A stretch of DNA of 63,496 nt, filler included, from Octopus bimaculoides (taxonomy: Eukaryota): the NCBI RefSeq assembly GCF_001194135.2. It is 6 parts of 5 records of this genome, joined end to end, with 100 filler letters (N's around TTAATTAATTAA, not from the genome) between each part and the next. Parts side by side here need not be neighbours in the genome. Positions count along the whole stretch, not along the records: positions 5,159 to 15,840 come from NC_068986.1; 5 more parts are not named here. One strand, written 5' to 3'. Every line of letters begins with the position of its first letter. Position 1 is the first letter of the stretch. The notes under the pieces are model-generated. The model worked only from the letters and a program-made list of their open reading frames with translations, did not search any database and was not told where the DNA came from. This document shows positions 1 through 63,496 of this stretch, piece after piece. Made by a program: the position numbers and the translations under genes.

Positions 1-310
1 GATAGATAGATAGATAGAGAAAGAGAGAGAGTAGTTTATACCTATCAACATATTTATAAATAAACACATTTTCTCACAGGGGCTGGTGACCTTTGAAGAT
101 GTCAATTTTAGGAAGCAGGATGGGAAAGATAAGAAAAAAGGGGAGGGAGCAGTCATTACTGAAAAATAACAAATCGTTCCAAGTTCAAAGTCCTATGAAA
201 ATGTAGGAACATGTATCGTCAAATTCCATTTTCTGTGTCATTCCATGTTTTGCATGAACAAACATTAAATATTAGTACACATAAATTATAAACTTTATAT
301 ATTAGTATGT

Positions 311-615
311 AGGCGTAGGAGCGGCTGTGTGGTAAGTAGATTGCTTACCAGCCGCGTGGTTTCCGGTTCAGTCCCACTGCGTTGCGCAAGTGTCTTCTAC
401 TAGAGCCTCGGGCCGACCAAAGCCTTGTGGGTGGATTTGGTAGACGGAAACTGAAAGAAGCCCGTCGTGTATATATATATATATACATATATATATGTAT
501 GTATGTATGTGTTTGTGTTTGTCCCCCTAACATCGCTTGACAACCGATGCTGGTCTGTTTACGTCCGCGTAAAGTAGCGGTTCGGCAAAATAGACCGATA
601 GAATAAGTACTAGGC
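311..615 (+). mobile_element. tRNA-derived SINE, family A (octopus-type, Deu/Nin-domain-like body), 3'-truncated
   Basis: Head AGGCGTAGGAGCGGCTGTGTGGTAAG...GGTTCAGTCCCACTGCG, body GGATTTGGTAGACGGAAACTGAAAGAAGCCCGTCG, internal TA/TG microsatellite; homologous to the copy at 616-954. Domain name is recalled. Confidence 0.9.
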
Positions 616-954
616 CTTTAGTCGAGCAAATCAACCCCAGGACTTATTCTTTGTAAGCCTAGTACTTATTCTATCAGTTTCTTTTGCCGAACCGCTAAGT
701 TACGGGGACGTAAACACACCAGCATCGGTTGTCAAGCGATGTTGGCGGGGTACAAACACAGACACACAAACATATACACACGCATACATACACATATATA
801 TACGACGGGCTTCTTTCAGTTTCCGTCAACCAAATTCACTCACAAGGCTTTGGTCAGCCCAGGCTATAGTAGAAGACACTTGCCCAAGGTGCCACGCAGT
901 GTGACTGAACCCGAAACCATGTGGTTGGTAAGCAAGCTACTTACTCCTGCGCCT
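616..954 (-). mobile_element. tRNA-derived SINE, family A, inverted relative to the neighbouring copy
   Basis: Reverse complement reproduces the head and body of 311-615 plus further 3' sequence. Confidence 0.9.
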
Positions 955-1179
955 ATGTAAGTTCTATAAGAACAACAGTTGTCAAAATCCCAGTGTCATG
1001 GGATCATCTATAGAGATGAGTATCATGTTATTAACATTGGAGCCACATTCAGAAACAACAGTAATAGTGTAATATAAATGTTTTCTCTTCATCCATCATC
1101 ATTACTATTAAAAAACAATAATAAAGTGGTAAAATGATCATGAAGAAGCTTCCTTGACAGACACCAAAAACCATCTAGA

Positions 1180-1906
1180 ATAAACTAATGTCGCATTACA
1201 TGGTATGTGAATAATGTTAGAGAGCAGTACGGCGTTCGTTGGAGCATTCATTTGATTTATTTCTCCCTTGTCGTATTAGCTGGGCACAGCGTTTATGTGA
1301 GCTAACCATGTAATGTTCATAGTTTGTTTTATTTGGAGGGGGGTTTCATGCATACTGTCTGTTTTTCTTTCCAATCTTTTTGACAAAATGTATTTTCTCT
1401 TCTTCTCTTTCAAGAATTAAATTTTGGAGAAATATTTTTTGATGAAGTGTAATTCCATCGATTTCGGAACTTTGGGTCATATCTTGGACATTTGTAAAAG
1501 GGAAAGATTTTGAACTTTCCTTCACCGCATATTTCTAGATGTTTGCTCAGTGGAATCTTGCGCAGTCCCTTTTGTTGGATGTGTTGTCTGTGAATTCTTG
1601 CACGTTGGCAGAGGGAATTGTTTGTTTCGCCGATGTAACTTTCCTTACAGTTAGGGTAAATAATGCAGTATATGAGAATATGCGTCTTGCAGTTCATATC
1701 TGCGTTTTCTTTGAACGAAAATCCGCTCTTGAATAATATTATGTGGGAATCACTTTCTAAATATTTAAAGTTGTTGTTGCTGTTGCATGTTCCACATCCG
1801 ATTCGTATAAAGGAACAACGAAACGTTGTGTTTCTAGCATTTTGTTTTTTACTCGACGACTTCGTTAAACGAACGAAAGCGCTAATAAAGAATTATCCAA
1901 AATTCT
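1180..1906 (-). mobile_element. Penelope-like retroelement 3' remnant with GIY-YIG endonuclease
   Basis: ORF 1410-1697 reads LIYCIIYPNCKESYIGET...RARIHRQHI (IY..YIG motif, Arg helix); an upstream GCGTC Cys motif is in degenerate frame; cut by an N gap. Confidence 0.8.
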
Positions 1907-2249
1907 GNNNNNNNNNNNNNNNNNNNNNNNNNNNNNNNNNNNNNNNNNNNNNNNNNNNNNNNNNNNNNNNNNNNNNNNNNNNNNNNNNNNNNNNNNNNNN
2001 NNNNNNNNNNNNNNNNNNNNNNNNNNNNNNNNNNNNNNNNNNNNNNNNNNNNNNNNNNNNNNNNNNNNNNNNNNNNNNNNNNNNNNNNNNNNNNNNNNNN
2101 NNNNNNNNNNNNNNATATATATATATATATATACATACAGCAATATGCGTCCACCTAACTTATCCAGTCACCACTTTTGCCGAAACGCTAAGCTATGAGG
2201 ACGTAAACACATACACAAACTCAAGGCACAACTACTCACACACAACACT

Positions 2250-3996
2250 AAACTAGTAATTAACTAACGTGAGGCTGTGCCTTGAACAATTCGCACTCGT
2301 TAGATATGTGTCACTGCAACGTAGTTCGACGCAAACTTCCGACGAGACTGATTGTATGCAATGCGCTTAGGATCACCCTGAACATGGAGTTCTAAAACGT
2401 ACATTATTGACTTCCCGTACCAATTTTTTTTCTTATTTTAAAAAAGGCAAATAAAAGGATGGAAAACTGCTGGAAAGATGTACTGTGTGTACTCTGAGTT
2501 TGCTTTTAAGGAAGATGTGTGCCAGAATTTTTCTAATATTTCGACCGGGAACACATTCGATTTAATCGCTTCTCAATTTGGCGGGCCAGTTGAGACTAAA
2601 AGCGACACCAACCCACGTTATACGACCAGGATGATCCAGTTGTTTCCCAAATATCCAAATCGAGTGCTCAAAAGCATCTACATTAATTTAATTACGCCAG
2701 CAACCTCGATATTTAAGTTTCACATCAACTGAATGATGTTAACCTCGCCCAATGATTTGTTGCAGAAACGTGAAGAGAAGAAAGTCTGAGAAGAGACGAA
2801 ACTTTGATCGTCCAGTAACAATATCAATTGCAAACGATCGTGGGAAAGCGCGGCGAACAACCACCTCCAAGGCTGGAATTCACATGAAGATGGTAATGCT
2901 TTCAATTTGGTAGGATAGAAAAGATGTCTTTTACGAGTATCTTCCAACGGACAGTACCACGAATTCGGATGTCCTGTGACCAGCTAAATAAATTCAAAGC
3001 GGTGATTCAACAGTAGCGTCCATCACTTGCTATTCGTTAGAACGTTGTCTTTCATCGTTGTTGCTGTTGTTGTTGTTGTTGTTGTTGTTGGCACTCCGTC
3101 GCTTACAACGTCGAGGGCTCCAGTTGATCCAATCAACGGAACAGCCTGCTCGTGAAATTAACGTGCAAGTGGCTGAGCACTCCACAGACACGTGTACCCT
3201 TAACGTAGTTCTCGGGGATATTCAGCGTGACACAGTGTGACAAGGCTGACCCTTTGAATTACAGGCACAACAGAAACAGGAAGTAAAGATTGAGAGAAAG
3301 GTGTGGTGAAAGAGTANNNNNNNNNNCAGACACGTGTACCCTTAACGTAGTTCTCGGGGATATTCAGCGTGACACAGAGTGTGACAAGGCTGACCCTTTG
3401 AATTACAGGCACAACAGAAACAGGAAGTAAAGATTGAGAGAAAGGTGTGGTGAAAGAGTACAGCACGGTTCGCCACCATCCCCTGACGGAGCCTCGTGGA
3501 GCTTTAGGTGTTTTCGCTCAATAAACACTCACAACGCCTGGTCTGAGAATCGAAACCACGATCCTATGGCCGCGAGTCCGCTGCCCTAACCACTAGGCCA
3601 TTGCGCCTCCTGAGTCTTTCATCACAGCATTACTAAACGCCACACTCTTTTGCAGACACTACAGAAGGTACCGGAGCTTGACCAGGAAGTTTTGCCCTAC
3701 AATGCATAGACACCAAAACACGCGCCTGGGGATTTCCACCTGTTTCGGTTTCTTCAAAATTCGTTAAATTGACGGGCATTTAACACAGAAGAGGATGCAA
3801 AAATTCATATAGAAGAGTTTTTCTCCGGTAAAGACAGGAAATTTGCTGAGCAGAAAATAGAGGATCTCCACACAACATGGCAGAAGATAATGGAACCAAA
3901 TGGTAATCGTAACATTGACTAATTAAATCACTTTTTGTTTAAAACTTTCCATATATTCGCATAAAAACCCGAACGGACTTTTAGCCGATCCAGTAT
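2250..3996 (+). mobile_element. Decayed mariner (Tc1/mariner) transposon interrupted by a SINE
   Basis: HTH-like VYSEFAFKEDVCQ, KAGIHMKMVMLSIW, VVFH and APGDFHLFRFLQNSLN across stops and frameshifts; right TIR-like AAACCCGAACGGACTTTTAGCCGATCCAGTA-TA. Left end is uncertain. Confidence 0.85.
3057..3613 (-). mobile_element. tRNA-derived SINE, family B, (CAA)n tail, 10-bp TSD
   Basis: A/B-box-like head on minus strand; GTCTTTCATC at 3047-3056 and 3614-3623; internal ~130-bp duplication across a 10-N gap. Confidence 0.9.
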
Positions 3997-4117
3997 AGCT
4001 CTATCTGTGCGTATGTATATGTAGATGAAAATACATAAATACATACATACATACTTACTTACACACACACACACACACACACATATAGATATAGATACAT
4101 ATATATATGGAAGTAAG

Positions 4118-4506
4118 TGTTGTGTGTGTTGGCACTCCGTCGCTTACGACGACGAGGGTTCCAGTTGATCCGATCAACGGAACAGCCTGCTCGTGAAATT
4201 AACGTGCAAGTGGCTGAGCACTCCACAGACACGTGTACCCTTAACGTAGTTCTCGGGGATATTCAGCGTGACACAGTGTGACAAGGCTTACCCTTTGAAT
4301 TACAGGCACAACAGAAACAGGAAGTAAGAGTGAGAGAAAGTTGTGGTTGAAGAGTACAGCAGGGTTCGCCACCATCCCCTGCCGGAGCCTCGTGGAGCTT
4401 TAGGTGTTTTCGCTCAATAAACACTCACAACGCCCGGTCTGGGAATCGAAACCGCGATCCTATGACCGCGAGTCCGCTGCCCTAACCACTGGGCCATTGC
4501 GTCTCC
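4118..4506 (-). mobile_element. tRNA-derived SINE, family B
   Basis: Near-identical to 3057-3613; minus strand has A box TGGCCCAGTGG and B box GGTTTCGATTCC. Confidence 0.9.
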
Positions 4507-4582
4507 ACCTGGATGTAAGTATATATGTATATATACACACACACACATGCATACATACATAGACGCAATTGCACGCACACAT

Positions 4583-4624
<42 letters not shown>

Positions 4625-4780
4625 CAAATGGCCTTAAATAATGTTGTATGGATCTTAGACAGAGATCATCATTTATAGTCAAATTGTATACCACTTCTTG
4701 TATATTCCATACTCTAATTAATACTGACTACATTGACTGTTTTTAGCTCATATTCATATCAACACACATATTGGGCGTTG

Positions 4781-4815
<35 letters not shown>

Positions 4816-5102
4816 GGGTGTGTGTGTGTATAGAGACAGACAGTGATAGATCAATAGTTAAGTAGATTGACAAATAGATAGATAAATAGATAGATAAATA
4901 GATAGAGAGAAAGATAGATAGATAGATAGATAATATATGTATATATAGTTTGTATGTATATAGAGAAATAAATTAAAGATTCATAGGAAGACAAAAGACA
5001 TAGATAGATAGAAAGACAGATACATTTCTTTTATTAGCCACACAGGGCTCAACGAAGANNNNNNNNNNNNNNNNNNNNNNNNNNNNNNNNNNNNNNNNNN
5101 NN

Positions 5103-5114
5103 TTAATTAATTAA
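5103..5114. other. Artificial gap linker TTAATTAATTAA
   Basis: Palindromic 12-mer with stops in all six frames, 44 N on each side (100 bp total). Confidence 0.95.
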
Positions 5115-6045
5115 NNNNNNNNNNNNNNNNNNNNNNNNNNNNNNNNNNNNNNNNNNNNTGTGTGTGTGTGTGTGTGTGTCCTCTTCATGTATAATATCTA
5201 TAATAATTGATTCATTTGTGTGCATGTATGGACATTTGTGTATGTACATTTAAATGTACATATATGTATTTATGTATTTATGTTTATTTATGTATATCTA
5301 TGTATATGTTAAATTATGCATATATATGTGGGTTTTTACGGTTTTTATATTTTTTATATTTGTATATTTGTAATTTGACCTTATGAACTTTATAAGACAT
5401 TATCCCATTCTCTGTCACTATATGTAATTTTTTAAATTAATGATATGACATAATATGTCACAGGTGTTTGTATATTATTAATATTGTCCTTTTAGTAAAC
5501 AAATAGACAAGTAAATTGACACAATACAATGTCTGCAAGTTGATGAATACCACCTATTCCCCTCCATTTTCAATTGGTATATATATATATATATATATAT
5601 ATATNNNNNNNNNNNNNNNNNNNNNNNNNNNNNNNNNNNNNNNNNNNNNNNNNNNNNNNNNNNNNNNNNNNNNNNNNNNNNNNNNNNNNNNNNNNNNNNN
5701 NNNNNNNNNNNNNNNNNNNNNNNNNNNNNNNNNNNNNNNNNNNNNNNNNNNNNNNNNNNNNNNNNNNNNNNNNNNNNNNNNNNNNNNNNNNNNNNNNNNN
5801 NNNNNNNNNNNNNNNNNNNNNNNNNNNNNNNNNNNNNNNNNNNNNNNNNNNNNNNNNNNNNNNNNNNNNNNNNNNNNNNNNNNNNNNNNNNNNNNNNNNN
5901 NNNNNNNNNNNNNNNNNNNNNNNNNNNNNNNNNNNNNNNNNNNNNNNNNNNNNNNNNNNNNNNNNNNNNNNNNNNNNNNNNNNNNNNNNNNNNNNNNNNN
6001 NNNNNNNNNNNNNNNNNNNNNNNNNNNNNNNNNNNNNNNNNNNNN

Positions 6046-6620
6046 CATATCGTCTATGTGTCTGTATGCGTAGCAGTGGGTCGCCTAACACTTGGAGGCG
6101 ATGAAATAGAAGTGACTATGAATTTAGACACGGAGAGTAGAATCGCATGACGGGTAAGAACTTGGTGACAATCATTCAACTCGGTTAAGGATGTGCTAGA
6201 CAGGGCAACTTGCGCCAACCTTTTCAAAAGCACATTCTTGCCTTCAATGTTATACGCATGTGAGTCTTGCTCCTTGACGAAGAGAAGACAACATCTGCTT
6301 ACAGCGTAGAGAGCTATGGAAAAGTATATATTTGGCTTCTCGCTAAGAGGTCACATTTGGTACTAGGAGATCGGGGACAGAACTTCAGTGAAGTAAGTTG
6401 TTGCAAAATATCACCGCACAAAGCTACGATGGTGGACGCGTACAACTGTCGAGTGATACCCGCACGATAGGAAGCCTCCAATCGGAAGACGTCCAAACAG
6501 GTGAGAAGATGATGAAAAAAAGATGTTTGGTACAACGTGGAGGAGAATGACGAGAGAACGAGGGGAATGGAGTGAATGCTGCGGCGAGGGAAGCCGACAC
6601 AGCATGAGAAATTCTGGCCT
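6046..6620 (+). mobile_element. RTE-clade LINE 3' fragment, decayed
   Basis: Degenerate frame FNSVKDVL...ANLFKSTFLPSMLYACES...RAMEK...RGHI...YPHDRKPPIGRRPNR matches the post-RT region of RTE elements. Confidence 0.75.
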
Positions 6621-6710
6621 ATAGAGTTGATCCAGGTGAAGCAAACATAATATATTTTATCTATTAATCCCAAACATGCGTAACCAACTGAGTCTTTGGA
6701 TATTATGCAA

Positions 6711-6918
6711 TTATCTCTTATTTGATCTAGCCCAAGGTCTTCTGCAAATTGTTGGCTTAAAGCATATGTCCCCCAAATCTTTCCCATGTCGTTCTAACCG
6801 TATATCCAAAGTACTAGTGCTATGCTGACGCTTATTGCAAAATTGCTGCTTGACCTGGAGATATTCCTTGTTTAAATTGCCTTAATCTAATTAAAGTAAA
6901 AAGAAATAGTTGGGCAAC
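6711..6918 (-). CDS. Possible terminal exon(s) of the Cys-rich secreted protein gene (alternative acceptors at 6918 or 6880)
   Basis: CAG acceptor at 6918 gives (C)CPTISFYFN*; AAG acceptor at 6880 gives (C)NLNKEYLQVKQQFCNKR...SNKR*. Both fit the phase-1 end of exon 7380-7502; neither is proven. Confidence 0.25.
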
Positions 6919-7379
6919 CTGATATTAAAGTAATAATATATTTTGGGGTTTATTTTCATCGTATAGTAATCCATTTTAAACCTAAATTTTAATTGAATGT
7001 TAAACATTTTCCATCATTGGACGATTTCCACCAGCAACTGTTTTGTATCAGTAGCTTTCGCCAATTTTGAACAGAACATATTAGTGCAGTATGAGTGTTC
7101 CTAAACCACCATCATTCCATCAGCGGCTTTGCACAGTTATAAATTCTGAAAAACAACTTTGTGGAAAGGTTTCTACATCTTTTCTCCTCATAGTCACTTT
7201 ATCGACTTACATCCATCATTAATTCTCTCTATATGTTAGAAAAGTTTACGAAACAAAATTAATATATTTTCACTAATAAATGTAGAAAATGTAAGTATTA
7301 ACACATAAAAAAATATTAATTAATTTATCTCATATGCAAAATGAGAAGAAGTATATATCAGTTACTATTTATTACTTAC

Positions 7380-7502
7380 AGGTTTTCATCATTTTCGTTA
7401 CTGTGTTGAAACATGTTACCACGTTGCAATCATCTAATGTATGTAAATGCTTATTCTTCTCGTCGCAAAAACAACTTGAATGATAGTAACATACTGGACA
7501 AC
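7380..7502 (-). CDS. Candidate exon, unrecognised 6-cysteine domain
   Basis: Acceptor aatttctttaacag, donor CCT|gtaagt, 123 nt, phase 1-1. Only one frame is open: (G)CPVCYYHSSCFCDEKNKHLHTLDDCNVVTCFNTVTKMMKT. Confidence 0.6.
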
Positions 7503-8278
7503 CTGTTAAAGAAATTCATTTATAACATTTAAAAAGACAGGTTAGTTTCCATTTTTACGACATGGCTCAGTGGTTTAGCATATGTGGTTTAGTATAAATT
7601 CTGCTTGATTTAAATTCCTTCAATTATGATATATGATTGCTAGGTCTTAGTAAGTTTCGTAATCGTATGAATGACGAAAGCGCTCATGTGCAGAGGCCAA
7701 TGCAGCAGTGAATATTGACCCCGAGTTGTCTGTTGCTAACCAAGAGATCGATAAGAAGCTGAAGCAACTTTGAGCATTAAGGGTGCCGGATGATTAGCGA
7801 ACGACATCTAGAAAATTTCCAGTCAAATATAGATGTAATTAGAATTTAGTAAACAAATATTTCCCTTTAAATTTTTCGACTACCTCAATATCATCCGAGT
7901 GAATTTTTATTTTATTTTCCTCTCAATTTCGCTTAGTATTTTCATTCATTTTCTTTAAATATTTCTCATTAGAACGTGTTATTTACACAAAAGAATGAAG
8001 GTTTAAGTTTTAATGAAGATTTATACTTCGTAATTTTGTTATACGACTTTAGATGATGGGGATCGATAAGTTAACAACTTTTGCTTGAAAGGTCCAATGA
8101 TATAGGACGTTTACCGACCTGTAACTAAGAGGAGTGAAAGTTTTCATGCATATCACAAGTTAATTTGCATGCTGCATGGAAAGAAGACATGGAGGCTTTT
8201 AATGGCAGGTATATCAGAATCTTATACACTCATCAATTTCAATGCAGTAGATGAAGACGTAAGAATATTCAGTCTTAC

Positions 8279-8348
8279 CATATGGAGCATTCGTAACACT
8301 GTTGAGAAGATTTAAAAGGAGGAATAAAGTCATCGGAAATGCATACAT
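8279..8348 (-). CDS. Candidate exon encoding a signal peptide
   Basis: Acceptor ttttaattgtttctttactaacag with branch-like ACTAAC, donor ATG|gtaaga, 70 nt: MYAFPMTLFLLLNLLNSVTNAPY(G), in frame with 7380-7502. Confidence 0.6.
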
Positions 8349-9489
8349 CTGTTAGTAAAGAAACAATTAAAATATCTCATTATATTCCGTATTTCTTTAA
8401 GATTGTTGCTACACTAATTCCTTTGAAAATTCGATCATTTAGGCAATATTAACATTTAGTAATCGACTCGATTATTACGAATAAAATAGAGAAGTATGTC
8501 ACAGTGGTCTACCCGGAATACCGGAGTATTATGTTGATGGTGAGGGAAGTTATAGCGATGTGCATGATATATAGAAGCACGTAAAATACTTTGTTTAGAA
8601 TCGCGTGTTCCAGAATAAAGAACAGAATGTCAACTTTGCTTAATAATTAATATTAAATCCTGTATAACCAATGACAATATTCCCAAAATTGAAATGGAAT
8701 CTTGGAGACATATTTGCGAAAGAGATTTGACATGAAACAGCGTGATGAATTTAAATCAACATGACCTGGAAGCCACATATTAGCCATTCCAAAGACACAA
8801 TAAAACTCTTAACTTTAATAAATCATTTATTATCTGTGTCAAAGTTTTCATCGCATTAATGGCGACCTGCACACTCACGCAATCCGATTGGTTCAAAAGT
8901 TAACAATTCACTGTAGACTACGTAATTTAAATAATACAATACCTTCGATTTTATATAACAAAATCAGTCTGGTACAAGCCATTGAAAAAGATAACTGAAT
9001 CCTTGATGCAAACAATAATGATAATCCTTTCTTGTAAACGTACAACTGAAGAAACTTAAGAAAAGGCGCAACTGGATCGTATCGATCCCAGCATTCAGAT
9101 GCTGCTTATTTTTCGACAATGTAATTTCTTCGAAATGTAATGAAATTTTAATGTTTCATTGAAAATAAGTGTAGCACAAGACAGCCGACCATATATACAA
9201 TAAATGAATTCATAAAATGCAACAAAACATAATGTAACTCTCCAGACAAGGAAGAAAATTACATTTCAAGAAAAAGAAATTAAAAACACAGATTACAGTA
9301 GAAAGTTAAAAATAGGAAGTGTCTAAAAGAAACATGAAAACGTATTACTTTGAAGCCTGGTATATATGCTTTCCATCCGTTTGACCGAACCACCATGTTG
9401 AGTGGTCCTGATGAAACCTACACCAGTTGCAAATGGTGGTGCCGCGGGTGCAAAGACTGACATAAGTACAAACGTACGCCTCCCCCACC

Positions 9490-9690
9490 GTTTATATATA
9501 TATAGGGAGAATTCACAAAAAAAAAACAAAAGACGAAGATAGGTGGTGTAGAAAACAAACAGATGTATTAGTATAACTTTCGAGAATTGAAAAAGTCTTT
9601 AACGTTTCGAGCCTTCGCTCTTCTACAGAAAGGAACACAGAAAGAAACAAGAAGAGAAAAAAATGTGTGTAGTGGTTAGCGATCTATATA
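9490..9690 (-). mobile_element. Penelope-type pseudo-LTR-like repeat fragment
   Basis: Same layout as 54330-54540 (purine-rich tracts around a hammerhead-like core), bounded by TA microsatellite. Confidence 0.5.
9597..9632 (-). ncRNA. Minimal hammerhead-ribozyme-like motif (A6U variant)
   Basis: CTTT-CTGTAGA-A-GAGC gaag GCTC-GAAA-CGT-T-AAAG: stems I and II pair, palindromic AACGTT stem III. Confidence 0.45.
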
Positions 9691-9699
9691 TACATAAAA

Positions 9700-9830
9700 T
9701 GGGTTCTCTTTATAGTTTCCGTCTACAAAAGTCATTTATAACGCATTGCTTGGCCCGTGGGTTTAGTCGAAGTTTCTTGCAATGGGACCGAGCCTGAAAC
9801 AAAATGATTCCAAATCAATGCCTGCGCCTA
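9700..9830 (-). mobile_element. Old SINE family A fragment
   Basis: AGTTTCCGTCTAC...CCTGCGCCTATG matches the reverse complement of the family A head and body. Confidence 0.7.
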
Positions 9831-10249
9831 TGTTCGTCATTGTGCTACACTAAATAATCATTGAAACATTAAATGGTTTACACATTTGGTGAACAGGATG
9901 AATTTAATATCCTTCATGGTATCACGGGGAAACTATGATATCCATATTTTCTGGAAGGATACCAAATTCATGAATCGTCAGAAAATTATTTTGCCTTACA
10001 TCAGAGGCTTGCTCGAAGTGTACTCATACTTACTTAACTTTTTCTCGCAGACACAAGAGTTATACTTTTATTCTTTTACATATTTTGATACATCGGATGT
10101 GTTTACGGAGGAAAATTCAAGAAAAGTATGGAAAGCTTCACGAATATGTGTAACATTCTTACGCAGAGGTCATGATAATTTTTTGTACAGCATTTGAATT
10201 TTAGCATAGGCACTGCCAATTTAAATACACAAATTAATTTTTAAAATGG

Positions 10250-10445
10250 CAAAGTGAAAGTCGTTAGGAGCCGAACAAAATGCTTGGCAACATTTCTCCC
10301 GTCAGTTCTAATTCCATCGCAGTCGTCTTCGCCTTTCGTCCTTTCGCAGTAAATAAAAGAAATACCAGTTTATCACTGGGTTACTGTAATCGACTCTCAA
10401 ATTTCTCAAAGGCTTATTAGTTTTGCACCTTCGTTGTGAAAACAG
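10250..10445 (+). mobile_element. Old SINE family C copy
   Basis: Degenerate GCCTTTCGTCCTTTCG...ACCAG...CACTGGG...AATCGACT body shared with the family C copies. Confidence 0.65.
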
Positions 10446-10766
10446 AAAACTGCCAATGTTCATCACGTTAGATAAATATCCTGAGCTTTGTCGTACTTTT
10501 GTATGGCACTTAAGGTCTTTTTAGCATCGGTTATGTAAAGTTGATCATATACTGGGCGAAAATTGTAAAATGTACATAGAAGAGAGCTAATATTATATGC
10601 TATTTTTTATTCATTTAATGCAATAACAATTGACATATGTCAATCTGAACGTTACATGGTTAACTTTATAAACAGCTACATTTACAATTACAAAAAATGT
10701 TACAATTGCAGTTACGCATATGAATATATTCAAACACATATATAAACATGTATAAAGATAAACTGA

Positions 10767-10820
<54 letters not shown>

Positions 10821-12454
10821 AACACGCGCATATACATATGTATACGTGTATATGCATATGGATTAATTCGAATGGAAAGTATATTCGCAGCAAACTAAAC
10901 CAGATGCGAGAAAGCAGGTCGTAGTTGTGTGACAAAAATTCTGGAATTTCATGAGATAAATTCAATTTGACTTTAACAGCATTTTCTGCTAGTAACTAAC
11001 TACATTGACTTTAGAAATGTCAATTAAATGTATAAAAAGAAAATATAATATCGACATAGTGATTCGAATCAGCATCAATCTGATAGAGGATTCCCAGTCA
11101 CACATATTTCGGAAAATTGCATGCACAGCTCTTTTCTCTCGCGTATCAGTTTTCCATAGCCACCAATTCCATTTCAGTACAAATAAATAAATAAATGAAT
11201 AAACACAAATCCCTGACGGGAAATGTTACAAAAGAAATTATATGAGTTGCGCATGATTCTAACAAAAGAAAAACTATTTTCAAAGACATGAATTTTCATT
11301 GTGAGGATTATTGTGGGTACAACCGAAATTACCCACCATTACGATAGAAACCAGGAACAAGAGACAAAGATTACATAATATGTTAAGTAGGAAGCCTACA
11401 TGATTTACTGGACCTGCTAGAAATATCAAACAAGTCTTCCTAATATCTTACGTTAATTCATAAATCATATGATAAGAGGGAAAGATTATGGCTGAGAAAA
11501 AAATAGATGTGTGGTCCACGAATAGAATATATTTTGATCATAGTCCGTTTTGTTAATCACTCATGTAAATTAAACAACAATAATAATTATTTGAAAAGCG
11601 TATTCCACCTATGACTTCGAGTGAAATTTCATGCAAAATAGATTCGATATTATTGATGTGATAAAATTGTAAAATAATTAAGAGATGTTTATATTCAAAA
11701 CGAAAGGTAATTAATGTTAGTACCACATGTCTAGGGATTAATTATAATAATTCATTGACATATTTCATGCACAAAATGAAAAGAATCAATTCTAAATCTG
11801 CTAGACATGTAACTTACCTCGAAATTCTAAATGAGAGCTGAAAATACTTTGACAAAATGAAATTAACTAGTGTTGAAAACTGTATCTGAGTTTGAGTTTT
11901 TTTAACATGCAGCCGCCGTATGTGGTATATGGAAACCGTAAACATACATTCTCTACATGAAATTCTGATTTATAGCTATAGTACAAATAGGTTTTAGGTT
12001 TGCAATGACACGTTCATTGTTTGTTTTACTATTAGCGTTTAGCACTAATTTATGACCGACATGTAACTCGAAAAATAACACAGGAAATGTAGAAAATTAG
12101 GACAAAAGAATTCAAAATCATTTGGTAATGGGAGCGAAGCCCCAATTTGGAAATTCCATCAGGAAACATATAATCTAATGTATTATTCGTTTAAGATAGT
12201 AGGGAGATATTTTACATAAATATTGGTTGTAATTCTATCAGGTGGAACATGGCGTTATGAATGAGGGATTCACTAAAGTACTCAAACGCCGAAAGAAACA
12301 TAATTTCACCTCCCCATTCAATAGCCACAAATGTAAGATTCATACATTATTTTGCTCACACGAATTTTCATTATTGAAATTAAAGAATAAAATTCTCTAC
12401 TGGTCTTTCTACATATATTTGGAGATGGAAAGGAATCTTGTGACAGTATGATTA

Positions 12455-13722
12455 ATATCGGTTTGGCAAGAAAGTAATTCCATTTTTCGCAAATAGTTTT
12501 ACGATTGTTTTGAATGACTTTTGGCAACGATATGATTTTTTTCCTTTTGACATTTGATAGCCGTTACTTTTAGCTTACTTTAGAAGCAAATTGCGCGTGA
12601 CTTTGTTTACAGCTGTTAGTTCAGTGTCAATTGTAACATGGAGTGCAAAAACGAACATTTTCGCCATACTTTGCTTTTTTATTTTCAGAAAGGCAACAAA
12701 GCTGCTGAGGCCCACAAAGAGATATGTGAAGTTTATGATGTTAGGCGCCTAACAGAATGCACATGTCAGAAATGGTTTTAAATATTCCGTTCTGGAGATT
12801 TTTCACTAAAAGATGACCAAGTTTCTGGTCGACTTACTAAAGTTGATGATGACCGAATCAAAACCATAATTGAATCTGATTGTCATATAACTGTGCGGGA
12901 GATAACATACAGGGCAAATGTATCACACACAACAACTGAAAATCACTTAAAATGTCTTGGACTTGTTAAGAAGTTCGATATTTGGGTTCAACATAAATTG
13001 AAAGAGATTCACATGACACACCGAATCAATATTTGCGATATGCATTTAAAACGCATTGAAATCGACCTCGTCTTGAAACGAATCATCACGAAAAATGCAT
13101 TCTCTATCATAACATCAATCCAAAACTGTCATGGTCCAAGCGTAATGAACCAGCAAAAACCACTTCGAAAGCGAAATTGCATAAAAAAAGGTCATGCTGT
13201 TAATTTGCAGGGATGAGAAAGGGGTTTTGCATTTTAGCTGCTTCCAAAGAACCAAATGATCAATTCAGATGTTTACTCTCAACAACGAATGAAACAGGAG
13301 GAAGCAATCAAATGAAAACAGCCAAAATTGGCAAATCGTAAAGGAATGACAATGCTAGACCACACACGTCTTTGCTAACTGATGAAAAATTACTGGAGCT
13401 TGGTTGGAAAATGATGTCACATCCACCAGATAGCTCTCATCTTGCTCCATCAGATTACCATTTATTTCGAAATTTGCAAAATTCTGTGGATGTTAAAACT
13501 TTCAATAATGATGATGATCTAAAATCGCACTTGCTTCAATTTTTGTCTGAATAAGAACCAGGAGTTCTATTAGAGCGGAACCACGAAGTTGCCAGAAAGA
13601 GATGGTAAAGGGTCATGGAACAAAATGGAGAAAATATAATTGATTAAAATTCATTCTTTGTATGAAAAAAATGAATTTCATTTCACACTATAAAACCAAT
13701 TTTATTTTCTTGCCAACTTAAT
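12455..13722 (+). mobile_element. Full-length decayed mariner transposon with both TIRs
   Basis: TIRs TTGGCAAGAAAGTAATT / TTTTCTTGCCAACTTAA with TA flanks; MECKNEHFRH...CQKWF...WVQHKL...HPPDSSHLAPSDYHLFRNLQNS with stops and frameshifts. Confidence 0.92.
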
Positions 13723-15799
13723 ATACCTTGGTGTGTATTTGCTTTTGTATATTCATTATCACACTATGGCAAAGAAATAAATGAGCGAATATATCATCCT
13801 AGCTTAACGCGTAAAGTTTTATTATCAGCATAAAAAGCATGTTGGATAAAGAACTTGTAATCGTTGAAACTGTATATATAAAACACAATAACTACTCCAT
13901 AAATTTCGAAAAAAGAAAATAGATAAGTGGCGACTGTCATATTAAAACGTTCAATGAAAAGGCTTTCACACTCTCATATTGTATAGCTTTCATTTTCGGT
14001 TTTCTTTTCTATGTTTTATTTTCTTTCAAACTTCTTCGTACTTGTTATGATGTTATATACTTCATTTTAATTTCCTGAATTGACAGTTTTCAGCTCGGTT
14101 TATTGGTGAATAAGTTCTCACTATGCTTGCTATTATTTATTTTTCTCTTCCTTTCATTTCTCATATCCTTTTCTTTCTTTAATAATGGAGTTATGCTTTA
14201 GAATACCAGAGTATAAGGTATTTCTTAACTTTTTCTAACATAACTATGACAAATATAATTTAATTATAATTATTCATTTGATTTGTTGGTTTTGTTTTTT
14301 GATTAACTGATTGGAAATTTGTGAAATTAGTTAACATATTTTAAAATTCAATTGCATACTCGACTATTCAAATTCTTGCTTCTGTTTTCGTTCTCTAAAC
14401 ATTTTTATTAAATGTTTCTTGTTTCATTTCTTGTTTCATTTTCTGGGTCGACAAATTTAAAATTAAGTTTATATGTTTGTGTTTGTATGCATCATTGGAA
14501 ACCTCTATTCTCAAAATCTACAACAACGACAACCCTTCAAATGCCCCCATCCCACCCCTTCCATTTATCTACCAATACTCTTCTATACTTCTCTCAATAA
14601 CTTGATCATTCACCCTTCCATTTTCCTGTACTGACTCTGTTATCTCTTCATCCTCGTCCTTGCTTCCTCACTCCTCTCACCCCAATCGAACCACTACATC
14701 ATCTTTCCACTAGTACTTGCCTTCCTCTTCATCCACGATACCAATACATTTTCCAGTCTCTCGACCTGAAATGTTAGATTTTTGTCTCTCCACCTTGAAG
14801 ACCAGAATGTGGAGGCCGGATCTAATCCATGTCTATTTGCTTCTATCAATGGTTGCATATTTCTGCAAACATGATGAAGTAAATCCGAGCCTCCGGAAAC
14901 AGCTATCGCACTTATAACACCGTACTTGTCCATCTTTAATTTTTCTGTGACTTGTAATCTGTGTTTGTTTGCACTGTTAATATATAAATATCTATATATT
15001 TATATTTGAATATTCATGGTCTGAAAATGTTCATGCTTTGCTTTCTCTTTATTTACATACATATATATTTTCTATATACAAGTAGTTTTATTTTTATGTG
15101 CGTCATTNNNNNNNNNNNNNNNNNNNNNNNNNNNNNNNNNNNNNNNNNNNNNNNNNNNNNNNNNNNNNNNNNNNNNNNNNNNNNNNNNNNNNNNNNTAAT
15201 TGTTAGAGAGGACAACCAACGCTAAAGCAAGGCAAACGTCTCAAATCGTATAAAATATTATTATTGGAAAAACTTCAAAGTCTTACATCCGTTTCTGGGA
15301 TATCCCCGAGTAATGAGATATTGAGTCATCAGAGACAAATTGGGGAAAATAGGGAAAATGAGAGTGGTATATTTTCATGAAATGACGACATAGAGGAGGA
15401 GAATAAAGGAATAAAGAGGTGAAGACAGAGAAGAAAGAAGAAACATAAAAGTTCATAGTTTAAATTTCCGATGTTTTAGAAACACGAGCACACATCCTTG
15501 GGTACAATCCTGCGTAGATACATATGGGTTAAAATCCAGAGATAAAAAGACGCGAACATATCGACATTCAATAACAGAATGGTAGCGGAGGTGGCTATAA
15601 AGTGGTAAAAGAAAAAACAGTAAATAGAGAAGTAGATGGAGTGAGGGGGTAGAATTTAAGGATTAGCTTTAGGATTAGATCAAGTGTATAGGCGCATGGT
15701 GTCTAAGAATATTGTGTACGGGGTAGCGTACACAATATTTACCTAGCGTACCTAATCGTTTAGAACACCTGTGAACTAAACCGCCATATTTTGTATATA

Positions 15800-15840
<41 letters not shown>

Positions 15841-15884
15841 NNNNNNNNNNNNNNNNNNNNNNNNNNNNNNNNNNNNNNNNNNNN

Positions 15885-15896
15885 TTAATTAATTAA
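15885..15896. other. Artificial gap linker TTAATTAATTAA
   Basis: Same 12-mer centred in an N gap. Confidence 0.95.
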
Positions 15897-15940
15897 NNNN
15901 NNNNNNNNNNNNNNNNNNNNNNNNNNNNNNNNNNNNNNNN

Positions 15941-16236
15941 AGCTGTATAAGACCCCTGCCACCTTCTGTGCGTTGTATATATAGCCTTTCTATGTCAGAT
16001 TTTGGGTGGTGCATCCTATATCCTGTCATTATTTTTCTTGTTTTCCTGTCTATTTTACATAGTTCGTTTAGTGTCCAGTTAAGGATGTTGTAGCTGTAGC
16101 TTATAACTGGGACAGCTAAAGTGTTGATACCCATTATCTTGTTTTTAGCATTGAGCTCTGTTTTTAGTATTGATCTAATTCGTCTATAGTACTCTTTCTT
16201 TATTTTTTCTTTCATTTGTGTATGTTGTATCCTATC
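15941..16236 (-). mobile_element. R4/Dong-clade LINE fragment (post-RT region)
   Basis: KEYYRRIRSILKTELNAKNK...IDRKTRK...HHPKSDIERLY...GGRGL; abuts (TAA)n. Confidence 0.85.
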
Positions 16237-16266
16237 ATTATTATTATTATCATTATTATTATTATT

Positions 16267-16700
16267 GAGTGAGAGAGCAGCGCATGCCATCAAAGTGACA
16301 CTGGACTACAAATATAAGTAACCCAATATACCAATCGTGGCTTCCCGTATGACAGGTGTAGTCCAGGCAATGGATCACAACAATACGTGCGCTACATGGT
16401 GTTCTCACATCACGATAAATAGCGCATGACCTTGCAGGTGGGACTTAGAATTTTCCTAAGATCGAGTAGCTCGTTACACTCAAAAGGTCCCTGAGTAAGT
16501 CTTTTTTTAAGGATGTTGAACGAAACACCTCTATATGTTTTCATAGGTGAATTATTCATACCCCAAAGAATTCCTCTCAACACATTTATATCTTCGTAAT
16601 TAGAGATGCACATATCGTCAGCAACTAAGGGACATGCTCACCTGGTTAAGATCAAGCAACTGACAATCGTATCTGTGGTACTGAGAAGAGAATATTTGCT
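16267..16700 (-). mobile_element. Orphan ~570-bp (TAA)n-tailed repeat, 5'-truncated
   Basis: Homologous to 25118-25283, 51088-51664 and 59088-59628; ends GCTCTCTCACTC(AAT)n. Confidence 0.85.
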
Positions 16701-16787
<87 letters not shown>

Positions 16788-17539
16788 GGTATTCTGCTCG
16801 TGGATTTCAAAGAGAAAAGATGTGTGTCCGTGAATGTAGGTTTTGTTCACTTTGTACAGATAATGTATTTGAAAATGTTTTACCACATTTCTGTGGCCAG
16901 ACCGACTGTGCTCTTGCTGAGCGGTTAGGTTGGACCTTAGCCCTTTTGGGACGAATTTTTAATTTAAATTCTTCAATTTCTCATTTTTCAATTTTGAAAT
17001 TTGAAAAAATGTCCTTGGAGAAGAGTGTCGGCTCTTACTTTCTTTTTGACGTTCCCCTCTGCTGTCGGAAAACAGCCAAAAGAGTTTAAAACTTAATTGT
17101 CTCCGACCTCTCCGCTCCTTAAAAGGCATAGAGAGGGACAACCAAAGTCTTTCTAGTACGTGCAACGCTGAGCAACAGAAGGAAAAAGAAGAAATGAAAC
17201 GCAAGGAAGAAGAGGAAATGTGCAAGGAAATTGAGCTAATGGACGCTGCTAGCATCGCAACACCTGTGAATTCAAGACCTCTCACTGCTATCACTAACGC
17301 TAACACATTGAACACTTAAAGATAGAAACAACAACACCCCAAAGCATTAAACAGCTTTGCTTTAATGGCAAAGCATAGAAATGAATTCATTAATATTTCT
17401 ATAGAATCTCTCAAAGACAACAGAAGCATATTAAAAAGAAGAAGCAAATGATGTGTTTCGATAAACACACATCCTGATATTATAGGCAATACAGATAAAC
17501 GTACCATAGTGTACGAAACTAGGAAATACGGGACGAGAT

Positions 17540-17960
17540 AATGGGCTGTATGGGGAGAAAAATCACCGGGATGAGATGGTCTGCCCTAGGAGCTTTATGC
17601 CAGACTTGTTTCCAGGCCTCTTGGCAGATATCTACTGCAACTGGCGACAGAATGAGAGAATTCCCAAATCTGTGGGCCGAGGATCAGTGCTAGTGCTGAG
17701 AAAGGATGAAAAAAAGGGGGGAGCTATTAAATGATATTAGTCCCACCCCTCTGCTTAATGCAGACATGAACATTTTGGCCAAAGTATTAGTGAAGAGGTT
17801 GGCGCTCGTCGTCGAGATACTGGTTGGTGACGCAAACTGGTCCATCTAAAACAACATCCACTTCATGCGCTACATTGTGGATAGGGTAGTTAGGAAACTT
17901 AGCATGTGACCAATTTAGATCAGTCAAAAGTCTTTCATTGGGTTGACCATAAGTATATAC
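17540..17960 (+). mobile_element. Tx1/L1-like LINE reverse transcriptase fragment
   Basis: Degenerate KSPG.DGLP.ELY...LLNADMNILAKVLVKRL...LDQSK.F.WVDHKY. Confidence 0.75.
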
Positions 17961-17964
17961 TGTC

Positions 17965-19053
<1,089 letters not shown>

Positions 19054-19309
19054 TATTGATTTATTCGTGTCTTAATTGTTGCCTATATCGCTTTATATGA
19101 ATATTAATAAAAGTCGAAATTTGCGCCGAAATAAAAATGAAAGATGAACGGCAAAACTAGGTCTGTTGATGAATGATAGAGTTAGATATAAGGAAGTAAT
19201 ATAATAGTTGTCAGAGAAATTACTTGTAAATATGATTTCACGATTGTGCCAAGTTGCTTTGGAAATATTTCAAATCCATTTTTAGGTCCTCCTCTTTGCG
19301 TCTTGGTCT

Positions 19310-19430
19310 CTCTCTCTCTCTCTCTCTCTCTCCCCCCCTCTCTCTCTCTCTCTCTACCTCTCTCAATCTCTTTCTCGCCCTCTCTCTCCCTCCCTCTCGT
19401 TCTCCCTTTCTTTTCTTCCCTCTCTCTCTC

Positions 19431-19461
<31 letters not shown>

Positions 19462-19500
19462 GTGTGTGTGTGTGTGTGTGTATGTATGTGTGTGTTTGAG
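19310..19500. repeat. Compound (CT)n/(CA)n/(TG)n microsatellite, representative of dozens in the window
   Basis: Direct inspection; source of several spurious ORFs. Confidence 0.95.
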
Positions 19501-20065
19501 TGTGTGTGCGTGCATGTGTGTATTCGCACATGCGCATACACCTATATATAATGATATATGCATGCACACAGACATATACATAAATGAATATACAATACAT
19601 ACATATACACTTATAAATATATAGAAGTGCCTATGTATAGGTATGCGTGCATGGGTATGTGTGTGTACAAATGTATGTGTATATAGACATTCATATATAT
19701 TATTCTACAACTGCTTCTTATACTCAGAACAAATACACATTTAGACATACACGCACATACACTACACATTAATGTGAGTATAATGAACTTCCCGTTGGTT
19801 TCGATGTATTTCTATCCATCTCTTTGGTTAACTGAACGGCTGATCTACTAAAATATAACATGGAGTGACTGCATTTTCCACTGACTATTGGACCTGCTTT
19901 TCAAATCAATGTCAAGCAGAATCTCTGTGACACTGCTCCCAGACGGTAGGGACTCTGAAATACAGTAACAACTCAACCGATGGCTTTCAGTTTTCACACA
20001 CATATATACAACAAATAAACACACGCAAACAGACACACATGTTATTCTTTAACAACAGTAATTCT

Positions 20066-20290
20066 TATTTCTTTATTACCCACAAGGGGCTAAACATAGA
20101 GGGGACAAAAAGGACAGACAAGGGGGTTACGTCGATTACATCGACCCCAGTGCGTAACTAGTACTTAATTTATCGACCCTGAAAGGATGAAAGGCAAAGT
20201 CGACCTCGGCGGAATTTGAAATCAGAATATAACGGCAGACGAAATACCGCTAAGCATTTCGCCCGACGTGCTAACGTTTCTGCCAGCTCG
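20066..20290 (-). mobile_element. tRNA-derived SINE, family C (Meta-domain-like), 13-bp TSD
   Basis: Minus-strand body GTCGACTTTGCCTTTCATCCTTTCAGGGTCGATAAATTAAGTAC; TSD CAACAGTAATTCT at 20053-20065 and 20291-20303. Domain name is recalled. Confidence 0.9.
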
Positions 20291-22180
20291 CAACAGTAAT
20301 TCTGATGAGTGATTTCGACGTTAGAGCCAGTTTAGGATTCATCGAAGAATATGTAGTCTACAAAAGGTATGCAGTAATCCTTCAGGTTAATGTGAAATTG
20401 TGTTTATTATAAAGAGACATAAGATCAGACACACACANNNNNNNNNNNNNNNNNNNNNNNNNNNNNNNNNNNNNNNNNNNNNNNNNNNNNNNNNNNNNNN
20501 NNNNNNNNNNNNNNNNNNNNNNNNNNNNNNNNNNNNNNNNNNNNNNNNNNNNNNNNNNNNNNNNNNNNNNNNNNNNNNNNNNNNNNNNNNNNNNNNNNNN
20601 NNNNNNNNNNNNNNNNNNNNNNNNNNNNNNNNNNNNNNNNNNNNNNNNNNNNNNNNNNNNNNNNNNNNNNNNNNNNNNNNNNNNNNNNNNNNNNNNNNNN
20701 NAGAGTATTTTTGTATGTATGTATATATGCCGATTTTTATGTTTTGTTTTATGTATGTATTCTCATGCATATTGTTGCATATCTAGACATGCTCTTTCAT
20801 ACTGTTATGTCTCATGCTACTACTATCTAGCACCTTTGAATGATCTCTACTCAACCACTACACAACTGCTACTCGACGTCTACTCAACACTCCTACCACG
20901 GCCACACTACCTCCATGTATATGTCTTGGGATATCCTACTTCTTCGCCTGGGGGAGTTGACACAACATATACTTAAATGATAAACATCTGGAAGGTTTTA
21001 CAGATTGCATGTATGCATGTATGCATTATGTATGTATGTATGTATATATGTATGTATGCATGTATGTATGTATGTATGTACATGCTTCTAGTCTCTCCCA
21101 CAGGCACACACGCATATGCAATGGCAATGACATCATTTTAATAACTCAATGGTACCAACGATGTAAATTTCAATAATTAAGTTTATTTGAGTTGCATTTG
21201 ATATTGTGCAAACTATATTATTTTCCCACAAATTTGATGTACAAGAATAGAATCGGTAGCTACTGTTAGTAATTTCTAAGCCTAAATCAGATTGTGTTCT
21301 CTTAAAAGAAGCATAATAACTTTGGAAATGAAATCTCGAATTCTAGAAATGATCTCCATTTTTATTTAAGAGTCGGTTATAGTTAAAACCAAATTTCTGC
21401 TTTATTGTTGTTTCTGACGAATAATTACTATATGAGAACTTTAGGGAAATTTAGGCTTCATGGTGCTCTAACGGGGAACGTAATTAGTTTCAAACTTTAC
21501 ATGCGTGACGAGAGCTAGAAGGTAGATAGACACTAGCAGGGACGCGCAGAATCTTAAAGCCACGCGTGCAGACGTATTAGCATATGCACATACGCATAAG
21601 AACAGAAACAGAAAATTGTTAGTTCATCTCAGTGAAATATTTAATCAATGCTTTAAACAAACGGAGTAGAGCTGAAATAGACTACATGAATAAATTTTAA
21701 GTATTTGACACAAGTTACCTCGTTATCTAGAGATTTGGGAACTACTCAACACCTCCACCGCCATTGAACGAAAGAATATATGGAACTTGCTTGATATCAA
21801 GTGAAGTTTGAAGGTAACTTGGACAGGAAAAGAATATGGGACGAAGTCATAACTTTACATATCTCCAAGATCTAAGAATAATAACGACAACAAGGAAGAA
21901 ATTAAACACACATACACACACACGCACATACAAACCCACATGTATTCATTCCTCGCACATATGCATACACAATCTATTATTCTCCGATCTCTTCTATTTA
22001 GGAACAGCAATTAGTCACAAACCAAGAACGTTGGTGTCTTATTTGTAACTGTTCAGTCAAAGGTGTTCTCAATTGATCGAACTAATCGACTTCATTTTTC
22101 AGTCAACTGTCATTTATTTACTTGTATCTCAGTTAGTCACTGTCAAATATATCACAAACACACACACACACACACACACG

Positions 22181-22216
<36 letters not shown>

Positions 22217-22218
<2 letters not shown>

Positions 22219-22403
22219 CTTTATTTAAAAGCAGCAGAAATATAACAAAAAAAACCCCGTTACTCTGAGTTTCACGTTCCCGTTCATCGGACAGTTTTGT
22301 TAGAAATGGAGAAAGGATAACAAAACTGTCCGATGAACGGGAACGTGAAACTCAGAGTAACGGTTTTTTTTTGTTATATTTCTGCTGCTTTTAAATAAAG
22401 CAT
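22217..22403. repeat. ~85-bp inverted repeat with 15-nt spacer
   Basis: Arms 22217-22302 and 22318-22403 differ only in an A/C run and one base. Confidence 0.95.
22322..22367 (+). ncRNA. Type I hammerhead-ribozyme-like motif (U4C core); mirror copy on minus strand 22258-22298
   Basis: AAAACTGT-CCGATGA-ACG ggaa CGT-GAAA-CT cag AGT-A-ACGGTTTT: all three stems pair, GUA cleavage triplet. Confidence 0.6.
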
Positions 22404-22413
22404 NNNNNNNNNN

Positions 22414-22471
<58 letters not shown>

Positions 22472-22689
22472 GTGTGTGTGTGTGTATATGTGTGTCTGCT
22501 TCTATGTGTTTGTGTGTGTTGTGCTCGTGTGTGCGTGTGTTTGTGCGTCTATGTGTGTATGTTGCTTCTTTGTTCTTTCCAACTTATTTCCTTTCAATCT
22601 TTTTTATTTTTCTTTATTCCTTTTTGTTTTAAATTCTACGTGTGCATATTACTAATGTTGTTCTTATTTTTTGTCTCCCCTCTCTCTTA

Positions 22690-22900
22690 AAACTCTCCAG
22701 CTACCCTCTCTCCCGCTTTGTGTTCCTCTTCTGTTTCTAGTCCACCTGTTTCTTCGTCCTCTGCCTCTTCGTTTAGATACTTGAATTTTTTCCTTCTATG
22801 TCAAATTTTCCTGCTTCTCTCTATTTCTCTACATTCCCTTCGACTTAGTTGCTTTTCCTTTCCCAATGACCCTAAGTTTCTCTCCAGGTATCTGGTAATC
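22690..22900 (-). mobile_element. Possible RTE LINE C-terminal relic
   Basis: IEGKIQVSKRRGRGRRNRWT resembles the RTE G-K...RGRP..RW terminal motif. Confidence 0.35.
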
Positions 22901-23604
22901 CTGCAGAAGATATCAGAAAAATAATATTAATATGCTGTCACCAAAGGAACTAAAGTCAGAAACATTGATAAATAATTTGTTGAACTGACAACTAAATATT
23001 TCATACATGTAACCAAATAGACGATGAGGTCACTTGAGGAGAGTTCAATTTCTAAAATACATGTTTTCCCAATCTCTCTTTGTTTTTCTTCATCCATGCT
23101 TCCAACATAGCCGACCCTCACCTCATCACTGCATGCCTGAATTTTCTACTCCTTCGTCACTGCTGCCCGCCATGCGCAGGGATCCCAGTTTTATTGTAGA
23201 AGGATTTCTGTTTTATTGTAGCATTGTAGATGCTCTCATCTGCTGATAACAGCACGTTTTCTGTTTTTAAAAAGAAATCTATATTTTATTTTAGCTTATA
23301 TGATAGATCTTGGCGAGAGGAATGGACCCATGTTATATGCAAAAATATTCAGTAGAAGAAAACCGGCGAGAAAGAAAAAGGAGACTAACCCTTGAAATCG
23401 AGTTTGACTCTATTTTTTTTTTATTTAAAAAAAAAATCTTTATTTAAATTCAACGTTTCTGATAGACCATTTGTTAGAAGTCTCTTCAGCGGTTTTTGTT
23501 GCTTTTTGCATTTGAGAAATTTATGTGTTTTCAGGATGTTGTTAAATTTTGGGACTCTAGTTAGTAAACGGAGATTGCAAAATGGTGTTCTATGCCTCAT
23601 TGTC

Positions 23605-23643
<39 letters not shown>

Positions 23644-23727
23644 NNNNNNNNNNNNNNNNNNNNNNNNNNNNNNNNNNNNNNNNNNNNNNNNNNNNNNNNN
23701 NNNNNNNNNNNNNNNNNNNNNNNNNNN

Positions 23728-23779
<52 letters not shown>

Positions 23780-23782
<3 letters not shown>

Positions 23783-24659
23783 CATGGGTTGAAGTGCGAC
23801 ATTCAACTTTGAATAATGCTTGGCAAAATATTTGGCCAGGCAGTATCCGCGACGTTACAAGTTCTCGTCAAGTAGAACGTGAACATCAAATTTGAAAAGA
23901 TATCGTGACATTTGCAAAGGATGTAGGATTTGAAGAAGTCATAGCGGATAATATGATTGATTTCCTACTGTCCCTGAAAAAGTGTAGCTGATAATCGATA
24001 AAGAACAACCTGAGAATGCAGGTGAGATAATAGAAGTTTCACCAACACCACTTGAACTGGCTGCAAAAATTATTGCTAAAGTGTCGGCAATTATAGAGGA
24101 AGGTTTGCAGGCTTTTGTTGATAATGACCCTAATCGCTTATGTAACATAACAATTACGACAGTAGTTTACGACGAGCTCAGTTCCAATACAAAGTTCCTG
24201 TACAAAGAGATGATGGTCATAAACAACTAATAACTTTGGATATGATCTTCCCACCTCAAGCTGATGTTCGCGATAATAAACTATAAGGCAGTAAATATTA
24301 CCCCTCATAATTCCTAGCAACGCTCATTCCGTCACCATTCCTCACACAGTAGTTAACAACTTTTGTGATAAGAACGTACTCTTACGATATTACCATTCTT
24401 ATTAATTCCCCTAACGTATTCCTCCTGAAATGTTTTCGTGCTTTTATGTATAAATATTCGACCGTATATGTTTAAAAATTATGTCCATGTATAAAAGTGA
24501 TCGCGTTCCTTGCTCTAAGCTGTTATCTTTTGTTTCTTCTTCCTCAGCAAATCTGTACGATCGCAATGTGAAGTGATAATATGAAAATCAATAAGAAAAT
24601 TGATTTCGTATTACAGAATTTCAAGGAACACATTACTTCTGTAAAGTGAGGGATTCCTG
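23780..24659 (+). mobile_element. pogo/Tigger-like DNA transposon 3' part
   Basis: SWVEVRHSTLNNAWQNIWP...FAKDVGFEEV...IEEGLQAFVDNDPNR; right end GTAAAGTGAGGGATTCCTG-TA. Confidence 0.7.
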
Positions 24660-24725
24660 TACACACACACACACATACACACACGTACACAGACATACAC
24701 ACACAATTATATATATAATAATAAC

Positions 24726-24763
<38 letters not shown>

Positions 24764-24774
24764 TAATAATAATA

Positions 24775-24984
24775 CTTTCTGCTAAAGGCACAAGGTTTGA
24801 AGTTTGCTGGCGGGGTTAAGTCGATTTTATCGACACCAGTGCGTAAATGGTACTTAATTTATCAACCCCGAAAGGATAAAATACAAAGTTGACTTCGACG
24901 GCATTTGAACTCAGAACGTTAAGACAGACGAAATAACGCTGATTATTTCGCCTGGCATGCTAAGGATTCTGCCAGCTCACCGAC
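24775..24984 (-). mobile_element. SINE family C
   Basis: Homologous to 20066-20290; flanked by (TAA)n on both sides. Confidence 0.85.
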
Positions 24985-24988
24985 ATAA

Positions 24989-25339
<351 letters not shown>

Positions 25340-25520
25340 TAATAATAATACTCTTTCTTTATTAAACAATTTTTTTTTTTTTTTTANNNNNNNNNNNNNN
25401 NNNNNNNNNNNAATTTTTTAAAATTTAAAAAAAAATAATAAAAATTCTTTTATTTGTTTATTTATTTTTAAATCTTTAAATTTTTTAATTTTTTAATTTA
25501 TTTATTTATTTATTTATTTT

Positions 25521-25632
25521 TCAATAGAGTAAACATAAGAGCACCACAGCAAACCACAGCACATACCCAAGGCGCACAGAGCTGCGCTCGGTAGTGAAGT
25601 GAAAGCACGTTATAAAAATAAAACTACTGAAC
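25521..25632 (+). mobile_element. Dong-type LINE ORF end and 3' UTR
   Basis: Near-identical to the 3' end of 61885-62614; followed by (TAA)n. Confidence 0.85.
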
Positions 25633-25699
25633 AATAATAATAATAATAATAATAATAATGATAATAATAATAATAATTCAGACAAAAGATAATAGAAAC

Positions 25700-26200
25700 A
25701 AGGGACTTGATCAGATCTGCTTCAATTATAGTAGGTGAACTGGTTGGAAAGAAAGAGAGGAAATACACGGACAGAATTAACCATGGTGGAAGCGGAGAAT
25801 TGAAGGCGATATTCTAACTTTGTGGATAGATCTGAGCCGCATAGAAGAGTGGTCCAGGGGGCAATGGAAAATGGGGGGGGGATGAGTGCAAGGGCATATC
25901 TTGACACGTAATACCAAATAGAAAAGAAAGGGTTCAAAACTGTCATCGGAACCCGAAAAAAACGCGTGCGAGCAAATACATTAAATGTGCAGCGGTACAC
26001 TGGACTCATATCACAATTCCAGCAAAACCGGTTATTCTCAAATAACCAGAGGGAGTTTTGTAAGGGCTTAGGAGGGATATAAAGATAATACATCTCTTGA
26101 AGCAGAAGAAACCCGGCAATTTTGGAATAACATCTCGAGGCAAGAAGTTTCCCACAATCACAATCGTTGAAAACCACAAGATACGTAAGAGACTTCATTC
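25700..26200 (+). mobile_element. R4-clade LINE fragment (pre-RT region)
   Basis: QRYTGLISQFQQNRLFSNNQREF...AEETRQF, homologous to ORF 39897-40220 (YQQNRLFREDQKRFY). Confidence 0.7.
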
Positions 26201-26886
26201 GGTTATGAAGGAGAGCACACCAGTAGATTCAAAGAAATCAAACTACTAATTTGCATAATATCAGTAGTTAACATTTTACTCAATACCTGCGCCTTGCGTA
26301 TGTTTGAGCCTGTCTGAAGGTGCATGCCTGAGCTATAGTTATTCATCCAAATTAACACGAAAACTTGGACATATGATAAAGATGTCAAATATAAATTTGT
26401 GACGGAAAGATTATAATATAATTGACGGCAAGCATGCGGTCTAACCCTAGTTTGGATAATTTAATACTTCCGAGGTACCGATAGCTATGAAGCATGTAGT
26501 CTGGATTTTACCTACTTTATTACCTAAATTTTAGATGTTTATTAGCATATATCGAGGGTAATCCACAAAGTAAGGTCTCCCAAAATATCTAGAAATCATA
26601 GAAAGGATATTCCTACACCGTGGTCCTTGGATCTCACCTTTACGCATGCGCACACACACACACTCATGTGGGATATATATGTGTGTAAGAGTGCGCGCGC
26701 GCGCGTATAGGTGCTTCTTTACATAAATACATATGTATATATACATATATGCTAATACACAGAAACCCCCTACACATCCGCAACCATATTACACACTCAC
26801 ACACAATATAATGCTTTTACCTGGTTCAAAATTATGACTAGACAGCTTTGTGCGCGCATGTATATGCATGCATGAATGCATATACA

Positions 26887-26922
<36 letters not shown>

Positions 26923-26934
26923 TANNNNNNNNNN

Positions 26935-26971
<37 letters not shown>

Positions 26972-27093
26972 TTAAATATATATGTATATATGTATATATT
27001 TGTGTGTAGGCATATACATATGTATATATATATATACATGGGTATGTATATGCATGCACACATTTTTATACATCGTATACACATATTTATATA

Positions 27094-27140
<47 letters not shown>

Positions 27141-28386
27141 TAATAATAAAATTAACAATAATAATTCATAATGATTGTGAACGTAATGGTCGTATAAATT
27201 GAATGCTCTTTTGAAGTACTACTGGATATATTTCGGTATATGATAAAATAAAAATAAAAAAAAAACAAAAAACAAGCAAGCATAACATGCAATATTTTAT
27301 GAGAGGAACCTTCATAAAAATGAATACCAATGAAATGGAATGAGAACGACAAAAGAAATGTAATATTATTGCTGAATAGAATTCAAGCGTAATGGTATAC
27401 CATTATCTCCATTTTCCCGTGGTACATGCTTTGAATTTTATGAATTAGATTTAGATAACACTGAATTGGTTTAGAGATACTAACATGCATTTCTAAGAAA
27501 GTCAACCATTTTTAATGATATTTTTTCGTTCGTTCATTATGTTTTATTCGAATGTTAATAGGATAATATGCATCATTGTCAATCTGAAGAATCCACTTTC
27601 ATCTTTATGCGGTACGGTTTTTTCGAAATAATTAAAATGCTTCTACAAAGTTTCTTTTTGTATTATGCAGTCAAGAAAGGAAGTGCAAGCCCCACATTTT
27701 GTTTTCACATATAAAGTAATAAATATATAACAGGGTATACCGTCATTTAGTCCCTCTGTCTTATATGAAATAGAGTGCTCAATATAATATATAAATCAAA
27801 TAGTTTGTGTGTATATATACATATGTGTGTGTATGTGTGTCTGCGTAGATGTACGATGATTCATATATACATACATGCATATATGCAGTGCATATGCTTG
27901 TTTCTATATAAGAGAAACACTATACAAATGATATAGTCATGTCAGCATCTGGTAGGCGGGCTCGATGAAAAAATTATAGAGAATTACCAAAAGTAGTTGT
28001 ATAAAAACATAGTACAAGAGGTAAGAAATACATGCAAGCAAATGAAACAGGCAAATATTCTAGGAAAAATAATTATAACATAAAAATGGTAGAATAATAG
28101 TAGTAAGAATTCTTTAGATCATTATCTTACCTATAATCTTGGGTCAATGATTTCACGTTTGATAGGAGCGAATATATCAGAAATAATGTGCTATATTTTG
28201 TATCACTATTGTAGGAGTATAGATAGGAAAAGAGGGAGATTTATGCAATCATATGCCAATGTTTAACTTAAGTTGTTTATGTAAATAACATCTTCGCGTA
28301 ACAAGACACACACACGCACATATGAGTACCTATATATATGTATGTGTATCTATGTGTATATATATATGTATATATATTTATATAGA

Positions 28387-28438
<52 letters not shown>

Positions 28439-28787
28439 CACACACACACATATATATACACACACACACACATTATCGATCTCACGTACTCGGTGTGTTT
28501 TGCCTGGTCACCGTTTCACTGCAATGTCGATTTGCTGACGACACCATCATCGCATTGGGCGTTGAAACACTTGTCATAGACAGGTGAGACCACTCGCCTC
28601 CACTGCCACTTAGGAACGATGGATATAGATATTTCGTCATTTTGATGGTCTGTCAAAATTACGTACCTGAATCGAGCCGGGGATGAACTGAGTCTCCAGT
28701 CTATGTCTGTTTACAAATACAGCGTTGGTTCATCTTTTCCTTACTCAACATACATATTAAAATATATGTTTGAACGATTAAGTTTAA

Positions 28788-28848
<61 letters not shown>

Positions 28849-31177
28849 TGCATACTCACAGACGCACGCAGACATCGTGGCTTCTATTAAAACAATCTAT
28901 CCCCATTATTACTATAGATCATGATACGCACATCTTATTTATACGAATAACTAAATTAAACGTCCATTTAAACAAATTAAAAGATGTTGAAGTACCAGAA
29001 ACATAGAATATATATAATTGCCAATAGTGATATTGAATTTATCTATCTTGCTTTCAACTCCCATTGTATCCCACTATAATGCTTACGTCAAACGTACGTC
29101 AAACCTACATCCACATATGTGAAACTTTAGAGTCTAAATCATTTCTAATAGCGTACACTGTTCTCATCATCAAACAATCCACATTTCGAATGGTTGCAAT
29201 GTTCTTTTATGCAATTTTTAACTGCATTTTTTTAGGGAAATTTTCCTTACTATACCAGATTTCATATATTTTTTCATGTCTCTAAATTGTGTTTTTCTTT
29301 TCTTTTTTAAATGTGTGAATTACCAACACGGAACTGTTAATATAAAAACGATATTCTTATCTTATATCACACCGAAACCCTCGTAGAGATCTGCAATGTT
29401 GTAGATAATTGATACTTATAATCTGCCATGGATTTATTTCGCATAATTGCATACCATGCATTGAATTCAAAAATGATAGCTGGCGCGTTAAACCATTGAA
29501 ACAAAATTACCAATAACGTTTGGACGCGTGCGGGCGGGCGCACGTGTATGTATGTGTGTGTATATGTGGTGCATACACACACATGTACATATACATCTGT
29601 GTACATACATCTATACACGCACACCCGCACTCACACACTGAGGCCTATGTCTATATACTTCTAGCTTCCCTTCCCTTTCCCCACACTACCAAGCCTTATT
29701 CCAACGCCCATCTGTCTCCCATGAACTCTGTTGCAACAGCATTAGCATACACCTGTTACGCACGCGCGCATAAATACTAAAAGCATGCATATATAATTAC
29801 ACATACACACACAGACACACACAGACACACACGTATACACACACATGCATACATGCACACACACACCAGACAAAATCACAACTACGCACGCAATCATACG
29901 TTTATACATATACAATAACGTACATACTTACATAAACAGACCCATACATGCATCTAGAAAGGCTCGCTCACGCAAGTCTATACAGCAAGCACTTACGCAC
30001 ACGTATGTGTGCGCTTACACACACATATACATATACAAGCACACACATTCATACAATCAATAACACATCCACATCTACATACACATACATGTGATATACA
30101 CAGGTATACACACTCGCCGGCCTTGCCTTTGTCTGCTTCCAACTCACTTCAAATGCTCGCGAAGCACCTTTTGATCACCAGGTTCCTGGCCAGCCGCGCC
30201 GTTATAGTCATATATATATATATGTGTGTGTGTGTGTGTATATATATCCACACACATATACGTGCACACACACACGCACATACACACACACTCACAGACT
30301 TATATATATTGATACAAAGGGCTAGACATGAAAAGAATGAAAGAGACCTCGATATTATGTAAATAGAGGAATTTATCTGTAAATATAATGTGGGACAACG
30401 ATTCGGTAGCCATGATAAAACTCCGAGTAGAACTTTCTTTCTATATGGTGTCCGCATACAAGCTGTTTATCTCTCTATACTTTTTACTTATATTTCTTAT
30501 ATATTTTTTTATATACATTTTTACATATTTATAGAGATATTGTTTTATAGTTTTATTGGTCATATTTTTTTTACACATAATTTATCTGTATTCTACCTTC
30601 CATTCTGCATTTTTCCTGTGTGTACATAAACGTGTAAATGGTTTTTTTTTGTGCACGCGTGTGGATGTGTGCGTGTGTGCGTGTATGTGCGTGTACATAC
30701 GTGTGTGCGTGCGTACACGCGAGTATATAGACGTGCTTTACGCTTATTGCTTATTTTTTTTTTCACATTTTACTCATTTTTTTTTGTATTTTGCCGTTCG
30801 CCCTGTTTTTCCTTGTGCATGTGCGTATATAGACCTGTGTATGAACCTTTTTTGTGCGTGTGTGTGTGTGTGTGTGCGAGCGTGTATGCAGGTATGTATA
30901 TGTTTTTGGGCGAATGTGTGGGTGAGCATGTGTGTGTTGCAAGTGAGGGTGGATGAGTATATACATATGGGCACGTGTACGTGGGTGAGCGGCCGCGCAT
31001 GCGTATGTATGGACATGAGCGCATACGCGATTAATTGAACGTTTTTACTCCCTTACCTTTTGTCCTTCCCCTTACTTAGCGGTCATTTTAATAGTTCTTT
31101 TATCTTAATAACGGTCACTCACTCAGTCATTTCCCTTTGTTTTAACGGTCATTTTCATAGCATTTTTTTGATGGCCC

Positions 31178-31238
31178 GATAACTGAAGAGATGCCGGCGT
31201 GGGTTACCGCCCCGACATCCGAAACTCGGAGATTTATC
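31178..31238 (+). ncRNA. Hammerhead-ribozyme-like motif (U16.1A, probably inactive)
   Basis: GATAA-CTGAAGA-GATG...CATC-C-GAAA-CT cgg AG-A-T-TTATC; paralogue at 43782-43842. Confidence 0.55.
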
Positions 31239-31313
31239 ATGGCTACCGAATAATTGTCACATATTATATTTACATCTCTCTCTCTTTCTCTCTCTCTCTA
31301 TCTCTCTCTCTCT

Positions 31314-31358
<45 letters not shown>

Positions 31359-32419
31359 CAATAAGGATATTAAAACTCTTGTAGGGATATTCTATCCAAG
31401 ATACACTGCTTTAATATATTATATTTTGAAGATATATTTCCCAATAAATAAATTCATATAAAATATCATTAATGAGTTCGAAAACAGTGAGGTCTGATGG
31501 ATACAAATGAATTTATTCATTAGTTAACATATTCACCTACAATTGTTTCATTTCACAAGTAAAATTATAATTACAAAAGATATATAGATATATAATTTTG
31601 CATTTTAATACCTTATATGGAAAATCACATACAATGATTACATTCAGATACGTTTAGAATACTCAGAATATATAGACACGTTTATAATGTGTGTATGTAT
31701 CTGTGTCTTTGTTCACGCGTTAAAATTATTATTTTTATTTTTAATTCAATAAAAATAATAGTAATCATAAATAATGGGTTATAGTATATGAGAGTAAAGA
31801 AATATAATGAATAAAATAAAGGAAATGTGAAATAAATTTATGTTCATGGAATAAAATAGAATAATATTGAAACAATAGAATAATACTGAAACAATCATGT
31901 TTTTATTTGCGCATGTGCTTACGTGTATATATACACGCGCAATAATATAGATGTCAATTGTTTATCCGTCAATATATACGTGTGTGGGTATATATATTTC
32001 TTTCCAAGTTGCCTCTTTCGGTATATATGCATATATGAGCAAAAATAAAATAAAAATAAGATAAAAATGAAAAATGAAATAAGAATAAAAATAGAAATAA
32101 TAAATTAAGTTACAAATAAAATAAATATGTAATAAAATACAGTAAATAATGTAGAATGTATTGAAGTGAAATAAATTGAAATAAATCTATGTTCATGTGA
32201 TTACGTGTGTGCTTATATATGTGTGATGAATTGCATATATACATATTAAATAAGTATGGATGTTCTTGTTTAGTACTATTATGTGTGTGTGTTTTCTTCC
32301 TAAGTTATTATATTAGTTCTTAAGTATGCATTCATATTGGTGAAAGGGTAATTAATTATATTATCACTTATATTTAGATATAAAAGTATGTTTACTTTTG
32401 CGATCGTGTATGTGCATGG

Positions 32420-32452
<33 letters not shown>

Positions 32453-33024
32453 GGTGTGCGTATGTGTGTGTGTGTGCGTGCGTGCGTGTGTGTGCGTGCA
32501 TATTCAGATATTTTGTTCTAAAGTTATTCCATTAGTTCTTAAGTGCATGTGCACATTATTGAAAAGTACATATGTTAATGCTTATATTTATTACTAGTTA
32601 TTATATTATAAAATCATATATTAATACGTTTATATATACGTTGGGAGGGAGCACTTAATATTTAGAGTTGGGCCGACTCTATACATTTATGACTATTACG
32701 TTGATTTATTTGGTGTATTGATTTCATTGATAGCTTTATAGTATTTGTATCTAAATTAAAATGTATGATGTTATACCATTAATTAATAAACATAAATACT
32801 CAATATTAATATTACTATGGCTATTAAACTGATTTTTAAGTATTATATAACATAACATAGTGTATGCTATTTATGATTATATTATGTTATATTTAACATA
32901 TGTTTGTAAGTACAGTTGTATTAAGTTATACAAATTCTACATAAATTTTAAATTCATATCTTCCTAAAATTTGTATTAAAATTAAAATGCATCATAATAT
33001 TTGGTTAATTAATAAATGTCAATG

Positions 33025-33095
<71 letters not shown>

Positions 33096-33449
33096 GCATA
33101 TATTTAAATATTATATAATATAATGTAGCATATAGTATATATATTTATACTTTTAACCAATCATGGTTAATATTCCGGCTTATTTTTAAAAGTAGTTATA
33201 TTATCTGATACATAGTAAAGATTCATATTTGATATTATTGAAACGAAATTCAAGCATTATACAATATAATATAGTATATGTTATTTATAATTGTTATTTC
33301 CAATAATTTAATTTTAATTGATATTTAGGTTAATCACAAGTTAATGTTGGTTACATTTATTATTTATTTAATAAATTTATTTGATTTTCTAAAATTTTAT
33401 TTATATTAATCACAACAAATTAACATATTCATCTTCTCCAAGTTAATCA

Positions 33450-34780
33450 ATTGCGTTTAGATGGTATATTCTTTAATGCTTACTCCTTATTTTATATCTT
33501 ATTTATACTCATAATTTTCATTTCTATAGACATATTACGAATAGTGGTAGCATGTATGTACTTTCGATTCTCAGTTTAATATTAATCGACTAATTAATTA
33601 GATTTCCGAAAAACATATTTCCAGTAGTGGCAAAACGCTAAAGTATTTTCTTTTATAATTTATGTTTAGATTTTATTATTTGAAAAGTCTGTTCAGTGCA
33701 ATCCGAAACATGGTAAGCCATGGCATGGCTTACAACCGCCGAGTTAATCGTATAATCTTTTCCATTATCCTTTAGCATCCATATAAATTTTCTGAGACTA
33801 GTATTATTAATCTTATATTTATTTCTAAGACAACTTTCATGGTTTGCGATTCTTCGTTTAAATCTAGTTACGGTCGAACCTATGTAATGGTATCCCTTCT
33901 GTTTAGATTTAACTATACACCTATATAACAAGTTATCTTGTTTATAATTATTGTTAAGTTTACAATTTTCTTTAATCCTATATCCACAATTCATATTAGC
34001 GTTATTGTTATAAATAAAATAAATAAAAACAAAAACAAACGAACATGTATTAACAGAGGATATAGATAATACAGGCACTCCCCATATACACATGCACTTA
34101 CAAAAACGTAGACACATAGAAGGATACGCATGTATAGACACATACAATAGGAATACAAAACATAAAATGGTTGATCGTTAGCAAGGTGAGACACACATAA
34201 GAAAGAAGAAAGCAAAGGACCACTGATTAGGTCACAGAAGTGTGACAAAAGAACTCTGGTCGAAATTGGATTAAGGTAATATAATGTAATATAAAGCTGA
34301 AGCAAATTAACACCAAATATACAGTGCGTGTGTTTTTATTGGCAAACTGGCAATATGACCATCCCCAAGTATAACAACATCTGTTTCAACACACGATTTC
34401 ACATCAAACTTAAAAAATCTTGCAAAACAAGTATGTAAACGGAATTAATAAAATTATTTTAGTTTCCATTTGTCTATTATTAGGGATAGGAAGAGAGCGA
34501 ATATCGGTTATATGCCTCTGTTATTGTAACTTACCATAACAACTTTTTTATATAAGTTACAGCTTCTATGAAAAGTATGAAATTTTCTATTATTAATTGA
34601 GGATATAAATGCAAACAGATTCTTCGATAGGGAATGACCAACTCTTATAGATTTAGAATTAATGATTTCACTATACTTATTTAAATGTTTCCGTATTGAT
34701 CAGTAAATGGATGTGACTATTCAGTTTTTAATTTGACTTGGAAAATAGATGATGAACAACCAAGTATTTGTGTTATTAAA
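33450..34780 (-). mobile_element. Penelope-like element remnant with GIY-YIG endonuclease
   Basis: ORF 33653-34147 has NLLYRCIV...HYIGST..RFKRRIANH...NTSLRKFIW; a linker-like frame lies at 34590-34780. Boundaries approximate. Confidence 0.75.
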
Positions 34781-34891
34781 ACACTCATATGAAGTGCATA
34801 TGCGAAACACATAGACATGCATCGAACACGCATGCATGCACGCACACTCACACACACACACAGACACAGAGACNNNNNNNNNNCGCACACA

Positions 34892-34929
<38 letters not shown>

Positions 34930-35165
34930 TACAGACACAAACGGATGCGCATTTTGAGATACACATCATAGAAGGGCAGAATGGACATAGCGGAGTAGGA
35001 GCACACAGGAGGACGGAAAGTGTCACTGAAGAGGTCACAGATGTGTAACGAAAGATTTCCGGACAACGAACAAGAGTTAAAATAAGACTAGTAATAAACG
35101 AGTGAAGAACGATTATATAGCATTTATTTGTCACTCCACCCCATCAAAAATGGCGATCCTGATAT

Positions 35166-35203
<38 letters not shown>

Positions 35204-35485
35204 NNNNNNNNNNNNNNNNNNNNNNNNNNNNNNNNNNNNNNNNNNNNNNNNNNNNNNNNNNNNNNNNNNNNNNNNNNNNNNNNNNNNNNNNNNNNNNNNN
35301 NNNNNNNNNNNNNNNNNNNNNNNNNNNNNNNNNNNNNNNNNNNNNNNNNNNNNNNNNNNNNNNNNNNNNNNNNNNNNNNNNNNNNNNNNNNNNNNNNNNN
35401 NNNNNNNNNNNNNNNNNNNNNNNNNNNNNNNNNNNNNNNNNNNNNNNNNNNNNNNNNNNNNNNNNNNNNNNNNNNNNNNNNNNNN

Positions 35486-35521
<36 letters not shown>

Positions 35522-36107
35522 TCACACACACACAAATTATCATAATTAGCAATAGAACAGCCAAACAGTTTACAAATTGATTACAAATACAAATAGTAGT
35601 TAAACAACACACAGATACCCTATATGATATAAGACTCATCCCATCATAATAAGCTGCAGAATCATATATTATCATTACTTCGACACTAAGTGTACGCTCT
35701 CTGTCTCTCTCTCTCTCTCTCTCTATCACGCACACACGCGCATGCGCGTACCTGCTCTCCAAATACGTCTTTGCCATTCATTCTGAAGCATAGTAGACTA
35801 ACAAAAATCATGCGCAAACTCATAATATTAAGGAAAAAAACTTTTTCGAAACTTCTAATTGAGAGGAACGTTCAATTGAATTTACAATAAGATACGAGAA
35901 AGTATGGGTTTAATAGGCTTTCTCACGCAGAACTTTCGAAATGAGTTCTAAATATATATCTGATTAACACAATAATTCCCCATGCTTTTCCTCGTTCCAT
36001 ACATGTTATTCCCACATGATTCAATTTATATGTATTTATTTGGTTGCCATTAGCCAATGTCAAAAATGTAACATCTACGATACCACTTCCTCAAGACAAC
36101 TTAGCAC

Positions 36108-36201
<94 letters not shown>

Positions 36202-36581
36202 CCGATACAATTTATCCTCGTCTCAGACGTGTAATTTTCATAGTTGGAATGCTTTCAGCCATTGACCAATTCAATGTTTACCTGATGCTAAACTAAAACG
36301 ACAATAACGACGAGAAAGCTTGGTCATACCTCGTTACTTGACCTGAAGGGAAAAATACAAACCGGAGTGTTTTCTTGGCAGCCTGTCTTCGCGATGCGCA
36401 AAAATATCAAGAAAATATCAGACCAAATGTAAATGTGCTTGTTTATATATACACACAAACACATCAATATATGTCTGTCTGTCTGTCTGTCTGTACGTAT
36501 GTATATATGCATATATGCATGGATGTATGCATGTATGTATGTATGTATGTATAAATGTATGTGTGTGCGTGTGTATAGACG

Positions 36582-36624
<43 letters not shown>

Positions 36625-36864
36625 CGTATGTGTATTTCGTGTGCAAGATTCTTGATGTGGATACGTGTGTTGAAAGAAATACAATTAAACCTTGGGAGAG
36701 GCATTATGCCGGTAATAAACACACGCACTGGTTCAGTCCTTTATCAATTTATATAGATTTTTTTTTTGTAAAATAATTTAACAAAAAACTATATAAATTA
36801 ATAAAGGACTGAACCAGTGCNNNNNNNNNNNNNNNNNNNNNNNNNNNNNNNNNNNNNNNNNNNN

Positions 36865-36876
36865 TTAATTAATTAA
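36865..36876. other. Artificial gap linker TTAATTAATTAA
   Basis: Same 12-mer centred in an N gap. Confidence 0.95.
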
Positions 36877-37480
36877 NNNNNNNNNNNNNNNNNNNNNNNN
36901 NNNNNNNNNNNNNNNNNNNNATATTTATATATATATATACATATAAATGTATATGAATACATAAATGTGTTTGTGTGTGCATGTGTGTGTGCGCGCGTGC
37001 GCGCGCGTGTAAATGCCCACATATTTAGGCATATTTATTTATGTATTTTTTATTTGTTTATTTATTTATGTGTTTCAGCCAAGTGGCTGCGGTCATGCTG
37101 GTGCACCACCGTGGCTGTATACATATAGATAAGATATGCATGTGTGTAATGGTTGGGATGTCGGGTGCACGGAGAGGTGGACGGTGGCTGTGTGGTTTAT
37201 CAGTTGAGATGCAACTAAAAACCATCCTGAAACGCTCCAGGACCTCACCCTCAAAATGTGTGTCACGTGGTCGCAGCCATTATGGTTGATATATTCGAAG
37301 TCCAATTGAACTTTCCAATCATTCCCAACCATTACACCATACAGCTGGATCTCGGAAATTCTATTTCTTGTTTGTTTGTTTGTATGTTTGTTTTTGGTGG
37401 GGTTTTTACATTAGCTTCTCTAACTCAACACTGCATACTAAGAAAACACTCCTGCTATTATATAGTGCTTCTGTTGTCTA

Positions 37481-37930
37481 TAATTCTTTCTACAGGGCAC
37501 AAGGCCCTGAAATTTGACATGACGGAGCTAGTGAATTATATCGCCTTCGGTGCTTCGATGGTTGTTATATAATCGAACCCGAAAGGACGAAAGATAAAGT
37601 CGACCTCGGTGGAATTTGAACTCAGAATGTAAGGACGGACGAAATGCCACTAATCATTTTGTCCGGCGTGCTAACGATTCTGTCAGCTCTCCGCCTTAGC
37701 AATAATTATAATCCTTTCTACTATAGGCACAAGACCTGGAATTTGCTTGGGAGGGGACTAGTCGATTACATCGACTCCAGTGATCAACTGGTACTTAATT
37801 TATCAATCCCGAAAGAATAAACGGCAAAGTCGACCTCTGCGGGATTTGAACTCAGAACGTAGCGACGGGCGAAATACCGCTAAGCATTTCGTCCAGCGTG
37901 CTAACGATTCTGCCAGTTTGCCGCCTTAAC

Positions 37931-38003
<73 letters not shown>

Positions 38004-38193
38004 TTTTCTACTATAGGCACAAGGTCTGAAATTTGTGGGAAGGGGCTAGTCGTTTACATCGACTCCAGTGTATCACCGGTACTTAATCTATCGACCCCGA
38101 AAGGATGAAAGGCAAAGTCGACCTCGGTGGAATTTGAACTCAGAACGTAGTGACGGGCGAAATACCGCTAAGCATTTCGTCCAGCGCGCTAAC
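37481..38193 (-). mobile_element. Three head-to-tail SINE family C copies
   Basis: Copies at ~37481-37695, 37711-37925 and 38003-38193, separated by AAT repeats. Confidence 0.9.
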
Positions 38194-38199
38194 GGTGGT

Positions 38200-40720
38200 G
38201 ATGATGATGATGATCGTAGATGCTTTATCTGTTGCAGAAATTGCAGTAGCAACTCAGAAGTTTCACCATTTTGTCCACAAATTCTGCACTTATCACTTTC
38301 TGATGTATTGTCTAATTTGTATTTGATGCAATTGGATTTTAATGCTTGCTCTTGAGCAGCACAGATTAGAGCTTCCGTTTCCGATTTTTAATCACATTTA
38401 GTCATCCATAGCCATCTTTTTTCTCTGTCTGTCTTATCTTCAACATCTCTATAAAATTGTTCATGCATTCTTTTCTTTATCTACCTATTTTCTGTTTCAT
38501 TTATTCTCAAGTCCTTGTACAGTGCTTTATCTTTGCAATCTTCCATCCTACACAAGCCTGCCCTTCCTACTTCCAATAATAGTGGTTCTGTAACATTTTT
38601 TACATACCATGCCATGCTGTTTTCTTCTGCTCTAAAGCTGTGTTCGCATCCAATCAGTCCTCTTCTCCCTCTTTTCTTGGTACATACAGTCTGTCTGTGT
38701 CACTTTTTGGGTGGAGTATCCCATGTCTAGTCAGCAACTTCCTTGTCTTTCTGCCTAAACTGTTTAGTTTGTCTACTGTCCATGCGATTACCCTTGCTCC
38801 ATATCTAAGTAGTGAAACCGCCCAAGTGTTGACAGCTTCGATCCTATTCCATCCGTTTAATTTCGACTTAACTATCAATCTCAGTCTGCGCAAGTACTCC
38901 ACCTTAAATTTTACTGTCATTTCTTTCTCAATCAATTTATCCATTTCCAATATCTCCATGTACTTATAGCCTGTCTTTTCTATCTGCTTCATAACTTCCC
39001 CCGACGGGGGATATTGCTATCCCGTCCATACATTTGATTTTGCCTCTCCTCAGGACTAACACACCACACTTTTTCAGTCCGAACTCCATTCTGATATCAG
39101 CAATGAAAGTATACAACGAGGGAACTGACTTGGGATTCACCTTTACCATAAATTTTGAGGTCATCCATGAATAACAAGTGGTCGACTTTTTGTTGGCGAC
39201 TTTTGAATACATACCCAGCCTTTGCTTTCCTCAGAATCAGTGTTAGTAGAATGATGCACAGTACAAAGATCAGTAGGGACAGGCAGATGCCTATCCTGAT
39301 TTCTGTTGTCCCTAAACTTCTATATGCTGTCAGTTCTGTCCCCTCCACTTCGCCGCCATACTTTTTCAAAGCAATCGCTCAACATTCGATGCAATACCAA
39401 ATAGGTTCAAACATTCCATAATCCAAGAATGTGGGATCATATCGTACGCCTTACGATCCATGACATGATTAAGTTAGTTTTCCTCCTCTTGCAGTCTCTA
39501 CGTACAGTTTTGTCTACCAAGAGTTGATCCTTGGTACCTCTGTACTTGGGACCCTTCTGCTCCTGTGGCAGACAAGACTCCATTTTTTTCCAGATGTCTG
39601 AACATTGGCCTGTAATTGTCTACCGTATTTCCTTTTTCGATGTTTTCCAAGCACAGCACTGTCCTACCCATTGTCAACCACTCTGGTGTTACTTGATCAG
39701 CATTTAATAAGGTGTTGAGTTGTGCAGTTATTCCAGCATGACATTCACCAAAACTTTTGATCCAGTAGCCTTGAACTCCATCTGGTCCTGGGGCCTCTAG
39801 TTGCCCATTTTATTTATTTATTTTTATTTCCTTCACTTCTCTAACTGAAATGACTAGTTCTGCCTGTTTGGGATAGACTATTGTTTGTTTCAGTTCTTAC
39901 AACCATTCAGCATCCTTCTTGTGCTCCTTGTCTTTGCTCCATATGTCACTCCAAAACCATTGACTTCCAATGTTATCTGGTATCAACTTTTCATCTCTAC
40001 ACTCTCCATTTATTTCTTTGTAGAATCTCTTCTGATCTTCTCTGAATAACCTATTCTGTTGGTATCCCTTCATTCTTTGGTCATATCTTACCATCTTTGC
40101 TTTCTTTGCAACGAGGCGCTGTTTCTGTTCCTCCATTACCACTTTTAGGCCGTTTCTTTCAATATCACCATTAGTTTTATTGTCTTCTTCCAAACCATCT
40201 ATATGTCTCTCATCGAGCAAGCTATCACTGTTCCTTTACTGTGGTTTATTAGAAATTTCACCTCTGTTTTCTCTGTGAGATTACTTTTATCAGTAGGAAC
40301 TGTATTTTCATCGTTTCCTCTGCTACTCTTTTCCAATACCCGTCTTTTGATAGCTTCGAGCTCTACGTCTGTGTACCAACGATTTTTTTCTTATTGCTCT
40401 AGCTTGATCACATAATCTCTTTTCCGTGAATTGAAACAATCCTCTTTCTCTCTATTGATCATACATACGTTGCCGGTATCCACTAAGGTGAACACCATTT
40501 TCGTCTACGGGGTTGCTCAGTTAGTAGTTTTCCATGACCACAGCGTTGACTTGTTTGTTCCAGCTACGACGTGTGTGCTTGTCCCTTGCTGATAACGATA
40601 GGCTAGATTTGGACAATATCTCTGAGTCTGTCGGGTGCAACACTGTTATCATCACGAGCTTCAGTTTCATTACCACCGTTATTCACAATATTTTATTCTT
40701 TTCATTGTCACTTATATGAG
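38200..40720 (-). mobile_element. Long decayed R4/Dong-clade LINE (N-terminal region, RT, post-RT)
   Basis: RLCDQARAIRKN, YQQNRLF, RKAYDMIPHSW, HLLFMDDLKIYGK and LHPKSDTDRLY over several broken frames. Confidence 0.9.
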
Positions 40721-40773
40721 ATAGCGATTATCAGGTTGCGCAATTACCAGTGTTTTTATTGTGACACCTTCAC

Positions 40774-40854
<81 letters not shown>

Positions 40855-40877
40855 CATCATCATTATTATTATTATTA

Positions 40878-40987
40878 TTCAGTAGTTTTATTTTTATAAC
40901 GTGCTTTCACTTCACTACCGAGCGCAGCTCTGTGCGCCTTGGGTATGTGCTGTGGTTTGCTGTGGTGCTCTTATGTTTACTGTATTG
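40878..40987 (-). mobile_element. Dong-type LINE 3' UTR
   Basis: Reverse complement of 25521-25632; (TAA)n tail; cut by an N gap. Confidence 0.85.
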
Positions 40988-41608
40988 NNNNNNNNNNNNN
41001 NNNNNNNNNNNNNNNNNNNNNNNNNNNNNNNNNNNNNNNNNNNNNNNNNNNNNNNNNNNNNNNNNNNNNNNNNNNNNNNNNNNNNNNNNNNNNNNNNNNN
41101 NNNNNNNNNNNNNNNNNNNNNNNNNNNNNNNNNNNNNNNNNNNNNNNNNNNNNNNNNNNNNNNNNNNNNNNNNNNNNNNNNNNNNNNNNNNNNNNNNNNN
41201 NNNNNNNNNNNNNNNNNNNNNNNNNNNNNNNNNNNNNNNNNNNNNNNNNNNNNNNNNNNNNNNNNNNNNNNNNNNNNNNNNNNNNNNNNNNNNNNNNNNN
41301 NNNNNNNNNNNNNNNNNNNNNNNNNNNNNNNNNNNNNNNNNNNNNNNNNNNNNNNNNNNNNNNNNNNNNNNNNNNNNNNNNNNNNNNNNNNNNNNNNNNN
41401 NNNNNNNNNNNNNNNNNNNNNNNNNNNNNNNNNNNNNNNNNNNNNNNNNNNNNNNNNNNNNNNNNNNNNNNNNNNNNNNNNNNNNNNNNNNNNNNNNNNN
41501 NNNNNNNNNNNNNNNNNNNNNNNNNNNNNNNNNNNNNNNNNNNNNNNNNNNNNNNNNNNNNNNNNNNNNNNNNNNNNNNNNNNNNNNNNNNNNNNNNNNN
41601 NNNNNNNN

Positions 41609-41659
<51 letters not shown>

Positions 41660-41862
41660 CCTTTCTACTATAGGCTAGCAGTTTCGGGAAGGGAGCTTGT
41701 CGATTATATTGACCCCAGTGTTGTTTGGGCTGATACTTAATTTATCGACTCCGAAAGGATGAAAGGCAAAGTTGACCTCGGCAGAATTTGAACTCAGAAC
41801 GTAAAAATGGACGAAACAGCGTTAAGCGTTAAGCATCGTGCTAACGATTTTGCCAGGTCTCC
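41660..41862 (-). mobile_element. SINE family C
   Basis: Homologous to the other family C copies; adjacent to (ATT)n. Confidence 0.85.
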
Positions 41863-41930
41863 TTTTTGGCGATAACACTAGTGAAGATAGTGATGATGAT
41901 GATGATGATGATGATCCTCGAAATGCATTT

Positions 41931-42000
<70 letters not shown>

Positions 42001-42530
42001 ACCCACGCACACACACACACATACATACATACATACATACATACATACATACATACACACAGACATAGATACAGACACACGCGCGCATACACTTTTGATT
42101 CCTGCCAGCTATAGTTATTTCATTCCAGCTTTTTCTGTCTCGCGTCCTGGGGTAAATTACAAATGTACAACTTTTATTTTCCTTTCTGACGTTAATAACT
42201 ACTCAGTTAATCATTATTTCATACTTAATTAATTTTAATTAGTAAAAATTTTCTTGGTTTACTACATCAAGTACGCTAGCATCCACTTTATTTATTATGG
42301 ATGCATCAAGTAGATATTCATAAAGTGAATGCAGTATACGAAATATTCGTAATGAATTGATATTTACTTCTTAGTTGCAGAAAGAAGACAAAATCCTAGA
42401 AGGAATCCGTTAGGATTCACAGAGAAAAGGTTAAAATAATCTCAGGAATTTAAGAATTATTTTTTAATCAAGTATTTATCCTGCTTAAAGGAAAATCTTT
42501 TCATTGCTTGCGGAGATTGTGAAAGCAAGC

Positions 42531-42562
42531 GACGATGTTTCAGTCTTCTTCGACTTCGTCAG
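42531..42562 (-). ncRNA. Hammerhead core with canonical sequence but no stem I
   Basis: CTGACGA-AGTC gaagaa GACT-GAAA-C atc GT-C (GUC triplet); flanks do not pair. Confidence 0.45.
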
Positions 42563-43634
42563 TTAGTGAAGTATTATCAACATGAGTCTGCTTAATTAGT
42601 AAACAGAAGCTTTTGCATGTAGAAAAAGGGTTACGAAAACTTTTGCCAAGCAAAATTGAGCCAAGGGAAATAATCCAAAATAGTCAAAGGTATGGATTGA
42701 AATATTGAGATAAACCAAATATTTGATTTGTCGGTGTATAAGACGCATCTTGTTTTGTTTTTAAATGTACAGAAAAATTGGCTTACGTCTAATGCGGCGG
42801 TATTACGGATGGGAGATAGGGTGTTGTAGGTATCTGGGTAAGCATAAGACTTCTAAGCACAATAATTGTTACTAATAATAAGATATTGGAAACAAACCAA
42901 ATTACCGCAGACTACTAGCACAAAAGTTACGAGAAATTGCTTACGGTTGGTCGGCAGTGACGTGGGGCAGGGATCACATCATCTCATTGTACCTCCTTCC
43001 CAGTATACATAACCCACAGCCGATATGTGCCTTACATTATTCAATGAATGCCTTACTTTTAAGAACCATTTTAATATGATAAATGAAATATTCTCTTAAA
43101 ACATTTGAAAGGAGTATTAATTTTCATCCGCCTGTCAGTTATTTGCCATAGTGGATGACAACAAAACCATCGCAGTGGCACGCTACCCTAGCAGCTAATA
43201 GAAGTTACATAAAACACCATAGCCAGATGTACAAACTTTACATCCGATACGGTAATTCTCTTGACTTAAGTATAAACAACTATGCCGTAGATCGAAAAAA
43301 CAAGCTAAAGTTGAAATACCGTACTACAATAACGTAGATTATTTATGCTAAATTCCTGATTTCCAACTTATTTCCAATATGCTGTCACAACATTGTATTT
43401 GCATGAACAGAATGAGACATATTTTCTTTTAAAAATCACATTAAAATTACCATTCAATAAGCGTATGATGAGACATAACAAATTTTTTCCATATAAATTA
43501 ACAAGTAAAATAGAAGTGGGCTCTATGTGAGAGGAACGTCTTGTGCGCCGGCAAATACGTCAAATACTGATGTGCGAAATTACGAACCTAAAAATATAGA
43601 TGTGAAATATTGATTACCAAAATATATAAATAGA

Positions 43635-43740
43635 TACGGTGTGGGGTCAAAAAGTTCGCTTTGCGTCTACATGATTTCTGGTTTGATCTCACTGCGCATT
43701 ACATTAGGTAAGTGTTTTCCACTATAGTTTCGAGGTGAAT
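43635..43740 (+). mobile_element. Old SINE family A head
   Basis: Degenerate GGTTTGATCTCACTGCG...GTAAGTGTTTTCCACTATAG. Confidence 0.55.
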
Positions 43741-43781
43741 ATATATATAATTTGTGACAATTAGTTGGTTGTCATAATAAA

Positions 43782-43842
43782 AATAATTGATGAGATGCCA
43801 GAGCAGACTTCAACCCCGGCATCCGAAACTCTAAGTTTTATT
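43782..43842 (+). ncRNA. Hammerhead-ribozyme-like motif (C3U) at the apex of a long hairpin
   Basis: AATAA-TTGATGA-GATGCC...GGCATC-C-GAAA-CT cta AGT-T-TTATT; flanks 43753-43780 and 43838-43865 are complementary. Confidence 0.55.
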
Positions 43843-43939
43843 ATAACAACTAACTAATTGTCACATATTATATTTATAGACAAATTCCTCTATTTACATA
43901 GTATCGAAGTCTCATTCATTCATTTGTTGTCATATTTTT

Positions 43940-44019
<80 letters not shown>

Positions 44020-44074
44020 TATGTATGTATGTATGTATGTAAGTATTATGTATATATATTAGCAACACCTATAC

Positions 44075-44392
44075 TGATATAAAAAATGGAGACTTGTTCA
44101 TCCTCAAAATTTATTTCTTTTTATTTTACAATTTCATACAGCAATTTTTTACGGCTTACATGTGTTTCCACTGCACAGAGTACGGGCAGTTGCACATGCA
44201 ACCGGACATAATTTTCTGTCCAGTTTCGTTCAGGGATTCAGAAAGTTCATGCCCGGTTGCATGTGCAACTTCGCGTATTCTGTGGAGTGGAAACACGTGT
44301 ATGGCGTAATAACCATAAAAATATGCTGTATGAAATTATAGAATAAAAGGAAATAAATTTTGAGGATGAGCAAGTCTCTATATTTTATATCA
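44075..44392. repeat. MITE-like fold-back, ~130-bp imperfect arms
   Basis: TGATATAAAA..GAGACTTGTTCATCCTCAAAATTTATTTC... pairs with the reverse-complement arm ending TTTTATATCA; mirrored peptides appear in the ORF track. Confidence 0.85.
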
Positions 44393-44619
44393 CTATAACT
44401 ATCGCTAATATACGTTCCAGATGATATTACCATCCTGAAGAGCGAAAACGAAATTACCCATCGGAGGAATTTACAGCGTGAGTGACAACTCATAGTAGTC
44501 ACAGACGTTAAATTCTAATCGATGCGGTTAGCCGTAACCTGGAACATAACTGAGAGTCACCACGGTATCCGCCCGAATAATATATCCCTCCAAAAAATCA
44601 CATTGTGTATATATATATA

Positions 44620-45200
44620 AACTATTGCTCCTTACTATAGTCACCACACAGTGTAAAATTAATTGGGGAATTCGAAGCAGTCCAGCAAAACTATGCGAAG
44701 AAGATAACCTCATTGCAGAAAATTAGCTACTGAGAAAGACTCAAGAGTTTAAGACTTTATCTTCCTGGAACAAAGACGTAAGGATATGCTGCAGTATACC
44801 TCTGGCTGATCCTAGGACTTGTTCGAAACATTAGCGTTCAAAGCTATACTAACGCCAGAAGAGGGCATCATTGCATAGTGCCAAAAGTCTCTCCCCTGTG
44901 GTCAAGATATCGAACCAGATACTGCAATAACTTAGGATACAAGATTACATAGCTCTTCGATATCATCCCGAAGGAGTTCAGAGACTTATATTGTGTGGAT
45001 GTAGATGTCTTCAAAAGTAAACTGGATTTCCTGCTCTCAAGAGTCTCAGACGAGCCAACGTCTTGGTAGAAAGCGAGAATGAGGACATCAGCATCAAACT
45101 CCCTAATTTACCAAATACAAAACACTAAAGGAGGATTGATGATTGTGTAGCAACACCATTTGGCGGTGGCACATCCTTTGAGCTGAGACTAGAAAGACTA
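44620..45200 (+). mobile_element. CR1/L2-clade LINE 3' fragment
   Basis: Degenerate SPHSVKLIGEFEAVQQNYAKKITSLQKISY.ERLKSLRLY...FKSKLDFLLSRVSDEP. Confidence 0.75.
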
Positions 45201-45216
45201 TGTTGGAAGCATAATG

Positions 45217-45258
<42 letters not shown>

Positions 45259-45302
45259 NNNNNNNNNNNNNNNNNNNNNNNNNNNNNNNNNNNNNNNNNN
45301 NN

Positions 45303-45314
45303 TTAATTAATTAA
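45303..45314. other. Artificial gap linker TTAATTAATTAA
   Basis: Same 12-mer centred in an N gap. Confidence 0.95.
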
Positions 45315-45458
45315 NNNNNNNNNNNNNNNNNNNNNNNNNNNNNNNNNNNNNNNNNNNNTATATATATATTTGCATGTGTGCATGTGTGTGCATATATATG
45401 TACATGTGTGTGTGGTTATGTATCAAACAGACCAACAGATAGACAGATGGATGGAAAA

Positions 45459-45490
<32 letters not shown>

Positions 45491-45928
45491 CAGATAGACA
45501 GACAGACAGATAGATAGATAGATAGATAAAATGCGAAACAGAAACTTGACGCGGATCAAAGATATGATTGTGACAGAGAGAAATGCTATCTTTCGGTAAA
45601 ATTCTACAAAAGAGATTTTATGAAGATTATAGAAGCTTTCTTTTGGAGTTTACCTTGTTTGGCCAATGGATTTAGTAGACCTCCATATTGTCTTTACTGA
45701 AGATGATAAGCTGTCAGGAGTGGACGTCTTTCTCTACGTTTGTTGGTCGTCCTTTTCATTGGTTCTGGCGACACACAAACTACTATCCACTGCATTAGAT
45801 AGGATTAAAGACTAAACGGAATAAACAAAACAAAAAAAATGCAGAGTATGATCCCACGTGCGCGCACACACACATGCGTACATAGGAGCAATATGTGTGT
45901 ATGTACATAAATATATACCATACGTATA

Positions 45929-45966
<38 letters not shown>

Positions 45967-46059
45967 TATACATATACACACGACACATAATTCATATATA
46001 TATACACTTTTATTTCCATTGTCATTATATATCCGATTTTTTCAGTCTCTCTATCAATC

Positions 46060-46090
46060 TATGTATTTATCTATCTATCTATCTACCTAC

Positions 46091-46125
<35 letters not shown>

Positions 46126-46200
46126 CCTACCTACCTACCTATCTACCTATCTATCTATCTATCTATTTATCTATCTATCTATCAATTTATCTATGTATCA
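46060..46200. repeat. (CTAT)n/(CTAC)n tetranucleotide microsatellite
   Basis: Direct inspection. Confidence 0.95.
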
Positions 46201-46792
46201 ATTTGTTTGTATATATACGTGTGCTGGTGTCTCTCTGTGTATGCGCATGCGTCCATGTATTTGTGTGTCTGTATAAGTATGCATTTATATTTAAACATGA
46301 ACCTTCGAGATTTATCTTCTGTTATTAAAATGTACATACAATATATATTGAAGGCTGCAGAGCACTATTTTCTTTTTTTACTGTCCAGCTGTAGGGAACA
46401 TTAATGTGACCTAATTCACTTATGACATTATTAGGGTCTCTTAGAACGTCTATATGCACGACATCTTTAGAACCCCATATACAGAAACAGACACAAAAAT
46501 ATGCATATACCCAAACACACTTGCACACACTCAGAGACATATGCACAATACACACACGCGCACACACACACATACATACACACACACACACACACATGTG
46601 TGTATACATATATATAAATGCCACCAAGCGATTGGTCTACCCTCTACTGGAAGTAGAGATACTTTCAATTAATCAGCAATTTTTCTTGTGTGTTATTTGA
46701 TATATGTTTTTTCGTCTCTTATGTCAACATTCCACCTGGCATTAGCCATTCTCAGTAATTTCTCTAAGATCATTTTCATATATATATATATA

Positions 46793-46843
<51 letters not shown>

Positions 46844-46846
46844 CTC

Positions 46847-46879
<33 letters not shown>

Positions 46880-47001
46880 ATATATTATATATATATATAT
46901 ATGTATATGTATATATGTATATATATGTGTATATATATATATGTAGGTATGTATATGTATATATGTATATATATGTATGTATATATATATGTATACATGT
47001 G

Positions 47002-47046
<45 letters not shown>

Positions 47047-47090
47047 NNNNNNNNNNNNNNNNNNNNNNNNNNNNNNNNNNNNNNNNNNNN

Positions 47091-47102
47091 TTAATTAATT
47101 AA
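47091..47102. other. Artificial gap linker TTAATTAATTAA
   Basis: Same 12-mer centred in an N gap. Confidence 0.95.
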
Positions 47103-47146
47103 NNNNNNNNNNNNNNNNNNNNNNNNNNNNNNNNNNNNNNNNNNNN

Positions 47147-47206
47147 CACACAGAGCTGCGCTCGGTAGTGAAGTGAAAGCACGTTATAAAAATAAAACTA
47201 CTGAAC
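47147..47206 (+). mobile_element. Dong-type LINE 3' UTR end
   Basis: CACACAGAGCTGCGCTCGGTAGTGAAGTGAAAGCACG...ACTACTGAAC(AAT)n. Confidence 0.85.
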
Positions 47207-47219
47207 AATAATAATAATG

Positions 47220-47296
<77 letters not shown>

Positions 47297-47999
47297 TTGT
47301 TTACATCCTAAAAATCTTCAGCCGAAATCATACAGTCACATTTAAAACAGTAAGCTAGATTTTCCAAACGCTTCTCCTTCGTCCTTTGCTTAAAACTTAA
47401 ATTTCTAAAACGTATATTCTGTTCAGTCATACGGTTGTATGGAAATCAGTTCTCTGAAACACCTAGATTACTACCAACCTGAACTTATTGTTAAAAGCAC
47501 ATGTTTTCATCTCCCCCACTCTCTCTCTCTCTCTCTCTCGCTCCTTCTCTCTCTGTCCAGCTGGGTTTTTTACCGCCACTCTCTCAACGTCTCTCTCAGT
47601 AAGGAGATCTGGAACAGGCATCTTTTTGCGACGGTGATGCGCCTAAACTAACCACCACTCGACCATCTTCCCTGATATCCAACATCTACCTCACTTTCAC
47701 TTTTACAACCACTCCTAAGCAGTCATACTCTTTGTCTCTCTCGATCTGAATGGATTACATTAAACTTGCTGTGTTAAATGACGTCCTCCCCTCTCTAGTT
47801 GATCTTCCTTTCATTTGCCTTTTATTTATTTTTGTCTCTCTCTTTCCCTGACTCTGTATCTCTCTAATTCTCTTCTTTACATTCTGTTTTTTTTTCTGTC
47901 AATGCCGGGGAGATGAGGAGAGATGAGAGCTTATCACCTATAACATGCTCCAATAAACTTCCCCAGACAGTCAAGTCCGACTCCTTCCTCAAACTAACA

Positions 48000-50900
48000 G
48001 AAGCGTGGGAAAAAGCGAGTATATAGCGGTTTCAAATAGCCAGTGCTCCGAGTAAGCTATACTAGTTATCCTTGGATGGTAAGCAACCTGGGCGAAGGAT
48101 CAGTCTGAGTTCAAAACCAGAGGAGCAAAGTCCCATCGCCTTGGCAGACTACCTTGATAATTATGGTGTCTTGATAAAAAATACCGGTTGGTATAAACCT
48201 AAAATCACACCTAATATGTGAGTGAAAATTACAAGCAAAATAGATGACAATAACGGTGCGAACGGGACTAGAACAAATGGTAAAGTTACCGCACCCAGAG
48301 GGTGCTCCACTGTACAACAGGGTTGGACGGTCATAATGCAGCCACTGCTAGTCATGCAACAAAACTTAAGTGGAGGGAACAAGTAAACATGGTTATGGAG
48401 TATTACTACCGGAGCACACCAATGAATGCGAATGGCGTGCCTGTCAGAGGGTACAAAAAACGTATGCACAGTGAATGGAAGGCAATGGATCTGTTTGAAA
48501 TTACTGAACAGATGTTATGTGACCAAGTTAGAGTAATACGAAAGAATGGGTAATTAACAGAATTGGAGTTAGAAGCTATTAAAAGAAGGATATTGGGTGA
48601 TGTTGGGCAGGCGAGAAACGAAAGTTGTATAGGTTAGGAGATGGACAATAGTTCGCAAGAATATACTACCGTGAATTGGGAAAGAATTCAGATCAGGGAT
48701 TAACCATTGGGGACTAAATCAAGAGAGGATTAAAGTCAATAATGTATTGAGATATATTGTAACGAAGAAACTTCATAGAAACAAATAATCATATCAAGGC
48801 TGTAGAAAGATTGTAGCGGAAATAATGGGATCGAAAATTATTGAGAGCAGAACAGCGGCGGATACAAGAGGAAATAAGCAACGATGGTAGAAAATGAGAA
48901 TTTCAGATGTAAACTTCTTGAACAGTGTAGTGTCTATACTTGTCAAGTAAAGAAATGGGAAACTTAAGAACGAATGGAAATTTGAAAAAGTAAGAAAGAG
49001 GTATGGTGCAGATACAAAAGGCTGTTGTAATTGAAGAACTGAAGCAGCGCCTACTTGCAATAGAAGCAAAGCTATCTAGGTTTGAACAACGGATTAAGCA
49101 ATGCCGTTGAAATAAATTACTTAGAACCGATCGAAAACTATTTTATCAAGAACGTAATAATGATAAAAAAAAAGAAGAAAGCCTGAAAGATTAGTCCCTC
49201 ATTCTGATGAAAGTCGACTTTTTTGCGGTAAGATATGGAGTAAGCAAGAACAACATAAAACTGCAGCTGAATGGCTCTGCAGCCTGAGGCAACAACTTAT
49301 TATCTACAGCAAGAGCTATCATCATCACAGAAGACAGTATCAGAAATATGAGTAAAAAGATAAATAATTGGAAAGCAGCAGGTCCTGACGGTTAACAGGG
49401 ATTTTGGATAAAAAAAAAAATTCATTAGTTGCTATAAATTGATCGCAGAGTTATTTAATGCATTCATCAATGGTGCTGACAATTACAGAGAATGCATACC
49501 AAGACCAGGAAAATATTGACAGTGCACGGAGCCTAAGAGTGATATCGATAAGCTGTACTTGTCCAGAAGAAAGTGTGGAAGAGGTTTGATCAGCTGCCAG
49601 GACTGTATGGAAGCAGAGGAAACAGTCTAGGGTGGTATATTAAAAATGCCATGGAGCAATTGTTGAAACATATTAACAAGTCCGGCATCATCGAAACTGA
49701 CATTTGTGTGATGGAAGAAAACCTTAATCAAGAAATGAACACCAAAAACAAAACATCGAAAGGAAAACATGTACGGTCAGTTTGCAAAGAGATATGAACG
49801 TCCAGATCGATACAGAGAACAGGTGGTTATTGACGAGGAGGATTGACCTGAAGATGGAGACAGAAGCACATCTAGCGGTAGCTAATTAGTTTAATGATAT
49901 CCCTTGCAAAAAAGCATATAGAGTAACCTCCCTTTCTAAGCTTCTTGAAGCAGCTGGGTCATGAGACGTGGTTCTTAATTATTGAAGAGCCTAGCGTTTC
50001 TCTTGGAAGTCTCTAATGTTCCATTAATAAAAACAGCTTGCTAACTCTGCTTTTCGCTTCTTAGTCGATTAGAAGTAGAGCCATTCACGATAATGCTATG
50101 TTCGTCTATTTCTCTAGGCCAGATGACTGAAAACCACCACTTAGCTGTTATTTCTATGTTTCCTATCTCTGAACTTTCTTGGAGAGATTACTTCATTCAA
50201 CAAGATTCTACATTTTGATTATGTATCATCATCGACCAGGAAATAAAATATATTTTTATGTAGTAAATATATAGTTCTTGTAGTAAATATATAGTTCTTG
50301 AATTTATTCTGCAACTCTATTTGAACTATTGTAATAATATACACTCAGACACATCAACACCTGGTACTGACTATTTATAACCACTACACAAACATATATG
50401 CAACTCAAGATCAAGCGTTATGACCAACTATGTGAAGTGCAGAATAGACAACACTACTGAGAGCGACAAACGCAGAATGTGTGGTGAAAGGGGTGAAATG
50501 GTATGGCACATCGTCAGCGAATGCAAAAACTTGTGAGACGCTATGTTGAAGTGTGATCACCTGATCAGACTTCGGACAACGAGCATTCTTGCGTTGAATA
50601 AAAATGAAAGAAACTGCATGATATTCGACACAGCATATCTCGCTGACAACAGTATCAACGTGAAAGAAGAAGAAGAAGAAGAAGAAGAAGAAGAAGAAGA
50701 AGAAGAAGAAGAAGAAGAAGAAGAAGAAGAAGAAGAAGAAGAAGAAGAAATCAACAACTATAACGATTTGAAGTGAGAAATATGAATAGTGTGGTCAATG
50801 AGGAGAGTAGACGTGATACCAATAGTTATTGGTGCACTTGGAAATATCACCTACCAATATGACTAAAAACTACTGGTGAAAGTGTGAAGATATAACACCT

Positions 50901-51048
50901 ATAAAAATCAGCATTTCTTGGAACTGCAAGGATTCTTAACAGGGTCCTTGAAACATGACCAGTTAACAAGTGTCAGCTTAGACTGCTGTCTGTGGACAGC
51001 TGACACTTTCCATCATACGCAGCAAAACATGCTGTGAATTTTCATCAC
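48000..51048 (+). mobile_element. Decayed, internally deleted R4-clade LINE with 5' region and RLE end
   Basis: QMLCDQVRVIRKN (cf. 38200-40720), CRMCGERGE zinc knuckle, VIGALG and FLGTARIL; internal (GAA)n; (TAA)n tail. Confidence 0.8.
50662..50750. repeat. (GAA)n microsatellite inside a LINE
   Basis: Direct inspection; explains the poly-E and poly-S ORFs. Confidence 0.97.
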
Positions 51049-51086
<38 letters not shown>

Positions 51087-51087
51087 T

Positions 51088-51664
51088 GCAGTACCAGGCA
51101 GTGGCTAATGACCTGATGCAGTACCAGATAGTGGCTCTCATGGCCTCTGATCGTAATTGATTGAAAATATCATCACGTACATTGTTTTGTCTTGGTATAA
51201 AGGATGTGCTACAGCAAATATTCTGCTCAATACCACATATTTTCTTGTCAGTTGTTTGACTTTAACCAGTTTAGCATTTCCCTTAGTGGCTGACAATATG
51301 TACATTTCTGATCACGATCAGAAGTAGTGGGAATCATGATAGCCGTTGTGGTGGGAAGAATTCTTTGTAGTGTGAATAATTCACTCCTGGAAATATGGGT
51401 GTTTCGTTCAACATCCTTGAACAACTCTTATTCCAGGACCATTTGAGCGGGATGGGCTACTCCACGTGAAGAAAATTCTAACTGGGCCGCAGCCTGCAAA
51501 ATCATGTGCTGTTTATTTTGATATGAAATCATCATGTCGCGCACATGTGGTTGCGATGCATATGCCTGGTGTACCCTTATCAGACGGGTTGTTATGAGGG
51601 GTATACTGGGCTTCGTATATTTTACCCCAGTTTCACATTGATGGCATGCACTGCTCTCTCACTC
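51088..51664 (+). mobile_element. Orphan ~570-bp (TAA)n-tailed repeat, longest copy
   Basis: (TAA)n on both sides, short 5' tandem duplication GCAGTACCAG, no tRNA boxes or ORF seen. Confidence 0.85.
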
Positions 51665-51705
51665 AATAATAATAATAATAATAATGATAATAATAATAAT
51701 AATAA

Positions 51706-53280
51706 TAATAACAAAGATAATCTATAAAATGTTCGTTAAAATTGTAAATCATCTCATACAGGGATTTAAAGCATTTTGCAAAAGTGACCTGCAAATACAG
51801 GGCTTATTAGCAATTGTAAAACATTTTAGTGATGATAATCAGGATGAAATTTGACATAGATAATTTCGCAAAATGACCTGTACCGCTACACGGAAAATAA
51901 GAGAAACATCCAATGTTAAACTTGACCAAGAAAATGCTATACAGGAGTTAGAACTAGAGGAAGGTTAGCAATACTTTGTGGTATATGAAGGTGATGGAAT
52001 TAGGCATTCAATGACGAGGGAAAATGTGTGAAAAGAATATTATCGCAGTGTAAGTGCAATACTCAAGAGACCGCTAAACGCAAGAAACAGGATCGACGCG
52101 ATTAATTCTTTAACTATACCGTTCGTGACTTACAGTTTCAATATTATTAATTGGTCAATTGCTGAAATATATAAGCTTGATAGAAATGTTTGAAAATTGT
52201 TGACAATGGACAGAACCTGCCACCCTAGAATAAATTCACTTGCTAAGAAAAGAGGATGGCAGTGAACTATTACAATTTGTAATGACAGTGGAGATTACAA
52301 CAATTGGTCTAAACACTTACCGGATGAATTCTGATGACTGGATGCTAAAATTTGTCTTAAAGCAGTGAAACAAGAAAACCGCATACTCAGTAACAAAAGA
52401 GCCAAGTATGTATCTAATACACCAAATCCCAGAATTAGATTACTGGAAACAATTGCAGAGAAAGCTAAACTTATGAAAACACTTGCTTAAACGGCTGCCC
52501 TAGATATATTCACTGATAAATTGCAAGAAAACCTCTCAATGGAAAATATCCAAAGTGCGCTAATAATGCTGAAACAGTAAAAACCCTTACCCGTCACTGA
52601 TTGGCGTCTTCTGGTTTACAACCACAGCAGCCCATGATCAATTCCTACTTATAAGAAACTACTAGGTCAACATCTTCAAAAATGGCAGTACGCCAACGTG
52701 TCCTCTATGTGAACAACAGTCAGAAACTATTGATGATACTGTTTCTATATGCAGCCCTTTTTGCAAAGTGTCATCTGCAAAACCAGGATCTGCCCCTTTA
52801 TAAAAGCTAATGGAAACATGAGCTACCTCCTTTGCAACATTACTCACTCCCATGCAACTTTACTGTTCAAACTGACAGAAAGATAGATGCAAATAGGCCA
52901 GACATTATACTAAAGGATTTCAGACAGACATCAATAGAACTAATCCAATCGACATAAATGTATCTACCAAGACCTACGAAACCTTGAGCAAGGATAAAGA
53001 TATTGAAATAGAAATTGGCAAAATTTAGAACATCAAACTACAACGATACCTGTTGCCATAGGCGCCCTAGGTATGATACCAAAAAGGGCTGATTGTTCCC
53101 TATCTTAGATACCAAGAATTCTAAAAATGGAAGAAATTCTAAAGATAGTGCTCATGATCATGGAAACTGCTCATATCCTAAGAAAAATAATGTCTACGTA
53201 ATTCCAAAAACATTTTCATCTGTGAATATTATCAAAAGTACTTTCAAAATAAATTTTAATGTCTTTGTTTTGATAGACAA
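51706..53280 (+). mobile_element. Decayed Dong-type LINE 3' half
   Basis: KEYYRSVSAILKRPLNARNRIDAINSL..., ANRPDIILKD, VAIGALG and METAHILRK. Confidence 0.8.
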
Positions 53281-53481
53281 CCTCTCTCGCTGTCACTCCC
53301 CCTCTCTCCCTCCCCCTCTCTTTCTCTCTCTGTTTATACAAACATTCACACACACACACACACACGCACACACGCACACACAAATATATAGACATTTATA
53401 CATGTACATAGATACATATATTCGCATACACAGACACACAGAGACACACACACACACACACACACACACATNNNNNNNNNN

Positions 53482-53516
<35 letters not shown>

Positions 53517-53589
53517 TATGTCTGTATATATGTGTGTATGTGTACCTATATATATACATTTATATACACACACCTGCGGCATGCATTTT

Positions 53590-54242
53590 GTTCGTAGGAG
53601 TGAATGTTTAAAGCATAATGTTCATATCAGACACGAGGTGCATTTAATCGATGTCCAGCAGCTTACCCTGGTGGGAGCGGTGGATGATTGGATGGACGCT
53701 TATACTTCAAGTTTCCAAGTTTGTATTCTTTCCTGTGCATGCAAGTCGAGACTATGTCCTCCCAGATATGTTAAACATTCATTGTCGATGTTATACTATC
53801 TAATTTTCCGTGATAGAGAGGTCAGATTTGCTACAATGGCACCAATGTTTGGTGGCATTAGCAATGATGCTTAAGTTAATATTGGGTTTCTTCACGTTTT
53901 GTATTTACGTCTCCAAACGATATTGGGTATAGATGTTGTACGTCTTTATTTTGGTCACTGAATGAAGAAAAATGTTGCGTATACTTATTCTTGAATTCAT
54001 TTTCCATCATTCCAGTGTACGTTTGTGTAAAAGTATGTATTTGTTTCGAAATCCCGTTCAGTTTAATGTAACCTTGTGTATTCGCATCAAAACTGAAAAC
54101 GAGTATCAAGACTTCTATGTTGCAAGTTTGAATAATTGTGAAGTTCTCTTCACATGAAATCATTGGTTGCATTGTGACTGAGTCATGAAGAATATCCTCC
54201 CACCAGATCTTTGTTGAGCACTCATGCTTGCTGCTGGATATT

Positions 54243-54312
<70 letters not shown>

Positions 54313-54540
54313 TTCAAAAAAAGGAAAAATACAAAAACAAAACAACAAAAAACAACAACGTGAGGACGTGATGCAGATTCTGTTACTAGACACTCGGGAA
54401 AGGAAAGAGAGAGAGTATGGCGTTTCGAGCGGAGCTCTTCGTCGGAAACAAGGAAATCCAAAGAAGGGAAAAACGGAGGAAGAAAAAAATCGCCACCGAT
54501 GTCCACAAATGATACATGAGTATAATCATGTATACATACA
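53590..54540 (-). mobile_element. Penelope-like element remnant (GIY-YIG, C-terminus) with pseudo-LTR-like segment
   Basis: TYTGMMENEFKNKYTQHFSSF (YIG/FK.RY..H-like) and DIVSTCMHRKEYKLGN C-terminal motif; hammerhead-like motif at 54415-54449. Confidence 0.7.
54415..54449 (-). ncRNA. Degenerate minimal hammerhead-like motif (U4C, U16.1C)
   Basis: GTTT-CCGACGA-A-GAGC tcc GCTC-GAAA-CGC-C-ATAC. Confidence 0.45.
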
Positions 54541-55028
54541 TGTATGTACATACCTACATCTACATGTGTATATAGATGCATATCCGGGTACAGGACGTCA
54601 GAACAAGGAACGGGAACATATAGCGCAAACACGGACTTTGTTTGCAGACAACGGAACGAAGGCTTTATGATAGGTTATGTTCGTTACCGTGTTGTTTAAG
54701 GTAAGCCAAAATGCCAGTATTTGATTCTCTATTGACGTTCGACAAACAACGTCTCACAAGTTTCATTCGGACATCAGTATTACAGCTAGCGACGTTCGTG
54801 TATACATGATAGACTTCGTACTAGTTAACTATTTTGATCCAATGCTGTTGCATGCGCTATTACATGCATACATAGACATGTGAGCGTGTCTGTATATATA
54901 TATATGTATATGCATGTATCTATCTACTATCACTGTATACACATAATAGATAGACATATAGAGAGATACATACATATGTATATATATGTATACATATATA
55001 TATATATATGCATATATGTGTATGTGTA

Positions 55029-55069
<41 letters not shown>

Positions 55070-57442
55070 GTGTTTGTACGTATGTGCCTCTCTGTACTTG
55101 TGGCGATTAGTCGGATGCTATACTAAATATCTGAGAGCTCGTGAGTGTGTTATCTATACCGCATGATTACAGATTTAATAGTAACATAGACGTATCTCAG
55201 AACCATATAATTAATAATTGTGTTAGAAGCTATGAAGTAATAATTTCTACCATAATCTGAAATGTAATGTAATCAACATAACTGTCTGCTTTGGATTAGA
55301 TTGTCAGTTACTTTCGATAAGAGTGTTAAATGATGCCATCACTGTAAGTATTCAGATGATAAATTAAAGGAATATTAGTTTGACAGACTATTGAACTGCT
55401 ATGACTTCGTGCCTGATCACGTCGTTAAATATTCTCTGTGGCATGTATAAGACAATGATCTGCAATAATATCCATAGCTACCATTAGAAAAGTCAAGATA
55501 ATGTTGCATACTTTTACTTTCGCTTTGGTGCAGGACAGGTTATATGAAGCAGAATGCAGAATTACTGTCAAATACATTAGAGCGTTTTTCATATTATTTC
55601 TAGATATATTATATCCGGGATAATATTGTGCCCTATATGGAGAGATGGTTTATACACAGATAAGCAGGGATAGAAGCTTATTGTGTAATGGCATCAATTT
55701 CGAGTATCTTCTATGACTGTAAAGAAGACAGAATTTGAAATTCAGGGAAAACAATGCCGTTCCCTATAAGTTGATACTGATTCACAGAAATGTACTGAGG
55801 AAGGTGCAATAGGAACATTTTGACACATCGAGTCAAAGTTTTATCATATTTCTTTGTTTACATTCTTCGGAGAAAGAAGATAAGAAGTGCATGTGTTGCC
55901 TTTAAGTAACAGTAGCTGTAATTGGAAACATCTTTACTATTGCAATGTCTTTATTATTTTCCAGTTCACCAAACATCAACTCCCAGTCTTAATACTGCTT
56001 GAAATGAAGTACTCTTTCCGAGACAGCATTTATATGTCAGTATATTTGACATCACCAAATTCAGAACGAATTTGTGTAATACATAACTAGTCAACTACTC
56101 AACATACACGTGCGACAGTGATGGGAAATGATGGATTCATTCTCAGCATGATATTACCTTGTTAGTAGTAAGAGGCAATGCTATCCAATTAGCAATTTAA
56201 AGGTAATATATGAAGGCAGAAAATATTCTACTGCATCCAATTTCCATCGTATGTTGTTAGTACGAGAAAACTGTCTGCATGACAGGATTGGAATTCTGAA
56301 ACGAAATGAGGAGCAAGAACGATGTCAATACCCAAAGATATCTACTAAAAGTTCCACCTGCGATATGCCATGCACGGATACCAGCAAGTAACAGTTAGAG
56401 CTTTTTATGAGATGAATTGTATATTCTAAAGCATAATAGAACGACACAGAAAATGTTAAATTGGCCGCGAAGAACTGGATACAAAAGTGAATATTTAGAA
56501 TTTTCCTAAGACGTTTCAATCCGACGGAGAAAATATCTTGCTATAGAGAAAGTGCATGTCAGTTAACAACAACAGTTATGACTACTTTAGCATTACTTTC
56601 GTTAGAGCCATCGTAATTTCTATCGACTACGACTATTTCTAATTATATGCTTCTATTCATAAAGTGGCAGTGTAGGATGCGATGGACATTTCTGTCATCT
56701 AATAAGGTCAGACATAAACAACATTTTCAATTTTTGCCCCAACCTTAAGTATTGTGTACTATACTAGACTAAACTATCTCTGAAAAGTTCTATTCGTTGA
56801 AATGATGTTATCAATTTTATCTTATTATAGTCTAGTTGTGTAGTAATTTTTCTAAGTTTCGGTATGTTTATGGGTGGCTGTGTCTTCAAATTATTGTTCC
56901 TCTCACTATAAATATTCTTTAATATAAATCCCATAATTCAGAATGAAGATTAACGCAGATTATAGAAGTGTAGATCTTGCGTTCGTTGACGCTGTTATTG
57001 TGAATTTTATTGTGGAGAAAATGTTGAGAACAGCTCCATTAAGCGTCCTAAAACTCATCACTTTCATGTGATCTAATTCAGTTTTATTGTTAATTATTAA
57101 CGTCAACTTATCCGCGAAATGATAAAAATCGATTCGTATAGAATACTTCTGCTGTAAAGGAAGTTATTGGAATTTATCTATTCGTTGTCTCACGAGACAA
57201 GAAAAAAAAAAAGAACACTTTCATAGCAACGACAGCAATAAAGGTGTTTCATAGAGTGTTTCTCCCTCTTTTACGTTTTAGACAAAATAAAAAAAACCGT
57301 TACGAATACATCCACTGTGTATGTATTTTAGTATAAGCAGCATTCTTTTTCACTGTGATAAAGATATCTTTGTGGACTGAAATTTTACTAGAAGAGGAAC
57401 GTGAGGGAGTGATATGAATTCTTGCATTGGAAAAAATAATAA

Positions 57443-57590
57443 TCCTTTCTACTATAGGCATAAGGCCTAAAATTTTAGGTGTGTATTCAATTGGTACCTA
57501 TTTTATCGATCCCAAGGGATGACGTGCACAGGTGATCTCAGCAGAATTTGAAGTCAGAACGTATAGACGGACGAAATGCCGCTACTACAA
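57443..57590 (-). mobile_element. Old SINE family C fragment
   Basis: CCTTTCTACTATAGGCATAAGGCC...GAATTTGAAGTCAGAACG. Confidence 0.7.
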
Positions 57591-57772
57591 AGAAGATGAC
57601 TTGATATGTTTAATCTTTTGGAGAGCTACTTCACGTATGAGACATTCTCATCGGTCGAATCGGCTGTCACGAAATGTTTTTGCAGAAGGTCCTCACTGTT
57701 TGAAGAGGAGCGCGATGCTGGTTTTCTTATTTTCATGTGTGTCACATTTTCCACAATGTTCTTTAAAAGCCT

Positions 57773-58195
57773 TTAATTCAATGATTGTGGCTGGTTCAGC
57801 TCACTTGATTCTTCGTGACACACATCTGTAATAAACTGTTCTCTTTTCTCGGTCTTCCATGATTCCAGGAGGCACAGACGCCCATAACCCACCGAGCTCA
57901 AAGTAAATAATGTTTCGAGCGAAAATATTACTTTGTACGCGCTAGTCACGTCAAAAAAGGTTATTTTTGATTCGTTATTGTCGTACTTGTTCTTATCCTC
58001 GTCGTTTAGTTTGCCGCTGGTTTCTTTTGTTGTTGTTGTTGTTGTGGTGGTTGTGGTGGTTGTGGTGGTGGCGTCGCTGACATTTCCTGCGTTGTTGCAT
58101 GTTTCTTGTGCTCGCACACTATTCAGGTTGCTGCTGATGTCGCTATGGTAATTGTTATTGCAGTTGCCTACACTCTCCATTTCACTCATGGGCAT
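57773..58195 (-). CDS. Candidate host coding exon, low-complexity N/T-rich N-terminus, product unknown
   Basis: 140-codon ORF in a GC/CpG-richer island with in-frame poly-Thr; possible donors AAA|gtaata after ITFFDVTSAYK or AA|gtgagc. No downstream exons identified. Confidence 0.35.
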   Translation of the reverse strand: MPMSEMESVGNCNNNYHSDISSNLNSVRAQETCNNAGNVSDATTTTTTTTTTTTTTKETSGKLNDEDKNKYDNNESKITFFDVTSAYKVIFSLETLFTLSSVGYGRLCLLESWKTEKREQFITDVCHEESSELNQPQSLN

Positions 58196-58479
58196 TTAGG
58201 GAACTGAGTGACGAAAGAAGGGGAGAGTCTTCTAATGTGGGAGAGATGGTTCAATGATCTGTCTCCCCTCGTTGCCACCATGATGGAAGTTGATGATTCC
58301 ATATTCTATGTATGTTTGCTATATTTTTAACTAGAAAGACATTATATGAAGGCAAAATATTCTCCTTTTCGGGACAAATACAACTACAGAACATTGGCCA
58401 GAATATTCCTGGTGACATACGAATTTGAACTAATGCTTACGCGTACAACGAAAGCAAAAACGCGAAAATTACAACTATA

Positions 58480-59058
58480 AACGAGACTCACATATTTTGG
58501 GTGAATGTACGTCTCTACTCTTCCACAGCGAATACAATCTTGGGCTTGGTTGAAAAGGGGGCAATAAAAAAAGAAAGAAAGCCTAATTGTAGCAAAACTC
58601 AAGCGATAAAAAACGAAAAACTTGAGATATAACACAAATGGAGAGAATGTGTCAGAAAAATGTAGAGCCTGTGGAACTTGGAACGCGACAGTGGAACACG
58701 TTGTGGAAAAATACTCCAAGTTAGCACAAGAAGAATATAAGAAATGGAGACACGATCAGATTGTAAAACTTTTACCCAGATAAACTGTGCCAGAAATGAG
58801 GATAGTTTGTTGTTCCTATAATAATCGGTGCGTTGGGAAAAGTAAGGCAAGATATAGACAAATGGTTGAGGGAGATTGGAATAGAATGCCCGGATAAGCT
58901 CCTACGGTAAGTTTGACTCTTCGGGACAGTAAGGATTATGAAGAGGGTTCTAAGCATTTCAAAGGCAGCTGAAAACTTGTGGATGAATAAGGCTACAGAG
59001 AGTAACATATTATCCACAGAAAATCCTACTAGGAATAAGACTCCACCTCAGCAAAACC
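58480..59058 (+). mobile_element. R4-clade LINE 3' end (zinc knuckle, RLE), (TAA)n tail
   Basis: SEKCRACGTWNATVEHVV...AQEEYKKWRHDQIV and FGTVRIMKRVLSI. Confidence 0.8.
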
Positions 59059-59087
59059 ATAATAATAATAATAATAATAATAATAAT

Positions 59088-59628
59088 GTACAAGATAGTA
59101 GCTCTCATGCTTTTGATGTTAATTGACTGGAAGTGTTATCATGTACATTGTTTTGTCTTGGTATAAAAGATGGGCTACAGCAGATATTCTGTTTAATACC
59201 ACAGATTTGCATGTAAGCTGCTTTACCTTAATCGGTTGAGTATGTCCCTTAGTGGCTGACAATATGTGCATCTCTCATCAAGAACAGAAGTACTGGGAAG
59301 CATGATAGCCATGTACTGAGAGGAATTCTTTGAGTTATGGATAATTCACGTCTGGAAACATGGGTGTTTCATTCAACATTCTTAAACAATCCTTCTTCAT
59401 GGACATTTACAGCGGGATGGGCTACTCGACCTGAAAAAAATCCTAACTGGGCCCCACCTGCGAGGTCATGCGCTGTTTATCTTCACGTGAGATCACCATG
59501 TCGCGCACATATGTCTGTGATGCATGTGCTTGGTGTACCCTTACCAGACGGGTAGTCATGGTGGGTAAACTGAGCTTCGTGTATTTAACCCCAGTGTCAT
59601 TTTGATAGAATGCGCTGCTCCCTCACAC
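59088..59628 (+). mobile_element. Orphan (TAA)n-tailed repeat
   Basis: Homologous to 51088-51664; sits in the (TAA)n tail of the preceding LINE. Confidence 0.85.
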
Positions 59629-59634
59629 AACAAC

Positions 59635-59700
<66 letters not shown>

Positions 59701-59706
59701 TATAAT

Positions 59707-60266
59707 AATTTGAAATAAACAGAAAACGGAGAAATATTGATCAGCAACAATTAATTAACATCGATTATTACTTTTTAATGAAAAGACTACATCCCATCTA
59801 ACAGCCGTTTCTGCTTCCAATGTTCCACGGCGTTGCTCTTATGGTAAATTTTTTATGTTACATTTTTATTACGTATACACCCTGTTACCCCTTAAGAAAA
59901 ATTAACCCACTAATTAACATGTTTAGTTTAATCATTTACTCAACGTCCTGAAGCATCACATGCAAAATGGTATGATTTAAATATATTAAGCATTTCTTCC
60001 TCTCCACGTGGCGCTTCTTTATTTTATGTTCTTTTCTTTTCTTTTTATGTATTTTTTTTTCACTCTGACGAAGCTCTATGTTCCAGATCGGATGAGTTAC
60101 AAAATATGAGGTATATCTTTCTCAAAATTTTCAATGGCAACACAGTGGAACATTAGAAGCAGAAACGGTTGTTAGATGGGATATAGTCTTTGTATTAAAA
60201 AGTAATAATCGATGTTAGTCAATTGATGTTGATCAATATTCCTCCATTTTCTGTTTACTTTAAATT
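59707..60266. repeat. Fold-back element, 130-bp arms around a ~300-bp spacer
   Basis: 59707-59836 is the imperfect reverse complement of 60137-60266. Confidence 0.9.
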
Positions 60267-60429
60267 TCATTCCGGATAAACTCATGTTTATCTTTATCAT
60301 TCTACGTATCCTATAAGCAAAATATGCTTGCATATATATGTCCGGGATTAACATAGGTAAATATACCGGTAGTATAACGGATACTTTTATCCCTTAGACC
60401 GTTATTCCAACCTGTAAATCTACTAATCT

Positions 60430-60507
<78 letters not shown>

Positions 60508-60539
60508 GTGACGATGATGATGATGAAAAGATGAAAATG

Positions 60540-61877
60540 AAAAAGAATACTAGTTAGATTAATACTGAAAACAGAGCTCAATGCGAAGAACAATATAGAT
60601 AATAGGTATCAACACTAGCCAGGCAAGCTATGTGATACATCTACAATCTTCTTAACTGGACTCTAAATAAACTAATCGAAATAGACAGGAAAACAAGACA
60701 ATTAATGACAGGATCTAGGACGCACCACCCAAAATCTGACATAGAAAGGTTATATTTACAACGTGTGGTAGGTGGTAGAGGCCTCATAGAGCTAGGAAAT
60801 AATTACAAGATAATCACGATAGGACTACAGAAATACCTACATTAGAAGCAAGGAAAACTAATACAAATAGCCACAAAGCACGAACGAAACAAAAAGAACT
60901 GTTTTCAGATTTCAAGGAAGGGGACAGACACAAACAAGAAGTTTTCGTCCTTAATAATTAAGAAAAAGAAGAAACAACAAAAGCTGTTAAACAGTTGAAC
61001 TCCAAACTGAAACTGGAACTACAATGGATCATGATAAAACGATGGCAAGAAAAGCCCCTCAATGGCAAATACTGGATTAATCTAAACAAAAAAGACATAG
61101 ACAAAGCAAAATCCCAACAACGGCTGAGAAGTCCAAGGTTCAAAGCAGAGACTGAAGAATTTTTACTTGCAGCACAAGACCCAAATCTCCTCACCAGAAA
61201 TTACCAAAAACATGTAATGAAAAGAAATACAAGTAACTGTAGAATATGTGGAGATGGACAAGAAAGAGTAAATCATATTGTCTCTGGCTGCCCAGTCCTG
61301 ACAAAGAAGAAATATATTCACAGACTAGTCAGAGCTGGGATCTATATACACTGGAAGCTGTGACAAGACTATGGAATAACAACAGAAAAACGATGACATA
61401 GGCACACGCCAGAATAGGTCAAAGAAAACGAGAAAGCAACCATACTCTGGGACACGCCAATAAATAAAGATACAAAAATTAAGGCCAATAGGCCGGATAT
61501 AGTTGTCTGAGATTATGAAGACGAAAGAAATTTCTAATTGATGTATGAATACCAACAGATGATAACGTTTCTCTAACAGAAACGGAGAAACTTTCAAAAT
61601 ACACAGAGCAGGAAATAGAGTTAACTCGAATATGGAGTCTAAAAACAGGTGAATTATGTATGATGAAAAATATTGAGACAAATACATAACAAAACACCAG
61701 GACTAACAACTATACATAACATACAAAAATAGCACTACTAGGTACCGCATATGTCCTTCGTAAATCGCTTTCAATACAATAAGAATAAGAGCATCACAAA
61801 ATACCACAGCACATACCAAAGGCATACAGAACTGGGCTCGGTAGTGCAGTGAAAACACGTAAAAATAAGACTACTGA
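60540..61877 (+). mobile_element. Dong-type LINE 3' half
   Basis: HHPKSDIERLY, LAAQDPNL, CRICGDGQERVNHIVSGC (CCHC), NRPDIV and 3' UTR. Confidence 0.9.
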
Positions 61878-61884
61878 ATAATAA

Positions 61885-62614
61885 TCAAAGCCTCCCCAGC
61901 AGAAATTACCAAAAACATATAATGAAAAGAAACATAACAAGTAACTGTAGAATATGTGGAGATGGACAAGAAACAATAAATCATATTATCTCTGGCTGCC
62001 CAGTCCTGGTTAAGAAGGAATACATTCACAGACACGACAGAGCTAGGACCTATATACACTGGAAGTTATGCCAACGCCATGGAATAACAACAGAAAAAAG
62101 ATGGTATAAACACACGCCAGAAAAGGTCACAGAAAACGAGAAAGCAACCATACTCTGGGATATGCCAATACACACAGATAGAGAAATTAAGTCAAATAGA
62201 CCAGATATAGTTGTCAAAGATCATGAAGAAAAAAATACTTTCTAATTGATGTATCAATACCCGCAAATGACAACGTTTCTCTAAAAGAAATGGAAAAACT
62301 TTCAAAATACAAAGACCTGGAAATAGAGGTAACTCGAATGTGGAATCTAAAAACAGAAACAATTCCTATTATAGTAGGTGCCTTAGGTATAATAAAAAAA
62401 TATTCAGACAAATACATAAGAAAAACACCAGGACTTACAAATATATATAACATACAGAAAATTGCACTACTGGGCACTGCACACATCCTACGCAAAACAC
62501 TTTCAATACAGTAACCATAAGAGCATCACATCAAACCACAGCACATACCCAAGGCGCACAGAGCTGCGCTCGGTAGTGAAGTGAAATCACGTTATAAAAA
62601 TAAAACTACTGAAC
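61885..62614 (+). mobile_element. Younger 5'-truncated Dong-type LINE (CCHC + PD-(D/E)xK endonuclease + 3' UTR)
   Basis: CRICGDGQETINHIISGC...NRPDIVVKD [one frameshift] ...EKLSKYKDLEIEV...IIVGALG...LGTAHILRKTLSIQ*. Confidence 0.92.
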
Positions 62615-63496
62615 AATAATAATAAATCTCTAAAACCACTAATGCTGAAGCTACTAACCACGTTTTCCCAGATTCTATAAATTTTGAACACAAACGGCGC
62701 TATCTCAAATGCGGTTATAAAAAGCGATGCTGTTCGAAACAAATTCCATTTCAGACACGAGACGCTGTCGAACAACTTTATTTTCATGATACATATATCA
62801 CCTGAATTCCAGGAGCATTGATTATAAATTGCAAATGTCTCCATGTTGTACTACAAAAATTTATAATGCAGACAGAATCCCATGACGATTCTTCTTAAAT
62901 AATATATTACAAATGCTCAAAGCAGCCTTCTAAAAGTAGAAAATAATCTATCATTACCTGCTTACACAGCGGATCTAAAACCTTCAAATTCTAGGAGAAA
63001 ATAACAATGCAACCAACAACAAACTTGAAATTTACTAATATTTAGCAGGATTACTATGGACGCATGTTGCAAATACATTATTCTCACTCCACTTCTCTTT
63101 TACTCTCAATACTTATTACCGTCTCTCTCTTTGTCTTTCTCTCTCTCTCACACACACACTCTCTCTTTTTCTGTATGTTTGTATATATATATATTACATA
63201 ATTATACATTGTGCGTATATTCTTGCTTACGTGAATATATCTGTATAAATATATGTATAAATACATGATTGGGTGTGTGCATATATATATANNNNNNNNN
63301 NACACGAGTGTCTGTGTGTTAGTTACTATTTGTGTAAATGTGTGTCTATGTGTATTCAATTGATTGTTTATCTAAGAAACTACATGTGATCCATTGTCCC
63401 ACCAAATTGAGACATTGTAACTGGAAGAAAAGTTTGATCTTTGAACGCCTAACACAAGCGAATTCCACACTGTCCATTACTCCTATCTAATATATA

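Follow-up and report, generated by a model that had tools for sequence, protein, structure and literature searches.

Restriction to particular taxa, tandem expansion and fast-changing mature exons on a fixed cysteine scaffold are typical of venom peptides, of gamete-recognition and pheromone proteins, and of immune effectors. In the conotoxin superfamilies of Conus, a conserved signal precedes a hypervariable mature region with a fixed Cys framework, and exons outpace introns. Loligo beta-microseminoprotein and the attractin-type pheromones of Aplysia are small secreted disulfide-rich reproductive signals. The octopus gene family described here resembles the latter two in that its products are predicted to be small, secreted and disulfide-rich, and it shares with the conotoxins a conserved leader exon, invariant Cys, a dN/dS near 1, a mature exon at least as diverged as the intron, and tandem expansion. 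Unlike conotoxins, however, the family has neither a sequence or framework match to them nor a Pfam match, its mature part of ~107 aa and 12 Cys is spread over three exons with no propeptide region, and its likeness to venom-gland products is one of pattern. By size, the predicted mature product (~12 kDa) can be likened to the egg sperm-attractant of O. vulgaris (~11 kDa; De Lisa et al. 2013, as cited in PMC6712556). A literature search gave no paper naming the accessions, the LOC numbers or the conserved peptide strings of the family, and these strings likewise returned no match that would link it to the sperm-attractant.

The window analyzed here is a stretch of 63,496 nucleotides (filler included) of Octopus bimaculoides DNA, and the gene copy under study (hereafter the window copy) lies on the minus strand of the piece starting at 5159. 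To judge from homology and gene structure, it very probably comprises coding exons 1 and 2, out of four, of an unannotated paralogue in an Octopus-restricted, tandemly arrayed family. What is new is this unannotated member; the family itself is already annotated but wholly uncharacterised. The relatives used for comparison are LOC128248166, LOC128248167 and LOC128248058 of O. bimaculoides (bim166, bim167 and bim058; XP_052824992-5, XP_052824996-7 and XP_052824409, respectively, all named 'uncharacterized protein') and copies A and B of a tandem cluster in O. vulgaris (vulA and vulB; OX597819.1, locus L001). Gene models for the relatives were rebuilt from the locus DNA, and their translations equal the proteins exactly. 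The full-length family set consists of the five members with such rebuilt models, and comparisons of exons 1 and 2 cover seven copies from the two species. The exon pair of the window copy is composed of the following features (a slash marks a splice junction).

8279 to 8348, minus strand: coding exon 1, 70 nt, with the start codon, the hydrophobic leader MYAFPMTLFLLLNLLNSVTNAPYG and the phase-1 donor G/GTAAGA.
7503 to 8278, minus strand: intron 1, 776 nt, alignable over its full length with vulA, vulB and bim166.
7380 to 7502, minus strand: coding exon 2, 123 nt, with the first module of six Cys, GCPVCYYHSSCFCDEKNKHLHTLDDCNVVTCFNTVTKMMKT, and phase 1 at its end.
7374 to 7379, minus strand: donor after exon 2, GTAAGT; read-through would add CK and then TAA.

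The earlier note, made from the raw sequence, had proposed two minus-strand exons with consensus splice sites around a 776-nt intron, and its coordinates were reproduced exactly. The in-frame join also holds: spliced exons 1 and 2 translate to MYAFPMTLFLLLNLLNSVTNAPYGCPVCYYHSSCFCDEKNKHLHTLDDCNVVTCFNTVTKMMKT, 64 residues with phase 1 at the end, the claimed spacing C-x2-C-x5-C-x-C-x12-C-x4-C can be read from this translation, and both other frames of exon 2, described as closed, contain stops. On the minus strand, exon 1 reads ATG...CCATATG/GTAAGA and exon 2 is delimited as TTTAACAG/GTTGTCC...AAAACCT/GTAAGT. Immediately 5′ of the ATG lies TTCTTTACTAACAG, a branch point and acceptor of which the earlier note made no use, as it made none of the CK-TAA read-through. 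The length, phase and donor of exon 1 are the same in the window copy, bim166, bim167 and vulB according to gene models, tblastn and alignments, and window positions 8362-8279 fit the ATG exon of the family in sequence, length (70 nt) and phase. Exon 2 runs from phase 1 to phase 1, has the length of its counterpart in vulB, being one codon shorter than the 126-nt form (123 vs 126 nt), and aligns at all six Cys with six other copies. Intron 1 holds an old tRNA-like (SINE-like) insert on the plus strand at ~7558-7800. The secreted-type reading of the two exons finds support in homology, which makes exon 1 the hydrophobic leader exon and exon 2 the Cys-rich exon of a secreted-type family. The proposed signal-peptide cleavage after ...TNA fares less well, as a Pro at +1 is unfavourable and a cut one or two residues earlier appears equally likely.

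The 64-aa peptide was run by HMMER against 1.84 billion representative proteins in a full scan, which gave two genuine matches along with four tandem-repeat artefacts. The first is P0002 (148 aa, E = 3.5e-12, 52% identity, query 1-62 aligned with protein 1-63), which is XP_052824993, isoform X2 of LOC128248166 of Octopus bimaculoides; the match runs through both exons, and the splice join and all six Cys coincide. The second is P0005, a hypothetical protein of 313 aa from O. vulgaris, matched over exon 2 only (E = 5e-9, 57% identity). Profile searches add LOC128248167 (131 aa), LOC128248058 (163 aa) and P0012 of O. vulgaris (126 aa), and those of the protein collections returned no family member outside Octopus. 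Over the leader and first Cys module, the window copy is 47-51% identical to bim166 and bim167 and 34% identical to bim058. It has the same splice signals and phases as its annotated relatives, the conserved promoter and 5′ exon, and the tandem-cluster setting; unlike them, it is unannotated, has only exons 0-2 visible, and carries mariner and LINE-like insertions. A tBLASTn check of Cys conservation had been suggested, and all six Cys proved invariant in seven copies from two Octopus species. That the copy is unannotated was borne out as well, its sequence being in no protein of the searched collections.

The domain itself, which the earlier note did not recognise, has no known match. Pfam returned zero families for the peptide and for its full-length relatives at E up to 10, and a PDB sequence profile search with the family returned zero matches at the same limit. 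The structure prediction called for in the earlier note gives no structural support: AlphaFold on a four-sequence alignment reached a pLDDT of 38.6, which is unusable. Several candidate assignments were rejected. The hallmark of an LRRNT cap (Pfam PF01462) is C-P-x2/3-C-x-C-x(6-20)-C followed by leucine-rich repeats; the peptide has no such Pfam match at E up to 10, and its relatives continue with Cys modules, not LRRs. A C2H2 zinc finger has the form C-x2-4-C-x12-H-x3-5-H with an F/L core, and a decayed version was considered for the spacing C-x2-C-x13-H-x-H, which has no Pfam match and whose His are not conserved in the relatives. Known toxin and Cys-knot domains (conotoxin superfamilies, EGF, Kazal, Kunitz, WAP, TIL, ShK and others) gave zero matches both in Pfam and in the PDB profile search.

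All five full-length members are composed of four coding exons with identical phases (70 or 67, 126 or 123, 132, 129 or 120, and 68 nt), with donors of GTAAG or GTATGT and TTCTTTACTAACAG directly preceding the ATG. The ATG exon of the family (67-70 nt) encodes a leader of the type MY.(F/L).V.LF..L.LP... and ends at a phase-1 GTAAG donor, and exon 2 (123-126 nt) encodes C-x2-C-x5-C-x-C-x12/13-C-x4-C; the window copy conforms to both. Exon 3 (120-132 nt) contributes four Cys in the pattern C.DT.G.C...FG...C...YC, and exon 4 (68 nt), found 4-12 kb 3′ of exon 2 in the relatives, contributes two Cys and the C-terminal ...EC before the stop. The resulting 12 Cys (6 + 4 + 2 over exons 2-4) are invariant across the five full-length copies. 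Intron 1 is 588-773 nt long in the relatives (2384 nt in the case with a TE insertion), and the 776 nt of the window copy fit; intron 2 of the family spans 1.2 to 9.7 kb. The 64-residue peptide is not complete, because all full-length relatives use the exon-2 donor and add two coding exons with 4 + 2 Cys, giving a precursor of ~130 aa. Of the earlier alternatives, a peptide in its own right or the N-terminal part of a larger protein, the latter is thus nearer the mark, even if the complete protein remains small. Further upstream, the window copy retains the 5′ part of the family gene.

11968 to 11975, minus strand: TATA box CTATAAAT, aligned in the window copy, bim166, bim167, bim058, vulB and vul012.
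11818 to 11940, minus strand: non-coding 5′ exon ('exon 0'), 3′ end exactly TTTCGAG/GTAAGT, donor GT at 11817-11816.
8349 to 11817, minus strand: intron 0, 3469 nt, from the conserved donor to the acceptor TTCTTTACTAACAG.

Exon 0 and the TATA box lie ~3.5 kb upstream of the ATG exon of the window copy, the 5′ end of exon 0 (TSS) being an estimate from the TATA box only. The family has a TATA box ~100 nt upstream, and exon, donor and TATA are kept across all members. Exon 0 is homologous to the first exon of isoforms X1 and X3 of LOC128248166, which Gnomon splices onto the ATG exon. The promoter and exon 0 block is 84-86% identical between paralogues vs a background of ~74%; window positions 11975-11818 align at 84-86% with bim166, bim167 and vulB, with the donor kept. 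Exon 0 of the window copy contains no in-frame ATG, so translation would start in exon 1. Intron 0 harbours a (TA)n microsatellite as well as a decayed copy resembling U6.

Over its whole length, the piece is collinear with vulA at 84-88%; it aligns at 80-85% with the adjacent vulB and is only paralogous (70-76%) to the O. bimaculoides loci of LOC128248166, LOC128248167 and LOC128248058 (L002-L004). At matched family loci of O. bimaculoides and O. vulgaris elsewhere, non-coding identity is 81-88%, and the gaps in the piece are like those of the O. bimaculoides assembly, both of which make that species its probable source. The window copy and vulA have a mariner insertion in common, as well as the 3′ end of a LINE-like one, and for this reason we regard the window copy as the orthologue-like counterpart of vulA. 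The mariner is missing from vulB, and collinearity between vulB and the window stops at 6980, before the LINE-like insertion. Among the open segments of the piece (40 aa or longer, either strand), Pfam matched only Mos1 HTH_48, from the mariner, and gave nothing on the minus strand. In O. vulgaris, vulB has all four coding exons and is covered in part by the chimeric model CAI9724927.1, whereas vulA has neither the promoter block nor exons 3-4 and carries an AAG acceptor where the window copy keeps the promoter and CAG. In O. bimaculoides, LOC128248167 and LOC128248166 lie on the same strand 12 kb apart, and orphan exon-4 matches upstream of LOC128248167 and of LOC128248058 represent further unannotated copies.

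Downstream of exon 2 lie two further features.

6046 to 6690, plus strand: 3′ fragment of a LINE-like retrotransposon, inside intron 2, ~700 nt downstream of exon 2.
5605 to 6045, no strand: assembly gap of 441 N, on the expected path to exon 3.

No homologue of exon 3 or exon 4 was found in 5159-7379 by tblastn or family HMMs; the LINE-like insertion, the gap and the end of the piece intervene. The plus-strand frames of the LINE-like fragment read ...FLPSMLYACESCSLTK... plus further tail motifs, a motif-level assignment with no Pfam match. Its last ~200 nt are common to vulA, and 6046-6478 has no counterpart there. Past the gap, the sequence is microsatellite up to the piece end. Exon 3 could lie beyond this end, because intron 2 spans up to 9.7 kb in the family, and we consider that exons 3-4 of the window copy are either beyond the piece or lost. 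A phase-compatible acceptor scan gave its best exon-3 candidate at 6880, which was rejected for a stop in vulA. In vulA, a 46-nt match had pointed to an exon-3 remnant, of which the alignment shows none, and neither exon 3 nor exon 4 was found by tblastn, HMM scans or alignment before vulB begins. By its sequence, vulA is decayed, because exons 3-4 and the promoter/5′-exon block are missing and its acceptor reads AAG; the lineage of the window copy may then be decaying too, vulA being its closest relative. The window copy, for its part, is intact in all visible parts, that is, promoter, exon 0, exon 1, exon 2 and splice signals.

We also compared the divergence of exon 2 with that of intron 1. 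Between the window copy and bim166, identity is 80.7% in intron 1 and 65.9% in exon 2 (42/123 positions diverged in the exon vs 134/689 in the intron, Fisher P = 5e-4), and between vulA and vulB it is 90.2% and 75.6%, respectively (Fisher P = 3e-5, four-way alignment). When the seven copies were aligned independently pair by pair, divergence in exon 2 exceeded that in intron 1 for 16 of 21 pairs, ~10 of them significantly, an excess that may be inflated by gene conversion, intron constraint or alignment bias; the vulB pairs are unreliable in this comparison because of a 1.6-kb TE in the vulB intron. Values of dN/dS range over 0.5-1.0 for exons 1-2 and over 0.6-1.3 for full coding sequences, yet even with dN as high as 0.5 the 12 Cys stay invariant in the five full-length copies. 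All copies keep the frame and all Cys, all exon indels are multiples of three, and the four-way DNA alignment retains the ORF, the six Cys and the splice sites in 4/4 copies. Under neutral substitution, the probability of retaining the ORF, six Cys and the ATG is 1e-4 for the window copy vs bim166 and 0.018 for the window copy vs vulA. Taken alone, the latter pair is compatible with neutrality, with a mature-part omega of 1.0 and similar exon and intron divergence, as in a pseudogene. Overall, the pattern is that of a scaffold under apparent purifying selection whose loops would be free, or driven, to change.

An exon pair of this kind could in principle be an accident of AT-rich non-coding DNA, in which a chance ATG, a hydrophobic run, GT/AG pairs and a Cys-rich open frame happen to coincide. 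With thresholds set after the observed model (an ATG exon resembling a signal peptide, GTRAG donor, YAG acceptor with a pyrimidine-rich tract, 35 or more open codons and 6 or more Cys within 45 residues), an equivalent model occurs in 0.5-1.2% (~1%) of Markov-simulated 9-kb pieces, and the real 9-kb piece has one passing model, the exon pair found. The combination of signal peptide and Cys, which had been offered as independent support, is therefore suggestive by simulation but insufficient alone, because a rate of ~1% implies thousands of such accidents in a Gb-scale genome of ~32% GC; it is homology that decides. A first word-indexed protein search with the 64-aa peptide had been empty, which together with the lack of a Pfam match would fit an accident; this result was, however, later shown to be a false negative and reflects a tool limitation rather than evidence, because the peptide and P0005 have five or more exact 5-mers in common. 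Against coincidence, the exons, their join, the splice sites and the six Cys recur in six further copies from two species, three of which are annotated multi-exon genes, and the chance that the pair is accidental appears negligible. It is also very improbable that the copies are alike merely as a segmental duplication or repeat unit, with 'exons' that resemble each other through a young shared block and not through coding. Introns and flanks do align too (74-88%), and exons are no better conserved than introns, as such a block would have it. But the ORF and all Cys survive 34% divergence of exon 2 at the neutral probability of 1e-4 given above, and the constancy of the 12 Cys, the indels in multiples of three, the conserved splice signals and the several isoforms among the Gnomon models all speak for coding exons.

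If the window copy is a family member, it may still be broken or differently built. One proposal is a complete gene of two coding exons in which the exon-2 donor goes unused: read-through yields CK and TAA TAA overlapping an AATAAA at 7368-7373, which would end the transcript after ...KTCK and leave a 66-aa precursor with 7 Cys, and no exon 3 was found nearby. The added CK-TAA is, however, nothing other than the translated donor T/GTAAGTAA, kept in 4/4 aligned copies and spliced in every full-length model; an odd number of Cys is unfavourable in a secreted protein; and AATAAA is common in DNA of 32% GC and not conserved in vulA. We judge this gene structure improbable. A much more serious possibility, which we would place somewhat short of an even chance, is that the window copy is a non-functional relic, a 3′-truncated or decaying duplicate whose exons are as yet undamaged or have been patched by gene conversion. 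The state of its orthologue-like counterpart vulA, with exons 1-2 only, no promoter block and an AAG acceptor, points this way, as do the dN/dS of 1.0 in the mature part between the two copies, with 13% divergence in exon 2 vs 11.7% in the intron, the absence of exons 3 and 4 from the piece, the LINE-like insertion in intron 2, and the absence of the copy's protein from the searched collections. On the other side, the window copy, unlike vulA, retains the TATA box, the 5′ exon with its donor, the CAG acceptor, the ATG, six Cys and both donors; the ORF, Cys and ATG have been retained over the divergence from vulA at P ~0.02 under neutrality; 3/6 Cys codons differ between the two, all synonymously; and exons 3-4 may sit further along, past the LINE fragment, gap and piece end, given an intron 2 of 1.2 to 9.7 kb. 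Weighing the two sides, we put a working gene and a relic at roughly even odds from the sequence at hand.

For a functional family member, we propose that transcription would start at the conserved TATA promoter and that the short non-coding exon would be spliced to the acceptor directly before the ATG. The hydrophobic leader of exon 1 would send the product into the secretory pathway, and exons 2-4 would encode a mature protein of ~107 residues with 12 invariant Cys, presumably six disulfides, and an ...EC end. This ~12 kDa protein may act extracellularly, as a ligand or effector, on a partner that itself changes fast, such as prey, a pathogen or a mate. Such a model would explain why the mature exons evolve at least at the pace of the intron although their scaffold stays fixed. 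The sequence pattern suggests a secreted effector or ligand that is diversifying. The more specific view, in which the family is lineage-restricted and tandemly expanding in a conotoxin-like evolutionary mode, with a role in venom or saliva, in mate or gamete recognition or in immunity, and in which the window copy is still functional, is put forward tentatively and with more doubt than belief.

Here, a genuine gene copy missing from the annotation was found, its splice boundaries exact, by reading raw sequence without tools. An octopus-only family known as 'uncharacterized' can now be described with a four-exon architecture, a 12-Cys scaffold, a promoter, clusters in two species and fast coding evolution. 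It may serve as a candidate list for cephalopod chemical ecology, because such signatures usually yield toxins, pheromones, gamete-recognition proteins or immune effectors.

A close examination of the family loci also revealed several annotation faults, including a chimeric 98-kb gene model in O. vulgaris, out-of-frame isoforms of LOC128248166 and several missed copies, among them those upstream of LOC128248167 and LOC128248058 and copy C of O. vulgaris.

A word-indexed protein search with the 64-residue peptide spliced from exons 1 and 2 of the window copy reported no candidate sharing three 5-residue words. The O. vulgaris hypothetical protein CAI9724927.1 (P0005) lies within the searched collection and has GCPVC, CPVCY, PVCYY, VCYYH and NTVTK in common with this query, yet went unreported, and word-index negatives for short queries are therefore unreliable.

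The deposited 98-kb model of CAI9724927.1 (10001-108631 of L001, the O. vulgaris tandem-cluster locus) is a chimera in which a retrotransposon-like ORF has been linked to exons 1, 2 and 4 of copy B, with exon 3 skipped and exon 1 translated in the wrong frame (..VVPPSKSSQKCYESS..). In O. bimaculoides, isoforms X1 and X2 of LOC128248166 (L002, 14627-14758 and 19951-20098) use an earlier exon 3 donor, which places exon 4 out of frame (FASWNVRIKM...); among the isoforms of this gene, only the X3 frame (..ICKLERENKNEKYLIYENRLEC) is kept in other family members. Other family exons also lack an annotated protein: orphan copies of exon 4 are found upstream of LOC128248167 and LOC128248058 (L004, 311-394; L003, 1418-1504), and a divergent O. 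vulgaris copy C, which comprises exon 2-like and exon 3-like sequences, lies on the opposite strand of L001 (30194-34593, minus strand).

Within intron 1 of the window copy, a tRNA-like box A (GGCTCAGTGGTTTAGC) stands at the head of a GC-richer stretch of ~240 nt (~7558-7800, plus strand), in which ARAGORN called no tRNA. This stretch probably represents an ancient tRNA-derived SINE; all four aligned copies have it, so the insert predates the duplications.

Intron 0 holds a full-length U6 snRNA-like sequence (10122-10228, minus strand, 58 bits), in which the ACAGAGA box and the AGC triad are both mutated, so that it is a pseudogene or retro-copy. A second match lies between exons 0 and 1 of O. 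vulgaris P0012:

L005 8724-8831, plus strand: U6-like match, 45.8 bits

Simple repeats are also present in this piece of the window:

10730-10870, 5159-5604 and 15700-15840: (TA)n and (CA)n microsatellites

Sub-threshold Rfam matches to 'mir-297 / mir-1277' and palindromic repeat calls at these microsatellites were rejected as low-complexity artefacts.

A decayed mariner/Mos1-type transposon (12458-13720, plus strand) with frameshifted ORF pieces and an HTH_48 domain (12620-12778; Pfam, E 2.2e-13) precedes the family promoter of the window copy by ~500 nt. Copy B is without this insertion, which is common to the window and O. vulgaris copy A.
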